NCBI GenBank assembly: GCA_964644035.1
Contig: CAZXUH010000001.1
Coordinates: 195,712 to 259,711, forward strand
Length of the DNA: 64,000 bases
Source: an uncultured Candidatus Saccharibacteria bacterium
GTDB taxonomy: Bacteria; Patescibacteriota; Minisyncoccia; Phycocordibacterales; DAORIS01
Reading direction: 5' to 3'
Shown: one piece after another, positions 1 through 64,000 of the stretch
Layout of the letters: every line of letters starts with the position of its first letter
Numbering within the stretch: the first letter of the stretch is position 1
The notes under the pieces: generated by a model
What the model saw: the letters and a program-made list of their open reading frames with translations, nothing else
Database searches by the model: none
What the model was told of the DNA's origin: nothing
Position numbers and translations under genes: made by a program

Positions 1-2363
1 CAGATGTCGATGAAATCACTGGTCTTTCTCCAGCTATTTCTATTGATCAGAAGTCTCGTTCAAACAATCCTCGCTCCAATGTCGCTACGATTACTGAAAT
101 ATACGACTATATGCGTATTTTGTTTGCTCGTGTCGGCAAACCTCATTGTTTGGAATGCGGTAGGGAGATAAAAAAACTTTCTCAAGAGGAAATCGTTGCT
201 ACTATTTCAGAAACTGTCACTTCTATAGATACTTCTAAGAGTAAAAAGTCGGTCATGGGCGTCGAAGTGACGGGTGAAAAGATCGGTATCTATGCTCCTA
301 TGGTCTTAGGCAGAAAAGGTGAGTATTACCAGCTCCTCTATGATCTATTGGGTAAAGGTTATGAAAAAGTGCTCGTCGATGGCGAACCCAAAAAACTCCG
401 AGAGCAAATCGTACTCGATAAAAACAAGAGGCATGATATCGATGTCTTAGTAGACGAATTTTTTGTTTCAGATTTTCATAAAAAAGATGCTGATTTCAAG
501 GAACGTCTTTCAGAAAGCGTTGAAAAAGCACTCAATGAGTCTGATGGACTCATAAAAATCAAGAGTGGAGAGCTCGTAAAGCTCATTTCTTCGAAGTTTA
601 TGTGTCCGTACGACGGGTTTTCATATCCAGAAGTCGAACCACGTTTGTTTTCATTCAATTCTCCATATGGCGCCTGTTCAGCCTGCAATGGTCTCGGTAC
701 AAAATATTTTATGGGTGAGGAAGTCTGTCCAGAATGCAATGGGGCACGTCTGCGCAAAGAAGCTCTCCATGTATTTCTTGGCGAAGGGGATAAAAAAATA
801 AATATCGTAGATCTCACTTCAAAATCAATCGAAGATTGTGCTATGTTCTTCGGTGGTCTCAAACTTACACCAAAAGAAAAAAGTATTTCAAAAGTTGTGC
901 TCAAAGAAATCGATGCTCGTCTACGCTTCATGATCGATGTTGGTATCGAATATCTGACGCTCGATCGTCGTGCCAACACACTCTCTGGTGGCGAAGCACA
1001 GCGCATACGACTTGCATCGCAGCTTGGATCTGGTCTTGTCGGAGCATTGTATGTGCTTGATGAACCGACAATTGGTCTTCATCAAGAAGACAATGATCGT
1101 CTTATCAAAACGCTCCTCTCTCTTCGTGATGCTGGCAATACTATCGTAGTGGTAGAGCACGATGAAGATACGATATTTGCATCTGATTATCTTGTCGACA
1201 TTGGTCCAGGTGCTGGAGTGCATGGTGGACATATCGTTGTAGCAGGAGATTTGGATAAATTGCTCAAAGCTAAGAAAAATGATTCAGGATCAACTACGCT
1301 TGCATATTTGCGCGGAGAAAAAGAAATAGAGGTGCCAAGAGAGCGTCGTAGCGAAGAAAAGGGCAAACTGATTATTAGAAATGGAAATGCTTTCAATATA
1401 AAGGGTCTCGATATAGACATACCGCTCGGCAGGCTGACAGTTATTACTGGAGTGTCTGGTTCTGGAAAGTCGACCTTTATGTATGAAATCATTCATAAAA
1501 ACCTCGAAGCGCGCTTCGACAGACGCAAGCGCAGTGCTGAGGTCTACAATGCATCGAGTTTTTCTGGAACAGAATATTTGGGTAGGGCAATTCTTATCGA
1601 TCAATCTGCTATTGGCCGTACGCCGCGCTCAAACCCTGCTACATATACAGGTGCATGGACCTTTATTCGTGATCTTTTTGCTGCATCGAGCGAAGCCAGG
1701 GCGCGCGGCTGGAAAGCAAACAGATTTTCATTCAACGTCAAAGGTGGTCGTTGCGAGGCGTGTCAGGGCAATGGTGAGATAGCGGTAGAGATGAGTTTCT
1801 TACCAACCGTCTATGTACCGTGCGAAGTCTGTCAGGGCAAACGCTTTATGAAAGAAACGCTCGAAGTGAAATATAAAAAGAAAAATATTCACGAAGTATT
1901 ATCGATGACCGTCGAAGAAGCACTTTCTTTCTTCGAAGATATTCCAGCAATTGCCGACAGATTGCAATCACTCAATGAAGTCGGTCTTGGGTATCTCGAA
2001 CTCGGTCAGTCGGCCACAACTCTTTCGGGTGGAGAAGCGCAGCGTGTCAAAATTTCTTCAGAACTCTATCGTCCTCATACACAAAAAAGCATTTATCTCC
2101 TCGATGAACCTACGATTGGTCTCCATTACGATGACGTGAAGAAACTGATAGAGATTCTTCAGAAACTTGTCGACAAGGGCAATACTGTCTTGGTCATCGA
2201 GCACAATATGGATCTCATAAAATCTGCAGACTATATTATAGATGTTGGCCCTCAAGGTGGAGTAGGTGGAGGGAAAATCGTTGCCAAGGGAACGCCAGAA
2301 GAGGTAGCCCGCAATGCCAAGAGTCATACTGGGAAATATCTCAAAAAGGTCTTGGAAAAATAA
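1..2363 (+). CDS. uvrA: Excinuclease ABC subunit A (UvrA), 5' partial; reading frame enters the window at nt 3
   Basis: Translation from nt 3 gives DVDEITGLSPAISIDQKSRSNNPRS.. followed by two ABC ATPase modules (Walker A GVSGSGKST, signature LSGGEAQR twice) and Zn-finger CxxC pairs; ends TAA at 2363. Confidence 0.93.
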   Translation, partial: DVDEITGLSPAISIDQKSRSNNPRSNVATITEIYDYMRILFARVGKPHCLECGREIKKLSQEEIVATISETVTSIDTSKSKKSVMGVEVTGEKIGIYAPMVLGRKGEYYQLLYDLLGKGYEKVLVDGEPKKLREQIVLDKNKRHDIDVLVDEFFVSDFHKKDADFKERLSESVEKALNESDGLIKIKSGELVKLISSKFMCPYDGFSYPEVEPRLFSFNSPYGACSACNGLGTKYFMGEEVCPECNGARLRKEALHVFLGEGDKKINIVDLTSKSIEDCAMFFGGLKLTPKEKSISKVVLKEIDARLRFMIDVGIEYLTLDRRANTLSGGEAQRIRLASQLGSGLVGALYVLDEPTIGLHQEDNDRLIKTLLSLRDAGNTIVVVEHDEDTIFASDYLVDIGPGAGVHGGHIVVAGDLDKLLKAKKNDSGSTTLAYLRGEKEIEVPRERRSEEKGKLIIRNGNAFNIKGLDIDIPLGRLTVITGVSGSGKSTFMYEIIHKNLEARFDRRKRSAEVYNASSFSGTEYLGRAILIDQSAIGRTPRSNPATYTGAWTFIRDLFAASSEARARGWKANRFSFNVKGGRCEACQGNGEIAVEMSFLPTVYVPCEVCQGKRFMKETLEVKYKKKNIHEVLSMTVEEALSFFEDIPAIADRLQSLNEVGLGYLELGQSATTLSGGEAQRVKISSELYRPHTQKSIYLLDEPTIGLHYDDVKKLIEILQKLVDKGNTVLVIEHNMDLIKSADYIIDVGPQGGVGGGKIVAKGTPEEVARNAKSHTGKYLKKVLEK

Positions 2364-2661
2364 AAAGAGGGCCCGACCGTATGGTCAGACCCTCCACCCC
2401 TATTGTTTCTGGCTATTGTTTTTGATTGGGTCGCCGAGCCCCATATTTGCTGTGGGCAAACCTGCTTCGTTGCCGTGCAACGTTGAGCCTTTGCCAAGGC
2501 ACTTGCCTGCCGATCGATGTGACTTGAGAACCAGATGTGTACATCCGCATACTTTGCTTCCTTGAAAAGTGTGTACAGCTCCATTCACAATACTAACCGA
2601 GTGATTGACAGCCTCCTTTTCTGGATTGCAATTGATCCTTTTTGAATATAAATTGATACAT

Positions 2662-3951
2662 ATGAATAGTCAAGAGTTTTTAAACACAGATACTCCCGAT
2701 TTGCCCGGCATATACGAATTCCTCGATGACAAGGGAGATGTTTTGTACGTCGGTAAAGCAACATCCTTGAAGGATCGTGTTAAGAGCTATTTCAATGATG
2801 ATTTGATCGTTACTCGCGGTCAAAAACTCGTCGATATGGTCACTTTGGCTCGAAGTATTAGATTTACTCCAACCCTTTCGGTGCTTGAAGCGCTTATTTT
2901 GGAAGCAAAAAAAATTCAGGACTTACAACCAAAGTACAATACATTATCCAAAGATGATAAAGGATTTAATTGCGTTGTGATAACAAAAGAAGATTTTCCA
3001 AGGATTCTTGTTGTAAGACAGCGTGTACTTGAAAATACATTTCCCAAAAAGGATATCAAATACAGTTTCGGGCCGTTTACAAGCGGCATGGCGCTTGTCG
3101 AAGCACTCAAGATTATTCGTCGCATATTTCCGTATCGTGATCACAAGTGTATTACTGCAGAACAACAGATGGCGGTTGGTAGGACACCAAAATCTTGTTT
3201 CAATAGGCAAATGGGTTTGTGTCCTGGCACCTGTACAGGTGAAATCAGTAAAACTGAGTATGCAAAGATCATAAATCACATAAGGCTCTTTTTCCAAGGC
3301 AAGAAATCAGAGCTTGTAAGGGTTTTGGAGAAAGAAATGAATGCGTATGCTAAACAACTTAAGTTTGAAGAAGCACAGAAGATAAAGAGAACTATTTTTG
3401 CTCTTGATCATATCAATGATGTAGCGCTGATAAAGGCTGATAAAAAGGAGACAGCTGAAGGTCTCGAAGATTTTGAATATGTACAAGACGCTGACAAACC
3501 TTTTCGTATCGAAGCATACGATATTGCACATATCAGTGGTACCAATACTGTCGGAGTGATGACGGTCGTAGAAGATGGCGTGCTCAATAAAAATGAATAT
3601 AGAAAGTTTAAAATACGAGGTGCCAAAAAAGGCGAGGTCAATGATATTAAAAATTTAAAAGAAGTGCTCAAGCGAAGATTTGCGCATAGCGAATGGCAAT
3701 TGCCCAATATACTGGTAGTCGATGGTAGTACCGCTCAAATCAATGCAGCCAAAGAAGTGTTGAAAGAAAAAGAATTAAATATAGAGATTCTATCTGTAGT
3801 AAAAGACAATCGACACAAGGCAAAAGAAGTAATGGGTGATAGTGCTCTTGTTGAGAGATATGGAAAATTGTGCATGCTGGTCAATGCCGAAGCGCATCGT
3901 TTTGCTATTCAATATCACCGACTGTTGAGGAGAAGGTTGTTTGAAAAATAG
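2662..3951 (+). CDS. uvrC: Excinuclease ABC subunit C (UvrC), short form lacking C-terminal (HhH)2
   Basis: N-terminal GIY-YIG motif (GIYEFLDDKGDVLYVGKATSLKDRVKSYF), UvrBC-interaction region (EEAQKIKRTIFALDHI), RNase H-like endonuclease region; ATG at 2662 chosen over upstream 2605 in-frame M. Confidence 0.85.
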   Translation: MNSQEFLNTDTPDLPGIYEFLDDKGDVLYVGKATSLKDRVKSYFNDDLIVTRGQKLVDMVTLARSIRFTPTLSVLEALILEAKKIQDLQPKYNTLSKDDKGFNCVVITKEDFPRILVVRQRVLENTFPKKDIKYSFGPFTSGMALVEALKIIRRIFPYRDHKCITAEQQMAVGRTPKSCFNRQMGLCPGTCTGEISKTEYAKIINHIRLFFQGKKSELVRVLEKEMNAYAKQLKFEEAQKIKRTIFALDHINDVALIKADKKETAEGLEDFEYVQDADKPFRIEAYDIAHISGTNTVGVMTVVEDGVLNKNEYRKFKIRGAKKGEVNDIKNLKEVLKRRFAHSEWQLPNILVVDGSTAQINAAKEVLKEKELNIEILSVVKDNRHKAKEVMGDSALVERYGKLCMLVNAEAHRFAIQYHRLLRRRLFEK

Positions 3952-4032
3952 TTGTTGATGTGCTAAAAATCTACATTGGAATGGCACGAGGGTGCCATGG
4001 TTCATCTCACGTTAAGTGAAAGGAGTCAGAGT

Positions 4033-4311
4033 ATGACAGCGTCAGTCAGATGTGCAACGCCCAATTGTGGGCATCAGTTCGAGACATGCAAGAAGCGTGT
4101 GAGGAGCAAGAGGGAAATTAAATGTCCGAAATGTCGGCTTCCCGCTAGGGCAACCGGCGCAACCATCAATAACACCGGCGACGTGCTCAAAGCGATTCAT
4201 CTCCTTGAGAGCCTTGCGCCGGATCGGGCAAAAGCATACAAAAGACCTGAACTTCACATGGGCAAACGAAGGAATCGTGTCCATCAACCGGGCACCTTCG
4301 TGGATGCCTGA
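4033..4311 (+). CDS. Small zinc-ribbon protein (CxxC...CxxC), unknown function
   Basis: ORF visibly more GC-rich than its flanks; strong SD (AAGGAG) 8 nt upstream of ATG 4033; CATPNCGHQF..CPKCRLP motif; own hairpin terminator downstream. Confidence 0.45.
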   Translation: MTASVRCATPNCGHQFETCKKRVRSKREIKCPKCRLPARATGATINNTGDVLKAIHLLESLAPDRAKAYKRPELHMGKRRNRVHQPGTFVDA

Positions 4312-4330
4312 GCAATCATCAACATAACCA

Positions 4331-4362
4331 ACGCGTCCCTATTACGGGACGCGTATTTTTTA
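4331..4362 (+). terminator. Rho-independent terminator (9-bp perfect stem ACGCGTCCC/GGGACGCGT plus T-run)
   Basis: Perfect inverted repeat followed by ATTTTTTA. Confidence 0.6.
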
Positions 4363-4380
4363 TTGTATAATTATCTGTAT

Positions 4381-5346
4381 ATGAAACAGATCGTGGCAGT
4401 ATTGCGTGGTGGACCATCGAGTCAGTACGCGCAATCTCTAGAAACCGGCGGATATGTGTTGAAACATTTGCCGGAGCGATACACTGGCCGCGATATATTT
4501 ATTTCTACTGACGGCGCATGGCATGTCGATGGTTTGCAGGTAAAACCTCAGCAAGCACTTGAGCGAGCAGATATTGTCTGGAATGCATTACAAGGTGAGT
4601 ATGGAGAAGATGGTAAAGTGCAGCGCATACTATTTAATAGTGGTATTCCATATACTGGATCCAATCCTGTTGCATCGGCATTGTCCATGAATAAAAAACT
4701 TTCTAAAAAAGCATTTGCCGATGAGGGTATTAGGACACCCATGCATATTATTGTTGAGCAAGGGGATGATCTCAACAATCACGCTCAGCATATTTTCTTT
4801 AACTTTCACATGCCGGTGGTGATAAAACCGACCAATTCTGGCAATTCTATCGGTGTGTCTATTGCTCGCGCTCGTGGTGATATCATTCCTCAGCTCGAAG
4901 AGGCACTTCGTATTTCAAATACAGTGTTGGTAGAAGCATATATTCCTGGCAAAGATATAGTCTGCATTGTTGTTGAAAATCTGCGCGATCAGGAACACTA
5001 CGTGCCGATTCCGATTGAGATCAGATACGCTGCTGGTCATGATATTTTTCATACAGCGCTCAAACAAGACAAGAGTATGATTCACCATGAAGCCATGCAT
5101 TTGATAGACAAGGTTAAAAATGAAATTGCGCATATCGCAAAAGCAGCACATAGAGTGCTGGGACTCAGTCATTATTCACGTTCGGACATGCGTATTACGC
5201 CGACAAATAAGATATATCTGCTTGAGACAAATACTACGCCAATCTTGCACGATCAGTCGGCGACGATACAGTCACTTCGATCTGTGGGAATCGAGCCAAA
5301 AGCCTTTATAGATCACATGATTTCTCTTGCGCTAAAGGGCAATTAA
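4381..5346 (+). CDS. ddl: D-alanine--D-alanine ligase (ATP-grasp)
   Basis: MKQIVAVLRGGPSSQYAQSLETG N-terminus and ATP-grasp body typical of Ddl; TATAAT at 4366-4371 upstream of ATG 4381. Confidence 0.85.
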   Translation: MKQIVAVLRGGPSSQYAQSLETGGYVLKHLPERYTGRDIFISTDGAWHVDGLQVKPQQALERADIVWNALQGEYGEDGKVQRILFNSGIPYTGSNPVASALSMNKKLSKKAFADEGIRTPMHIIVEQGDDLNNHAQHIFFNFHMPVVIKPTNSGNSIGVSIARARGDIIPQLEEALRISNTVLVEAYIPGKDIVCIVVENLRDQEHYVPIPIEIRYAAGHDIFHTALKQDKSMIHHEAMHLIDKVKNEIAHIAKAAHRVLGLSHYSRSDMRITPTNKIYLLETNTTPILHDQSATIQSLRSVGIEPKAFIDHMISLALKGN

Positions 5347-5364
5347 CGATAATATCTCTTTTAC

Positions 5365-5437
5365 GGGCCGGTAGCTCATCTGGTAGAGCGCCTCACTTGC
5401 ACTGAGGAGGCGGGGGGTTCGAGTCCTCTCCGGTCCA
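5365..5437 (+). tRNA. tRNA-Ala (anticodon TGC)
   Basis: 73-nt cloverleaf folded by hand: acceptor GGGCCGG/CCGGTCC with G3:U70 and A73, D-arm GCTC/GAGC, anticodon loop CTTGCAC, T-loop TTCGAGT; CCA not encoded. Confidence 0.9.
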
Positions 5438-5540
5438 CAACTTCGCTAAAGCTTCGTTGTGCAAGCACAAACACCTACCAAGGTGCTTTTTTGTGTAAAT
5501 ATATTATGTGTCTAAGGTTGCTTTCTTTACCTAAAAGGTA

Positions 5541-7241
5541 TTGAATGACCATATGAAATGCAAAAACGTACTTTTATTGATTTTGGTAGCTTTGGCAATT
5601 GCTGCTGCGGCCTTTTATTTTATAACCAACACTCGAGAAGTTCAGGGACAAGTATCGACACAGATCAGTGCAAATACAAAAATCATCGCTTTTGGAGATA
5701 GTCTCGTTGCTGGAGTGGGTGCTACTTCTGGCAATGATTTTGTAAGTGTACTCTCACGACGTATCGGTGCTCCTATTATCAATTCTGGCATAAGCGGTGA
5801 CACTACTGCCGACGCCCTTGCTCGTGTAGATCGCGACGTCGTCAATCAAAATCCTAGTATCGTTATCGTCTTTCTGGGGGGCAATGACATTATTCAACGT
5901 CTGCCAATGGATCAGCAGTTTAGTAATCTCCGAACGATTATCCAGAGAATCCAAAACGGCGGAGCAAAAGTGATTGTTGTCGGTATTCACAATGATATTT
6001 TTGGTGTCGATTATGAAGCAGGATATAGAAATGTTGCTTCAGAAACTGGAGCAGCATATGTACCCAACGCTTTGCCTGGAATACTTGGCAACAGTCAGCT
6101 ATCTTCAGATGCCGTGCACCCCAACGATCAGGGATATCAGATAGTATCCGATCGCGTTTTTCCAGTACTTCAAAATACAATCAATTCTCTTCCAAACCAA
6201 GAACTTAGCGTCACATGTAGCGTTAATGATACAACAATAGCTACCAATCAAAGCGTGACATGGTCTGCGTCTGCTACGGGCGGTGCAGGCAACTATAGAT
6301 ATGAATGGAGCGGATCAGAAGGTCTTTCTGGTACCAATGCTTCTATTTCAAAATCATACACATCAGAAGGTGGTAAGACAGCGTCGGTAAGAGTTATCTC
6401 AGGCAATGTGCAGGTAAATCAAACATGCTCGCAGACTATTGTCGTCAAGGATCCTGTGCTCATTGGTCGCTGCACGATCGAAGTAATAGGAAATCAAAAC
6501 AATACCAACGAACATCTTATTCGCTTTGATTCGTCTTTCAATGGAGGAGTAAATGGTACGACTATCACTTGGACAGGAACTGATGGATTGGTAGGCAATA
6601 GCAACGGTGTAGAAAAAGTCTACACAACGCTTGGTACAAAAACAGGACAAGTGCAGGCTCGATCAGGCAACCAAACACTTCCACTTATATGTAGTGCAGA
6701 TCTTTCACTTAGAGCTTCTGCTACAACAACAGAATCTATTGGTGGACGATGCACTCCAAACGTAAATGGCAAAAGAATTACGTGGAATGCTGCTGGCTAT
6801 GGAGCACAGGGTAACTATACATTCCAGTGGAGTGGGTCTGATGGTCTCTCAGGAACAAGTTCAAGTATTACTACAGACTATTCTTCTGAAGGTATTAAAA
6901 CCGCCAATGTCTTTATCAGATCTGGCAATGAAACGATCAATCTTTCATGTCAGGCAGCAATTACCAATGATGTAGATTCAAATGGTAATAACAATGGAGG
7001 TGGGGGATGCTTTATTGCAACTGCTGCATATGGCACAGAACTACAACCAGAAGTTCAGGCACTTCGCAATTTTAGAGACGAAACCCTTCTACAAAATGCT
7101 ATTGGTGAAAAGTTCGTAGAAACCTATTACAAGGTCAGTCCGCCAATTGCCGACTATATAAGAGATAAAGAGGTACTTAAGTCAGTCGTCCGCGGCGCCC
7201 TCTATCCAGTTGTCGTAGGTCTTGATCAACTAGGTTATTGA
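5541..7241 (+). CDS. Secreted SGNH/GDSL-family hydrolase with three Ig/PKD-like repeats and a conserved C-terminal GGGGCFIATAAYG..YY..SPPIADYI domain
   Basis: Signal/TM N-terminus; GDSL block (IIAFGDSLVAGVG ... GGND ... DAVHPN); three divergent ~120-aa repeats each containing W(S/T)G(S/T)DGL.G; Cys-containing C-terminal motif. Confidence 0.7.
   Translation: MNDHMKCKNVLLLILVALAIAAAAFYFITNTREVQGQVSTQISANTKIIAFGDSLVAGVGATSGNDFVSVLSRRIGAPIINSGISGDTTADALARVDRDVVNQNPSIVIVFLGGNDIIQRLPMDQQFSNLRTIIQRIQNGGAKVIVVGIHNDIFGVDYEAGYRNVASETGAAYVPNALPGILGNSQLSSDAVHPNDQGYQIVSDRVFPVLQNTINSLPNQELSVTCSVNDTTIATNQSVTWSASATGGAGNYRYEWSGSEGLSGTNASISKSYTSEGGKTASVRVISGNVQVNQTCSQTIVVKDPVLIGRCTIEVIGNQNNTNEHLIRFDSSFNGGVNGTTITWTGTDGLVGNSNGVEKVYTTLGTKTGQVQARSGNQTLPLICSADLSLRASATTTESIGGRCTPNVNGKRITWNAAGYGAQGNYTFQWSGSDGLSGTSSSITTDYSSEGIKTANVFIRSGNETINLSCQAAITNDVDSNGNNNGGGGCFIATAAYGTELQPEVQALRNFRDETLLQNAIGEKFVETYYKVSPPIADYIRDKEVLKSVVRGALYPVVVGLDQLGY
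6200..6975 (+). repeat. Intragenic tandem array of three divergent ~360-nt (120-aa) domain repeats
   Basis: Protein-level repeats (VTWSASATGGAGNYRYEWSGSEGLSGT / TITWTGTDGLVGN / RITWNAAGYGAQGNYTFQWSGSDGLSGT) seen in the translation. Confidence 0.55.
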
Positions 7242-7341
7242 CATCAATAAAAAATGTGTTAGATTGTTGCGAGTTATATTCAGTTACCGTGGTCTGGAGC
7301 TGAAATATTGAAATCAAGAGACCAAATGAAAGGTAGGTATT

Positions 7342-7764
7342 ATGGCAGGTAAGTTGTCTATCGGTCCGCTTGGACTCGTTCACGAGGACAACCGTCGCTC
7401 CATTCAGGAGTTCAACGGTGTTGATCGCTCCATCCAGCAGTTCAGGATCAAGGAATCGATTCCTCTTGGGAACCATTTTCACAAGGGGAAAAGCGAAACC
7501 TTTTTGCTGGTGAGCGGTTCTGGCTTCCTTGCATCGTGCGACGTGTCGCCGAAAGACGGTAAGCAGACCAGCGAGGTCGAAATTCAGGAAATCAAGGAAG
7601 GCGAAATGGTTCATATCCCGGCCTATACGGCTCATACGTTCCGTTTCCGGCCAGGATCGCACTTGTTGTGCTTCTCGTCGACCCCGTTCGATGAGAACAA
7701 CAAGGACCTGAACCCCTTCACCCTTGATGTTCCGTTGTTTCCCACGGCGCCTGAAGTCGCCTAA
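7342..7764 (+). CDS. Stand-alone cupin-domain protein, WxcM/FdtA-like (sugar ketoisomerase-type cupin)
   Basis: GNHFHK, E.FLLVSGSG, HIPAYTAHTF and LLCFSS..FDEN motifs parallel G.HAHK / E.VLICLSGS / YIPP..WH / CLVLASDYYDE of FdtA/QdtA/WxcM C-domains; GC-richer than flanks by eye; own terminator. Confidence 0.5.
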   Translation: MAGKLSIGPLGLVHEDNRRSIQEFNGVDRSIQQFRIKESIPLGNHFHKGKSETFLLVSGSGFLASCDVSPKDGKQTSEVEIQEIKEGEMVHIPAYTAHTFRFRPGSHLLCFSSTPFDENNKDLNPFTLDVPLFPTAPEVA

Positions 7765-7814
7765 GATGATCTTTTTCTTTTTTAATAGCTAGTGAAGTGC
7801 TATAACTTTCACAC

Positions 7815-7843
7815 AGCCAGATTTCGGAGATCTGGCTTTTTTA
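7815..7843 (+). terminator. Rho-independent terminator (AGCCAGAT/ATCTGGCT 8-bp stem plus T6)
   Basis: Perfect inverted repeat plus TTTTTT. Confidence 0.6.
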
Positions 7844-7892
7844 TTACACAATACAAATTGACATTAAAAACCTTTTATGGTAGGTTCGCGGC

Positions 7893-8852
7893 ATGACAAA
7901 GCAATACAAGTCAACAGTCATTCTGTCAACTTTAACAATAATGTGTGCAGTATTTTCATTTGTGGCTGCAGCTCCAGTCGCAGAAGCGACTTCAGCAGCA
8001 CCGATCGTTTCAATCGGCGTTGGCAACGGTAACGTTCCAGCCAATTTAGGTCCAGTTCACGGTAATGTATACAACGGCGATATCGCCGTCTACGCAACGG
8101 TAGACGATACCGACCTCCAGAACTACCATTTTCGTGTTATCAAGGATGGCGGCGTTCAGGGTCACTCATGCAGCGATCTGTTTGCTCCTATCAGCCAGGG
8201 TTATGCATCAACAACTCTTGGTAAAACAGCGTGCGGTTTCAATTTCAACCAGTCTGTATACCTTTCATCAGGTTTTACTGACACATTGATTGCAACTCTC
8301 CACACATCTGACCTCGCGGCTTTTGGTGGCGACGGCGACTACTGGCTCATCATTGGTGCTCTCGATGAAGACGGTAATCGTTCAAGTTCAGACTATCTTA
8401 CAGATCCAAAAATAAAGATCACGATCGATAGCTCAGCAACTTCAACTAATCCTGTTCCTCCAGTTACACCTCCTACAACACCTGCACCTTCAACAGGTAG
8501 CAGCAACGGTTCAGCCCCTCAGACATCTGCTGGCGGCACCATCAGCGGCGTAACGGGTGGTACATCTGGTACAACAACTACTTCAGCTCCTAAGGTTTCA
8601 AGCACAGGTTCAAGCAACACACGAATCGCTTCAGCGTTTCCTGGTGCCAATGTCTTGAGCACACTTGATACTGAGACAGGTCTTGAAGCTGGTACAACAA
8701 CAGCAACGAGCACAGCTACAACAACTGATGAAGCAGGTTCATTCCTTGCAGCAGCCGGTCTCTCAGGATATGACTTCAATTGGTGGTGGTTGCTTCTCTT
8801 GATCCCAATCGCAGGTATTGCATACTATTTCATGAGAGTAAACCGAGCATAA
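7893..8852 (+). CDS. Cell-surface protein: signal peptide, globular domain, S/T/G/P-rich low-complexity stalk, C-terminal W-rich TM anchor
   Basis: N-terminal signal (..VAAAPVAEA), low-complexity TPPTTPAPSTGSS.. region ~8440-8760, C-terminal WWWLLLLIPIAGIAYYFMRVNRA. Confidence 0.55.
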   Translation: MTKQYKSTVILSTLTIMCAVFSFVAAAPVAEATSAAPIVSIGVGNGNVPANLGPVHGNVYNGDIAVYATVDDTDLQNYHFRVIKDGGVQGHSCSDLFAPISQGYASTTLGKTACGFNFNQSVYLSSGFTDTLIATLHTSDLAAFGGDGDYWLIIGALDEDGNRSSSDYLTDPKIKITIDSSATSTNPVPPVTPPTTPAPSTGSSNGSAPQTSAGGTISGVTGGTSGTTTTSAPKVSSTGSSNTRIASAFPGANVLSTLDTETGLEAGTTTATSTATTTDEAGSFLAAAGLSGYDFNWWWLLLLIPIAGIAYYFMRVNRA

Positions 8853-8878
8853 ACTCAAAAAACTACTAAGTTTACTTA

Positions 8879-8904
8879 AAACCGTCACCTCCGTGGCGGT
8901 TTTT
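8879..8904 (+). terminator. Rho-independent terminator
   Basis: AACCGTCAC/GTGGCGGTT stem (one G-U) plus TTTTT. Confidence 0.5.
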
Positions 8905-8910
8905 CGTATA

Positions 8911-8938
8911 TAGACAATAGCGCTGAATATGGTATAAT
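8911..8938 (+). promoter_or_regulatory. Sigma70-like promoter (TAGACA - 16 nt - TATAAT)
   Basis: Near-consensus -35/-10 hexamers with 16-nt spacing, upstream of a leader containing a small hydrophobic ORF and a hairpin. Confidence 0.4.
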
Positions 8939-9062
8939 AGAGGAAGTGGCGTTCACCAGCGAAGGAGGTGATTATATACGCTGCCGACAAGGGTTGTGTC
9001 CTTCGTCATCATAGCCGCAGTTCTCTTTTTTATTTTCTATGCGGTCTGGCCGTCTTAATTAA

Positions 9063-9098
9063 AAAGCTCTGGGAATAAAATTCCGGAGCTTTCTTTAT
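9063..9098 (+). terminator. Attenuator-like hairpin plus T-rich tract 20 nt upstream of the ROK kinase start
   Basis: AAGCTCTGG/CCGGAGCTT 9-bp stem (one G-U), 10-nt loop, then TCTTTATT. Confidence 0.4.
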
Positions 9099-9117
9099 TA
9101 TATGATAAAATTATTGC

Positions 9118-9948
9118 ATGATCATTGCTATCGATATCGGCGGTACCAATACTCGCATAGCACTTATTGGAGATGATAGAAAGATTGTTCAGAAAATTTC
9201 TTTTCCAACAAAATCAGACATTGAGGAAGAAGCAGCAACTATTGCTCAAAGATTGGCAAAAATCCCTCACAAAGAAGTGACACGTGCTGTGGCAGGCGTG
9301 CCGGGTGTTGTTTCCGAAGAAGGCGTAGTAATTTCTTCGCCAAATCTTGTCACATGGGAGCAATACAATATTAAACATATATTATCTGAGAAGCTTGATC
9401 TAGAAGTATTGATAGTAAATGATGCAGAACTGGCAGCTATCGGCGAAGCCGCTTATGGAGCAGGCAAGGATTATCATGTAGTAGCTTTTCTGACGATCAG
9501 TACAGGCATAGGCGGTGCTCGTATAGTAGGTAAGTCATTTGATACTGGTCTATCGGTTTTCGAGCCAGGCAGACAGATTATCGATATTAAAAAGCAGCTT
9601 AGTCTGCAAGATATAGCTTCAGGTGCTGCAGTGCGAAGAGAAACAGGCAAAGCGCCTCGTGAAGTGACCAATAAGCTCTTCTGGAAGCGCAAGGCCGAGG
9701 CTTTGGCAGTAGGGGTCTGGAATAGTATTGTTCATTGGTCACCGCAGATCATCGTCTTTGGTGGACCTATGATATTGCGAAAGCCGGGAATCGATATCGA
9801 TGAAGTAGAAGAAATATTAAGAGAAATTTCCAACGACACTTTACCACTTCCAACACTTGCTCTGTCTGCTCTTGGAGATGATGCAGCCCTCTATGGTGCT
9901 TTGGCCTACGATGAATTACTTCTTTCTCACGATGACTCCCTCGTTTGA
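9118..9948 (+). CDS. ROK-family sugar kinase (glucokinase-like)
   Basis: IIAIDIGGTNTRIALI ATPase phosphate-1 motif and ROK-type body. Confidence 0.8.
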   Translation: MIIAIDIGGTNTRIALIGDDRKIVQKISFPTKSDIEEEAATIAQRLAKIPHKEVTRAVAGVPGVVSEEGVVISSPNLVTWEQYNIKHILSEKLDLEVLIVNDAELAAIGEAAYGAGKDYHVVAFLTISTGIGGARIVGKSFDTGLSVFEPGRQIIDIKKQLSLQDIASGAAVRRETGKAPREVTNKLFWKRKAEALAVGVWNSIVHWSPQIIVFGGPMILRKPGIDIDEVEEILREISNDTLPLPTLALSALGDDAALYGALAYDELLLSHDDSLV

Positions 9949-11511
9949 GGCTAGTACTAATTCTTTTTCTATGCTTTGTAGCTGAGTTTGAGGATTTGTT
10001 GAAAGAATAATCTCAAACGAACCTTCGGGTAGTACAATACTGCGACTCTCGTTTTTAAAATTAAGGTATACAAATACTTTTTCTTTTTCATACGATCGCT
10101 CAAAAGCAAATACATGATGTGATGTAACATCAAAAGAGGTATACGTACCGTATTGAAGGGCTGGCTCAGACTTACTGAGTGCAATAAGTTTTTTATATAG
10201 ATTGAGTAATGAAGAAGGGTCTTTGGTCTCCGTTGCGACATTGTATGTCGATTTTGATTCATTAACAGGTAACCATGGTTCATTGTTAGAGAAACCTGCA
10301 TATGTTGAATTGTCCCACTGCATGGGAGTGCGTGATTGATCGCGAGTCGAATCTTTTTTATCACGAGAGAAATTGTCTTGTATCTTATCTTCTGGAATAA
10401 CCGTATCTTCCATGCCGATTTCTTCGCCATAATAGACAAATTTGCTTCCAGGAAGGGTAAGGAGGAGCATGGCTGCCAAGGGTGTGTGCTCGCGACCTAT
10501 CCTTGAAGCAAGACGGGAAACGTCGTGATTGCCCAATACATAAGGCCTTACATCCTCAGGATTGAGTGCTTTTTCATAGACATCTACTTCAGCGCGATAT
10601 GCTTGGGCTTTCCATGGCAATTTGAGAAGATTGAAATTGAATGGAGCATGATTGTGATGTGGGCATGCTCGGTAAAATTCGAGCAAACCAGCAGCAGGCA
10701 AGTATGCTTCACTAACAAGGAATATGTCTTTGTGAGCAAAAGCTATTTCAGAAAACATAATAATCACTTCTTTGAGTTCTGGTTGGTTCTGACTGTAGAT
10801 ATGTGCCATGCTGTCGTAGACCGTTTGGTCATGAGTGCGTTTTGCAAAAGGTACAAATGGCTCATCTCTAAACTGTATGTCTTCAACCATGTGACTAATG
10901 GCATCGATACGAAAACCATCGACTCCCTGAGCGATCCAAAATTCCATAACATCCTTCATAGCCTTTTTTACTTCTGCATTGCGCCAGTTGAGATCTGGTT
11001 GATCTGGTAAAAACTGGTGAAGATAGTATTGCCCCGACTTTTCGTCGTATGTCCATGCAGGACCACCTGAGACCGAAAGCCAGTTATTAGGCAAGCCGCC
11101 ATTGACTCCAGGGTCGCGCCAGACATACCAGTCACGTTTTGGATTGTCTTTAGAACTCTTTGATTCTACAAACCATGGATGTTCAGAAGAAGTGTGGTTG
11201 GTGACGAGGTCTATGAGTACTTTGATATCTCGAGCGTGAGCTTCTTTAAACAGATTTTTAATTATCTCCAATGAACCAAAGCGGGGATCAACGTTTTTAT
11301 AGTCAGAAATATCATACCCGAAGTCTTTCATGGGCGAAGTAAAAAACGGTGTCAGCCAGATTGCATCGACACCAAGCCATTTGAGATAGTCGAGCTTCGA
11401 AATGACTCCACTTAGATCACCCATACCATCGCCATCGCTATCCTTGAAACTTAGAGGATATATCTCATAGATGACAGCATGATCGTACCAGGGACGGGTA
11501 TCATTTTTCAT
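9916..11511 (-). CDS. GH13 alpha-glucosidase / oligo-1,6-glucosidase family
   Basis: YEIYPLSFKDSDGDGMGDLSGVISKLDYLKWLGVDAIWLTPFF.. and GH13 catalytic regions. Confidence 0.85.
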   Translation of the reverse strand: MKNDTRPWYDHAVIYEIYPLSFKDSDGDGMGDLSGVISKLDYLKWLGVDAIWLTPFFTSPMKDFGYDISDYKNVDPRFGSLEIIKNLFKEAHARDIKVLIDLVTNHTSSEHPWFVESKSSKDNPKRDWYVWRDPGVNGGLPNNWLSVSGGPAWTYDEKSGQYYLHQFLPDQPDLNWRNAEVKKAMKDVMEFWIAQGVDGFRIDAISHMVEDIQFRDEPFVPFAKRTHDQTVYDSMAHIYSQNQPELKEVIIMFSEIAFAHKDIFLVSEAYLPAAGLLEFYRACPHHNHAPFNFNLLKLPWKAQAYRAEVDVYEKALNPEDVRPYVLGNHDVSRLASRIGREHTPLAAMLLLTLPGSKFVYYGEEIGMEDTVIPEDKIQDNFSRDKKDSTRDQSRTPMQWDNSTYAGFSNNEPWLPVNESKSTYNVATETKDPSSLLNLYKKLIALSKSEPALQYGTYTSFDVTSHHVFAFERSYEKEKVFVYLNFKNESRSIVLPEGSFEIILSTNPQTQLQSIEKELVLASNEGVIVRKK

Positions 11512-12235
11512 TGCTCTCTATTTTATCATGATATTTAAGTCGCAGTTCCTTCATTCGGTCTATATGCTTGGTGAGATTTTCATCTTTAGACAAGTTTTTG
11601 TCATGATTTCGATGAATATGACTTATGAAAGGTTGATAGCTCGGCATATGCTCCGCTATGAGAAATCGTATAAATAGATCTAGGTCTTCAGCCATGCGCA
11701 TAGAAGTATCAAAACCTCCAGCCAATTGCCACAATTCTTTCTTGAAAAATACATTGCTTTGAATGAAGAATTCTCCTTTGAAAATAGATTCAAGCATTGC
11801 CTGAGGAGATTTAAAATGCCATCCATAGTAATCCTGACCCATTTCATAACGCAACTCTTCGTCTGATCGCACAAAATCGCTTATAAACCAAGAAATATCA
11901 GGTTGTTTGCGAGCTACATCGACAAAGTTGTGTAGTGTGCGCTGAAGAACAATATCATCGCTATCAAGCATAAAAATATAATCGCCAGTTGCTTGTTCAA
12001 TAAGGAAATTTCTACCAAAAGACGGGCCTTTATTTTCTTTATTCTTGAAATAGCGAACATTAGCAGGTGCCTTTTCAAATATTGTTTCTGTACCATCGGT
12101 AGATCCATCGTCATAAATCAAATGTTCAAATGTAATATCTGTAAAAGGGGACAGGATACTTTTCTGAACACTTTCTATAGCCTCAGATAGAAATTTTTTC
12201 TGATTGTATGTGCAGGTAATAATTGAGATTTTCAT
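11501..12235 (-). CDS. Family 2 glycosyltransferase
   Basis: MKISIITCTYNQKKFLSEAIESV..YDDGSTDGT; DxD-type GT-A fold. Confidence 0.8.
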   Translation of the reverse strand: MKISIITCTYNQKKFLSEAIESVQKSILSPFTDITFEHLIYDDGSTDGTETIFEKAPANVRYFKNKENKGPSFGRNFLIEQATGDYIFMLDSDDIVLQRTLHNFVDVARKQPDISWFISDFVRSDEELRYEMGQDYYGWHFKSPQAMLESIFKGEFFIQSNVFFKKELWQLAGGFDTSMRMAEDLDLFIRFLIAEHMPSYQPFISHIHRNHDKNLSKDENLTKHIDRMKELRLKYHDKIESNEK

Positions 12236-13329
12236 ATTTTCTTTTCAACAAGAGATTGGTATAGAGCTTCATACTGATCGACCATTTTTTCAACACTAAA
12301 ATGTTCCTCAACCCATGTTCTACATTCTTTTCGATCAATCGCTCCAATATTCTTGATCGCTTCAATCATTTGTTTTTCATTTTTAACAACAAATCCTGTT
12401 TTTCCGTGTTTAATTATTTCCGAAGCAGCACCTCTGTCAAAAGCGATTACTGGTGTTCCGCAGGCTTGTGATTCAACAAGAGTTAGGCCAAACGGTTCGT
12501 CCCATGTGAGTGGAGCAAGTTTGGCAATTGCATTTTTGTACAATTCAACTTTCTGTCTGAAATTCACGGGACCGACATATCTTATTTTTTTACTTAAGTA
12601 TGGTCTGATGTATTCATTGAAAAACTCCTCTTCGCCAAATGTATCACCAGCGAGTATAAGCTCCATCCCAAGTGTGTGGGCAATCTTTACCGCTATATGA
12701 GCCCCTTTTTGTTTGTTTATGTAACCCAGAAATAGTAGGTAATTTTTAGGATTTTCATTAAACTCAAATTTTTTGACAGGTATGCCGTTGTGGATACAAA
12801 TATGTTTTATGAAAGTAGCATCATTTTTTTCAAATCGCTTTTCTTGATCATTACTTACGGCAACATAATTAATTTTTGAATATGCATCAAAAATAAAATG
12901 TGATTTATTTTTTACACCTGAGTCTTGGAGTATCGATTTGAGTGAAGCTTTTGAAAAAGGGTGATGAAGCGTTTGTATTATTGGCTTATCAATAAAAGGT
13001 GTAAAAAGGGGTGCTCCTTGTGTATGACAGTGAATGACATCGAATTCTTCAGCTCGTGCAGCCATGTAACTGGTATTCCAGTACTCCATAATAAGTCCAT
13101 GCAAGTCACTTTGGCCGGACGAAAGAACCTTGTCGGGTATCAGAGAAACAAGCTTTCCTTTTGTTTTTGATTTTTCAGGTGCGAATAGAGTAACTTCATG
13201 TCCTCTGCGAACAAGTTCTTCAGTAATCCATGAAACTACGAATTCTAATCCGTTTTTCGAAGTAGGTGGTACAGGTACCGCAAGCGATACAACCTGAGCT
13301 ATTTTAAGTTTTTTAAGAGGATGGGCCAT
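12232..13329 (-). CDS. Family 4 (GT-B) glycosyltransferase
   Basis: EPFGLTLVESQACGTPVIAFDRGAASEII motif; start set at MAHPLKK (13329) 17 nt inside the stop of the upstream gene rather than the longer ORF. Confidence 0.8.
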   Translation of the reverse strand: MAHPLKKLKIAQVVSLAVPVPPTSKNGLEFVVSWITEELVRRGHEVTLFAPEKSKTKGKLVSLIPDKVLSSGQSDLHGLIMEYWNTSYMAARAEEFDVIHCHTQGAPLFTPFIDKPIIQTLHHPFSKASLKSILQDSGVKNKSHFIFDAYSKINYVAVSNDQEKRFEKNDATFIKHICIHNGIPVKKFEFNENPKNYLLFLGYINKQKGAHIAVKIAHTLGMELILAGDTFGEEEFFNEYIRPYLSKKIRYVGPVNFRQKVELYKNAIAKLAPLTWDEPFGLTLVESQACGTPVIAFDRGAASEIIKHGKTGFVVKNEKQMIEAIKNIGAIDRKECRTWVEEHFSVEKMVDQYEALYQSLVEKKI

Positions 13330-14527
13330 CGGTCTCTTCAATTGTTCGTTTTTCCTTTGAGTAGAGCTGCCAATGTTTTTTCCATACAGTTTCTCTGAGA
13401 GAGTTTGCCTTCTTTTCAGCACGCATATAATCGCGCACTGCAAGTTTGTCCAATGATCGTACTGCAGTAAGTAGCATGGTTGCACCTTTTTCTATCTCAG
13501 TCGGATTCCAAGTCACAGGGGAGAATGGACCAAGTTTTCTCTGGCTAGCCCACCACCATGCGCAAGACGCAAGACCCTTGTCGAGGGCATTACGAGCCAA
13601 GAGATAGTTTTGATCTTTTGTCTTCTTTTCAACTATAGAGAGGGCAATATGAGCCAAATCCCAGAGTTTTTTCTGAATACTGTTCTCAGGATGTTTCCAA
13701 AGAGCAAAATGATTTTTAAGTTTACGTTCTTCCTCGGTCATTTCCCAATTTCCTTCCCATGGCTCAAGAACAACACGCGGCGCATTGTTTTTTTCTAACT
13801 CAGAAAGATATTCAGATACTTTTTGGGTCTGAATATCGGGCATATTGAATATTTTTTGGTAAAAGCCTTTGTCATCCTTGTGCCAATGACCATAGAGTTC
13901 GCCGTCGTGTACGGTAATCAGAATATTGTCTTTAATATCATTGAGATGATCAAGAATGTATTCGGGAGGGAATGTTCTTGAAAAAACTCTATTTCTAAAT
14001 ACAGCTTTGAGACCAACATCTTTTATTTCATAGATCGAAGCTGGTGAAGAATGCGGAACAGCTTTGGTAGAAGGAAAGTGTCCAGCGTCATCGAGAAGTA
14101 CCCACTCAAACCCCATTTTCTTTATGACCTCGGCTACTTCCTTGCTATACGCCATTTCGGGAAGATAAAATCCTTTAGGCATGAAGTCCTGACCAAAATA
14201 CTTTTTAATAATCTCAGTATTAAGTGCGATTTGTCGTTCTATTTCTGCAGCAGGCAAGAGTGGAAGAATAGGATGATACATAGCTGAACCCAAGAGTTCT
14301 ATTTCACCTTGATCGTGTAGTTTCTTGAAACGTTGAATAACAGCATAGTGACCAGAATTTTCCAAAAGCTCGAGAAGTGAACCAGAAATATTGAGCGTCA
14401 TTCTGATATGAGGATATTTTTCAATCAGGCTTGCGATCAGATTGTAGCTTTCATTGGTAACATGCTTCACCACGTCGTGTGATTGGGTGGGAGGCTGATA
14501 CAAATGTAGAGCATTAACCCATTTCAT
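13313..14527 (-). CDS. GH57-family glycoside hydrolase (alpha-glucan branching/amylase-like)
   Basis: N-terminal WVNALHLYQPP (GH57 H-Q-P block) and alpha/beta barrel-like body; sits in glycogen cluster. Confidence 0.7.
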   Translation of the reverse strand: MKWVNALHLYQPPTQSHDVVKHVTNESYNLIASLIEKYPHIRMTLNISGSLLELLENSGHYAVIQRFKKLHDQGEIELLGSAMYHPILPLLPAAEIERQIALNTEIIKKYFGQDFMPKGFYLPEMAYSKEVAEVIKKMGFEWVLLDDAGHFPSTKAVPHSSPASIYEIKDVGLKAVFRNRVFSRTFPPEYILDHLNDIKDNILITVHDGELYGHWHKDDKGFYQKIFNMPDIQTQKVSEYLSELEKNNAPRVVLEPWEGNWEMTEEERKLKNHFALWKHPENSIQKKLWDLAHIALSIVEKKTKDQNYLLARNALDKGLASCAWWWASQRKLGPFSPVTWNPTEIEKGATMLLTAVRSLDKLAVRDYMRAEKKANSLRETVWKKHWQLYSKEKRTIEETDGPSS

Positions 14528-14528
14528 A

Positions 14529-16019
14529 TTATATTTCGGCCAAAGCCTTAAACTTTTTCTTAAGCTTCATGGTCGTGCGGTAGAGATCGATATATTTTTC
14601 AGCAGGAAGCAACCAAGAGTTGGCTTGCTGAAGATCTGAAACGATCAATCCTTTCCAAATACGCTTATGTTTGTATGTTTCAAGTGCTCGACTAATTGCT
14701 ACAAGTAAATGCCTCGATGTATATCTACTGAAAGCAAAACCATTGCCTTCTTTGTGTTCAGGACTGTAGTCGATAATAGTATCAGCCAAACCGCCAATAT
14801 GATGCACGATTGGTACGCAACCATAGCGCATAGCAATGAGCTGGTTGATACCACACGGTTCAAATCGTGAAGGAAGAAGGAACATATCTGAACCAGCATA
14901 CAAAGATGTTTCAAGATTACGATCAAAAGGCACCATAGTGAACTGTTTTGGATATGTTTTACCAACATTTCTGAGATAGGTAGCTATTTCATCATCACCA
15001 TCACCCATAATGATCATTTGAGTATTGAGGTGCATGAGAGTGTTGAGAATAGGAATGAGCATTTTGAACCCTTTCTGTTCGACGACACGGGACGTCATAC
15101 ATATAAGAGGTATGTTTTCATCTATAGTCAGACCGTAATGTCTCTGCAGCCATTTTTTATTGAATTTCTTCCTCGTAACTGATTTGTCGCTATAGTGTTT
15201 TTTCAAACCTGGGTCGGTCATAGGGTTGAATTCTGCATAATCAATACCGTTGACGATGCCAAAGAATATTTTTTCTCTGTTTTTAAGAATTCGGTGCAAT
15301 TCCTGACCAAAGTCGATCGTCATAATTTCTTTTCGATAGGTTTCAGAGACGGCATTGATAGCGTCGGCGTTTAAGATGGCTCTTTTGGCAAAATTGATAC
15401 GTTCTAGTGCCTCACTATCGGTAAAAGCAGGCAATGTCGTGCGACCATTATCTCTCAAATCATTTGGTACCTCCCACCAATTGTGTCCAAGCTGATATGA
15501 AAGATTGTGAATGGTAAAAAGAGTCGCCGTTGCTTCCCAAAAAGGATCTTTTTTATACCTACCTTTTAAAAAGTATGGAATCAGTCCACTATGCCAATCG
15601 TGACAGTTGATGACGTCTGGCTGGACGTTGATTATTTTGAGCAATTGCAAGGCGGCGACATCAAAAAGAAAAAAACGAGCGTTTTCATTTTGCTCACCGT
15701 AGAGGTGATCGATATCACCAAAAAATTGCTTGTGACCAACAAGATAAATCGTTGGTGCTGATCCTGTATTGAGACGATAATAACTCACTGTTTCGTAGAC
15801 ACCAGCACTGAGCTCTATTGGTACGTTTTCAGCGACGACTTCGATAGGGTGCGACTGAGTATTGAGGATTTTCTCGTAGTATGGCGTAATAACAAGGACA
15901 TTGTGTCCAAGGTTGGCGTGAGCCCTAGGGAGGGCACCAATAACATTGGCTAGACCTCCGCTTTTTGAAAATGGCTCGATTTCCGAGGCCACGTGCACGA
16001 TAGTGAGGGCTTTTTGCAT
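14529..16019 (-). CDS. glgA: Glycogen/starch synthase (GT5)
   Basis: ALTIVHVASEIEPFSKSGGLANVIGALP N-terminal motif and C-terminal GT-B domain. Confidence 0.9.
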   Translation of the reverse strand: MQKALTIVHVASEIEPFSKSGGLANVIGALPRAHANLGHNVLVITPYYEKILNTQSHPIEVVAENVPIELSAGVYETVSYYRLNTGSAPTIYLVGHKQFFGDIDHLYGEQNENARFFLFDVAALQLLKIINVQPDVINCHDWHSGLIPYFLKGRYKKDPFWEATATLFTIHNLSYQLGHNWWEVPNDLRDNGRTTLPAFTDSEALERINFAKRAILNADAINAVSETYRKEIMTIDFGQELHRILKNREKIFFGIVNGIDYAEFNPMTDPGLKKHYSDKSVTRKKFNKKWLQRHYGLTIDENIPLICMTSRVVEQKGFKMLIPILNTLMHLNTQMIIMGDGDDEIATYLRNVGKTYPKQFTMVPFDRNLETSLYAGSDMFLLPSRFEPCGINQLIAMRYGCVPIVHHIGGLADTIIDYSPEHKEGNGFAFSRYTSRHLLVAISRALETYKHKRIWKGLIVSDLQQANSWLLPAEKYIDLYRTTMKLKKKFKALAEI

Positions 16020-16090
16020 GCGTGAGTCAAATTATTGCATAAAACGGCCTCTTTGTCATTTTATTTTGCACCACTCGGTGTGTTAGAATT

Positions 16091-16330
16091 ATGGGTATGT
16101 TTAAAAATGTACAAGGTTTTTTGATCAAGAAAATGCTTCGTTCGAAGCTCAAAGATGTGCCGCCAGAAACGCAAGATAAAATGATTGCAGCTATTCAGAC
16201 TAACCCAGAACTTTTTCAGAAGATTGCTGCTGAGATTGAGCAGCAGACCAAGTCGGGCAAGGATCAAATGGCTGCTGCAATGGAAGTGATGCAGAAATAT
16301 CAATCCGAACTTCAAACTGCTCTCAAATAA
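16091..16330 (+). CDS. Small helical protein of unknown function, translationally coupled to downstream gene
   Basis: Stop TAA immediately followed by ATG of next ORF. Confidence 0.4.
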   Translation: MGMFKNVQGFLIKKMLRSKLKDVPPETQDKMIAAIQTNPELFQKIAAEIEQQTKSGKDQMAAAMEVMQKYQSELQTALK

Positions 16331-16906
16331 ATGAAAAAGATTTTTCTTCTGCTCGGACATGAAAACAAAGAGACGCTTTCGGGTGTACTCACAAGCGAAT
16401 ACGAACGCGGTGCCAAGGAATCTGGTCATGAGGTGCGGCGTATGAATATTGGTGACTTGAAATTTGATCCTTTTTTACACAAAGGCTATCACGTCATACA
16501 AGAACTCGAACCTGACCTCAAACAATTCGAAGAAAATGTCCGTTGGGCTGATCATATCGTGATTGTTCACCCTGTCTGGTTCTCAATGGTACCTGCGCTT
16601 CTCAAAGGTCTCTTCGATCGAGTGTGGTTGCCTGCTTTTGCATATCATTATTATAAAAATGGCATGGGTTGGAAGAAATTATTGAAGGGTAGAAGTGCAC
16701 GATTGATTATGCTTCAAAATTCTCCATCGATAGTCAGCTGGATGCTGTTTGGTGACAACTCATCATTCCTAAGAAAGGCAATATTGCGCTTCGCGGGTAT
16801 CTCGCCAGTGTATGTCACACGTCTTACTCGTTCTGAAAAAATGAATGACAATAAAGTGAATCGTTGGAAAAATAAAATCTACAAGTTTGGCAAAAAGGGT
16901 AAGTAG
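16331..16906 (+). CDS. Flavodoxin-like fold NAD(P)H-dependent oxidoreductase (FMN reductase/azoreductase family)
   Basis: MKKIFLLLGHENKETLSGVL..ADHIVIVHPVWFSMVPALLKGLFDRV. Confidence 0.7.
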   Translation: MKKIFLLLGHENKETLSGVLTSEYERGAKESGHEVRRMNIGDLKFDPFLHKGYHVIQELEPDLKQFEENVRWADHIVIVHPVWFSMVPALLKGLFDRVWLPAFAYHYYKNGMGWKKLLKGRSARLIMLQNSPSIVSWMLFGDNSSFLRKAILRFAGISPVYVTRLTRSEKMNDNKVNRWKNKIYKFGKKGK

Positions 16907-16993
16907 TTTACAAATTCTATTTTTAATGTTATAAATTGGTCAGAGAGGGAAACATCGTGTTTCACTCCGTTTCTTGTATTCAGGAGGTAGTAT

Positions 16994-17293
16994 ATGAAAA
17001 GTACACCCCCCTCATCGGAAGCGGAGTACGTCGAGATCCTGAGAGATTTCGTGTTCCGCTACACCCGTATCCATTTCAAGGTTGCTGAGTTGTATGGAAA
17101 CAACTATCGCGGTCTGGAGAATTGGGATAAGGCAGATGTTGAACGCAGAGCCGAAGAGCTGGAAGCCTTGGCCAAATTCAGGAAGAAGCTCAAAATAGAC
17201 GATGCAAAAAATAAGTTATTCAATAACATCCTCTGGCAGGAGGTTATGGCAACACTTGAAGCAGAGAAGAAGAAATTAGAAGGCGGTGCATGA
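16994..17293 (+). CDS. Small protein of unknown function
   Basis: Perfect SD AGGAGG 7 nt upstream; charged/helical C-terminal half; own terminator. Confidence 0.45.
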   Translation: MKSTPPSSEAEYVEILRDFVFRYTRIHFKVAELYGNNYRGLENWDKADVERRAEELEALAKFRKKLKIDDAKNKLFNNILWQEVMATLEAEKKKLEGGA

Positions 17294-17310
17294 TGCACGC
17301 CTTTTTTTAT
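17282..17310 (+). terminator. Rho-independent terminator
   Basis: GGCGGTGCAT/ATGCACGCC hairpin plus T7. Confidence 0.5.
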
Positions 17311-17348
17311 TTGTAAAAAACGCTTTCGTACGATAGCATTCGAACACA

Positions 17349-18473
17349 ATGGCATTATCAATCGGCATCGTCGGTCTTCCAAACGTCGGTAAATCGACCC
17401 TTTTCAACGCTCTTACAAAAAAGAGTGTCCTTGCTGCCAACTATCCTTTTGCAACTATTGATCCTTCTGTTGGAGTAGTCGCTGTCCCCGACGATCGGTT
17501 GTGGAAGCTCTCTTCATTTTCAAAATCAGTAAAAACTGTCCCTGCTGCAGTAGAATTTGTCGATATTGCAGGTTTGGTCAAAGGTGCATCAGAAGGCGAA
17601 GGTTTGGGCAATCAATTTTTGCAAAACATCAGAGAAACAGACGCAATTGCTGAGGTGGTGCGTATTTTTGAAGATGACAATATCATTCATGTCGACAATA
17701 AGATCGACCCCCTCAAAGATATTGAGGTGATCAATCTCGAACTCATTCTTGCTGATATGCAGACGATTACCAAGCGTATCAATAACATTCAAAAGGAAGT
17801 AAAGCAGGCTAAAAAAGAGGCTATTATCGAAGAAGCAGGATTAAAGAAAATACAGGTGGCGCTTGAAGCTGGACAACTTGCTCGAACAGCAGCACTCACA
17901 GAATTTGAAATTCCTTTTATAAAGAATATGCATTTGCTGACCATGAAGCCTATTTTGTATGTGCTCAATAAAAAGGGTGGTGGTAAAAATCTAGATGAAA
18001 TAAATGATGAACGATACAAAAAACTGATTGAATTTATAAAACAATCAGGTGCTGGCTATGTAGTAGTCGATGCTCGCATTGAGGAAGAACTCAAAGATTT
18101 CGAAGGGGTAGAAAAAAATGAATTTAGAAAAGAGTTAATGGGAGGGGACTTGTCCGACGAAGCCTTGGCGAAGTCGGATGGGGTAGATCATCTGATCAAA
18201 GCAGGATACGACCTGCTTGGTCTTATAACCTATTTCACAACTGGAGAAGACGAATCACGTGCATGGACTATTAGAAAAGGTTGGACAGCGCCATTGGCTG
18301 GAACAGCGATACATACTGATTTCAAAGATAAATTTGTCAGGGCTGAAGTAGTAGAGTGGGACAAACTTCTCGAAGCTGGTTCATATGGCAATGCTCGGGA
18401 AAAAGGTCTCGTTCGTACTGAAGGCAAGGAGTATATCGTCAAAGACGGCGACGTAATTGAATTTAAAATTTAG
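17349..18473 (+). CDS. ychF: Ribosome-binding ATPase YchF (Obg-like ATPase)
   Basis: MALSIGIVGLPNVGKSTLFNALT.. G1 motif, TGS C-terminal domain. Confidence 0.9.
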   Translation: MALSIGIVGLPNVGKSTLFNALTKKSVLAANYPFATIDPSVGVVAVPDDRLWKLSSFSKSVKTVPAAVEFVDIAGLVKGASEGEGLGNQFLQNIRETDAIAEVVRIFEDDNIIHVDNKIDPLKDIEVINLELILADMQTITKRINNIQKEVKQAKKEAIIEEAGLKKIQVALEAGQLARTAALTEFEIPFIKNMHLLTMKPILYVLNKKGGGKNLDEINDERYKKLIEFIKQSGAGYVVVDARIEEELKDFEGVEKNEFRKELMGGDLSDEALAKSDGVDHLIKAGYDLLGLITYFTTGEDESRAWTIRKGWTAPLAGTAIHTDFKDKFVRAEVVEWDKLLEAGSYGNAREKGLVRTEGKEYIVKDGDVIEFKI

Positions 18474-18633
18474 ATATAAAAAATCCTCCAGAGGTAGACC
18501 TCACGGAGGGGTTGAACGTAGAAGTTCCACGTTGTAGTTGACTGTTGAGGTCACTGTTGGCGTTGAACGTCGCAGTTCGAAGTTGTTGTGGGCACCGAAC
18601 TCATGTCCAGGCTCGAATACTATAACAAGAGCA

Positions 18634-18700
18634 TCAGAATCTGTCAAGTAACGAAGATGGTGGTGCGATAGAGTAGAGAATCTAGGCAGAAAAAAAGCCG
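18634..18700 (+). repeat. A-repeat copy 1 (~65 nt; core GGTGGTGCGATAGAGT followed by A-run and GCC)
   Basis: ~80% identical to copy 2 at 18833-18899; core shared with copy 3 at 20186-20217. Confidence 0.5.
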
Positions 18701-18832
18701 CAATATCCTGTAAACAAGACATCCGGCTGAGGGATTGGCCGCTGAGGCCCGAAGCAGATCTTACCTGAGTGAGCCGCTAAAGGCTGACTAGATACTATAC
18801 CTGTTGCAACTGAAAATATCATAGCAAACTAA

Positions 18833-18899
18833 CCAAAATCTGTCAAATTACAAGATGGTAGTGCTATAGAGTTTGAGATTTAGGTAAGAAAAAAGCCCG
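18833..18899 (+). repeat. A-repeat copy 2 (core GGTAGTGCTATAGAGT)
   Basis: Direct repeat of 18634-18700, about 200 nt upstream of gene 19108. Confidence 0.5.
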
Positions 18900-19107
18900 T
18901 TGGTCTGCGAAACAGCAGTGAACCAACGGGCGTCGCCGAAAAATGAACATTAACCCAAGCACATGGCGAGGGTGATAACAGTGTAGCACGTATATACTTT
19001 ATGTCAAATACTTTGTTGACATGCTATCCTTAGAGTGTTATTTTGCTGCCTAGATACCAGTATTGTACTGGCAGCTAATTCTCAAACACACATGAAAGGA
19101 TTGTTTT

Positions 19108-19668
19108 ATGGATTTGCGAGAATTTTGGAACCTCGTTGAGAAGTACCCTTGGCTGGTGCGTGCGGTTATCATCGGATCAAGTTGGGGGAAAATCGATGAG
19201 GAGTACAGAACTCAGCCCTCTCTGTTTGGTGACTGGTTCAAACCAAGTGCCATCAGAAGCGGCGTAAAACAAATTCGTTTCAGGCAATGGAATAAACTGG
19301 ATTTGCATGCTTTACCATCCACACGTGAACGTCGGGTAGAAAATGCAGGTCGTATTGTAGATACAACCACTTCGGTTGAATATCATTGCTACTCTCATGG
19401 ATTTGACATGGGTCAATTTAGCGACTGTACATATAGCATGGCCGGCGGCGGACAAGCAAAAAGGGATGGTGTTGGGGAGTGGACAGTCCAGAACATGATT
19501 GATTTCGTTCATGAAAATGGAGGGCTTGTTGATGCAATCATCAAAGAAACAACCCAGCATGTGCAACGGTTCAAGACCACCAACGGCATAGAAAAGGCGA
19601 AATCAATGGGGGAACGGACAGTTAAGTCATTCGACATCTTTCTTTCTCCCGACACAAATTCTACTTAA
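19108..19668 (+). CDS. Unknown cytoplasmic protein (186 aa), first gene of a two-gene unit
   Basis: Long ORF, SD GAAAGGA; no recognisable motif. Confidence 0.5.
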   Translation: MDLREFWNLVEKYPWLVRAVIIGSSWGKIDEEYRTQPSLFGDWFKPSAIRSGVKQIRFRQWNKLDLHALPSTRERRVENAGRIVDTTTSVEYHCYSHGFDMGQFSDCTYSMAGGGQAKRDGVGEWTVQNMIDFVHENGGLVDAIIKETTQHVQRFKTTNGIEKAKSMGERTVKSFDIFLSPDTNST

Positions 19669-19679
19669 CAGGAGGTTCT

Positions 19680-20111
19680 ATGGAAACAGTTGGGGATTTA
19701 GAATTCTGGTTCCACAACAGGTTTTGGCTACTTGTTCTTGTTATCACTCTCATCATTCTGACAATAAGAATGACCTTCTACAAACATTCACGGTCACAAA
19801 AAGCTTGGATGTTTGTAGCTATGCTGATCTTGATTCTTGGATCAGTAGCACTTTCGTTCAGTGTAGGTCGCGGTAGAATCGGAAAACCAACAGATATTGA
19901 GTCTATGCGAGACACGGTGAAGTTCGAAGTCTTTGGTGTTGTAGAACACCAAGGGAGATATTTTACTGTTATCAAGCTGGAAGATGGTGAATACCGTTGT
20001 CTCAATTACGGTCGGAAATTTTCTCCCGGCAAATACAGATATGATTGGACTGTGCCACCGTTGGACGATGACTACGATGAAGATTTTGAGATAGGTACAA
20101 CAGGCAAGTAA
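19680..20111 (+). CDS. Unknown membrane protein (two N-terminal TM helices plus ~80-aa C-domain with acidic tail)
   Basis: Perfect SD AGGAGG; starts 12 nt after gene 19108; hydrophobic segments LLVLVITLIILTI and FVAMLILILGSVALSF. Confidence 0.5.
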   Translation: METVGDLEFWFHNRFWLLVLVITLIILTIRMTFYKHSRSQKAWMFVAMLILILGSVALSFSVGRGRIGKPTDIESMRDTVKFEVFGVVEHQGRYFTVIKLEDGEYRCLNYGRKFSPGKYRYDWTVPPLDDDYDEDFEIGTTGK

Positions 20112-20121
20112 ATATTCTCAG

Positions 20122-20155
20122 ACCCCGAACCGAAAGGAACGGGGTTTTATTTTTA
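20122..20155 (+). terminator. Rho-independent terminator R1a (CCCCGAACCGAAAGGAACGGGGTTTTATTTTTA)
   Basis: Hairpin plus T-run; 33-nt sequence repeated identically at 20903-20936. Confidence 0.6.
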
Positions 20156-20156
20156 G

Positions 20157-20188
20157 TTAAAAAAGACCCCTCAACACGAGTTGAAGGG
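20157..20188 (-). terminator. R2a hairpin (AAAAGACCCCTCAACACGAGTTGAAGGG); reads as a terminator with T-run on the minus strand
   Basis: Related copy at 21088-21117. Confidence 0.4.
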
Positions 20189-20217
20189 TGGTGGTACGAT
20201 AGAGTCTAGGATTTAGG
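20186..20217 (+). repeat. A-repeat copy 3 (core GGTGGTACGATAGAGT), immediately upstream of gene 20271
   Basis: 13-14 of 16 core matches to copies 1 and 2. Confidence 0.45.
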
Positions 20218-20270
20218 GATTGACGGATAGGTCTTTAGATGTTACTTTCTTGATTAGAAAGGAACTGCTC

Positions 20271-20894
20271 ATGGAAATAATTAGTAAAAAGTTCTCTTAT
20301 CTTCGATGGTATAGTAGCGCAGAACGAAGTGAATTCAACACAGGAGACCTGCTCATTGATTGGAAAAACCTTTACAAAAAGTTCTTTGGTTTCGATACTG
20401 ACTTCACAGGGCTTAAAATTCCTGAGAAAAAGGATGGTTTCGATCGCCTTATCATTGTCGCCAAGGGAGCTTCCCCGGACTGTGTGTACAAGGCATGTCG
20501 GAAGCTTTTCCGGTGCTTTCGCTACACTGAAGACTTTGACGGCACAACAAGAGGTTGGAATGATCGAGAAGCAAATAATACTTATGCTATCTGGGCTAGG
20601 GATAACCCCGAAGCAGATAAACAGAACAGCAATATCTCTGCTCGTGTTCTCAAAAAACGTGGCGGTACATACATCACTCTAGCCGAGCGTATGTTGTACG
20701 AAATGAAGTACTTCTTAGAAACAGGTGAACACATGGATACAAAAGGAACTTACACTATGTGTCTTGGTTCACGTCGATCGAACGGGGACATCCCATATGT
20801 TTATCGAAATCCAACTATGTATGTAATGTACATCAACTGGTACCATTCGACCGGTCGATGTTCTGATATTCGTGCTCGTGAAGTAGTTTGCTGA
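20271..20894 (+). CDS. Unknown protein (~207 aa; the ORF could also start at 20220)
   Basis: Long ORF with Cys/Tyr/Trp-rich composition; SD AAAGGA before ATG 20271. Confidence 0.45.
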   Translation: MEIISKKFSYLRWYSSAERSEFNTGDLLIDWKNLYKKFFGFDTDFTGLKIPEKKDGFDRLIIVAKGASPDCVYKACRKLFRCFRYTEDFDGTTRGWNDREANNTYAIWARDNPEADKQNSNISARVLKKRGGTYITLAERMLYEMKYFLETGEHMDTKGTYTMCLGSRRSNGDIPYVYRNPTMYVMYINWYHSTGRCSDIRAREVVC

Positions 20895-20902
20895 TCTTAC
20901 CC

Positions 20903-20936
20903 CCCCCGAACCGAAAGGAACGGGGTTTTATTTTTA
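20903..20936 (+). terminator. Rho-independent terminator R1b, identical copy of R1a
   Basis: CCCCGAACCGAAAGGAACGGGGTTTTATTTTTA. Confidence 0.6.
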
Positions 20937-21087
20937 TCAAATTTTGGTATAAAAAAACCGGCAACACTCATTGAGCATTTCCGGATTTAACTGAGGCAAA
21001 TTGCAGGTGGCAAGGGCTAGAGATTACTAGCCGAGCAGGAAGGCACTAATTCCTATCTAATATAACAAAATACTAAGTATTGTCAAT

Positions 21088-21117
21088 AAAAAGACCCCTC
21101 GACAACGAGTCGAGGGG
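21088..21117 (-). terminator. R2b hairpin (CCCCTCGAC AACGA GTCGAGGGG); on the minus strand it is followed by TCTTTTTATT
   Basis: 9-bp perfect stem; T-run only in minus orientation. Confidence 0.45.
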
Positions 21118-21241
21118 CTTCTGGCACGGCCACCAAATGGTGGGACGCGATGCAAAATCGATATGGCGCGCGATACTGTAGAGCTGTTGATTAGCGTAAC
21201 AACTTTGATACAATTTAGCAATAACAACATAATATAAAAAT

Positions 21242-21820
21242 ATGGATCTCAATCAGATGCAAAAGCCGGAACAGTATCGTGGCAATCAATCATGGATACT
21301 CAAATGGTCACTTATCATCGCATTGGTCATCGTTCTCAACCTTTTCTTCAACTACGCACTCTCTCTTGTCTATCCAGCTCCAAAATACGAAGCATATTGT
21401 CCTACGGAGCAGGTAATCAATCCTCCTACCACCAGCGCTAAGTGTGTAGAAGTAGGCGGACAGTGGACTCAAAATACATATCCAAAAGTAGATTCAAACG
21501 GTGAAGTAATCGCTCCTCAAGTGCAAGGTTACTGCAATCCTACATTTACCTGTCAGAAAGACTACGATGCGGTCAGAAAGGTATATGAAAGAAATGTATT
21601 TGTGATTCTTGTCGTACTAGGCGTTGTCTCAATCGCTGTCGGTATGATGCTCAAGGCAGTAGATGTTGTTTCTATTGGATTGTCATTTGGTGGTGTCATC
21701 TCTCTTATTATTGCTTCAATGAGATATTGGTCTGAAGCAGAAAATATTCTCAAGGTTATTATTCTTGGTGTTGCTCTGGTAGTGCTCATCTGGCTTGGAA
21801 TCAAGAGATTCAAGAACTAA
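21242..21820 (+). CDS. Membrane protein with Cys-containing extracytoplasmic region and three TM helices
   Basis: TM segments at N- and C-terminal halves; own terminator. Confidence 0.5.
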   Translation: MDLNQMQKPEQYRGNQSWILKWSLIIALVIVLNLFFNYALSLVYPAPKYEAYCPTEQVINPPTTSAKCVEVGGQWTQNTYPKVDSNGEVIAPQVQGYCNPTFTCQKDYDAVRKVYERNVFVILVVLGVVSIAVGMMLKAVDVVSIGLSFGGVISLIIASMRYWSEAENILKVIILGVALVVLIWLGIKRFKN

Positions 21821-21846
21821 ATAGACTAGTAGGTAATTAAATCAGT

Positions 21847-21882
21847 GAAAAACACTTTCTAGAAATAGAAGGTGTTTTTTAT
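21847..21882 (+). terminator. Rho-independent terminator (GAAAAACAC/GTGTTTTTT)
   Basis: Hairpin plus T-run; a second hairpin CCCTCAGA/TCTGAGGG follows at ~21891-21920. Confidence 0.5.
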
Positions 21883-21959
21883 AAATAAAAACCCTCAGAC
21901 ATTGTAGTATCTGAGGGTTGGAAGCTACCATGCTTTCGCATCCAGATTTTCCGCGCCAA

Positions 21960-22125
21960 AGGGAGTGGCGCTGTTTCGAGCAGATGCTTTCTCGACTAAT
22001 GCCCGCACCAAAACAGGCAAACTCAATAAGCAATGGCTTTTCAAGGGCAACGTAGGTAGAGGAGACTGATTACGGTTCCTTCACACGCTTTCCAGCGGTG
22101 GCTCCGAGCTCGAAACACTAACAAC
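21960..22125. ncRNA. Candidate structured RNA of unknown class (GC-rich element closed by a 10-bp long-range helix)
   Basis: TGTTTCGAGC (21972-21981) is the exact reverse complement of GCTCGAAACA (22108-22117), enclosing ~125 nt that look GC-richer than the AT-rich flanks by eye; no convincing ORF. Confidence 0.25.
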
Positions 22126-22205
22126 GAACCAGTTCAGGATTAATCTATTATTCAATATACATATTGTCAATATCCTAAAAAAATATATGATGTATAACTA
22201 CCTGT

Positions 22206-24839
22206 ATGAAACCCTACGATCATAAAAAAATCGAGAAGAAATGGCCAACCTTCGTTAAAGCTACGGCTGGCAAGCAGAAAGAATACAATCACAAAATCAT
22301 TGAACCTAAGTGGCAAAAAAAATGGGAAAAACAGAAACTCAATAGGGCATCAGACACCTCCAAACAACCGAAGTTCTATGCATTGGATATGTTCCCCTAT
22401 CCTTCAGGAGAAGGACTTCATGTAGGGCATCCTAAAGGCTATATAGCGACAGATATAGTATCTCGTATGAAGAAGATGCAAGGTTTCAATATCTTACATC
22501 CAATGGGTTTTGATGCGTTTGGATTGCCAGCTGAAAATTACGCAATTAAGACTAAAACAAATCCTCAAATAGCCGTTAAAAAGAATATTAAACACTACAA
22601 AGATCAATTAAGTGTTTTGGGATTTAACTATGATTGGTCAAGAGAAATAAATACAACTGATCCTAAATACTACAAATGGACTCAGTGGATATTTTTACAA
22701 TTACTAAAGCAGGGTAATGCTTATGAATCTTATGAAGAAATAGATTGGTGTCCAAAAGATAAAACAGGATTAGCCAAAGAGGATATAGAAAACGGTAAGT
22801 GTGAGCGTTGTGGGACACCAATTGAAAAGAAACTCCTTAAACAGTGGGTGTTGAAAATTACTGATTATGCTGAACGCCTACTTACCGATCTTGATGTAAA
22901 AGATAAGGACGGTAAATATCTTATTGATTGGCCTGAGTCAATAAAAGAGTCTCAAAGAAATTGGATTGGAAAAAGCGAAGGATCTCAAATTGATTTTGCT
23001 TTAAACTTTATTAAAGATCCTTCAGTAAATAAAAATAAAGGTCCTGACGGGAAAGCTGCTCATATTTCAGTATTTACTACACGAGCAGACACACTTTTTG
23101 GTGTTACATATCTTGTATTAGCTCCAGAACATTTGTGGGTAAAATTAGCAACCGATGATACTCATAATGTTCTTGAAAATAAGGAGGAAGTTAAAAAATA
23201 TATTGAAAGCATAAAAAATAAAACTGAAATTGAGAGAACTACGGATAGCAAAGAGAAGACTGGGGTTGAGTTAAAGGGTGTAAAAGCAATAAATCCAGTA
23301 AATGGGGAAGAAATTCCTATGTTTGTTGCTGATTATGTATTAGCCAATTATGGTACGGGTGCAGTTATGGCTGTTCCAGCTCACGATGAAAGAGATTTTC
23401 AATTTGCTAAAAAATATAATCTTGATATTAAACCTGTAATTAGAGCTGAAGATCAAACAATATTACTTAATAATTCTGACCAGCATCTAATTAATACTCT
23501 TAATAAAGAGAATGCGATTTATTCTCCTGCGATGTCCGCAGTTTCTACTGGTTACAAACAACAACCTACTACAGGATATGGAATACTGATGAATTCTTCA
23601 AAATTTGATGGATTGGATTCAGAAAAAGCTAAGAAAGAAATTACTGAATTTGCTGGTGGAAAGATGGTAACAAAATATAAACTTCGCGATTGGGTATTTT
23701 CTCGTCAGAGATACTGGGGAGAACCTATACCAGTAATTCATTGTGAAAAGTGTGGAATCGTACCAGTTCCTGAAAAAGATTTGCCTGTGTTACTTCCTAA
23801 AGTTAAATATTACGAACCAACAGGAACAGGAGAATCTCCACTTGCAGCAATAGAAAAGTGGGTAAATGTTAAGTGTCCAAAATGTAAAGGTAAAGCTAAG
23901 AGGGAAACAAACACCATGCCTCAATGGGCAGGTTCTTCTTGGTATTATTTAAGATATATTGATCCAAAAAACAAGAAAGCACTTGTTGATCCTAAAAAGG
24001 AGAAAGAAATGATGCCAGTAGATTTGTATGTGGGTGGAGCAGAACATGCAACTCGCCATCTTATTTACGCACGATTTTGGCATAAATTTTTATTTGATAT
24101 TGGGGTTGTGTCGGGAGTCGAACCGTTTAAAAAACTTCAGAGTGTCGGATTGATCCTAGCCAAAGATGGTCAGAAAATGAGCAAACGGTGGGGTAATGTA
24201 GTTAATCCCGATGAAGTAGTCTCATTATATGGGGCAGATTCTCTTAGACTTTACGAAATGTTTATGGGACCTTTCGATCAGCCAATTGCTTGGGATACAA
24301 ATAATATAATTGGTGTAAGGAGATTCTTGGAAAAGATTTGGAGACTTTCAGAAAAAATAGAAAATAAACCTGCCGATGAAGTACTCGAAACTTCGCTTCA
24401 AAAGGCAATTAAAAAAGTATCGGCCGATATTGAATCAATGCAATTCAATACTGCAGTTTCGACACTCATGATCTTTTCTAATGATTTAGAAAAAGCAGCT
24501 TTTGTACCCAAAGCTACCTATCAAACTCTCTTGCAGCTTTTGGCGCCGTTTGCACCCCATATTGCCGACGAATTGTGGTCAAAATTGGGTCATAAGAAGT
24601 CTATCCATATCGAGTCTTGGCCTCAATTTGACCCAACAAAGGTCGTGGAGAGTCAAATGAAGATAATCATTCAGATCAATGGCAAGGTCAGGGGAGACGT
24701 AACCGTTGCAGTCAATATCTCTGAGCAGGATATCAAAAATATGGCTCTAGGTATGGATTTTGTGAAGAAATGGGTAGAGGGGCAGGAGATTAAAAAGGTC
24801 ATTTATATCAAGGATAGGCTCATAAACATTGTGGTCTAA
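22206..24839 (+). CDS. leuS: Leucyl-tRNA synthetase
   Basis: HIGH motif (HVGHPKGY), KMSKR-type motif (KMSKRWGNV), CP1 editing and Zn-binding CxxC pairs. Confidence 0.93.
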   Translation: MKPYDHKKIEKKWPTFVKATAGKQKEYNHKIIEPKWQKKWEKQKLNRASDTSKQPKFYALDMFPYPSGEGLHVGHPKGYIATDIVSRMKKMQGFNILHPMGFDAFGLPAENYAIKTKTNPQIAVKKNIKHYKDQLSVLGFNYDWSREINTTDPKYYKWTQWIFLQLLKQGNAYESYEEIDWCPKDKTGLAKEDIENGKCERCGTPIEKKLLKQWVLKITDYAERLLTDLDVKDKDGKYLIDWPESIKESQRNWIGKSEGSQIDFALNFIKDPSVNKNKGPDGKAAHISVFTTRADTLFGVTYLVLAPEHLWVKLATDDTHNVLENKEEVKKYIESIKNKTEIERTTDSKEKTGVELKGVKAINPVNGEEIPMFVADYVLANYGTGAVMAVPAHDERDFQFAKKYNLDIKPVIRAEDQTILLNNSDQHLINTLNKENAIYSPAMSAVSTGYKQQPTTGYGILMNSSKFDGLDSEKAKKEITEFAGGKMVTKYKLRDWVFSRQRYWGEPIPVIHCEKCGIVPVPEKDLPVLLPKVKYYEPTGTGESPLAAIEKWVNVKCPKCKGKAKRETNTMPQWAGSSWYYLRYIDPKNKKALVDPKKEKEMMPVDLYVGGAEHATRHLIYARFWHKFLFDIGVVSGVEPFKKLQSVGLILAKDGQKMSKRWGNVVNPDEVVSLYGADSLRLYEMFMGPFDQPIAWDTNNIIGVRRFLEKIWRLSEKIENKPADEVLETSLQKAIKKVSADIESMQFNTAVSTLMIFSNDLEKAAFVPKATYQTLLQLLAPFAPHIADELWSKLGHKKSIHIESWPQFDPTKVVESQMKIIIQINGKVRGDVTVAVNISEQDIKNMALGMDFVKKWVEGQEIKKVIYIKDRLINIVV

Positions 24840-24862
24840 TGTGTGTTGTAATGAGAAAATTT

Positions 24863-24898
24863 GACATTTTTCCTTGTTTATAGTAAATATAATAGTAA
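24863..24898 (+). promoter_or_regulatory. Sigma70-like promoter (TTGACA - 17 nt - TAAATA/TATAAT)
   Basis: Consensus -35 with correctly spaced -10 upstream of the gene at 24920. Confidence 0.4.
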
Positions 24899-24919
24899 GT
24901 TTATTAAACAATAACCTTC

Positions 24920-25957
24920 ATGAGCACCAGCGCTATATCATTTAAGCCAAAACAGGTCACGAAGAAGCTTCTTTCAGTACTCCCAGTTCGCGCTCGCGAC
25001 GTTATTGTTTCGCGATATGGTCTCGGAAAAGAGACTGAAAAAATGACTCTTGATGCCATCGGCAAGCGCTACGGTATCACTCGTGAACGCGTTCGCCAGA
25101 TTGAAAACTATGCTATTACCAATATCAGAAAGGCCAAGGAATTTGCAGAAGTAGAACCTATTTTTAGAGAACTTGAAGCTGCTATTAAAAAGCTCGGCGG
25201 AATTATTACAGAAGAAGATCTTCTTGGTCATGTCAGCAAGGATAAGGCGACTCAGAACCATATCAACCTCCTTTTGGTACTCGGTCATTCTTTCAAGCGT
25301 ATGCGCGAAGACGATCATTTCAAGCATCGTTGGCACATCGATGACAGTCTTTCAGAAAAGATTCATCAGTCACTCCACAAGCTCTACGAAGGTCTCTCGG
25401 ATGACGATCTTATTGCAGAACCAGATATTCTCAAGCGTTTCCTCGAACACGTAAAAGAAGTTTCAGAAGAATATCGACAGGAAGAAATCCTTCACCGATG
25501 GCTCCGAATCTCAAAGAAGATCGGTAAAAACCCTCTTGGCGAATGGGGAGTAGCACATTCTCCAAACGTTCACGCAAAAGGCATGCGAGATTATGCATTC
25601 CTTGTGATCCGCAAACATGGTTCACCAATACATTTCACCGAAGTAGCCAAGAAGATCACTCAGATTTTTGGAAAGAAAGCACACGTTGCAACTACACACA
25701 ATGAACTTATCAAGGATCCTCGTTTTGTCCTCGTTGGTCGTGGTCTCTATGCGCTCAAGGAATGGGGTTATCTCTCGGGTGTCGTCAAAGATGTCATTAA
25801 GAAAGTGCTCAATGAACACGGACCTCTTACAAAAGATCAGATTATTGAAAAAGTTCTCAAAGAGAGATATGTAAAAGAAAATACCATCCTCGTAAACCTC
25901 CAGAATCAGAAGTTTTTCAAGAAAGATAAGGAAGGTAAGTACTCATCGGTAGCATAA
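24920..25957 (+). CDS. DNA-binding protein with N-terminal sigma-70 region-4-like HTH and C-terminal HARE-HTH-like domain
   Basis: N-terminus LDAIGKRYGITRERVRQIENYAITNIRK resembles sigma r4; C-terminus ..IHFTEVAKKITQIF..THNELIKDPRFVLVGRGLYALKEWGY resembles HARE-HTH (as in RpoE-delta N-domain). Confidence 0.6.
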   Translation: MSTSAISFKPKQVTKKLLSVLPVRARDVIVSRYGLGKETEKMTLDAIGKRYGITRERVRQIENYAITNIRKAKEFAEVEPIFRELEAAIKKLGGIITEEDLLGHVSKDKATQNHINLLLVLGHSFKRMREDDHFKHRWHIDDSLSEKIHQSLHKLYEGLSDDDLIAEPDILKRFLEHVKEVSEEYRQEEILHRWLRISKKIGKNPLGEWGVAHSPNVHAKGMRDYAFLVIRKHGSPIHFTEVAKKITQIFGKKAHVATTHNELIKDPRFVLVGRGLYALKEWGYLSGVVKDVIKKVLNEHGPLTKDQIIEKVLKERYVKENTILVNLQNQKFFKKDKEGKYSSVA

Positions 25958-26026
25958 AGATACTACAAACGAAGTCATCAACACCCTGCTCTTAGTAAAG
26001 ACAGGGTGTTGTGCTATCATATTTCC

Positions 26027-27235
26027 ATGGCTGACTATTTTAGATATCTCGGCAAGATGTTCTCTATTCTTTGGGATTTTTCTCCGATCTGGCTACCATT
26101 AGTAACCGGTTTTATTGCCTGGGAACTCTGGCTCGACTATATTAGGGGAGTATTTGCCGGTTCAAAACCCAGAATTCTCTTGGAGATTCTATTACCTCAG
26201 GAAATCAACAAATCGCCGGCTGCAATGGAACTTGTCCTTACCTCACTGTTCATGACTTCCCGTGAATCGACATTTATTGACCGAAATCTCAAAGGTCAAT
26301 CAAGACCAGTCTTTTCACTCGAAATTGCTTCGATAGAGGGCAAGGTTCATTTTTATATATATACGGAAAAAGATTTTAAAAATATTATTGAATCACAAAT
26401 CTACTCTCAGTTTCCAAATATCGAAGTCAGGGAAGTGCAGGATTATACAAAAGGTTTTGTCTATCAACCAGGGGTCAATCAGATGTTTGGCAGCGAATTT
26501 ATAAAACTTGCTGTCGATGCCTTGCCGATTAAAACCTATGTGGCATATGGATTGGACAGAGATCCTAAAGAAGAGTTTAAAATCGATCCAATGACCCCTA
26601 CACTCGAATATATGGGTTCGCTTGGTCAGGGTGAGCAGCTCTGGCTACAGCTCATTATCCGAGCACATAAGGACGAAAAAATTGAATACGTGGATGGAAA
26701 AAGAAAGAAGGTTGGCTGGGCCTTCTATGCCGAAAAAGAGAAGAAGAAAAGGTTTGATGCTCTTAAAGACAAGGCTAATCCGACTGGCCCAGCTCGGCGC
26801 ATGACCAAGAGTGAAGAAGAAGTTATTGCTGCTATTGATCGTAGTGTTTCAAAATTGCCTTTTGATGTTGGAATCAGAGCTATCTATTTTGCGCAGCCTG
26901 CAAGTAGTTTTGTCGGGGTAAACAGAGCTGGTCTTGTTGGTACTATCAGGCAATACAATTCCCCAAACATGAATGGCTTCAAACCAAGCAATGCTACTAG
27001 CTTTGACTATCCGTGGATGGATTTCAGAGATTGGCGCATGAATAAATACAAGACCAAAATGATGCATTCGTTTAGGCAGCGAGCATTCTTTCATTTGGGT
27101 GATAGGAAATCGATTGTTATGAATACTGAAGAAATCGCAACCATGTTTCATTTCCCTGGAGGCGTCGCAGCAACACCTACGTTTGCTCGTATTATGTCAA
27201 AGAAATCTCAAGCTCCAGCCAATCTTCCTATATAA
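26027..27235 (+). CDS. Unknown protein with N-terminal TM helix (~400 aa)
   Basis: ATG at 26027 (GTG 26006 is the ORF-track start); hydrophobic FSPIWLPLVTGFIAWELWL; no recognisable catalytic motif. Confidence 0.5.
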   Translation: MADYFRYLGKMFSILWDFSPIWLPLVTGFIAWELWLDYIRGVFAGSKPRILLEILLPQEINKSPAAMELVLTSLFMTSRESTFIDRNLKGQSRPVFSLEIASIEGKVHFYIYTEKDFKNIIESQIYSQFPNIEVREVQDYTKGFVYQPGVNQMFGSEFIKLAVDALPIKTYVAYGLDRDPKEEFKIDPMTPTLEYMGSLGQGEQLWLQLIIRAHKDEKIEYVDGKRKKVGWAFYAEKEKKKRFDALKDKANPTGPARRMTKSEEEVIAAIDRSVSKLPFDVGIRAIYFAQPASSFVGVNRAGLVGTIRQYNSPNMNGFKPSNATSFDYPWMDFRDWRMNKYKTKMMHSFRQRAFFHLGDRKSIVMNTEEIATMFHFPGGVAATPTFARIMSKKSQAPANLPI

Positions 27236-27252
27236 TACTGATACTTACCGAT

Positions 27253-35627: not shown

Positions 35628-37025
35628 ATGCAAGACATTATCCCCAAAGACAAGAGAACAATACGCAACATTCCCCTCGAAAAAAGGCCTCTTCGACCCG
35701 CAAGTCAGTATCAACCTCCTCATCAGTCACAAGACGTATACCGACCAGAACGCGCTATTCCTGTACCTATTCACACACAGCGTACAGAACCCAAGCTCCC
35801 AGCTTCTAGTACACCCGAAAGGACAAGTACTGAATATAAGTTTGACGATGCAGAAGACGGAGAATTCATTCACACCGAAGAAAGAGGGGTAAAAGTACAC
35901 CGCAAAGCAACCAAAATCCTTTTTGGTACCGCTCTTGTGCTCGCTATACTCATAGCAGTGGGTGGCTATGCGCTTTTCTATAGCAAAGCCGAAGTAACTA
36001 TTGTTCCCAAGACTCAGCCCATTAGTGCAAATACTAATGTTGATATTTCTTCTGGCGTTTCAGCGTCTACTTCACTCAATTTCCAGGTACTGACACTTTC
36101 TGATCAGGAAGAAATCACCGTACCAGCCAATGGCGAAGAAAAAGTAGACGTAAAAGCAAAGGGGACTATTACTATTTCCAATGATTATTCAGAAGCACCA
36201 CAAAAACTTATTGCCAATACACGTTTTGAATCAAAAGAAGGCAAGATATATAGAATAGCCGAGGCAGTGACTGTCCCAGGTCAGAAGCGTGTCTCAGGCA
36301 AACTTGTCCCTGGCACTATCGATGTTGCAGTGACTGCCGATGGCACAGGCCAGTCATACAATACAGCTGGTACGAGCTTTACTATTCCAGGTTTTAAGGG
36401 TGACCCACGATATGCCAAGTTTAGCGCCAAGGTAAAAACCAATATTGCCGGCGGATTTTCTGGTACTCGCAAGAAGGTTGCTGAAGCCGATGTAAAGGCA
36501 AAGACCGATGAAGCAGTGGCACGACTCAAATCAAGACTCGCAGACAATGCAAAGCAGCAGGCGAGTGGTACCGCTGTTTTGATCGCAACATATTTTGAAA
36601 ATAAAGAACCAGTTCAGAAACAATCTGATACTTCTGTTACATTTACACAAAGCGTCGAAGCGCATTCTATTGTTATCGACAAAGAAGCACTTTCAAATCT
36701 CCTTGTCGAACAGTCGGGAATAGCAACCGGTGACAATAAGCTCTATATAAATAAGTTTTCTGACCTAACGTTTGAACTCGTAAAAGCTCCTGATAAGCCA
36801 TGGCTAGCTTCAGAGCTCAATTTCACCATCAAAGGCAAGGCTGACGTAATTTGGTATTACAATCCTGAAAAACTCAAGGAAGATTTGGCTGGAACATCGA
36901 AAAAAGACTTGACCCTCGTACTCTCAAAATATGATGGTGTTCAGGAGGCCGAAGCGATCGTTAGACCCTTCTGGAAGACCTCATTTCCTACCAACGTAAG
37001 ACAAATAACGGTTACAGAGAACTAA
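35628..37025 (+). CDS. Membrane protein: disordered P/Q-rich N-terminus, single TM, large extracytoplasmic domain
   Basis: TM ILFGTALVLAILIAVGGYALFY; no catalytic motifs. Confidence 0.45.
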   Translation: MQDIIPKDKRTIRNIPLEKRPLRPASQYQPPHQSQDVYRPERAIPVPIHTQRTEPKLPASSTPERTSTEYKFDDAEDGEFIHTEERGVKVHRKATKILFGTALVLAILIAVGGYALFYSKAEVTIVPKTQPISANTNVDISSGVSASTSLNFQVLTLSDQEEITVPANGEEKVDVKAKGTITISNDYSEAPQKLIANTRFESKEGKIYRIAEAVTVPGQKRVSGKLVPGTIDVAVTADGTGQSYNTAGTSFTIPGFKGDPRYAKFSAKVKTNIAGGFSGTRKKVAEADVKAKTDEAVARLKSRLADNAKQQASGTAVLIATYFENKEPVQKQSDTSVTFTQSVEAHSIVIDKEALSNLLVEQSGIATGDNKLYINKFSDLTFELVKAPDKPWLASELNFTIKGKADVIWYYNPEKLKEDLAGTSKKDLTLVLSKYDGVQEAEAIVRPFWKTSFPTNVRQITVTEN

Positions 37026-37078
37026 TATTTGACTAATGACCTCCTTTTCTGCTACTATATGGCGCACTGCTTAAGGTA

Positions 37079-37303
37079 ATGGATACACCGAACAAAGATA
37101 CAGAGGTTTTAGGCGTTGTCACCGAAGCTTTACCAAACACGTTGTTTCGTGTAGAGATAGATGAGGGCGAAGCCAAAAAAATAATACTCGCGTATCTTGC
37201 AGGCAAAATGCGGCTCAATCGCATTAGAGTCCTCGTCGGAGACAAAGTATCTATTCAGTTGGATCCCTATGGCGGAAAAGGCCGGATCACTCGCAGAATG
37301 TAA
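37079..37303 (+). CDS. infA: Translation initiation factor IF-1
   Basis: S1-like OB fold [29 protein letters not shown]. Confidence 0.9.
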
Positions 37304-37307
37304 ACAC

Positions 37308-37424
37308 ATGAAAGTCAAAGCATCAGTCAAAAAAATATGTGACAAATGCAAAGTCGTGCGACGACGCGGCGTTGTGTATATTATTTGCAGCGGCAATCCG
37401 CGTCATAAACAGCGTCAAGGTTAA
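37308..37424 (+). CDS. rpmJ: 50S ribosomal protein L36
   Basis: [38 protein letters not shown]. Confidence 0.85.
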
Positions 37425-37445
37425 TTATTTTATTACAATCAACAC

Positions 37446-37823
37446 ATGAGAATCCTTGGTATTACACTGCCCGACGAGAAACGAATGGAGATCGCGCTAA
37501 CGACCCTCTATGGTATTGGCCGACCTCGCGCAAAGAGCGTGTTGAAAAAGGCAGGGGTGGATTATGGAAAGAAAGCCAAGGATCTCACAGGTGATGAAGA
37601 GAATGCAATTCGAAAGATCATCGAAACTTTTAAAATTGAAGGAGATCTCAAGAGAGAGATTGGTGGCAATATCAAGCGCCTCAAGGATATCAAAGCATAT
37701 AGAGGAGTACGTCATATGCGCCGACTTCCTGCTCGCGGCCAGCGAACAAAGACCAATGCTCGCACGCTCAAGGGTGTAAAGAAGACGATGGGAAGCGGAC
37801 GACGTAAGGAAGAAAAGAAATAA
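37446..37823 (+). CDS. rpsM: 30S ribosomal protein S13
   Basis: MRILGITLPDEKRMEIALTTLYGIG. Confidence 0.93.
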   Translation: MRILGITLPDEKRMEIALTTLYGIGRPRAKSVLKKAGVDYGKKAKDLTGDEENAIRKIIETFKIEGDLKREIGGNIKRLKDIKAYRGVRHMRRLPARGQRTKTNARTLKGVKKTMGSGRRKEEKK

Positions 37824-37831
37824 TCACTACC

Positions 37832-38275
37832 ATGGGTAAACGAACTATCAAAAAACCTGAGACCGATGTAAAAGAGCCTGCAGCAGAAGGAGCTGTTAAG
37901 GCTGCTCCTGCAAAGAGCAAGAAAAAGACTATGGACGCTGGTACTCTCTATGTCCAGTCTACATATAACAACACTAAGGCTCTTCTTGCTGATAAGAAGG
38001 GCAATGCTATTGCAGCTTCATCGGCTGGAACACTTGGTTTCCGAGGTGCTAAGAAAGGTACACCTTTTGCAGCAGCCAAAGTTGGTGAAATCCTCGGTGA
38101 CAAGGCTGTGGAGCTTGGTGTAAAGGAGATCGATGTTGTCGTTTCAGGCGTTGGCTCAGGTCGAGAATCAACAATCCGCGGTTTTATAAGCCGAGGTATC
38201 AATCTCACTCAGATCAAGGACGTCACACCAGTTCCTCACAATGGTCCAAAGGCTAAGAAGCCTCGCCGCGTATAG
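37832..38275 (+). CDS. rpsK: 30S ribosomal protein S11
   Basis: ..TLYVQSTYNNTKALLADKKGNAIAASSAG.. Confidence 0.93.
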   Translation: MGKRTIKKPETDVKEPAAEGAVKAAPAKSKKKTMDAGTLYVQSTYNNTKALLADKKGNAIAASSAGTLGFRGAKKGTPFAAAKVGEILGDKAVELGVKEIDVVVSGVGSGRESTIRGFISRGINLTQIKDVTPVPHNGPKAKKPRRV

Positions 38276-38287
38276 TTTCAATATTTT

Positions 38288-38887
38288 ATGATCATCAAAT
38301 CAAAATACAAAATCGCTCGTCGTCTCAATGCTCCGGTATTTGAAAAGACACAGACACAGAAGTATGCCCTTAGAGAAGGTCGCCGTGAAAAGCGAAATTT
38401 TTCTCGAAGTGACTACGGAATTCAGCTCGTTGAAAAGCAGAAAGTGCGTTACACCTACTGCCTCACTGCGAAGCAATTTGCAAAATATGTAAAAGCGGTC
38501 CTCGGCAAGCGTGGTATCAACCAGCAGGAAGTACTTTTTAGCTCTCTTGAAAAGCGTCTCGACAATGCAGTCTATCGCGCAGGCTTTGCTCCAACACGAT
38601 TGGCATCACGACAGATGGTTTCTCACGGTCACATCACCGTCAATGGAAAAAAGCTCTCAATTCCTTCATATCAGACCGTAAAAGGGGATGTTATCGGCAT
38701 CAGAGTCGGTAGCCAGAAAGCTGTGACCTTCAAGGATCTTGAGGAAAAGCTCAAAACATTGGTTGCGCCATCATGGATAGCAGTCGATGCTGAGAAAAAG
38801 ACCATAACGGTACAGGGAGAACCTAAGCTCGAACAGGCAACGCTTTTATTCAATCTTGCGCCTGTGCTTGAGTTCTACAGCCGTTAA
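38288..38887 (+). CDS. rpsD: 30S ribosomal protein S4
   Basis: ..NAVYRAGFAPTRLASRQMVSHGHITVNGKK.. Confidence 0.93.
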   Translation: MIIKSKYKIARRLNAPVFEKTQTQKYALREGRREKRNFSRSDYGIQLVEKQKVRYTYCLTAKQFAKYVKAVLGKRGINQQEVLFSSLEKRLDNAVYRAGFAPTRLASRQMVSHGHITVNGKKLSIPSYQTVKGDVIGIRVGSQKAVTFKDLEEKLKTLVAPSWIAVDAEKKTITVQGEPKLEQATLLFNLAPVLEFYSR

Positions 38888-38957
38888 CAGAGGGGTGGAC
38901 TTGCGGTTTATTAAAAAATAATGTATATTTTTACGACCTATTAATTTTTTTGCGCAT

Positions 38958-39923
38958 ATGCTTGACTCACATATTGTTTTGCCTTCGAAGCCAAAGATCA
39001 TCAAAGAGGAGGGTTGGAGCGGAACCTTCGAAATTGACGGTCTTTACCCTGGATATGGACATACCTTGGGTAATTCGCTGCGCCGCATCATTCTCTCATC
39101 TATCCCTGGAGCTGCCATTACAGCAGTCAAAATCAAGGGTGTAGAACATGAGTTTTCTACTATTTCAGGTGTAAAGGAAGACGTTATTACGATTCTTCTC
39201 AATCTCAAGAAGGTTCGCATTCAGCTTCTCAGCGCTGAACCTCAGACAATGAATCTTAAGATCAAGGGTGCCAAGGAAATCACTGCAGCAGATATCGATG
39301 CTCCAGGTCAGGTCAAAATTCTTACACCGGAAGCAGTTATTGCCACAACTACAGACAAGTCATCTGATCTTGATATCGAAATCGTCGTAGAACATGGTCT
39401 TGGTTATGTTCCAAAGGAAATCCATCAGAAAAACAAAGTTGATATCGGTTCGATTGCTCTCGATGCAATCTTTACTCCTATCCGCCGCGCTTCATATGAA
39501 GTAGAAAACATGCGCGTAGGTGATCGAACAGACTTCAACCGCCTCCGACTCTTTATCGAAACAGACGGTACACTCACTCCAAAAGAAGCTCTTGAAAAGT
39601 CTATTCAGACAATGATTTCTCAGCTCAAAGCAATTGTTGGTTTCAAGGAAAGCGATGAAGAAATGTCTTCAGTCAATGACATGGAAGAAGGTCATGAGAC
39701 AAAAAACAAGAAAGAAATCGATCCTGAATCTCTCAAGACTCGTATCGAATCGATCGGTCTCTCAGCCCGCACTATGAATGCTCTTATGGCAGGCAATATC
39801 CGCACGGTTGGCGGCCTCTCACGAAAGAAAGAAGAAGATCTTCTTGAAATCGAAGGTCTTGGTGCAAAGGGTATAAAAGAAATTAAAGACGCTCTCGAAC
39901 AGCTCGGCATTTTCCTTAAGTAA
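38958..39923 (+). CDS. rpoA: DNA-directed RNA polymerase subunit alpha
   Basis: ..GYGHTLGNSLRRIILSSIPGAAITAVKI.. and C-terminal domain. Confidence 0.93.
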   Translation: MLDSHIVLPSKPKIIKEEGWSGTFEIDGLYPGYGHTLGNSLRRIILSSIPGAAITAVKIKGVEHEFSTISGVKEDVITILLNLKKVRIQLLSAEPQTMNLKIKGAKEITAADIDAPGQVKILTPEAVIATTTDKSSDLDIEIVVEHGLGYVPKEIHQKNKVDIGSIALDAIFTPIRRASYEVENMRVGDRTDFNRLRLFIETDGTLTPKEALEKSIQTMISQLKAIVGFKESDEEMSSVNDMEEGHETKNKKEIDPESLKTRIESIGLSARTMNALMAGNIRTVGGLSRKKEEDLLEIEGLGAKGIKEIKDALEQLGIFLK

Positions 39924-39927
39924 TACA

Positions 39928-40278
39928 ATGAGACACAGCAAAAACAAAAGAAGCTTTGGTAGAAAGATGGCTCAGCGCGACGCTCTGATCGCTTCTTTGG
40001 CTCGCTCACTCGTTCTTCATGAACAGATTGAAACGACACTTATGAAAGCAAAGGAACTCCGACCTTTCGTAGAAAGACTTATTACAAAAGGCAAGGTCAA
40101 GTCTGTCGCAACGATGCGCCATGTCCGCGAAAGTCTCAATTCTGAAACAGGTGCAAAGAAAATCCTCGATACACTTGGTCCAAAATACGCAACTCGCAAC
40201 GGTGGCTACACGCGCATCATCAAGTCGGGACGACGCGTTTCAGACGGAGCAGAAAAGGCCATCATCGAATTCGTATAA
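39928..40278 (+). CDS. rplQ: 50S ribosomal protein L17
   Basis: MRHSKNKRSFGRKMAQRDALIASLARSL. Confidence 0.93.
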   Translation: MRHSKNKRSFGRKMAQRDALIASLARSLVLHEQIETTLMKAKELRPFVERLITKGKVKSVATMRHVRESLNSETGAKKILDTLGPKYATRNGGYTRIIKSGRRVSDGAEKAIIEFV

Positions 40279-40282
40279 ATAT

Positions 40283-40627
40283 ATGAAACATACTATAGAC
40301 GCACAGGATAAAAAGATGGGTAGGGTAGCGAGCGAAGCTGCCAAGATCTTGATGGGCAAAAACAAAACTGATTTTGCGCGCAATACAACTACAGACGATA
40401 CTGTTGAAGTCATCAATGCTTCAAAACTCGATATTTCTGAAAAGAAACTTGCTGCTCCAGCATTCAAATACTTCTCAGGTTTTGCAGGAGGACTCCGTGA
40501 GGAAGCACTCGGCAATGCAATCACTAAGAAGGGTATGCCTGAAGTACTTCGCAAGGTAGTTTTGGGAATGCTTCCTAAGAACAAGCTCCGAAGCCGCATT
40601 ATCAAGCAGCTCAAAGTCACCGAATAA
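40283..40627 (+). CDS. rplM: 50S ribosomal protein L13
   Basis: ATG at 40283 (MKHTIDAQDKKMGRVASEAAKILMGKNK..); longer ORF-track start rejected. Confidence 0.9.
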   Translation: MKHTIDAQDKKMGRVASEAAKILMGKNKTDFARNTTTDDTVEVINASKLDISEKKLAAPAFKYFSGFAGGLREEALGNAITKKGMPEVLRKVVLGMLPKNKLRSRIIKQLKVTE

Positions 40628-40631
40628 TTTT

Positions 40632-41033
40632 ATGTCAGAAACCAGCAAATACATTGAAGCAGTAGGTCGCCGAAAAACCGCATCAGCACGCGTTCGTTTG
40701 ACTGAAGCATCTAAACAGTCAGTGATCGTCAACGACAAAGAACTCGCTGATTATTTCCCATTGATCAATCTCCAGAGAACAGCTCTTGCAAGCCTTACAC
40801 ACGCTGCAATGCCTCATAAGTTCAAGATTACGGTCAAAGTAGCAGGTGGTGGTATTTCTTCTCAGGCAGAAGCTATTAGACTCGGTATCAGCCGCGCTAT
40901 TATCGATATCGACGGTCAGCTTCGTACTAAACTCAAGACAGAAGGCTTCCTCAAGCGAGATCCACGAGCTAAAGAGCGCCGAAAGTTCGGTCTCAAAAAG
41001 GCTCGCAAAGCTCCCCAGTGGAGTAAGCGTTAG
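40632..41033 (+). CDS. rpsI: 30S ribosomal protein S9
   Basis: ..AVGRRKTASARVRL.. ..RDPRAKERRKFGLKKARKAPQWSKR. Confidence 0.93.
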   Translation: MSETSKYIEAVGRRKTASARVRLTEASKQSVIVNDKELADYFPLINLQRTALASLTHAAMPHKFKITVKVAGGGISSQAEAIRLGISRAIIDIDGQLRTKLKTEGFLKRDPRAKERRKFGLKKARKAPQWSKR

Positions 41034-41090
41034 CTTACGTCTCGTCCCGCAAATTTTTTGCGGGATCAAAGCGTTAGATCTACTTACAGA

Positions 41091-41116
41091 AACTACCCGA
41101 AAGGGTGGTTTTTGTT
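41091..41116 (+). terminator. Rho-independent terminator ending the ribosomal-protein block
   Basis: CTACCC-GAAA-GGGTGG plus TTTTTGTTT; a further hairpin TCCCGCAAA/TTTGCGGGA at 41045-41066. Confidence 0.5.
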
Positions 41117-41174
41117 TGACAGTCTTTGATACTAAAGTAGTATGAATCGCAGAAACTTTACATAGGAGGCGACT

Positions 41175-41531
41175 ATGGATATAAAGATTCATATCTGGAA
41201 AAGACAGACTAGTGGAAGAATCTCAGACCGAATCAAATTTAAATGTCCTCACTGTCAGTTAGTCATACTACCGACACCAAGATTTTTCATAATGATGAAT
41301 GTTCATGGGTTCGCATATCTTCCAAGTAAGGGCAAAGGGAAATGTCAGGGTTGTACAAAAGAAGTTGATTTACCTCCTTTTTTTGAAAACATGGGAGAGT
41401 TGCTTCGCTTCAAGGGTCGTGTTCAGGATATTATGAGACGTGAGAGGGATGCATCTTCGATTGTACTCTTGGATCCTGCACAGGCTTGCAACGTGCCCCC
41501 TAAACTTGCGATTCCATCTTTTTTCAACTGA
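41175..41531 (+). CDS. Small zinc-ribbon protein (CPHC...CQGC), unknown function
   Basis: SD GGAGG; two CxxC pairs; own strong terminator. Confidence 0.45.
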   Translation: MDIKIHIWKRQTSGRISDRIKFKCPHCQLVILPTPRFFIMMNVHGFAYLPSKGKGKCQGCTKEVDLPPFFENMGELLRFKGRVQDIMRRERDASSIVLLDPAQACNVPPKLAIPSFFN

Positions 41532-41536
41532 TTTAC

Positions 41537-41568
41537 ACCCCCGAAGTTTCGGGGGTCTTTTTTTATTT
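41537..41568 (+). terminator. Rho-independent terminator (CCCCCG/CGGGGG plus T9)
   Basis: ACCCCCGAAGTTTCGGGGGTCTTTTTTTAT. Confidence 0.6.
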
Positions 41569-41605
41569 TAAATTACTTTTGCAACTTGAAAAAAGTTGAT
41601 GTAAT

Positions 41606-42169
41606 ATGTACACCTCTATGGATGAAAATGAACAGGATGTTTCCCTCGAAGCCGAGGAAGAAATCGTCGACGAAGGCTCTCTCAAAGACAAGATAAAAGC
41701 CCTCCGCACCAAACTCAAAGAAACTGAGGAAGAGAAGCAGCGTTACCTAAATAACTGGCAAAGAGCTCAGGCTGACTTTATCAATATCCGCAAACGAGAC
41801 GAAGAAGCCAAAAAAGATTTTGTAAAATTTGCCAGCGAAGCGCTAGTCTCAGAACTTCTACCTGTCGCAGATAGTTTCAATATGGCTTTTGCCAATAAAG
41901 ATGCGTGGGAAAAGGTAGACAAAAACTGGCGATCGGGTGTCGAATACATCTATTCGCAACTCATGAATGTGCTCAAAGAAAGGGGATTAACAGAATTTGA
42001 TCCTCTAGGCGAGGTATTTGATGCTTCAAAACACGAAGCCCTTGGAACAATAGCTGCTGATACAAAAGAAAATGATCACAAAGTACTTGAAGTCATTCAA
42101 AAGGGATACATGCTTCATGATAAGGTAGTCCGACCAGCCAAAGTAAAGGTTGGCGACTTCAATGAATAG
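41606..42169 (+). CDS. grpE: Nucleotide exchange factor GrpE
   Basis: Coiled-coil N-terminus, ..LLPVADSFNMAF.. and C-terminal beta domain ..VIQKGYMLHDKVVRPAKVKV. Confidence 0.85.
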   Translation: MYTSMDENEQDVSLEAEEEIVDEGSLKDKIKALRTKLKETEEEKQRYLNNWQRAQADFINIRKRDEEAKKDFVKFASEALVSELLPVADSFNMAFANKDAWEKVDKNWRSGVEYIYSQLMNVLKERGLTEFDPLGEVFDASKHEALGTIAADTKENDHKVLEVIQKGYMLHDKVVRPAKVKVGDFNE

Positions 42170-42572
42170 TATTTGGGAATAGTATTTGAAATATTTTTCA
42201 AATTAGGTTGTAATATACATATACGATGCTTCAGGTTTATACAAACAGAAAAATTCATTTCAAAACCGTCGAGACAGCAACAGCGACACTTGTGGTTGCT
42301 GTGCTTGTTGAAACCTATGGCAATGAAACTCGCGTTTCTGAACCTAAGATAATTAAGGTTATAAATAAAAACCAGCTAAAATTAGCTGGAAATGTTAGTT
42401 CGATTCCTAGATTGGTAGCAGCACAGAACAAATCATCTATTAAGAGACCTGTTGTTTCTCCTTTTCAATATCTTTTTTCAAATAAACATTCAAATAATGT
42501 AACTTGGTTATTTGCACGTCCACCAACAAAATAGATTAGCTTGTTTTATTAACACGTTAATCTATTTAATTT

Positions 42573-44471
42573 ATGTCAAAAGTAATCGGTATCGACCTCG
42601 GTACTACAAACTCAGCGGTGGCGGTCATGGAAGTCGGCGAACCAAAAATCATTGAGAACGCAGAAGGCGTTCGCACTACTCCCTCAATCGTCGCCCAATC
42701 AAAAACCGGAGAGCGTCTTGTTGGTCTTCTTGCTAAGCGTCAGGCTGTCACCAATCCAAAAAACACTGTCTTTCAGGTAAAGCGCTTTATTGGTCACAAC
42801 TTCGATGAATCACTTGTACAGAAAGACCTAGCCTCAGTGCCCTTTGAGAGCCGCAAAGCGGCCAATGGCGGCATAGAAGTCAAAATGGGCGACAAATGGT
42901 ACAGACCAGAGGAAAGCTCGGCGATGATCCTCCAGAAGCTCAAGGCCGATGCAGAAACGCGTCTTGGTGAGAAGATCACCGAGGCGGTTATCACTGTCCC
43001 TGCATACTTCAATGACTCACAACGTCAGGCCACAAAAGATGCCGGAAAGATCGCTGGACTCGATGTCTTGCGTATCATCAATGAACCGACGGCAGCCGCG
43101 CTTGCATATGGCTTCAATAAAAAGAAAGATGAAAAGATCGTTGTCTTCGACTTCGGTGGAGGTACATTTGATATCTCTGTGCTCGAAGTCGGTGATGATG
43201 TCGTCGAAGTAAAATCTACAGATGGAGATGCTCACCTTGGAGGCAAAGATATAGACCAGAAAATTATCAACTGGCTTGCTGATGCTTTCAAAAAAGAAAA
43301 CGGTATCGATCTCATGAAGGATGCGCTTGCAGTGCAGCGACTCGACGAAGCTGCAGAAAAAGCAAAGATCGAGCTCTCAACAGCAGTTTCTACAGAAATC
43401 AATATTCCATTTATCACCTCCGGTGCTGAAGGTCCAAAACACCTTTTGATCACCATGACTCGCGCTAAGCTCGAAGAACTCACTCAAGAATTCCTCGATC
43501 GAGCAATGGAAATCACTAAACGAGCAATGAATGCATCGCCGTTTAAGATCAATGAAATTCAGGAAGTGATTCTTGTCGGCGGACAGACACGTATGCCAGC
43601 AATGCAAAAGGCCGTCAAAGATTTCTTCAATAAAGAGCCAAATATGAGCGTAAACCCTGACGAAGTCGTAGCGCTCGGTGCTGCTATTCAGGGAGGTATT
43701 CTCAAAGGCGATGTCAAAGATGTCCTTCTTCTCGATGTTATACCGCTCTCACTTGGTATTGAAACCATGGGAGGTGTCGCGACAAAGCTTATTGAAAAGA
43801 ATATGACCATTCCAGCATCGAAGAGTCAGATCTTTTCAACAGCTGCGGACAATCAAACGTCGGTAGAAATACATGTCGTCCAAGGTGAACGCGCAATGGC
43901 CAATGACAACAAATCTCTTGGCCGATTTATCCTCGATGGTATTCCACCATCACCACGCGGTCTCCCTCAGGTAGAAGTAACATTTGATGTCGACGCCAAC
44001 GGTATCCTCAATGTTAAAGCAAAAGAAAAGACTACCAATAAAGAGCAATCTATTACGATTCAGGGTAGCTCGGGTCTTTCAAAAGCTGATATAGAAAAGA
44101 TGCAGAAAGATGCTGAAGCGCATGCCAGTGAAGACCAAGCTAAGCGCGATGCTGCTGAAGCTAAAAATCTTGCTGAACAACTCATCTACACATCTGAGAA
44201 AGCACTAAAGGATGCTACTGAGAAAGTGCCTGCCGATGTAAAAGCTGGAGTAGAAGCAAAAATTGCCGATCTTAAAAAAGTAAAAGATGGCAATGATGTT
44301 GCTCCGATCAGAGCAGCAACAGAAGCACTCTCAAATGAGATTCAGAAGATCGGTCAGTATATGAGTCAGAATCCAATGGGTGATGCAGCAAATCCAGCCG
44401 CCAATTCTGCTGACGCTTCGGCAAATCAAGGAGGTGAGGAGGGAAATGTAAGAGATACAGAGGCTAAATAA
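42573..44471 (+). CDS. dnaK: Chaperone DnaK (Hsp70)
   Basis: [33 protein letters not shown] signatures. Confidence 0.95.
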
Positions 44472-44472
44472 A

Positions 44473-44512
44473 GCAAACCCCTAGATGTAATAATCTAGGG
44501 GTTTCGGTTTGC
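44473..44512 (+). terminator. Hairpin terminator after dnaK (AAACCCCTAGAT/ATCTAGGGGTTT)
   Basis: 12-bp stem; weak T-run. Confidence 0.5.
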
Positions 44513-44808
44513 TCAGTCATTGCTGACTGCGGACGATCCAAAGTATTGCGATGAAGGCAAACGCCACAGCGCTGCACGTCAGCACAAATCCGTTCTGATG
44601 TCGTTCGATAAACGCCTTCATTCCAGTGGAATGCGTTTCCTCTCCGAGATGGTGTATACGCCGCATAGCGTCTCCATGTAAGAGTAATCGGAACAAAACG
44701 TCTGCTCGATCTGTTATACATTGTATCACTAAATAGGAAAAAGTCAATCAAATCAAGCTATCCGACAGCCAAAAATCAGGTATAATCCATGTAACCTAAA
44801 GAGAAATT

Positions 44809-45888
44809 ATGAAAGATTACTACAAAATCCTCGGGGTGGAGCGCAATGCCAGTCAGGACGATATTAAGAAGGCATTTCGCAAACTCGCACATCAACATCA
44901 TCCAGATAAAAAGGATGGTGACAGTGTGAAGTTCAAAGAAGCCAATGAGGCCTACAGCGTCCTCTCTGACGATAAAAAAAGAAGTCAGTACGATCAATTC
45001 GGCAGCAGTGCCTTTGGCAATGGTGCCGGCTTTGACGCATCTGGTTTTGGTGGTTTTGATTTCTCACAATTCACTCAAGGTGCAAATGGAAACAATATAG
45101 AATTTGATCTTGGCGATATCTTTGGCAGTTTCTTTGGCGGTCAGGGTAGATCGAGAGAGCAGGCACGTCGCGGCCGAGATATATCGATCGATACCGAACT
45201 GACATTTTCAGAATCTATTTTTGGTGTGGAAAGAAAGATCAGTGTCACAAAAACGGGACTCTGCGATCATTGCAAAGGCAATAGGGGCGAACCAGGCAGC
45301 GAAATGAAAACCTGTCATACCTGTCAGGGAAAAGGAAAAATTCACGAGACCAAACGATCGTTTATCGGCGCATTTGCATCGGTGCGTACTTGCGACACTT
45401 GTGCTGGTACCGGCAAAGTTCCAACCAATCCATGCAGAAAGTGTAAGGGAGCAGGAGTAACAAAGGGTCAGGAAGACATGACACTCAAGATTCCAACAGG
45501 GGTTGAAGATGGTGAGACGATGCGTATTGTCGGTGGTGGAGAGGCTATAGCGGGTGGTCAGGCAGGAGATCTGTATATCAAGATACACGTAAAAGCCCAT
45601 AACTTGTTCAGGAAAGAGGGAAATAACCTAGTCGCTGATATACCTATAAAGCTCTCAATGGCGCTCCTCGGGGGCGATTTGCCCCTCAAAACGCTCGATG
45701 GCGACTTAACTGTCACTATTCCAACCGGCGTCAGCCATGGCGAGATTTTGCGTGTTAGAGGCAAGGGTGTTCCGGTGGACAAGCATAAAAGGGGTGACTT
45801 GCTTCTCAGGATCTCCATAGATCTTCCACAGAAGTTGTCCAAAAAAGCAAAAGAGATAGTGGAGCAGTTGAAAGAGGAGGGGGTATAA
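44809..45888 (+). CDS. dnaJ: Chaperone DnaJ
   Basis: J-domain HPD (HQHHPDKK), G/F region, four CxxCxGxG zinc-finger repeats. Confidence 0.93.
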
Positions 45889-45903
45889 AATAAAAAATAT
45901 TTA

Positions 45904-46482
45904 ATGCCACAAACAAATTGGTCTGAGTATTACAAATCAATGAAATCAACGCTGCCAAGACCTCTGTTGGTTGAGGCGCTCAAGCACGTCGTCGAGAAGA
46001 ACAAAGCTATCGATATCGGTGGTGGTGCTCTCAATGACACCAAATATCTTCTTGATCAAGGTTTTGATGTCACAGTGATAGATAAAAGTCCTCTTGTAGA
46101 GCAGGAAGCAAAAAATATTCCGAGCGATAGGCTGCATGCTTTTACTACTTCATTTGAAGACTACGATTTTCCAAAGGAACAGTATGACTTAGCGTCGGCC
46201 ATGTATGCTCTGCCATTTACTGCACCAGCACACTTTGATTCAGTTTTTGAAAAAGTAAAAGAATCACTAAAGAAAGGAGGTATATTTTGCGGGCAATTTT
46301 TTGGAGATCGAGATGAGTGGTCAAAAGATCCAAAGATGACCTTTCATACTAAAAAACGAGTTCAAGAATTACTTAAGGATCTAGAGATAATTTCTTTTGT
46401 GGAAGAAGAAAAGGATAGTAAGACAGCTAGAGGAACCATGAAGCACTGGCACGTTTTCCACGTCATCTCTCGCAAAATATAG
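45904..46482 (+). CDS. Class I SAM-dependent methyltransferase (TehB-like)
   Basis: ..KAIDIGGGALNDTKYLLDQGFDVTVIDKS.. motif I/II. Confidence 0.65.
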   Translation: MPQTNWSEYYKSMKSTLPRPLLVEALKHVVEKNKAIDIGGGALNDTKYLLDQGFDVTVIDKSPLVEQEAKNIPSDRLHAFTTSFEDYDFPKEQYDLASAMYALPFTAPAHFDSVFEKVKESLKKGGIFCGQFFGDRDEWSKDPKMTFHTKKRVQELLKDLEIISFVEEEKDSKTARGTMKHWHVFHVISRKI

Positions 46483-46532
46483 TGAGTAATTGTTATTTAT
46501 TTAACGTATACGTCATGTATAATGTTTAGACT

Positions 46533-46907
46533 ATGAACATCCTTGTACGTTTTGGATTTGCAACGGCGTTTTCGGCACTACTCATGCAGACAAGTGCGTT
46601 CTCAAGCAAATTGATCTTTTGGAAGGATACTGTCGCGCATCAGACGATCTCGCTCTGTGTAGTATTTCTTGTAATAAGCGTATTGATCTACTTTGCCATC
46701 AGCAGATACGTAGATATGTACCGCCGTAGCAAGATTTTGATCCCAGTGGCGACAATCTTGCTTTGGACGGTGATTGCTATTAATGTACTCAATATCGACG
46801 TTCTAGTCGCTTTACCTAAACAAATAGTTACATATGCAGATATGTGGTATGCATTGCCAGGAGCGATTGGCGTCTATTTCATAGCCCTCTTTTTTGCAAA
46901 ACAATAA
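46533..46907 (+). CDS. Small integral membrane protein (4 TM)
   Basis: Four hydrophobic segments. Confidence 0.45.
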   Translation: MNILVRFGFATAFSALLMQTSAFSSKLIFWKDTVAHQTISLCVVFLVISVLIYFAISRYVDMYRRSKILIPVATILLWTVIAINVLNIDVLVALPKQIVTYADMWYALPGAIGVYFIALFFAKQ

Positions 46908-46908
46908 A

Positions 46909-48513
46909 ATGTCGCATTCAAAAACAGATACACAGACTTCAGCACTCGACGAACGCGCAGTGCGTTTAGCTATGCTCGATGAACTCCAGAAGCAGGGTAT
47001 TTACCCATATGCCGATCGTTTCGATCAGAAGCATCATGCTGCACAAGTTATAGAAGCTGTAGAAAAGAATACTCCTCGTTCAGCCGACGATGTCTTTGCA
47101 TCTGCTAAAAAAGAATATTCGCTGGCAGGACGTGTCATGACCGTACGTGAACACGGCAAGATTGCCTTTATGAATATTCAGGACAAGACTGGTCAGCTCC
47201 AGATCTGTCTCAAAGCCGATGTAATAGGGGATTTGTACAATTTTGCTCTCAAATATATCAATCTTGGTGACCATGTCGGAGTAATCGGCGAACCTTTTAT
47301 TACAAAGCAAGGAAAACTAGCGCTTTTGGCGGTAGAAATAAAACTTTTGTCGAAAACATTGCGACCATTGCCCGACAAATTCCACGGTCTTGAAGATTTG
47401 GAAACAAAATACCGCCAACGCTATCTTGATCTCATTGCAAACAGAGAAACATTTGAACGCTTCACACTTCGATCCAATATCGTACAAGGACTACGTGAAT
47501 ACTTGATCAAAAAGAATTTTGTCGAGATTCAAACTCGCACACTGCAAGTCCAAGCTGGTGGAGCATTGGCAAAACCATTTACCACGCATCACAATGCCCT
47601 CGATTATCCATTCAATCTTCGTATTGCCCCAGAACTCGACCTCAAGCTCGCTATAGCAGGGGGTATGGAGAGAGTATTCGAATTCGCCATCAACTTCCGC
47701 AATGAAGGCATCGATCCAAGTCATTTGCAAGAATTCCAAATGCTCGAATGGTACTGTGCATACGAAAACTACGAAGCCGGTATTGCCTGGACAGAAGAAA
47801 TGCTCAAGAAGGTTTTGACTGAAAGCACAGGAAAATCGACCTTTACGGTATATGACAAAGACGACAAGGAACACACTATCGATATTTCAAAACCTTGGAA
47901 GCGAGTAAAATTTGCCGATCTTTTGGCTACAAAAAATGTCGACATGTTTGCCGACAAAGCCACACTTCTCAAGCAAGCAAAGGATTTTGGTCTACGATCA
48001 GAAGAAATAGAAAACCGCGGCCGAGCAAATATCCTCGATGAGATTTATAAAAAAACAATTCGACCACATATCGTAGAACCTACGTTCATTACGCATTATC
48101 CAGCTGACCTTGTACCACTGGCTCGTGTCACTGACGAAGATCCGCGCATTGCTGAGAGTTATCAGCTTCTTGTCGCTGGTTGGGAAATAGTCAAAGGATA
48201 TTCCGAGCTTGTCGATCCTATTAAGCAGCGTGAAGCATTTGAACACCAGGCTGCAGCTAAGAAGGGAGGAGATGAAGAGGCAATGGAGGTCAATGAAGAA
48301 TTTCTTACAGCCATGGAACATGGCATGCCACCTATTACCGGATTTGGAATGGGAATTGAGCGTCTTGTCACACTCTTTACGGGTCAGAAAAATCTCCGCG
48401 ATGTTGTTTTGTTCCCACTCATGCGTCCTGAAGACAGTGTTTCAAAACCTGCAGCTCACAAAAAACCCACAAAGAAGTCTAGTTTCCTCAAAAAGCTTTT
48501 TAGAAAGAAGTAG
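46909..48513 (+). CDS. lysS: Lysyl-tRNA synthetase (class II)
   Basis: OB anticodon-binding domain, class II motifs 1-3; ATG 46909 right after upstream stop (alternative upstream start 46894). Confidence 0.9.
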   Translation: MSHSKTDTQTSALDERAVRLAMLDELQKQGIYPYADRFDQKHHAAQVIEAVEKNTPRSADDVFASAKKEYSLAGRVMTVREHGKIAFMNIQDKTGQLQICLKADVIGDLYNFALKYINLGDHVGVIGEPFITKQGKLALLAVEIKLLSKTLRPLPDKFHGLEDLETKYRQRYLDLIANRETFERFTLRSNIVQGLREYLIKKNFVEIQTRTLQVQAGGALAKPFTTHHNALDYPFNLRIAPELDLKLAIAGGMERVFEFAINFRNEGIDPSHLQEFQMLEWYCAYENYEAGIAWTEEMLKKVLTESTGKSTFTVYDKDDKEHTIDISKPWKRVKFADLLATKNVDMFADKATLLKQAKDFGLRSEEIENRGRANILDEIYKKTIRPHIVEPTFITHYPADLVPLARVTDEDPRIAESYQLLVAGWEIVKGYSELVDPIKQREAFEHQAAAKKGGDEEAMEVNEEFLTAMEHGMPPITGFGMGIERLVTLFTGQKNLRDVVLFPLMRPEDSVSKPAAHKKPTKKSSFLKKLFRKK

Positions 48514-48574
48514 TTCACTTATTATTTAACAAATCTAAACCTTTTCTTTAAGGTGTGTTTTCTATGCTTGTTGG

Positions 48575-49003
48575 ATGAGAAATAGCCAAAAGATATATGA
48601 TAAAAATCCACAATTCCTCACCAGACTTAAGCCAATCATTGCGCATGTAATTGGTAGCGACACTATTTACATATCCCAATTTGTAATTGCAAAAATAAAA
48701 GGAAACATACCTAGCTTAAATTACCACCCAGAGATATCAGATACTATTTTTGATAGCATTCCAGATAATATAAATAATCCTCTAAAAATACTTCGAGATA
48801 CACGGACTACATTAAAATTTATTTTTATTTGCTCAACACCTCTTCATGAAATAATTGTTGAAATAGGAAGACAGCCGTCTGGAAGAACTGAAATAAACAC
48901 GATTCATTTAATAAAGACTGATGAACTAAAACGACTGGAACGCAAGTTTCCAGTCGTCTATAGCTCTTCTGCGGAGACCCCCTTTTTCTCCGATACGTTC
49001 TGA
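48575..49003 (+). CDS. Unknown protein (AT-rich ORF)
   Basis: Long ORF, no recognisable motif. Confidence 0.4.
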   Translation: MRNSQKIYDKNPQFLTRLKPIIAHVIGSDTIYISQFVIAKIKGNIPSLNYHPEISDTIFDSIPDNINNPLKILRDTRTTLKFIFICSTPLHEIIVEIGRQPSGRTEINTIHLIKTDELKRLERKFPVVYSSSAETPFFSDTF

Positions 49004-49166
49004 CCCTTTAATAGAGGGGAGCTGGCGGGGGAATTTCCAGTCTTCAGAGGATACCAATATCATATAACAAAAATCCAAACGATCAATCACTTTTGTATTT
49101 CGTCTTCATAAATATTTTATCTGTTACTCTTGTTTTTTTGAATCACAAAGGCTATAAACAGGTAAT

Positions 49167-49658
49167 ATGAAGATTGAAGCTATTATGAACACAAGAATTC
49201 GCAAGAATATTCCTTATGTATATTACGATATGGAAAAGTACGAGGATTTGCCCGCGGGAATGATGCATGTAGGTGCTTATTGTTTTTACAGGGGAAAATT
49301 ACTTGTGGTATACCATGCTCCTAAAAAACACTGGACTCCGCCAGGTGGTGGTATTGAAGAAGGGGAAACAGTAGAAGACGCGACTATTAGAGAGATAAAA
49401 GAGGAATCAAATATGAGAGTTATTTCTCATCGACTCTTAGGGTATCAGGAAATACCCGAGCCAGATCGTATAGTTCGACAATCACGCTCTGTTTGTATTG
49501 TGGAGCCCTATGGAGATTTCGAATCAGATCCAGACGAAGATATTACTGAAATAAAATTTATTGATCCGAGCAACATAAAAGAGTATTTTGACTGGGGAAT
49601 AGTTGGCGATCACTTAATAAAGAGAGCTGTTGAAATGTCTAAAGAAATGCAACAGTAG
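49167..49658 (+). CDS. NUDIX hydrolase
   Basis: Nudix box GGGIEEGETVEDATIREIKEESN. Confidence 0.8.
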   Translation: MKIEAIMNTRIRKNIPYVYYDMEKYEDLPAGMMHVGAYCFYRGKLLVVYHAPKKHWTPPGGGIEEGETVEDATIREIKEESNMRVISHRLLGYQEIPEPDRIVRQSRSVCIVEPYGDFESDPDEDITEIKFIDPSNIKEYFDWGIVGDHLIKRAVEMSKEMQQ

Positions 49659-49873
49659 AAAATCGCATGAATAAAATCAAAATACAATTCTGCTTTCCCG
49701 AAACTTTATTTAAGAGCAAAAATAAGTTTATTGAAGCACTTGTCGATAGCATCTGAGACGATAAAAATGTAGGATTTGCTGGATTTTTAAGTAAGTCATT
49801 CTTAAGAAAGAATCTTTCGGATTTTTATAAACAAAATACCTTTACATCCTACAAACCAGAACTAAAGCAAAAG

Positions 49874-50476
49874 GTGAAGGGTGAAATTGAGAAAAGTATC
49901 AAGCAAGCACTGAATAGGTGTCTTTCACAATTATCAATTCCATCAATTAATATCTATGTTTTTCCTTGGTTAAATGAAAATTTTAATAAAGCCTTTAAGG
50001 GTGTGACTGGATTTGCTTCATACAAAAACACTGTTCATGTTTTCATTTCAATTAATAAGTTCTCACATCGATCATTAAGGGAAACTATTACTCATGAATT
50101 TAGCCATGCTGCTTTTTTAAATAAAAGTAAGACTGTAAATAAACTTTCTATACTCGATATACTTATATTTGAAGGCTTAGCCGAGCAATTTCGAGAAGAA
50201 GTAATGAAAGGGAAACCAGCAGCATGGTCAACAGCTTTAAGTAATAAAGAATGTCACTCTACACTCGAATTAATCAAATCTGCTCTTACATCAACTAAGT
50301 TTGGTACCTACAATGACATCTTTTTTGGTAGTAAAAAGTATAAAAAATGGACTGGATACTCTATTGGTTATCAAATAGTTAAGTCGTTTAGAAAAGCCTA
50401 TCCAAAAAAGAGCTGGGCAGAGATTATGGAAATGAAACCAGAAAGTATTTATTCACTTGCGCCATTTACCCATTAA
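49874..50476 (+). CDS. Putative zinc-metallopeptidase-like protein (HExxH: [10 protein letters not shown])
   Basis: HEFSH motif; paralogue-like to 52871 ORF. Confidence 0.45.
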
Positions 50477-50517
50477 TAGTTCCCTTATTGGCTGGTCTGG
50501 TTTATAATGCAACCCTA

Positions 50518-51552
50518 ATGAAAAAGGCCCTTATTACAGGTATTACCGGCCAAGATGGCTCATATTTGACCGAATTTCTGCTCGACAAAGGCTATGAAGT
50601 ACACGGTATCATCCGCCGATCGAGCTCTTTCAATACAGAACGTATTGATCATCTCTACAAAGACCCCCACGGAAAGGGAATCAACCTCAAACTCCACTAC
50701 GGAGACCTCGCTGATAGCAGCAACCTCAACCGTATCTTAGAAAAGATTAAACCCGATGAGATTTATCATTTGGGTGCACAGAGTCATGTTCGAGTGAGCT
50801 TTGATTTGCCTGAATATACAGGAGACATTACAGGTCTAGGCACGACTCGTATTCTCGATGCTATTCGTGACACCGGTATTAAGACAAAATTCTATCAAGC
50901 ATCATCGAGCGAAATGTTTGGCAAAGCAGTGGAGATTCCTATCAAAGAAACAACGCCTTTTTATCCACGCTCACCTTATGGTTGCGCAAAAGTATATTCT
51001 TTTTGGATTACTAAAAACTATCGTGAGAGTTACAACCTCTTTGCCTGCAACGGTATTCTTTTCAATCACGAATCTCCGCGCAGAGGTCAGACGTTTGTAA
51101 CTCGCAAAATCACCAAAGGCCTCGCACGTATCAAACTCGGCAAACAAGACAAACTTCACCTGGGAAATCTCGATGCAAAACGCGACTGGGGATATGCCAA
51201 AGATTATGTAGAAGCTATGTGGCTTATGCTTCAGCAGAAAAAAGCCGACGATTATATTATTGCAACCAATGAAACCTACAGCGTCAGAGACTTCTGCAAT
51301 ATCGCCGCAAAAGAGCTTGGTATGAAGCTCGTCTGGAAGGGCAAAGGCCTCAAGGAGAAGGGAATAGACGCCAATACAGGCAAAACAATCATTGAAATAG
51401 ACCCTCGCTACTACCGACCAGCTGAAGTTGATATACTATTGGGAGATTATTCAAAAGCTAAGAAACATTTGGGTTGGAAACCAAAGGTCAAATTCAAGGA
51501 ACTTATTAAATTAATGCTCGAAGCAGATTTAAAACATGAACAAAAACAGTAA
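50518..51552 (+). CDS. gmd: GDP-mannose 4,6-dehydratase
   Basis: [47 protein letters not shown]. Confidence 0.9.
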
Positions 51553-52474
51553 AATTTATATCTCTGGTCACAATGGCCTCGTCGGCAGCGCACTAGTGCG
51601 TGAGCTCAAAAGTCAGGGTTATACAAATATCGTTACAAAAAACAAAGAAGAATTGGATCTACTCAATCCTACTGCTGTTTCTGATTTTTTTAAAAATGAA
51701 AAGATTGAATACGTATTCAATGCTGCTGCCAAAGTCGGCGGTATCATTGCCAACAAAACCTATCCTGCAGACTTTATCTATCAAAACCTCACTATTCAGA
51801 ACAATATTATTCACAATGCCTATACCAATGGCATTAAGAAGCTCCTATTCCTCGGTAGTTCATGCATTTATCCAAAAATGGCCACACAGCCTATTACGGA
51901 AGATGCGCTGCTCTCAGGCCCTCTAGAGCCTACCAACAAGGCCTATGCCGTCGCCAAGATCGCCGGTATCACCATGTGCCAAAGCTACAATGAACAGTAC
52001 GGCACCGATTTTGTCTCTGTTATGCCTACCAATCTGTACGGTATCAATGACAACTTCAATCTTCAGAACTCTCACGTTCTTCCAGCTCTTATCAGAAAAT
52101 TTCATGAAGCAAAAGAAAAGAATGCTCCAGAAGTCAGTGCATGGGGTACTGGTTCAGCAAAGAGAGAATTCCTACATGTCGATGACTTGGCCAAAGCCTG
52201 CGTCTTTCTCATGAACAATTATTCTGGTTCAGAAATCATCAATATCGGCACAGGTGAAGATGTAACAATCAAAGAGCTTACAGAAACGGTCAGCAAAGTT
52301 GTCGGTTTCAAAGGCAAGATTGCTTGGGATACGAGCAAGCCCGATGGTACACCTCGCAAACTTCTCGATGTAAGTAAAATCAAAAAACTCGGGTGGTCTC
52401 CTACAATCGGTCTCGAAGAGGGTATTAGATCGGTCTACGAATGGTACAAGGTGACGGACAATAAGAAGATGTAA
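51536..52474 (+). CDS. fcl: GDP-L-fucose synthase (GDP-4-keto-6-deoxymannose epimerase/reductase)
   Basis: [18 protein letters not shown].. SDR-extended fold; overlaps gmd end. Confidence 0.9.
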
Positions 52475-52518
52475 TTTCGCAAATAAAAAAGGCTGCATCC
52501 TGAGGTACAGCCCTTTGT

Positions 52519-52767
52519 TCATTGAACCCACATACGAATGTCGTTGATCTCTGCACTTAGAGACGCGACATTTCTCTCGATCGTCTGTAGGTACTTCTCG
52601 GGTACTTCTTCTCCTTTCTGTTTCTGCTCCTTGAGTTTCTGTACTAGAACCCGTGCCGCTGATTCGCGTTCGCACGACTCGTACTCTACGAGCGCTCGTA
52701 GATATGATACGGATTGTGTTTCCAGCTCATCGGGCGGACTTTTCGTAGGGCGTTGCCAGTTGATCAT
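52519..52767 (-). CDS. Small coiled-coil protein (82 aa), unknown function
   Basis: ATG 52767 with SD GAAAGGAG 5 nt upstream (minus strand); GC-richer than flanks by eye; shares bidirectional hairpin 52486-52517 with fcl. Confidence 0.35.
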   Translation of the reverse strand: MINWQRPTKSPPDELETQSVSYLRALVEYESCERESAARVLVQKLKEQKQKGEEVPEKYLQTIERNVASLSAEINDIRMWVQ

Positions 52768-52870
52768 AACACTCCTTTCACCCAAGCAACGTCCCCGATA
52801 CAGCCTAGTATAATTCTAACCCCTCCACATTAGTTTGCAATAATACTATCTATGATATTCTCCTGTATGT

Positions 52871-53395
52871 ATGGATTTTAAGTATTCACCACAACTCAAT
52901 AATGCCCTTGGAGGCACATGGACAAAAGCTTTTAACAAGAATAAAGAGTCTACGGAAACACGCTGGGAAAAAGAGGGTGGAAAGATTATCAAAACTCTTG
53001 AATCTGTACTTGGTTTAAAGTTACCTAAAAAACTTACAGTATACGTTAATACAGAAGCTTCATTTTCTGAACCATTAGCTATTAAAATTGAAAAAGATAT
53101 TGACGACAATATTGACAATCTCACACATGAACTCATTCATGTTATTTTGACTCACAACTTCAAAAAAATTGAGAAGAAGTGGATTACATTAATGCAAAAA
53201 TACGAGAAAGAAAAACCTCTCACTCGCCGACATATTCCGATTCACGCAATTCACCTGAAGGTAGCAGGGCAACTTGGATTCGGAAAAGACCGCATCGATC
53301 GCATCAAAACATATTCAAAAAACCCTGCATATCTTCAATCGTGGAAGATTGTTAATAAAGAGAGTGCAGATAGAATCATTCAACTACTAGTTTGA
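52871..53395 (+). CDS. Putative zinc-metallopeptidase-like protein (HExxH: LTHELIHVIL)
   Basis: TATAAT at 52811-52816; motif layout similar to 49874 ORF. Confidence 0.45.
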   Translation: MDFKYSPQLNNALGGTWTKAFNKNKESTETRWEKEGGKIIKTLESVLGLKLPKKLTVYVNTEASFSEPLAIKIEKDIDDNIDNLTHELIHVILTHNFKKIEKKWITLMQKYEKEKPLTRRHIPIHAIHLKVAGQLGFGKDRIDRIKTYSKNPAYLQSWKIVNKESADRIIQLLV

Positions 53396-53414
53396 TATAA
53401 TCTAAGTTAACTAC

Positions 53415-54326
53415 ATGAACTGGTTTTTTATTGCCCTAATTGGTCCGATACTGTACGCACTGGCGAATCATACAGATAAATATCTTATCTCTAAATATCT
53501 TAAGAATGGGGCAGTTGGCTCACTGGTAATATTTTCATCGATTTTCAGTATTTTCGCCTTGCCAGTGGTGATGTATATCGAACCCAATGTCTTTGATGTA
53601 AACATTGCGCTAGCAATCATCCTAGCGATCAATGGAGCATTGGTTGTTATCAGCATTGTTTTATATTTTTACGCCCTGCAAGTAGATGAGGTTTCATTTG
53701 TTGTACCTTTTTACCAAACCATACCTATTTTTGGATTTATACTTGGATATTTTATTCTTGGAGAAACTCTAAACTTCAATCAAGGACTAGCTTCACTAAT
53801 AATTTTAGTTGGGGCACTGATACTGTCGTTCGAAGTAGGGTTGGGGAAGATACGATTTAAGAAAAAGGTGGTTTTGCTAATGCTGACTGCTTCTTTGTTC
53901 TACGCAATAAATGGAGTGGTGTTTAAACTGATAGCGATTGATGACGGCTTTTGGCCTTCTACATTTTGGTCTTTGGTGGGCAAAGTAATTCTTGGTTTTG
54001 CATTTTTAGCCTTCATTCCTTCATACAGAAAACAGTTTTTTGAGGTCTTAAAAGCAAACAAGGCTAGCATTCTTGCAATCAACTCATTCAATGAAACTGC
54101 TGTTATCGTTGCTGATGGGGTAACACAGTTTGCCAGCCTCTTAGCTCCAGTAGCACTCGTACTGCTAGTCAATGCCTTTCAACCTGCATTTGTCTTTATT
54201 ATTGGCCTTATTTTGACTATTTTCCTTCCTAAAATAGCCGAGGAATCTCTCAATAGAACGAATTTAATCCAGAAAATCTTAGGGATTGGGATCATCATAC
54301 TTGGCACCTATTTACTAGCGGTTTAA
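53415..54326 (+). CDS. EamA/DMT-superfamily transporter (10 TM)
   Basis: Two tandem 5-TM halves. Confidence 0.7.
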   Translation: MNWFFIALIGPILYALANHTDKYLISKYLKNGAVGSLVIFSSIFSIFALPVVMYIEPNVFDVNIALAIILAINGALVVISIVLYFYALQVDEVSFVVPFYQTIPIFGFILGYFILGETLNFNQGLASLIILVGALILSFEVGLGKIRFKKKVVLLMLTASLFYAINGVVFKLIAIDDGFWPSTFWSLVGKVILGFAFLAFIPSYRKQFFEVLKANKASILAINSFNETAVIVADGVTQFASLLAPVALVLLVNAFQPAFVFIIGLILTIFLPKIAEESLNRTNLIQKILGIGIIILGTYLLAV

Positions 54327-54384
54327 AACTACCCTTGCCGAATTAAAGGGAATAATGTATAATCAAGAACACAATACTTAATAT

Positions 54385-54774
54385 ATGTCAAAAGTAGCCC
54401 CATTCGGTTATCTGCTTACCCTCGACCTCTACGGCTGCAAAGAAGGTGCCTGCGATGATCTTTCACTTTGCTACAAATTTCTCGAAGACCTAGTGCAACA
54501 GCTCAATATGAGCAAACAGTCTCCTCCTTTTATTTTTAAAAGTGATGAAATTAAATATCCAGACAAAGCTGGTCTAAGCGGATGGGTGCCACTTATTGAA
54601 AGCGGTATACAGATCCACACCCTCACTCCAAAAAACTTCATCTCTATAGATATTTATTCTTGCAAGAAATTCATTACAGATCATATTAAAGAATATGCTC
54701 AGAACTACTTCGATTGCAAAGAAGTAGAGATGAATTTTATAGAAAGGGGAGTGAAGTACAACGAAATTCAGTAG
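54385..54774 (+). CDS. speH: S-adenosylmethionine decarboxylase proenzyme, SpeH class (pyruvoyl)
   Basis: GYLLTLDLYGC, ..LSGWVPLIESGIQIHTLTP (cleavage E-S), ISIDIYSC parallel to SpeH motifs. Confidence 0.6.
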   Translation: MSKVAPFGYLLTLDLYGCKEGACDDLSLCYKFLEDLVQQLNMSKQSPPFIFKSDEIKYPDKAGLSGWVPLIESGIQIHTLTPKNFISIDIYSCKKFITDHIKEYAQNYFDCKEVEMNFIERGVKYNEIQ

Positions 54775-54915
54775 AAACTACTCCTCAATCTCAACAACAC
54801 TGTAATCTCTCTTAACCACTGTATTGTAGAAAACCAAAGAAATGGACGCTATACCGAACAGAATCAGAACGACGAGCGAAATATTGACCACTTTTTTCAT
54901 TAGAGAAATTATATC

Positions 54916-56229
54916 ATGAGAATTCTTTTTATCTCATCAAGCAATGTAATTGCTGCCAACTTAGCTATGCTCATGAAGGACGAAGGTCATGAAGTAAAGC
55001 TTTTTATTGATGACGAAGACAGAAAAGAAAATTTTGAAAATCTTGTCGACAAAACAGAGGATTGGAGAAAGGAACTTAAGTGGGTAGGGAAGGGTAAGGA
55101 CAGTCTTATCGTTTTTGATGATATAGGCTATGGAAAAATTCAAGACCAGCTTAGAAAAGATGGCTATTCTGTATTCGGTGGCTCAGAAATGGCTGACAAA
55201 CTTGAAGAGGATAGACAATACGCTCAAGAAATCTTTGCTCAGCATGGAATCAAAACAGTTCCAATTAAAAATTTTCAAGATATTCCAAGCACAATCAGTT
55301 TTATCAAGAAAAATAGAGGGGCTTGGGTTATCAAGCAAAACGGTGCAGCATCAAAAAGCCTAAACTATGTTGGAAACTTTGATGATAATCGTGACGTTCT
55401 AAATGTCCTTGAAAATTATCAAACAAACCTCAAAGGCCAGATGCGCACTATCACCCTTCAACAGAAGATAAAGGGTGTTGAGATAGGTGTGGCTCGATAT
55501 TTCAACGGTACCGACTGGGTTGGACCTATTGAAATGAATGTTGAGCACAAGAAATTCTTTCCAGGAGATATGGGACCGGCAACAAGCGAAATGGGTACTC
55601 TAGCTTGGTATGACGACAATGAAAAAAATCCACTATTTTTAGAAACTTTAGCTAAACTTAAACCGTATCTACAAAAAATAAATTATCGTGGTGATATTGA
55701 TATAAATTGTATTGTTAATGAAACAGGGGCATATCCACTCGAAGCAACACCAAGATTTGGATCACCTATAATCTATCTTCAATCTGAAATTCATAAATCT
55801 CCGTGGGCTGAATTTCTAAAGGCAATTGCTGACGGCAAACAATATAATCTAAAGTGGAAAAGAGGATATGGAGTAGTGGTACTGGTCACTGTTCCTCCTT
55901 TCCCTTATACGAAAAAGCTTAGAGAGATGTCTCCGAAGGGAATGCATGTGCATTTTGATCCTATTTTGAAACAAAAACACTTTAATCACATTCACCTAGA
56001 GGGCGTAGCAATGAAAAAAGTAGGGAATCAGGAACAATATTATATTTCTGATTACCAAGGTTATATTTTATACGTTACTGCTGTAGATAAGACTGTTAAA
56101 TTTGCTCGAAACAAAATTGATAAGCTCATACGACACATCTACATTCCAAAAATGTTCTACAGACATGATATCGGTACTGGGTTTATAGAAAACACATACG
56201 ATAAGCTACGCTGGTGGGGATACATGTAA
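54916..56229 (+). CDS. PurD-like ATP-grasp ligase (phosphoribosylamine--glycine ligase family)
   Basis: GS..K...R; VIKQNGAASKS (cf VIKADGLAAGKGV); EHKKFFPGDMGPATSEMGT (cf DHKR.GDGD.GPNTGGMGA); RFGSPI (cf RFGDPE). Confidence 0.55.
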   Translation: MRILFISSSNVIAANLAMLMKDEGHEVKLFIDDEDRKENFENLVDKTEDWRKELKWVGKGKDSLIVFDDIGYGKIQDQLRKDGYSVFGGSEMADKLEEDRQYAQEIFAQHGIKTVPIKNFQDIPSTISFIKKNRGAWVIKQNGAASKSLNYVGNFDDNRDVLNVLENYQTNLKGQMRTITLQQKIKGVEIGVARYFNGTDWVGPIEMNVEHKKFFPGDMGPATSEMGTLAWYDDNEKNPLFLETLAKLKPYLQKINYRGDIDINCIVNETGAYPLEATPRFGSPIIYLQSEIHKSPWAEFLKAIADGKQYNLKWKRGYGVVVLVTVPPFPYTKKLREMSPKGMHVHFDPILKQKHFNHIHLEGVAMKKVGNQEQYYISDYQGYILYVTAVDKTVKFARNKIDKLIRHIYIPKMFYRHDIGTGFIENTYDKLRWWGYM

Positions 56230-56261
56230 TATTTTTTCTTTAGGTAGGTTATAATCAGTCC

Positions 56262-57971
56262 ATGAACCCAATGTTTTGTTCGGACTCAATTCCTAGTTTT
56301 CTAGGTTTTTTTGATATATCGATAGCCCCTCATTTACTTTTTTATACATATATTCCGACAATTGTTATCTCCTTATTCCTAGGTTTTTTTGTGTATTATA
56401 AAGACAACAAATCACTTCTTAGTAAGTTACTTTTTGGAATCTGCGCCTTCTTTACCTTATGGGTTCTAGATATTTTGATACTTTGGATTGCTGCCTATAA
56501 CGACGCAGTTATGTTTGGTTGGCAAATTACACCTATATTGGAAATTCCAATCTTTATTTTTGCTATCTATTTTACGCATGTAATTACTTCTAAGGATAGA
56601 GAGGATATCTCACCAAAATTGAAGCTTATACTTATCGCTATAATGTTTGCTGTTTTCACAGCACTACCAAGCTATTTCAACATTACTCACTACAACACCA
56701 CCAACTGCGAAGGAATACCAGGGCATTTTTGGGATTATATGTATATTGGTGAACTATTTGTAATCGCGTGGATAGCTGGGATATGTATCGGCAGATACAG
56801 AAAAGTGCCAAAGACCAACTCGTTTAGAAAACAAATTATATACGTAGGTATCGGTATTGTTTCTTTCACCATGTTGTTTGTCGGTTCAAATATTGCGGGA
56901 CAGATAACTGGGATTCAGGAAATTAGCTTTATTGGATCTTTGGGAATGGTGATATTCCTTGCATTTCTTGCATATCTTATCGTCCGCTATAGGACATTTA
57001 ATATAAAGTTGATTGCTACTCAAGCTCTTACGTTTGTCTCTGGAGCACTTATTGCATCTCAGTTCTTCTTTATCCAAAATCCCATCAACCACGTTCTCAA
57101 TTCGATTACACTGCTTATATTTATCATTGTAGGTATTTTCCTCGTCCGCAGTGTGAAGCGTGAAGTAGAACAAAGAGAAGAAATCGAAAAATTGGCAAGT
57201 AAACTCCAAGACGCAAACCAACACCTCGAAGATCTCAATGCCCAGAAGACTCAGTTCATTTCGTTGGCAACCCATCAAATCAGAGCTCCATTGGCAGCAA
57301 TCAAAGGCTACGGATCTCTTATTATGGAAGGTGACTATGGACCAGTTTCAGATGAAATCAAAGAGGCAGTACAAACAATGTATCTCTCAGCACACAGCCT
57401 CGTCGGTGTTGTAGGAGACTATCTCGACATATCAAGACTCGAACTCGGTAAAATGAAATACGATCTAGCAAAAGTTGAACTACGTTCAGTGATAGATCAA
57501 ATCGTCAAAGAACTCCAACCAAACCTTTCTGGCAAAGAATTGCAACTTGTTCTCGATAAGAATATTACCAACGATTCATTTGACGCAATACTCGATCTTG
57601 GTAAGGCAAAGCAAATCATTGGCAACCTTATCGACAATGCCATCAAATATACTGAAAGAGGTACGATCACTGTTGGAATCGAAAAAACATCAGCTGGAAA
57701 AATCAAAATTGCTATCAAAGATACTGGTGTCGGTATCAGTCCTGAAACAATGCCAAAACTCTTCAAGCGTTTCAGTAGGGCAGATGATGCACAGAATGTG
57801 AATACACTTGGTACTGGTCTCGGACTCTTCATCGTCAAGCAAATGACAGAAGCACAAAATGGAAAGGTCTGGGCTGAATCAGAAGGCAAAGGCAAAGGTT
57901 CGCAATTCTATATCGAATTTCCAACAGATAACAAGCCTGGTAGTGTCACACAAGAAGCGATTGGGGAGTAG
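56262..57971 (+). CDS. Sensor histidine kinase (multi-TM sensor plus HisKA/HATPase_c); no adjacent response regulator
   Basis: H-box ATHQIRAPLAAIKGY, N/G boxes ..DNAIKYT.. GTGLGLFIVKQM. Confidence 0.8.
   Translation: MNPMFCSDSIPSFLGFFDISIAPHLLFYTYIPTIVISLFLGFFVYYKDNKSLLSKLLFGICAFFTLWVLDILILWIAAYNDAVMFGWQITPILEIPIFIFAIYFTHVITSKDREDISPKLKLILIAIMFAVFTALPSYFNITHYNTTNCEGIPGHFWDYMYIGELFVIAWIAGICIGRYRKVPKTNSFRKQIIYVGIGIVSFTMLFVGSNIAGQITGIQEISFIGSLGMVIFLAFLAYLIVRYRTFNIKLIATQALTFVSGALIASQFFFIQNPINHVLNSITLLIFIIVGIFLVRSVKREVEQREEIEKLASKLQDANQHLEDLNAQKTQFISLATHQIRAPLAAIKGYGSLIMEGDYGPVSDEIKEAVQTMYLSAHSLVGVVGDYLDISRLELGKMKYDLAKVELRSVIDQIVKELQPNLSGKELQLVLDKNITNDSFDAILDLGKAKQIIGNLIDNAIKYTERGTITVGIEKTSAGKIKIAIKDTGVGISPETMPKLFKRFSRADDAQNVNTLGTGLGLFIVKQMTEAQNGKVWAESEGKGKGSQFYIEFPTDNKPGSVTQEAIGE

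Positions 57972-64000: not shown

Follow-up and report, generated by a model that had tools for sequence, protein, structure and literature searches.

Repeated site-specific integration at the 3' end of ychF as the probable origin of a repeat-rich island in an uncultured Candidatus Saccharibacteria bacterium

The repeat-rich island between ychF and a membrane-protein gene in the analyzed window, a 64,000-nt stretch of DNA from an uncultured Candidatus Saccharibacteria bacterium, was very probably built up by site-specific integration events that struck the 3' end of ychF again and again. Judging from sequence comparison, the A repeat that recurs in it derives from the ychF end and represents an integrase family's attachment site. 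The locus would then be a recombination hotspot with leftovers of mobile elements, not a new defence system. The original prediction had described three genes and several repeats; both are real and, within the window, confined to this place, and the locus is indeed cassette-like, modular, and variable among relatives. The accompanying proposals fared differently: instead of a cassette-specific upstream element, the A repeat appears to be an attachment site, and the idea that the modules are duplications of one cassette was not supported.

Repeat finding and alignments showed that the A repeat, approximately 33 bp long, reproduces the final 11 codons of ychF together with the stop. The three predicted copies were confirmed (46-nt extents 18654-18699, 18852-18897, and 20185-20230; identity 63-76%), but a fourth had been missed, namely the 3' end of ychF itself (18442-18487), which belongs to the same repeat family, D1. 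The alignment keeps an in-frame I-E-x-x-I-stop, and its left boundary is sharp at AAGATGG, which supports the integration reading. The core consensus is AAGATGGTrGTGnnATAGAGTTTAAGATnTAr; it has no obvious dyad symmetry, which counts against integration, and folds at 0 kcal/mol as single-stranded DNA. Every copy found in the window, and in about 60 loci, points the same way as ychF. The window copies are closer to att copies elsewhere than to their own ychF end. Thus, the first 21 nt of A1 equal a phage attP copy in locus L127 (21/21), and A1 is identical to the copy in L021 at 22/22 nt, as against only 61% identity to the ychF end, A0. An independent att profile, built from 46 non-window copies only and run on the 64 kb, recovered A2 (E = 5e-9) and A1 (E = 9e-5) and no other significant match. 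A3, which is 83% identical to A1 over 29 nt, is the weakest copy because it scored E = 0.22 with this profile, and this counts against integration.

The window contains no other good copy of the A repeat. A visually plausible closing copy (A4, about 21137-21197) was rejected, as its local alignment score equals the shuffled and genomic null. Since no significant att copy closes the array before the membrane-protein gene, no site marks where the array ends on the right, which is a further point against integration. A diversity-generating retroelement (DGR) acting on ychF was discarded as well, because the differences between the A copies and the ychF end are not adenine-specific. A dif or terminus site appears unlikely, as the locus shows no GC-skew switch and no dif-like symmetry.

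The ORF map of the window places the end of ychF at 18473 and the start of the membrane-protein gene at 21242. Between them, four att-delimited segments would now be left, in the order A0, C1, A1, C2, A2, C3, A3, C4. A0 (18442..18475, plus strand) is the true ychF 3' end, with the codons K-D-G-D-V-I-E-F-K-I-stop; its membership in family D1 with A1-A3 and its alignment to the displaced copies suggest the role of a resident, attB/attL-like attachment site, and it retains the host-type left half GGnGAyGT. Cassettes C1 (18476..18653) and C2 (18688..18851), both on the minus strand, hold the minus-strand units U1 and U2, respectively, and are separated by the putative displaced att copy A1 (18654..18687, plus strand; AAGATGGTGGTGCGATAGAGTAGAGAATCTAGGC). 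The next such copy, A2 (18852..18885, plus strand), retains in frame Q-D-G-S-A-I-E-F-E-I-stop. The plus-strand cassette C3 (18886..20184) comprises unit U3, a divergent plus-strand promoter (19016-19044), genes 1 and 2, and the repeats R1a and R2a. A degenerate copy with a 1-nt insertion, A3 (20185..20218, plus strand), overlaps the 3' arm of R2a with its left end. Finally, C4 (20219..21241, plus strand) includes gene 3, R1b, unit U4, R2b, and the region with the membrane-protein gene's native promoter. The 634 nt directly 3' of ychF (18474-19107) had been called non-coding; they contain no credible ORF but do contain two att copies and three strong minus-strand units.

The four putative small-RNA-like units, each a promoter plus a terminator on the minus strand, all read towards ychF and end before it; five of the ten strongest sigma-70-like promoters of the 64 kb fall in this 2.8 kb, and the units are presumably transcribed. 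U1 has the promoter TTGACA-17-TATAGT (18647-18619; score 11/12 with TG) and a putative RNA of about 135 nt (about 18612-18478; fold z = -2.25, terminal hairpin), and its terminator, a hairpin with a T-run, abuts the ychF stop codon. C1 also carries an internal direct repeat of 31 nt with a spacing of 51 nt (D5). For U2, the promoter TTGACA-17-TATGAT (18846-18818) precedes a putative RNA of about 120 nt (about 18811-18690) with a terminator abutting A1. The promoter of U3 (19007-18980) is followed by a putative RNA of about 85 nt (about 18973-18890; fold z = -3.63), and that of U4 (21086-21059) by a putative RNA at about 21052-20950. U1-U4 match no Rfam family at the gathering score or at E up to 10; a tRNA is the only match in the window that reaches the gathering score, and the best sub-threshold match, RybB-like (21 bits versus a cut-off of 40), is driven by the terminator. 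The promoter blocks of C2 and C1 (D4) are 70% identical. The minus-strand -35 hexamers were also considered as relics of ychF codons, but the D4 block aligns with ychF unconvincingly; because it recurs as a promoter in the cassettes of other organisms, we treat it as cassette sequence.

The R1 copies (R1a, 20123-20155; R1b, 20904-20936) are terminators of 33 nt each, as proposed, and are 100% identical over this length, with 0 such repeats expected in shuffles. The R2 hairpins (R2a, 20160-20189; R2b, 21088-21118) terminate the minus strand (A-run, then hairpin) and not the plus strand. Neither repeat has a further good copy in the 64-kb window; R1 does not occur in any of the 137 loci from other organisms, and R2 is likewise missing from other organisms. 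In agreement with the original prediction, the repeats cannot be classed as generic genome-wide terminators. Both R1 and R2 represent terminators that were duplicated locally, within the two larger segments.

Gene 1 (19108-19668, plus strand; 186 aa, Shine-Dalgarno sequence AAAGGA) and gene 2 (19680-20111, plus strand; 143 aa, AGGAGG) are tightly coupled, with a gap of 11 nt. All three genes of the island had been regarded as unknown, but gene 2 alone lacks relatives altogether, finding only itself among 5.8 billion proteins. Its product has two hydrophobic segments, as a two-TM protein, and matches the 2TM effector models of PADLOC faintly (E = 0.014-0.029). A 143-aa gene beside the gene-3 homologues was compared with gene 2 and is unrelated to it. 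Gene 1 has 28 remote relatives in a family of proteins of about 180 aa, which occur without gene 2 or gene 3 and in unrelated contexts. Its AF2 model is confident (pLDDT 91.4); a profile search against PDB sequences and Foldseek against PDB and BFVD gave no meaningful TM-score match. Pfam, PHROGs, PADLOC, and NCBIfam contain nothing significant for genes 1-3, so that the suggested defence or addiction system was not borne out.

A metagenome scan with the core pattern yielded 44 loci. In about 21 of them the core follows ychF or precedes the membrane-protein gene or leuS, in ychF orientation, and in 11 it lies about 350 nt 3' of a PF00589 integrase gene (E ~1e-26); L134, fetched separately, is a twelfth contig of the latter kind. 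The integrases of the scan loci are about 90% identical to each other, 305-324 aa long, and Xer-like by NCBIfam, although they fall below every equivalog cut-off there and show a weak integron-integrase match (E = 4.5e-14). In ten of the 11 cores linked to an integrase, (K/R)(I/V)-stop is preserved in frame with ychF. The integrase elements also have a conserved structured arm of about 130 nt beside the core, which is absent from the small cassettes. Right prophage ends are seen in L104, with the order integrase-core-membrane gene-leuS, and in L112, with integrase-core-leuS. L127 is a tailed-phage contig on which the integrase and the core are followed by an exonuclease, NinB/Orf, a replication initiator, and a DnaC-like loader, with a methylase, a large terminase (E = 1e-43), and a portal among its further genes.

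Comparison with relatives demonstrates the variability of the site. Many related Paceibacteria have tandem core arrays after ychF, and further relatives have other insertions at this position. The site is empty in L009, L059, L065, and L070, where the ychF stop is 59-91 nt from the membrane-protein gene, and in L084, where ychF and leuS are 540 nt apart. The bodies between the A copies are mutually unrelated in sequence, and those of the window match none of the other loci compared. Further results weigh against integration: tblastn with the cognate integrases found no match in the 64 kb, the conserved integrase-proximal arm was not found in the window, and no complete element with both junctions is present among the contigs. 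The predicted lack of a recombinase holds as far as tested, as the genes called within about 22-44 kb contain no recombinase domain either. A left junction of the order ychF-core-phage early genes was not found in other loci by tblastn with the L127 proteins, and the core pattern has no match in the IMG/VR viral collection; both results also count against integration. In more distant relatives the larger gaps between ychF and leuS, considered as a source of integrases, contain only ordinary genes, namely DUF5671, a histidine kinase, an ABC transporter, PPDK, and YceG.

Gene 3 (20271-20894, plus strand; 207 aa) had been described as having no recognizable homology. We found 20 homologous proteins, and the closest of them are variable proteins of a DGR on an integrase element that ends in the same core. 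The end of this element in L134 consists of p333, the integrase, the conserved arm, and the core, followed by two more cores, with the gene-3 homologue aboard. The type example of a DGR variable protein is Mtd of the Bordetella phage BPP-1. The closest gene-3 homologues have a C-terminal VR of about 125 nt that differs from the TR adenine-specifically, adjoining bAvd and RT genes, and a TR upstream of the target gene in inverted orientation. Of their TR/VR mismatches, 52/53 are A-to-N (17/18 in L134, 11/11 in L130, 12/12 in L132, and 12/12 in L133). By contrast, gene 3 of the window has no TR, Avd, or RT and a shorter N-terminal region: no second copy of its end is present in the window, and neither RT nor Avd occurs among the island ORFs. 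Its AF2 model (pLDDT 84.6) gave no C-type-lectin match and no meaningful TM-score with Foldseek against PDB, and a profile search against PDB sequences found no match. On the strength of its homologues, gene 3 appears to be the orphaned gene for a DGR variable protein, left without its retroelement. DGRs are reported to be common in CPR genomes and are listed among CPR features (PMC10221324).

The evolutionary scenario that best explains the island is accretion at the ychF attachment site. A Paceibacteria family of mobile elements with a small Xer-like tyrosine integrase, including at least one tailed temperate phage and an element of approximately 10 kb that has a DGR and a replication ATPase of the SF3 type, would use the ychF end as its target. 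The element core, about 350 nt downstream of the integrase gene, mimics the last 11 codons and the stop, and its recombination with the ychF end would insert the element and rebuild an intact C-terminus (...E-F-K-I-stop). Because the displaced copies have the element-type left half and ychF has the host-type left half, the presumed crossover within the core would fall in its right half. Each insertion would push a hybrid copy of the site downstream, and repetition would produce an array of direct repeats. The integrases and most of the element DNA would then have been lost, or never present in the smallest units, and each remaining segment would form an independent expression unit, complete with a strong promoter and a terminator. 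C1 and C2 share only the core with the integrase elements, which counts against the scenario, and they are candidate remnants at most.

A variant of this scenario rather than a strict rival, and one that we regard as possible though clearly less probable, is that the small segments (C1 and C2, and perhaps also the two larger ones, C3 and C4) are genuine miniature cassettes, captured in an integron-like manner. Each would be a DNA circle holding a single 33-bp core and a single promoter-gene-terminator unit, inserted and excised in trans by a phage- or element-encoded Xer-like integrase that needs only the core site. The 31 inter-site segments from all loci are 104-1300 nt long (median about 370) and unlike random phage-gene fragments; many are exactly one unit, with the promoter 5-8 nt from one site and the terminator abutting the other, and such single-unit segments carry a small ORF or a 60-130-nt RNA in either polarity. 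Right ends that bear a promoter are found again in the cassettes of different organisms, and otherwise unrelated cassettes share right ends of about 60 nt at 85-93% identity; the short, Xer-like integrase (305-324 aa) and the arrays that come after the integrase element in L134 also fit. However, no cassette occurs in two different arrays or organisms (identical ones stem from one population), circular forms were not seen, and the core lacks attC-type folding. The small cassettes also lack the arm of about 130 nt, and if it is needed in cis, they are immobile. We offer only tentatively the notion that Paceibacteria practise integron-like capture without an integron platform, the 33-bp mimic of the ychF end serving as a universal docking site. 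If true, cassettes of 100-1300 bp, each equipped with a promoter, a terminator, and one gene for a small RNA or small protein, would be shuffled in and out in trans by Xer-like integrases borne on phages and DGR elements, and the array in the window would be a live cassette store, not a graveyard.

Two further readings were weighed. Local tandem duplication of the ychF end with a downstream convergent gene, without any mobile element in this genome, would leave the A block as an operator or upstream element that controls small RNAs. It accords with the position of the A copy in C1 and C2, just upstream of the minus-strand -35 where activator or UP sites lie, with the lack of a local recombinase, and with the observation that 7/7 contigs bearing this exact YchF also carry gene 1, so that no polymorphism is visible. 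We nevertheless consider it highly improbable: elsewhere this core lies in physical linkage with integrase genes, a phage genome, and prophage-chromosome junctions, the window copies match the elements better than they match their own ychF end, the bodies between them are unrelated, and many cores elsewhere precede plus-strand promoters or have no promoter. Only slightly better placed, and still highly improbable, is the initial suggestion that the three genes in repeat-flanked modules form one undescribed defence, addiction, or niche system. Integration hotspots often gather defence genes, and the coupled genes 1 and 2 have no annotation, gene 2 showing faint PADLOC matches. Against this, genes 1 and 2 sit in a different att-delimited segment from gene 3, gene 3 is of the DGR type, the relatives of gene 1 occur without gene 2 or gene 3, and the database searches gave no significant match.

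Accretion at ychF has several counterparts in better-studied systems. The lambdoid phage 21 and the element e14 integrate into the 3' end of icd via a tyrosine integrase, and they likewise target the 3' end of a housekeeping gene, supply a substitute end, and leave a displaced copy at the far junction. Here, the target is ychF, the host belongs to the CPR, the mimic is only about 33 bp, the integrase is short and Xer-like, and several sites with very small inserts are stacked in tandem. ICESt1 and ICESt3 at the fda 3' end in Streptococcus thermophilus form ICE/IME accretion arrays with cis-mobilisable elements (CIMEs), some of which carry no recombination genes of their own and presumably move, or were left behind, through the action of a related integrase element. 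These arrays share the tandem att-flanked segments at a gene 3' end, but CIMEs are kilobases long, recognisably ICE-derived, and linked to conjugative elements, whereas the units described here are as small as about 100-200 bp with a single promoter-gene-terminator and are linked to a phage and a DGR-bearing element.

Integrons resemble the array in their ordered small single-gene cassettes, one repeated site, and a tyrosine recombinase of the Xer/integron type. They differ in having an intI/attI/Pc platform, whereas this array starts inside the coding end of ychF with no integrase in the window; in attC, an imperfect palindrome that folds single-stranded, as the core does not; and in cassettes that are mostly promoterless, whereas those here carry strong promoters. 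IMEX such as CTX-phi and the pdif modules of Acinetobacter plasmids use host XerC/D and a dif-like 11-6-11 site of 28 bp, in which a 6-bp spacer separates two inverted 11-bp arms. Small recombinase-less modules, short Xer-type sites, and tandem arrays at one chromosomal site are common to both, but in the present case the element itself encodes the recombinase, and the site, a copy of the ychF end, has no evident dif architecture. A pneumococcal prophage lies between dnaN and ychF, at a 14-bp site in the ychF promoter region, and its integration affects ychF (PMC6375853). That site is also next to ychF, but it is not the coding 3' end, and the host and phage are unrelated.

The mobile elements and phages of CPR bacteria are poorly known, because these bacteria have almost never been cultured. 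For the window itself the message is modest, a recombination scar with cargo rather than a new system, in which the apparently homology-free gene 3 is explained as an orphaned hypervariable-protein gene. More generally, the locus gives a sequence-defined CPR attachment site, the ychF end, and its cognate integrase family. At least two kinds of element appear to use this site, one a tailed temperate phage and the other a carrier of a DGR. The site links phages to CPR hosts without CRISPR spacers and marks a hotspot for the systematic finding of accessory genes in minimal genomes. It also exposes very small promoter-bearing cassettes which, if mobile, would represent a new flavour of cassette exchange.

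The genome that carries the island downstream of ychF is from the Paceibacteria group of the Patescibacteria (CPR); its YchF is closest (~75% identity) to proteins of MAGs that bear the names Taylorbacteria, Yonathbacteria, Paceibacterota or, used loosely, Saccharibacteria. The ychF gene ends at 18473 and is followed by 634 nt without a credible ORF, a tight gene pair (gene 1, 19108-19668, 186 aa; gene 2, 19680-20111, 143 aa, with two hydrophobic segments), gene 3 (20271-20894, 207 aa), a membrane-protein gene (start 21242, 192 aa) and leuS (start 22206). The repeats described here by the original prediction were borne out: three copies of A (starting at 18654, 18852 and 20185), two identical 33-nt copies of terminator R1 (R1a, 20123-20155; R1b, 20904-20936) and two R2 hairpins (starting at 20160 and 21088). 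No further good match to A, R1 or R2 was found elsewhere in the 64-kb window, and the GC content of the island is unremarkable relative to the window. R1 and R2 are absent from the searched loci of other organisms and are terminator duplicates restricted to this genome.

The A repeat is of a different nature. A repeat finder revealed a fourth member of the family, A0, which is the real ychF 3' end (18442-18487). Aligned by the stop codon, A0 reads K-D-G-D-V-I-E-F-K-I-stop, A1 E-D-G-G-A-I-E-stop-R-I-stop, A2 Q-D-G-S-A-I-E-F-E-I-stop and A3 K-G-G-G-T-I-E-S-R-I-stop. In order, the array comprises A0, segment C1 (179 nt), A1, C2 (164 nt), A2, C3 (1299 nt), A3, C4 (~1 kb) and the membrane-protein gene. 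The conserved block, or core, spans ~33 bp (AAGATGGTrGTGnnATAGAGTTTAAGATTTAGG), with a sharp left edge at AAGATGG. When island intergenic DNA was compared by BLAST with 80 ychF loci of related genomes, matches were confined to this block, which in relatives occurs at the ychF stop and in one to three more direct copies downstream (loci L006, L008, L012, L017, L021, L023, L024, L031, L039 and L068).

The displaced copies in the window are closer to copies from other organisms than to the window's own ychF end. Thus, A1 is identical to copies in L021 (22/22) and in the phage contig L127 (21/21), and merely 61% identical to A0. A core profile built from 46 copies, all from outside the window, was searched against the 64 kb and matched A2 (E = 5e-9) and A1 (E = 9e-5); A3 reached just E = 0.22, and no other site there was significant. 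In the left half of the core, displaced copies have GGTrGTG whereas real ychF ends have GGnGAyGT, a difference compatible with a crossover located to the right within the core. In two loci (L036:1182-1246 and L114:1463-1522), the ychF end or core is immediately followed by an inverted partial self-copy, so that the sequence is palindromic about the stop codon.

The order ychF, (membrane-protein gene), leuS is kept across Paceibacteria. The empty site is represented by L009, L059, L065 and L070, with 59-91 nt between the ychF stop and the membrane-protein gene; in other genomes the gap after ychF ranges from 0.5 to 5.8 kb. The larger gaps of more distant relatives contain ordinary genes, and no recombinase was found in them. 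A core-pattern scan of public metagenome contigs yielded 44 loci, ~21 of which lie after ychF and/or before the membrane-protein gene or leuS; without exception these are oriented like ychF, and they often form arrays of two to four. Away from ychF, a three-core array is located between the divergent infB and a class-V aminotransferase gene (L105:2511-3150, the same as L113:13874-14513), which suggests either that the sites have undergone rearrangement or that another docking site exists.

In 11 loci of the scan, a tyrosine recombinase gene precedes the core by ~350 nt. These integrases (PF00589, E ~1e-26; 305-324 aa) are ~90% identical across contigs and Xer-like by NCBIfam, yet under every equivalog cut-off. 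The orders integrase, core, membrane-protein gene, leuS (L104) and integrase, core, leuS (L112) are right-hand junctions of an integrated element. In L127, the integrase and core are followed by genes for an exonuclease, NinB/Orf, a replication initiator, a DnaC-like loader, a DNA methylase, the large terminase (E = 1e-43) and the portal; this contig is a tailed temperate phage, and its core is attP. In the proposed mechanism, the core on the element and the ychF end would recombine, the YchF C-terminus being rebuilt upon integration. An in-frame (K/R)(I/V)-stop is kept by 10 of the 11 integrase-linked cores, as expected if integration must rebuild this terminus.

Two further features accompany the integrase. 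A conserved 333-aa gene, p333, is always directly upstream of it (L128:5716-6717, L087:1944-2945, L130:10899-11900, L134:8110-9111), in two integrase lineages just 46% identical to each other, between which p333 is ~45% identical. Its sole hit is a weak phosphoribosyltransferase-like match, and no PHROG was found for it; p333 may act together with the integrase in recombination, or in replication. The ~130-nt spacer from integrase stop to core, or integrase-proximal arm, is strongly conserved (L087, L090, L101, L104, L109, L112, L120, L122, L127, L128 and L134; e.g., L128:8255-8388). It contains two hairpins with compensatory changes, one pair being UA in six and CG in five sequences, as well as G-U wobbles. 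Possible roles are those of an RNA structure at the 3' side of the integrase gene or of a group of arm sites.

Gene 3, originally thought to lack recognisable homology, has 20 homologues. The closest (64-70% identity, 247 aa) belong to a conserved ~10-kb element with the order Zn-ribbon gene, gene 3 homologue, small gene, bAvd, reverse transcriptase, SF3-type AAA ATPase, Trp-repressor-like gene, p333 and integrase; past the integrase, L134 has the conserved arm, the core and then two additional cores. Over their last ~125 nt, the variable repeat, these homologues are matched by an inverted copy, the template repeat, upstream of the target gene (template versus variable repeat: L130:3591-3711 and 4672-4806; L134:831-954 and 1918-2041; also L132 and L133). 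Mismatches have A in the template in 17/18 cases in L134, 11/11 in L130 and 12/12 each in L132 and L133, i.e., 52 of 53 are A-to-N. Such adenine-specific mismatches are the signature of mutagenesis by diversity-generating retroelements (DGRs), so that the gene 3 family is one of DGR variable proteins. In the window, gene 3 shares the ribosome-binding site and start context of its homologues and has a shorter N-terminal region. Since the template repeat, Avd and reverse transcriptase are absent from the window island, it is an orphaned target gene. A more distant homologue (39% identity; L004:8001-8723) stands alone between rnc and rpsP on a 313-kb contig, with no reverse transcriptase or Avd among its called neighbours, and may be another orphaned copy.

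Gene 1 belongs to a sparse family of ~180-aa proteins; k-mer search found no relatives, and exhaustive phmmer search found 28 remote ones. Residues F6, W7, L64, H97 and D142 are invariant in the alignment. AlphaFold gives a high-confidence model (pLDDT 91.4), with no fold or sequence match in PDB or BFVD. One relative (42% identity) is directly 3' of ychF in another genome, and another is between clpP and rny. Gene 1 is present on each of the seven contigs with the window's exact YchF, which thus show no polymorphism. Protein search found no relatives of the two-TM gene 2.

Because the core belongs to integrase elements and phage as well as to copies of the ychF end, the island is very probably an accretion array at an attachment site in the ychF end. 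The 64-kb window contains no integrase homologue and no conserved integrase-proximal arm, and a closing att copy before the membrane-protein gene is undetectable. In public Logan assemblies of this organism (L001, L002, L140-L142), contigs break precisely at R1a and R1b, and the long contigs therefore lack gene 3. These breaks are probably an assembly artefact caused by the two R1 copies being identical over 33 nt; taken alone, the assemblies may also reflect a real R1a/R1b deletion allele.

The small segments of the array have a design of their own. Five of the ten strongest sigma-70-like promoters of the 64 kb fall in the 2.8-kb island, four of them on the minus strand, each with a hairpin plus T-run 85-135 nt on. 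These units, U1-U4 (putative RNAs at 18478-18612, 18690-18811, 18890-18973 and 20950-21052), located within C1-C4, match no Rfam family and are probably transcribed as small-RNA-like units. The terminators of U1, U2 and U3 abut ychF/A0, A1 and A2, respectively; in U1 and U2, a distance of 6 nt separates the -35 hexamer from the A copy that comes next. Within its putative ~135-nt RNA, U1 has a 31-nt direct repeat (18508-18538 and 18559-18589; 81% identity, spaced 51 nt) in which the motif ACGTTCAAC occurs twice. The design recurs in arrays of other organisms, in both polarities: a promoter adjoins one site and drives a small ORF or short RNA, whose terminator lies beside the other site. Otherwise unrelated cassettes of different organisms share a ~60-nt right end, 85-93% identical (L006:11370-11418, L092:1200-1253, L093:1395-1446, L107:2505-2560). 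It is a plus-strand terminator hairpin, and its 3' arm, GAGAGGTGGG, is similar to AAGATGGTGG, the left half of the att core.

In one explanation, integron-like, the small segments would be miniature cassettes that the integrase mobilises in trans. The tidy single-unit design, the recurrence of promoter-bearing ends and the short, Xer-like integrase favor it; however, no cassette was found in two contexts among the 31 inter-site segments collected (104-1300 nt), and the structured arm is confined to integrase elements, both of which call for caution. We consider such mobility rather unlikely. Alternatively, the small segments may be deletion remnants.

Accretion at the ychF end has known counterparts. 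Elements that insert at the 3' end of a protein-coding gene and supply a replacement for that end are established, as with phage 21 and e14 at icd, and the island is similar, with ychF as the target. Tandem accretion with recombinase-less segments is likewise established for ICE/CIME arrays at fda. In the literature searched, the ychF coding end is nowhere described as an attachment site; in the pneumococcal case the site is in the ychF promoter region (PMC6375853), unlike the coding 3' end used here. No description of this integrase-element family in CPR bacteria was found in the literature. The suggestion of an undescribed defence or addiction system received no evidence for either function. 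Against this literature, what appears to be new is the use of the ychF coding end as an att site, to which the tiny promoter-bearing cassettes would add an unusual twist.

Follow-up and report, generated by a model that had tools for sequence, protein, structure and literature searches.

Prophages, ICEs and IMEs integrate site-specifically at the 3′ ends of protein or tRNA genes, as described for example for the ICESt1-related elements of Streptococcus thermophilus (PMC5704250). Also established are the tandem accretion of elements at an att site that includes the target gene end and their decay to integrase-less CIMEs (PMC5704250). In the literature that we searched, neither the 3′ end of ychF as a target nor Patescibacteria as hosts was found.

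Here, we analysed a repeat located downstream of ychF in a 64-kb stretch of DNA (the whole stretch is referred to as the window). A preliminary description had taken the repeat for a shared operator or promoter module of one regulator and had named site-specific recombination scars as the alternative. It is this alternative that the evidence backs: the repeats are probably att relics of phages or integrative elements that inserted at the ychF 3′ end. The mechanism is ordinary; the target and the host group are new.

Results

Three copies of a 34-nt repeat follow ychF

The core GGTRGTRCKATAGAGT is present three times and no more in the window, each time on the + strand, starting at 18659, 18857 and 20190. 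Allowing up to two mismatches gave no other match in the 64 kb, with 0.06 matches expected by chance from shuffles, and a profile search of the whole window recovered the same three copies and none on the minus strand. The existence of three copies was thus confirmed. The conserved unit is 34 nt long and is present on the + strand as copy 1 (GAAGATGGTGGTGCGATAGAGTAGAGAATCTAGG, 18653–18686, found as a profile match), copy 2 (CAAGATGGTAGTGCTATAGAGTTTGAGATTTAGG, 18851–18884, nhmmer E 8.7e-11) and copy 3 (AAGGGTGGTGGTACGATAGAGTCTAGGATTTAGG, 20184–20217, E 1.4e-07), all of which are attR-type pseudo-ends of ychF as defined below. Copy 2 is the best kept of the three, with 88% identity to the family consensus; copy 1 has 85% identity to the consensus vs 59% to the window's own ychF end. 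Core pairwise identity among the three copies is 13–15 of 16, which retains the lower bound of the 13–14 given before and raises the upper one. Similarly, the likeness of the two long copies (18634–18700 and 18833–18899) holds, but at 75% (50 of 67 columns, with one or two gaps) and not the ~80% first reported. In total, copies 1 and 2 share ~85 nt of similarity, including the adjoining promoter. The A-run followed by GCC that was said to close both long copies is indeed there, and corresponds to the U-tract and stem of minus-strand intrinsic terminators.

All three copies are confined to the 1.6 kb downstream of ychF (17349–18473, + strand), which encodes the redox-regulated ATPase/GTPase YchF (Pfam YchF-GTPase_C 1.2e-32, MMR_HSR1 2.4e-22). 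A weaker fourth member of the family, missed by the preliminary description, was detected at 18442–18487 by a repeat search of the window (61% identity to copy 1) and is the 3′ end of ychF itself. This true end (AAAGACGGCGACGTAATTGAATTTAAAATTTAGA, 18441–18474, + strand, stop codon at 18471–18473) is the attB/attL-type member and matches the copies weakly (56–62%); it carries the bases diagnostic of true ends, A in column 11 and T in column 18. Read in frame, the 34-mer encodes E-D-G-G-A-I-E-F-K-I-stop, the first residue being E or K among the copies, to be compared with KDGDVIEFKI at the YchF C-terminus. The 34-nt repeat is an imitation of the ychF 3′ end. The spacing is 212 nt from the true end to copy 1, 198 nt from copy 1 to copy 2, and 1333 nt from copy 2 to copy 3.

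The chromosomal copies lack dyad symmetry. Folded as single-stranded DNA, the consensus 34-mer gave an MFE of 0 kcal/mol, with no hairpin potential, and copies 2 and 3 with their flanks did not fold; a hairpin at 20166–20189 overlaps the left edge of copy 3. The 11-nt core of the window copies contains 1–4 mismatches.

Small transcription units lie between the copies

Three putative small transcripts, all on the minus strand, were delineated around copies 1 and 2. Unit A (18478–18612) contains an internal 51-nt repeat, ends in an intrinsic terminator (CCTCCGTGAGGTCTACCTCTGGAGG followed by T6) and has the promoter TTGACA-17-TATAGT with an extended TG (18619–18647, minus strand), which agrees with the consensus at 11 of 12 positions. 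Unit B (18690–18811; MFE −39.8 kcal/mol, z −2.4) has the promoter TTGACA-17-TATGAT, also with an extended TG and 11 of 12 consensus positions (18818–18846, minus strand), and its terminator stem and U-tract form the A-run then GCC that follows copy 1. Unit C (18890–18974; z −4.0) has a strong terminator (GCCCGTTGGT..ACCAACGGGC followed by T6), and the promoter scan placed TTGACA-16-TACACT at 18980–19007 on the minus strand. The RNA bodies between the copies are mutually unrelated, and no convincing ORF was found in the minus-strand units.

The segment between copies 2 and 3 carries a + strand cargo (19016–20155) made up of a promoter (19016–19044), two ORFan genes of 186 aa (19108–19668) and 143 aa (19680–20111), and a terminator (20123–20155). 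Two nt after copy 3 lies a promoter-like TTGACG-17-TACTTT (20220–20248, + strand), which is below the scan threshold and was read from the sequence, and then an ORFan gene of 207 aa (20271–20894, + strand). This unit (20220–20894) is probably the original downstream neighbour of ychF, because its layout after copy 3 is that found after the true ychF ends of four related loci (L004, L010, L012 and L018), where the stop codon is followed by 2–4 nt and then a −35 hexamer. The copies had been placed upstream of separate transcription units; this holds for copy 3, which precedes a + strand gene, but not for copies 1 and 2, each of which has a minus-strand terminator on one side and a minus-strand promoter on the other. 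The previous exclusion of a CRISPR array stands, since the three copies are diverged, are spaced by 198 and 1333 nt, and have complete transcription units as spacers.

The four ORFs of the island had no match in Pfam, NCBIfam or PHROG. A word-indexed search of a collection of 5.8 billion proteins returned no homologue of the 186-aa protein besides itself, and a look-up of the 207-aa protein gave no record. At gathering scores, the sole Rfam match in the whole window is a tRNA-Ala at 5365; permissive Rfam searches, which covered 18300–22300 and 11 related loci, assigned none of the small units to a credible family, and ARAGORN detected neither tRNA nor tmRNA on the arrays. No PF00589 match was found in the ORFs between or beside the copies, and tblastn with the tyrosine recombinase of contig L016 (see below) found nothing anywhere in the 64-kb window.

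The same 34-mer forms arrays in other Patescibacteria

The same 34-mer was found in four GTDB species genomes and 10 metagenome contigs, which were assigned to Patescibacteria by MAG title or by a YchF identity of 64–84%. Further arrays (L020/L021 and L057) were found on contigs fetched via ychF relatives. Direct arrays of the 34-mer are present in at least 12 other Patescibacteria contigs, with the ychF stop codon as their usual start, and the copies are in direct orientation in all arrays. When identical contigs are counted once, eight of these arrays begin at the true ychF stop codon, and direct repeats with one member overlapping the 3′ end of the target gene are thus observed in the window and in eight other distinct arrays. 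In L009 and its duplicates the array is found upstream of ychF, and in L003 it follows mnmA.

The distribution is patchy. Pseudo-ends are absent from three of the four closest ychF relatives that were fetched (L017, L018 and L019, 81–85% identity), and the fourth (L020, 80% ychF identity) has one. In L020, an extra cassette and this pseudo-end lie between ychF and an RNA gene, and the same RNA gene abuts ychF in L013. No empty-vs-occupied polymorphism between strains was seen among the six listed contigs with identical YchF (cluster P0062, four of the six spanning the ychF–leuS interval), which are arranged alike. Similarly, none of the recovered contigs contains a whole prophage with ychF on one side and a pseudo-end on the other.

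In more than 20 copies, the cassettes stop abruptly at either edge of the 34-mer, with cargo in either orientation. The DNA to the left of the pseudo-ends of the arrays varies from copy to copy, is not the phage P arm (integrase, ncRNA Z), and gives way to homology sharply at base 1 of the 34-mer. Most arrays have no integrase nearby. A conserved structured RNA of ~190 nt is bracketed by sites in three genomes, with different neighbours in each; the only cassettes common to several genomes are this RNA, the 'Y' RNA and a reverse-promoter-plus-site module.

The pseudo-ends form a class distinct from the true ends. Their left 21 nt are 0.83 identical between genomes vs 0.66 to their own true end, while their right 13 nt are equally like other pseudo-ends and true ends (0.81–0.82). 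At column 11, 23 of 24 pseudo-ends have G and all 11 true ends have A; at column 18, 22 of 24 pseudo-ends have A, against T or G in each of the 11 true ends. On alignment, this contrast between left and right is the pattern predicted for attR (P arm + core + B′). Two of the pseudo-ends of L057 have the host's own right part (GGTCTAG and AGTCTAG) and one has the phage-type ATATAA. Moreover, all similarity of the arrays to the phage-like contig L022 ends at L022 position 1227, the end of TTTAAGAT, at the core. Hybrid sites, element-type on one side and host-type on the other, are therefore present.

An integrase gene accompanies the site in phage-like contigs

In phage-like contigs, the 34-mer is located ~350 nt downstream of the gene of an Xer-like tyrosine integrase and ahead of a phage replication module. 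In L016, the gene of a tyrosine recombinase (Pfam PF00589, 1.9e-25) precedes the motif by 350 nt, and the integrase of L022 is 92% identical to this enzyme. The gene order in L022 is integrase, small ORF, ncRNA, motif, exonuclease, replication initiator and DnaC-like loader; in L023 it is endolysin-like gene, integrase, ychF-end imitation and RusA-like gene. An imitation of the ychF end also follows the integrase in L024 and in the IMG/VR contig L025. According to PHROG matches, the genes across the site belong to a phage replication or lysis module.

The L022 site has arms GATGGTGGTGCGATA and TATAACACCACCGTC around a 10-nt centre. In L025, a 12-nt centre lies between different arms, with changes that match on both sides. 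Inverted arms around a centre of 10–12 nt are, as read from these sites, the layout of an attP core. The second arm is missing from the L016 site, which is attR-type. The loci with an integrase-adjacent attP are thus relatives; the genome of the window is not among them.

Relatives of the integrase are encoded on 18 IMG/VR contigs, several of which carry at the same position an imitation of the end of a SEC-C-motif gene (..CGSGKKYKKCHG-stop). The integrase clade appears to copy the ends of conserved genes of its hosts, that of ychF here and that of a SEC-C-type gene in relatives. The strict 31-nt form of the motif had no match in the viral collection; the phage sites, whose last bases differ, were found via the integrase. 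The YchF relatives encoded on viral contigs were uninformative, being distant, of non-Patescibacteria type and with no integrase at the gene end.

Discussion

From these observations we infer how recombination took place, in which order the events occurred and where the small units came from. A clade of temperate phages or integrative elements of Patescibacteria would encode the Xer-like tyrosine integrase, and the core of the attP beside its gene would mimic the last ~34 nt of the host ychF. Recombination would occur within the common central segment GAGTTTAAGAT, so that integration would leave ychF intact. The attR at the far side would consist of the left arm of the element (GAAGATGGTGGTGCGATA), the shared core and the host DNA formerly located after ychF. 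The three attR-type copies of the window would stem from three or more insertions piled up through tandem accretion, and the stretches between the copies would be small self-contained units, namely two ORFan genes and the three putative small RNAs of the minus strand. As these units lack an integrase, they would be either non-autonomous cassettes mobilised in trans or trimmed remnants; segments of this kind are allowed by the accretion/CIME concept. The window copies are probably inactive scars, given the decay of their core.

Several observations weigh against att relics. Neither an integrase nor another recombinase lies in the copy-bounded segments, and the tblastn search of the window was null. 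The left flanks are not a P arm and differ per copy. The identical-YchF contigs provide no strain-level difference, and a complete prophage is missing from the recovered contigs. The true end of the window is a weak match to its copies, and the arrays of L009 and L003 are not placed after ychF. Decay of one phage family alone fails to explain the varying DNA to the left of the pseudo-ends, and the micro-cassette arrays are explained in part only.

The arrays could alternatively be an active, integron-like platform of micro-cassettes, in which mobile units (a small RNA or micro-protein gene with promoter, terminator and one 34-bp site) are inserted, excised and shuffled at the ychF end by a phage-type integrase acting in trans. 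The sharp boundaries on both sides of the 34-mer, whichever the cargo orientation, argue for it, as do the ~190-nt RNA among different neighbours and the comparison of L020 with L013, which differ by one cassette plus one site. The left arm is conserved despite wholly different DNA to its left, which suggests that each unit must keep a working site. We nevertheless regard the platform as unlikely, because no strain-level presence or absence was seen, the array sites are attR-type without the second inverted arm of attP, the window copies are decayed in the core, most arrays adjoin no integrase, and few cassettes are common to genomes. It is similarly rather doubtful that Patescibacteria carry a new cassette system, integron-like without attC, with the ychF 3′ end as platform and a phage-encoded Xer-like integrase that captures, stacks and shuffles in trans tiny cassettes with 34-bp sites. 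If true, streamlined genomes would gain a dedicated hot spot for swapping small regulatory or accessory genes.

The operator or promoter-upstream module proposed in the preliminary description, through which one regulator would co-regulate the flanking units, is largely refuted and now very improbable. It fits with the −35 hexamer lying 2–6 nt from one motif edge in many copies, with the minus-strand promoters adjoining copies 1 and 2 and the + strand promoter-like site adjoining copy 3, and with the direct half-repeat in the motif (AAGATGGTGG / AAGATTTAGG, 22 nt apart, as read from the sequence). However, depending on the copy, the promoter is at opposite sides and opposite ends of an asymmetric motif. 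Four copies in other genomes (L004 at oriented position 5919, L012-1472, L009-994 and L008-1253) have no promoter on either side and are flanked by convergent terminators. Neither a fixed position and orientation relative to promoters nor a promoter at every copy was thus found. The homology to the ychF 3′ end, the clustering of all window copies just after this gene, the lack of dyad symmetry and the use of the same sequence as the integrase-adjacent site of phage-like contigs also argue against an operator.

Finally, local tandem duplication of the ychF end with a convergent small-RNA gene, by unequal crossing-over or slippage with no dedicated recombinase and followed by decay, would account for the regular 212- and 198-nt spacing and for the promoter and ~85 nt common to copies 1 and 2, but is disfavoured and very improbable, as the derived G at column 11 and A at column 18 are shared across genomes whose YchF is 64–84% identical to that of the window, a pseudo-end is nearer to other pseudo-ends than to the ychF end of its own genome, the copies enclose RNA bodies with no relation to one another, and the same derived sequence lies beside an integrase in phage-like contigs.

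Other candidates were rejected. The copies number only three and are clustered, which does not fit a DNA uptake sequence; the lack of a reverse transcriptase and differences that are not adenine-specific do not fit a diversity-generating retroelement. The prophage found beside ychF in pneumococci is irrelevant, as its integration site is an unrelated 14-bp sequence upstream of the gene.

Lysogeny and gene flow in Patescibacteria are little known. With the repeats read as att relics, a regulatory-looking repeat becomes a mobile-DNA footprint, a wrong regulatory annotation of the locus is avoided, and the ychF 3′ end would be an integration hot spot for the temperate phages or integrative elements of this group. 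The 34-mer profile could serve as a marker for prophages and variable islands in fragmented CPR genomes, and the integrase, attP and attB together could be developed into a genetic tool for organisms that at present have none. The arrays also contain many unannotated putative small RNAs, including the conserved structured one of ~190 nt.

Compared with known systems, the arrays resemble integrons and CALINs in having compact cassettes split by one recurring site, often without an integrase nearby, and in the anchoring of the first site at a fixed platform. Unlike attC, the site is a 34-bp core of the double-strand type with no hairpin potential (MFE 0) and no R″/R′ boxes; the GTTRRRY box is absent by inspection, and an integron attC was rejected. 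An IntI-type integrase was also rejected, the linked L016 enzyme scoring far under the integron-integrase cut-offs (52.5 bits vs 265 for TIGR02249, and 30 vs 435 for NF011946). Moreover, unlike those of integrons, the cassettes have their own promoters and lie in either orientation. With IMEX and pdif modules the arrays share an Xer-like recombinase and small modules between tandem recombinase sites at one locus, but the recombinase is from phage-like contigs and is not an evident housekeeping Xer. A dif/Xer terminus site was rejected: the site has no dyad symmetry, is not an 11-6-11 palindrome and is not at a switch of GC skew or gene orientation, the cumulative GC skew rising monotonically through 18–21 kb and the genes being on the + strand from 16 kb to 64 kb. 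The closest known case is 3′-end integration by ICEs, IMEs and prophages, with tandem accretion and decay to CIMEs, which shares the tyrosine integrase encoded beside attP and the several tandem att copies bounding integrase-less segments. Unlike in those elements, the bounded segments are tiny here, about 165–1300 bp, and many of them are whole promoter–RNA–terminator units, not recognisable element debris.

Repeat copies in the window imitate the 3′ end of ychF

The three-copy repeat of the preliminary description was confirmed by core matching and by a profile search of the window. The 16-nt core GGTRGTRCKATAGAGT is found three times in the 64 kb, at 18659, 18857 and 20190, all on the plus strand; allowing up to two mismatches added no match (0.06 expected from shuffles). 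A profile made from related copies returned the same three sites across the whole window and no match on the minus strand. Aligning the long copies (18634-18700 and 18833-18899) took one or two gaps and gave 75% identity, and the A-run followed by GCC first noticed there proved to be the U-tract and stem of the minus-strand unit terminators, seen from the opposite strand. In addition, a repeat finder detected a fourth, weaker family member at 18442-18487 (61% identity to copy 1), corresponding to the 3′ end of an ORF, 17349-18473, identified as ychF (YchF-GTPase_C, 1.2e-32).

The conserved unit is 34 nt long, with the consensus GAAGATGGTGGTGCGATAGAGTTTAAGATTTAGG. Translated in the frame of ychF, this gives E-D-G-G-A-I-E-F-K-I-stop, the real C-terminus being K-D-G-D-V-I-E-F-K-I-stop, and the copies are thus pseudo 3′ ends of ychF (pseudo-ends).

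Transcription units around the window copies

A near-consensus minus-strand promoter follows each of copies 1 and 2 within 5 nt (TTGACA-17-TATAGT and TTGACA-17-TATGAT, each with an extended TG). The small units starting there are predicted to be about 85-135 nt long and to end in intrinsic terminators; no Rfam family match and no convincing ORF was found in any of these units. Unit A, a putative minus-strand transcript after ychF, holds a direct repeat of 31 nt (18508-18538 and 18559-18589, 81% identity, 51-nt spacing) for which no open reading frame accounts.

At copy 3, a plus-strand TTGACG-17-TACTTT starts 2 nt later and leads to a 207-aa gene at 20271. The −35 hexamer lies two bases after TAGG, the layout seen after the true ychF ends of contigs L004, L010, L012 and L018, and from this arrangement the 207-aa gene is probably the original downstream neighbour of ychF. 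Neither this gene nor either of the genes in the interval from copy 2 to copy 3 matched a family, the 186-aa protein encoded in that interval had no homologue except itself, and no integrase was found in the window.

An exact 33-nt repeat, CCCCGAACCGAAAGGAACGGGGTTTTATTTTTA, forms the plus-strand terminators of the 143-aa and 207-aa genes (20123-20155 and 20904-20936), with similar hairpins at 20160-20189 and 21088-21118. Two public contigs, L001 and L002, stop about 40 nt beyond the 143-aa gene, inside the 20123-20155 copy. A further two putative minus-strand small transcripts, with near-consensus promoters, intrinsic terminators and no Rfam match, are located between the island and leuS: unit D (20948-21052, about 105 nt, promoter 21086..21059) and unit E (21890-22135, about 245 nt, promoter 22170..22142). 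The gene after leuS (24920-25957) carries a Sigma70 region 4 and a HARE-HTH domain, as does the gene at this place in L019, L057 and L059; in L012, compared by size only, a similar ORF follows leuS.

Arrays in other Patescibacteria contigs

A 42-bit motif pattern matched four GTDB species genomes, all Patescibacteria MAGs, and a slightly looser one matched ten metagenome contigs; further arrays were found in contigs fetched via ychF relatives. Counting identical contigs once (L008=L014, L020=L021, L009=L005=L015), eight arrays start at the true ychF stop codon (L004, L006, L007, L008, L012, L013, L020 and L057). The ychF-anchored arrays contain 1-4 direct copies spaced by 140-600 nt. In L010 the only pseudo-end is found about 570 nt past the ychF stop. 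In L009 the copies precede ychF by 630 nt, and in L003 they come after mnmA. Of the four closest relatives by ychF among the contigs fetched, L017, L018 and L019 (81-85% identity) have no pseudo-ends; the fourth, L020 (80% identity), has one and differs from L013 by one extra cassette and one pseudo-end between ychF and a homologous RNA gene.

The intervals between copies are compact transcription units in either orientation with their own promoter and terminator, some predicted to encode small membrane peptides and others to be non-coding. Four copies (L004-5919, L012-1472, L009-994 and L008-1253) are enclosed by one forward and one reverse terminator and have a promoter on neither side, so that the motif is a separator of units and not part of a promoter. 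The shared operator or promoter module initially proposed for the window copies is rejected.

A conserved ncRNA of about 190 nt (L012:7675-7860 (+), L004:1545-1740 (+) and L011:405-597 (−)), on the strand opposite to ychF, is bracketed by motif copies in all three genomes; RNAalifold predicted 55 pairs, 8 with compensatory changes, and Rfam gave no match. With the motif oriented on the plus strand, L008:234-330 and L011:900-1000 show a ychF-end-type copy whose last ~20 nt are repeated, inverted, directly after it; in L008 this is the true ychF end and in L011 the last array copy, with no ychF in reach. The resulting long perfect hairpin (e.g., GAGTTTAAAATCTGATGGGCAGAGCCCATCAGATTTTAAACTC) might act as a terminator or represent another kind of site architecture. 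In the same orientation, a reverse cassette at L008:~716-900 contains a tRNA-like segment with the T-arm-like GGTTCAAATCCCGTCGTCGG, for which neither ARAGORN nor Rfam gave a tRNA call.

Pseudo-ends as proposed hybrid attachment sites

Over the left 21 nt of the 34-mer, pseudo-ends agree at 0.83 across genomes and at 0.66 with their own true ychF end; over the right 13 nt, the values are 0.81 and 0.82. Column 11 is G in 23/24 pseudo-ends and A in 11/11 true ends, and column 18 is A in 22/24 pseudo-ends and T or G in all 11 true ends. Likewise, identity of the window copies to the family consensus is 82-88%, versus 56-62% to the ychF end of the window itself. Such a class pattern cannot come from local duplications that arose independently. 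It can be accounted for by a hybrid site, composed of a left arm of foreign origin, a core common to both and a right side from the host. Of the L057 pseudo-ends, two have the host variant of the right part and one has the phage-type ATATAA.

A tyrosine recombinase (PF00589, 1.9e-25) is encoded 350 nt upstream of a motif copy in L016. It is Xer-like, falls under every NCBIfam equivalog cut-off, and has homologues widespread in Patescibacteria. The phage-like contig L022, whose integrase is 92% identical, carries in order the integrase, a small ORF, an ncRNA (Z) and the motif GAAGATGGTGGTGCGATAGAGTTTAAGATATAA, and then genes for an exonuclease, a replication initiator and a DnaC-like loader; in L023 an endolysin-like gene, integrase, ychF-end imitation and RusA-like gene follow one another. 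This order (lysis-int-attP-early-genes) is classical for temperate phages. A ychF-end imitation also follows the integrase in L024 and the IMG/VR contig L025. The alternative first offered for the window copies, site-specific recombination scars, is supported by the hybrid pseudo-ends and by this integrase-adjacent site.

Relatives of the integrase are encoded on eighteen IMG/VR contigs, several of which carry at the equivalent position a non-coding sequence that mimics the end of a SEC-C-motif gene (..CGSGKKYKKCHG-stop), with stop codons before it, in place of the ychF end (L031:~4201, L033:~4207, L034:~4338, L040:~4315, L041:~4331 and L029:~4438). This motif is presumably the SecA C-terminus. 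Such replacement suggests that the integrase clade switches among the 3′ ends of conserved host genes.

In L022, the left arm GATGGTGGTGCGATA and its inverted partner TATAACACCACCGTC enclose a 10-nt centre; in L025, both arms are unlike those of L022 yet match each other, around a 12-nt centre, and the attR-type site of L016 is without the second arm. All similarity between the chromosomal arrays and L022 is lost where TTTAAGAT ends, at L022 position 1227, which places the crossing-over in GAGTTTAAGAT. For L016 and L011, similarity to L022 runs leftwards through Z and the small ORF, in L016 up to the 3′ end of the integrase gene. L022 and L025 look like attP, L016 and L011 like attR, and the array copies like attR-type sites.

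The conserved phage ncRNA Z, about 130 nt long, is located between the integrase gene and attP (L016:8230-8387, L022:1040-1194 and L011:60-197; also downstream of the integrase in L028, L029 and L037). Its promoter is of the TTGGTATAAT type and it contains a GCTCGCC..GACGAGC hairpin; it may regulate integration.

Origin of the arrays and comparison with known systems

The repeats are probably att-site relics, left by tyrosine-integrase integration into the 3′ end of ychF and stacked by tandem accretion. The 11-nt core, read from the sequences, has 1-4 mismatches in the three window copies and 2 in the true end; given these mismatched cores and the lack of an integrase in the window, the copies are most likely inert scars. 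Integration and accretion leave some features over. Homology of the 34-mer starts sharply at base 1, the DNA leftwards varies from copy to copy and, at array pseudo-ends, is not a phage P arm, and each interval is a complete micro-unit and not phage debris of a recognisable sort. One possibility is that the intervals are non-autonomous cassettes, mobilised in trans, each with a working half-site preserved; the other is that they are leftovers of deletion in streamlined genomes that trimmed all but functional pieces. No junction evidence and no complete prophage between ychF and a pseudo-end was found among the contigs recovered, nor any strain-level polymorphism among those with identical YchF. 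An integron-like reading of these arrays of separated units seems improbable.

Tandem accretion and the decay of integrated elements to integrase-less remnants (CIMEs) are established for ICEs and IMEs (PMC5704250); the mechanism proposed here is of this known kind, with a target and a host group that are new as far as the literature searched shows.
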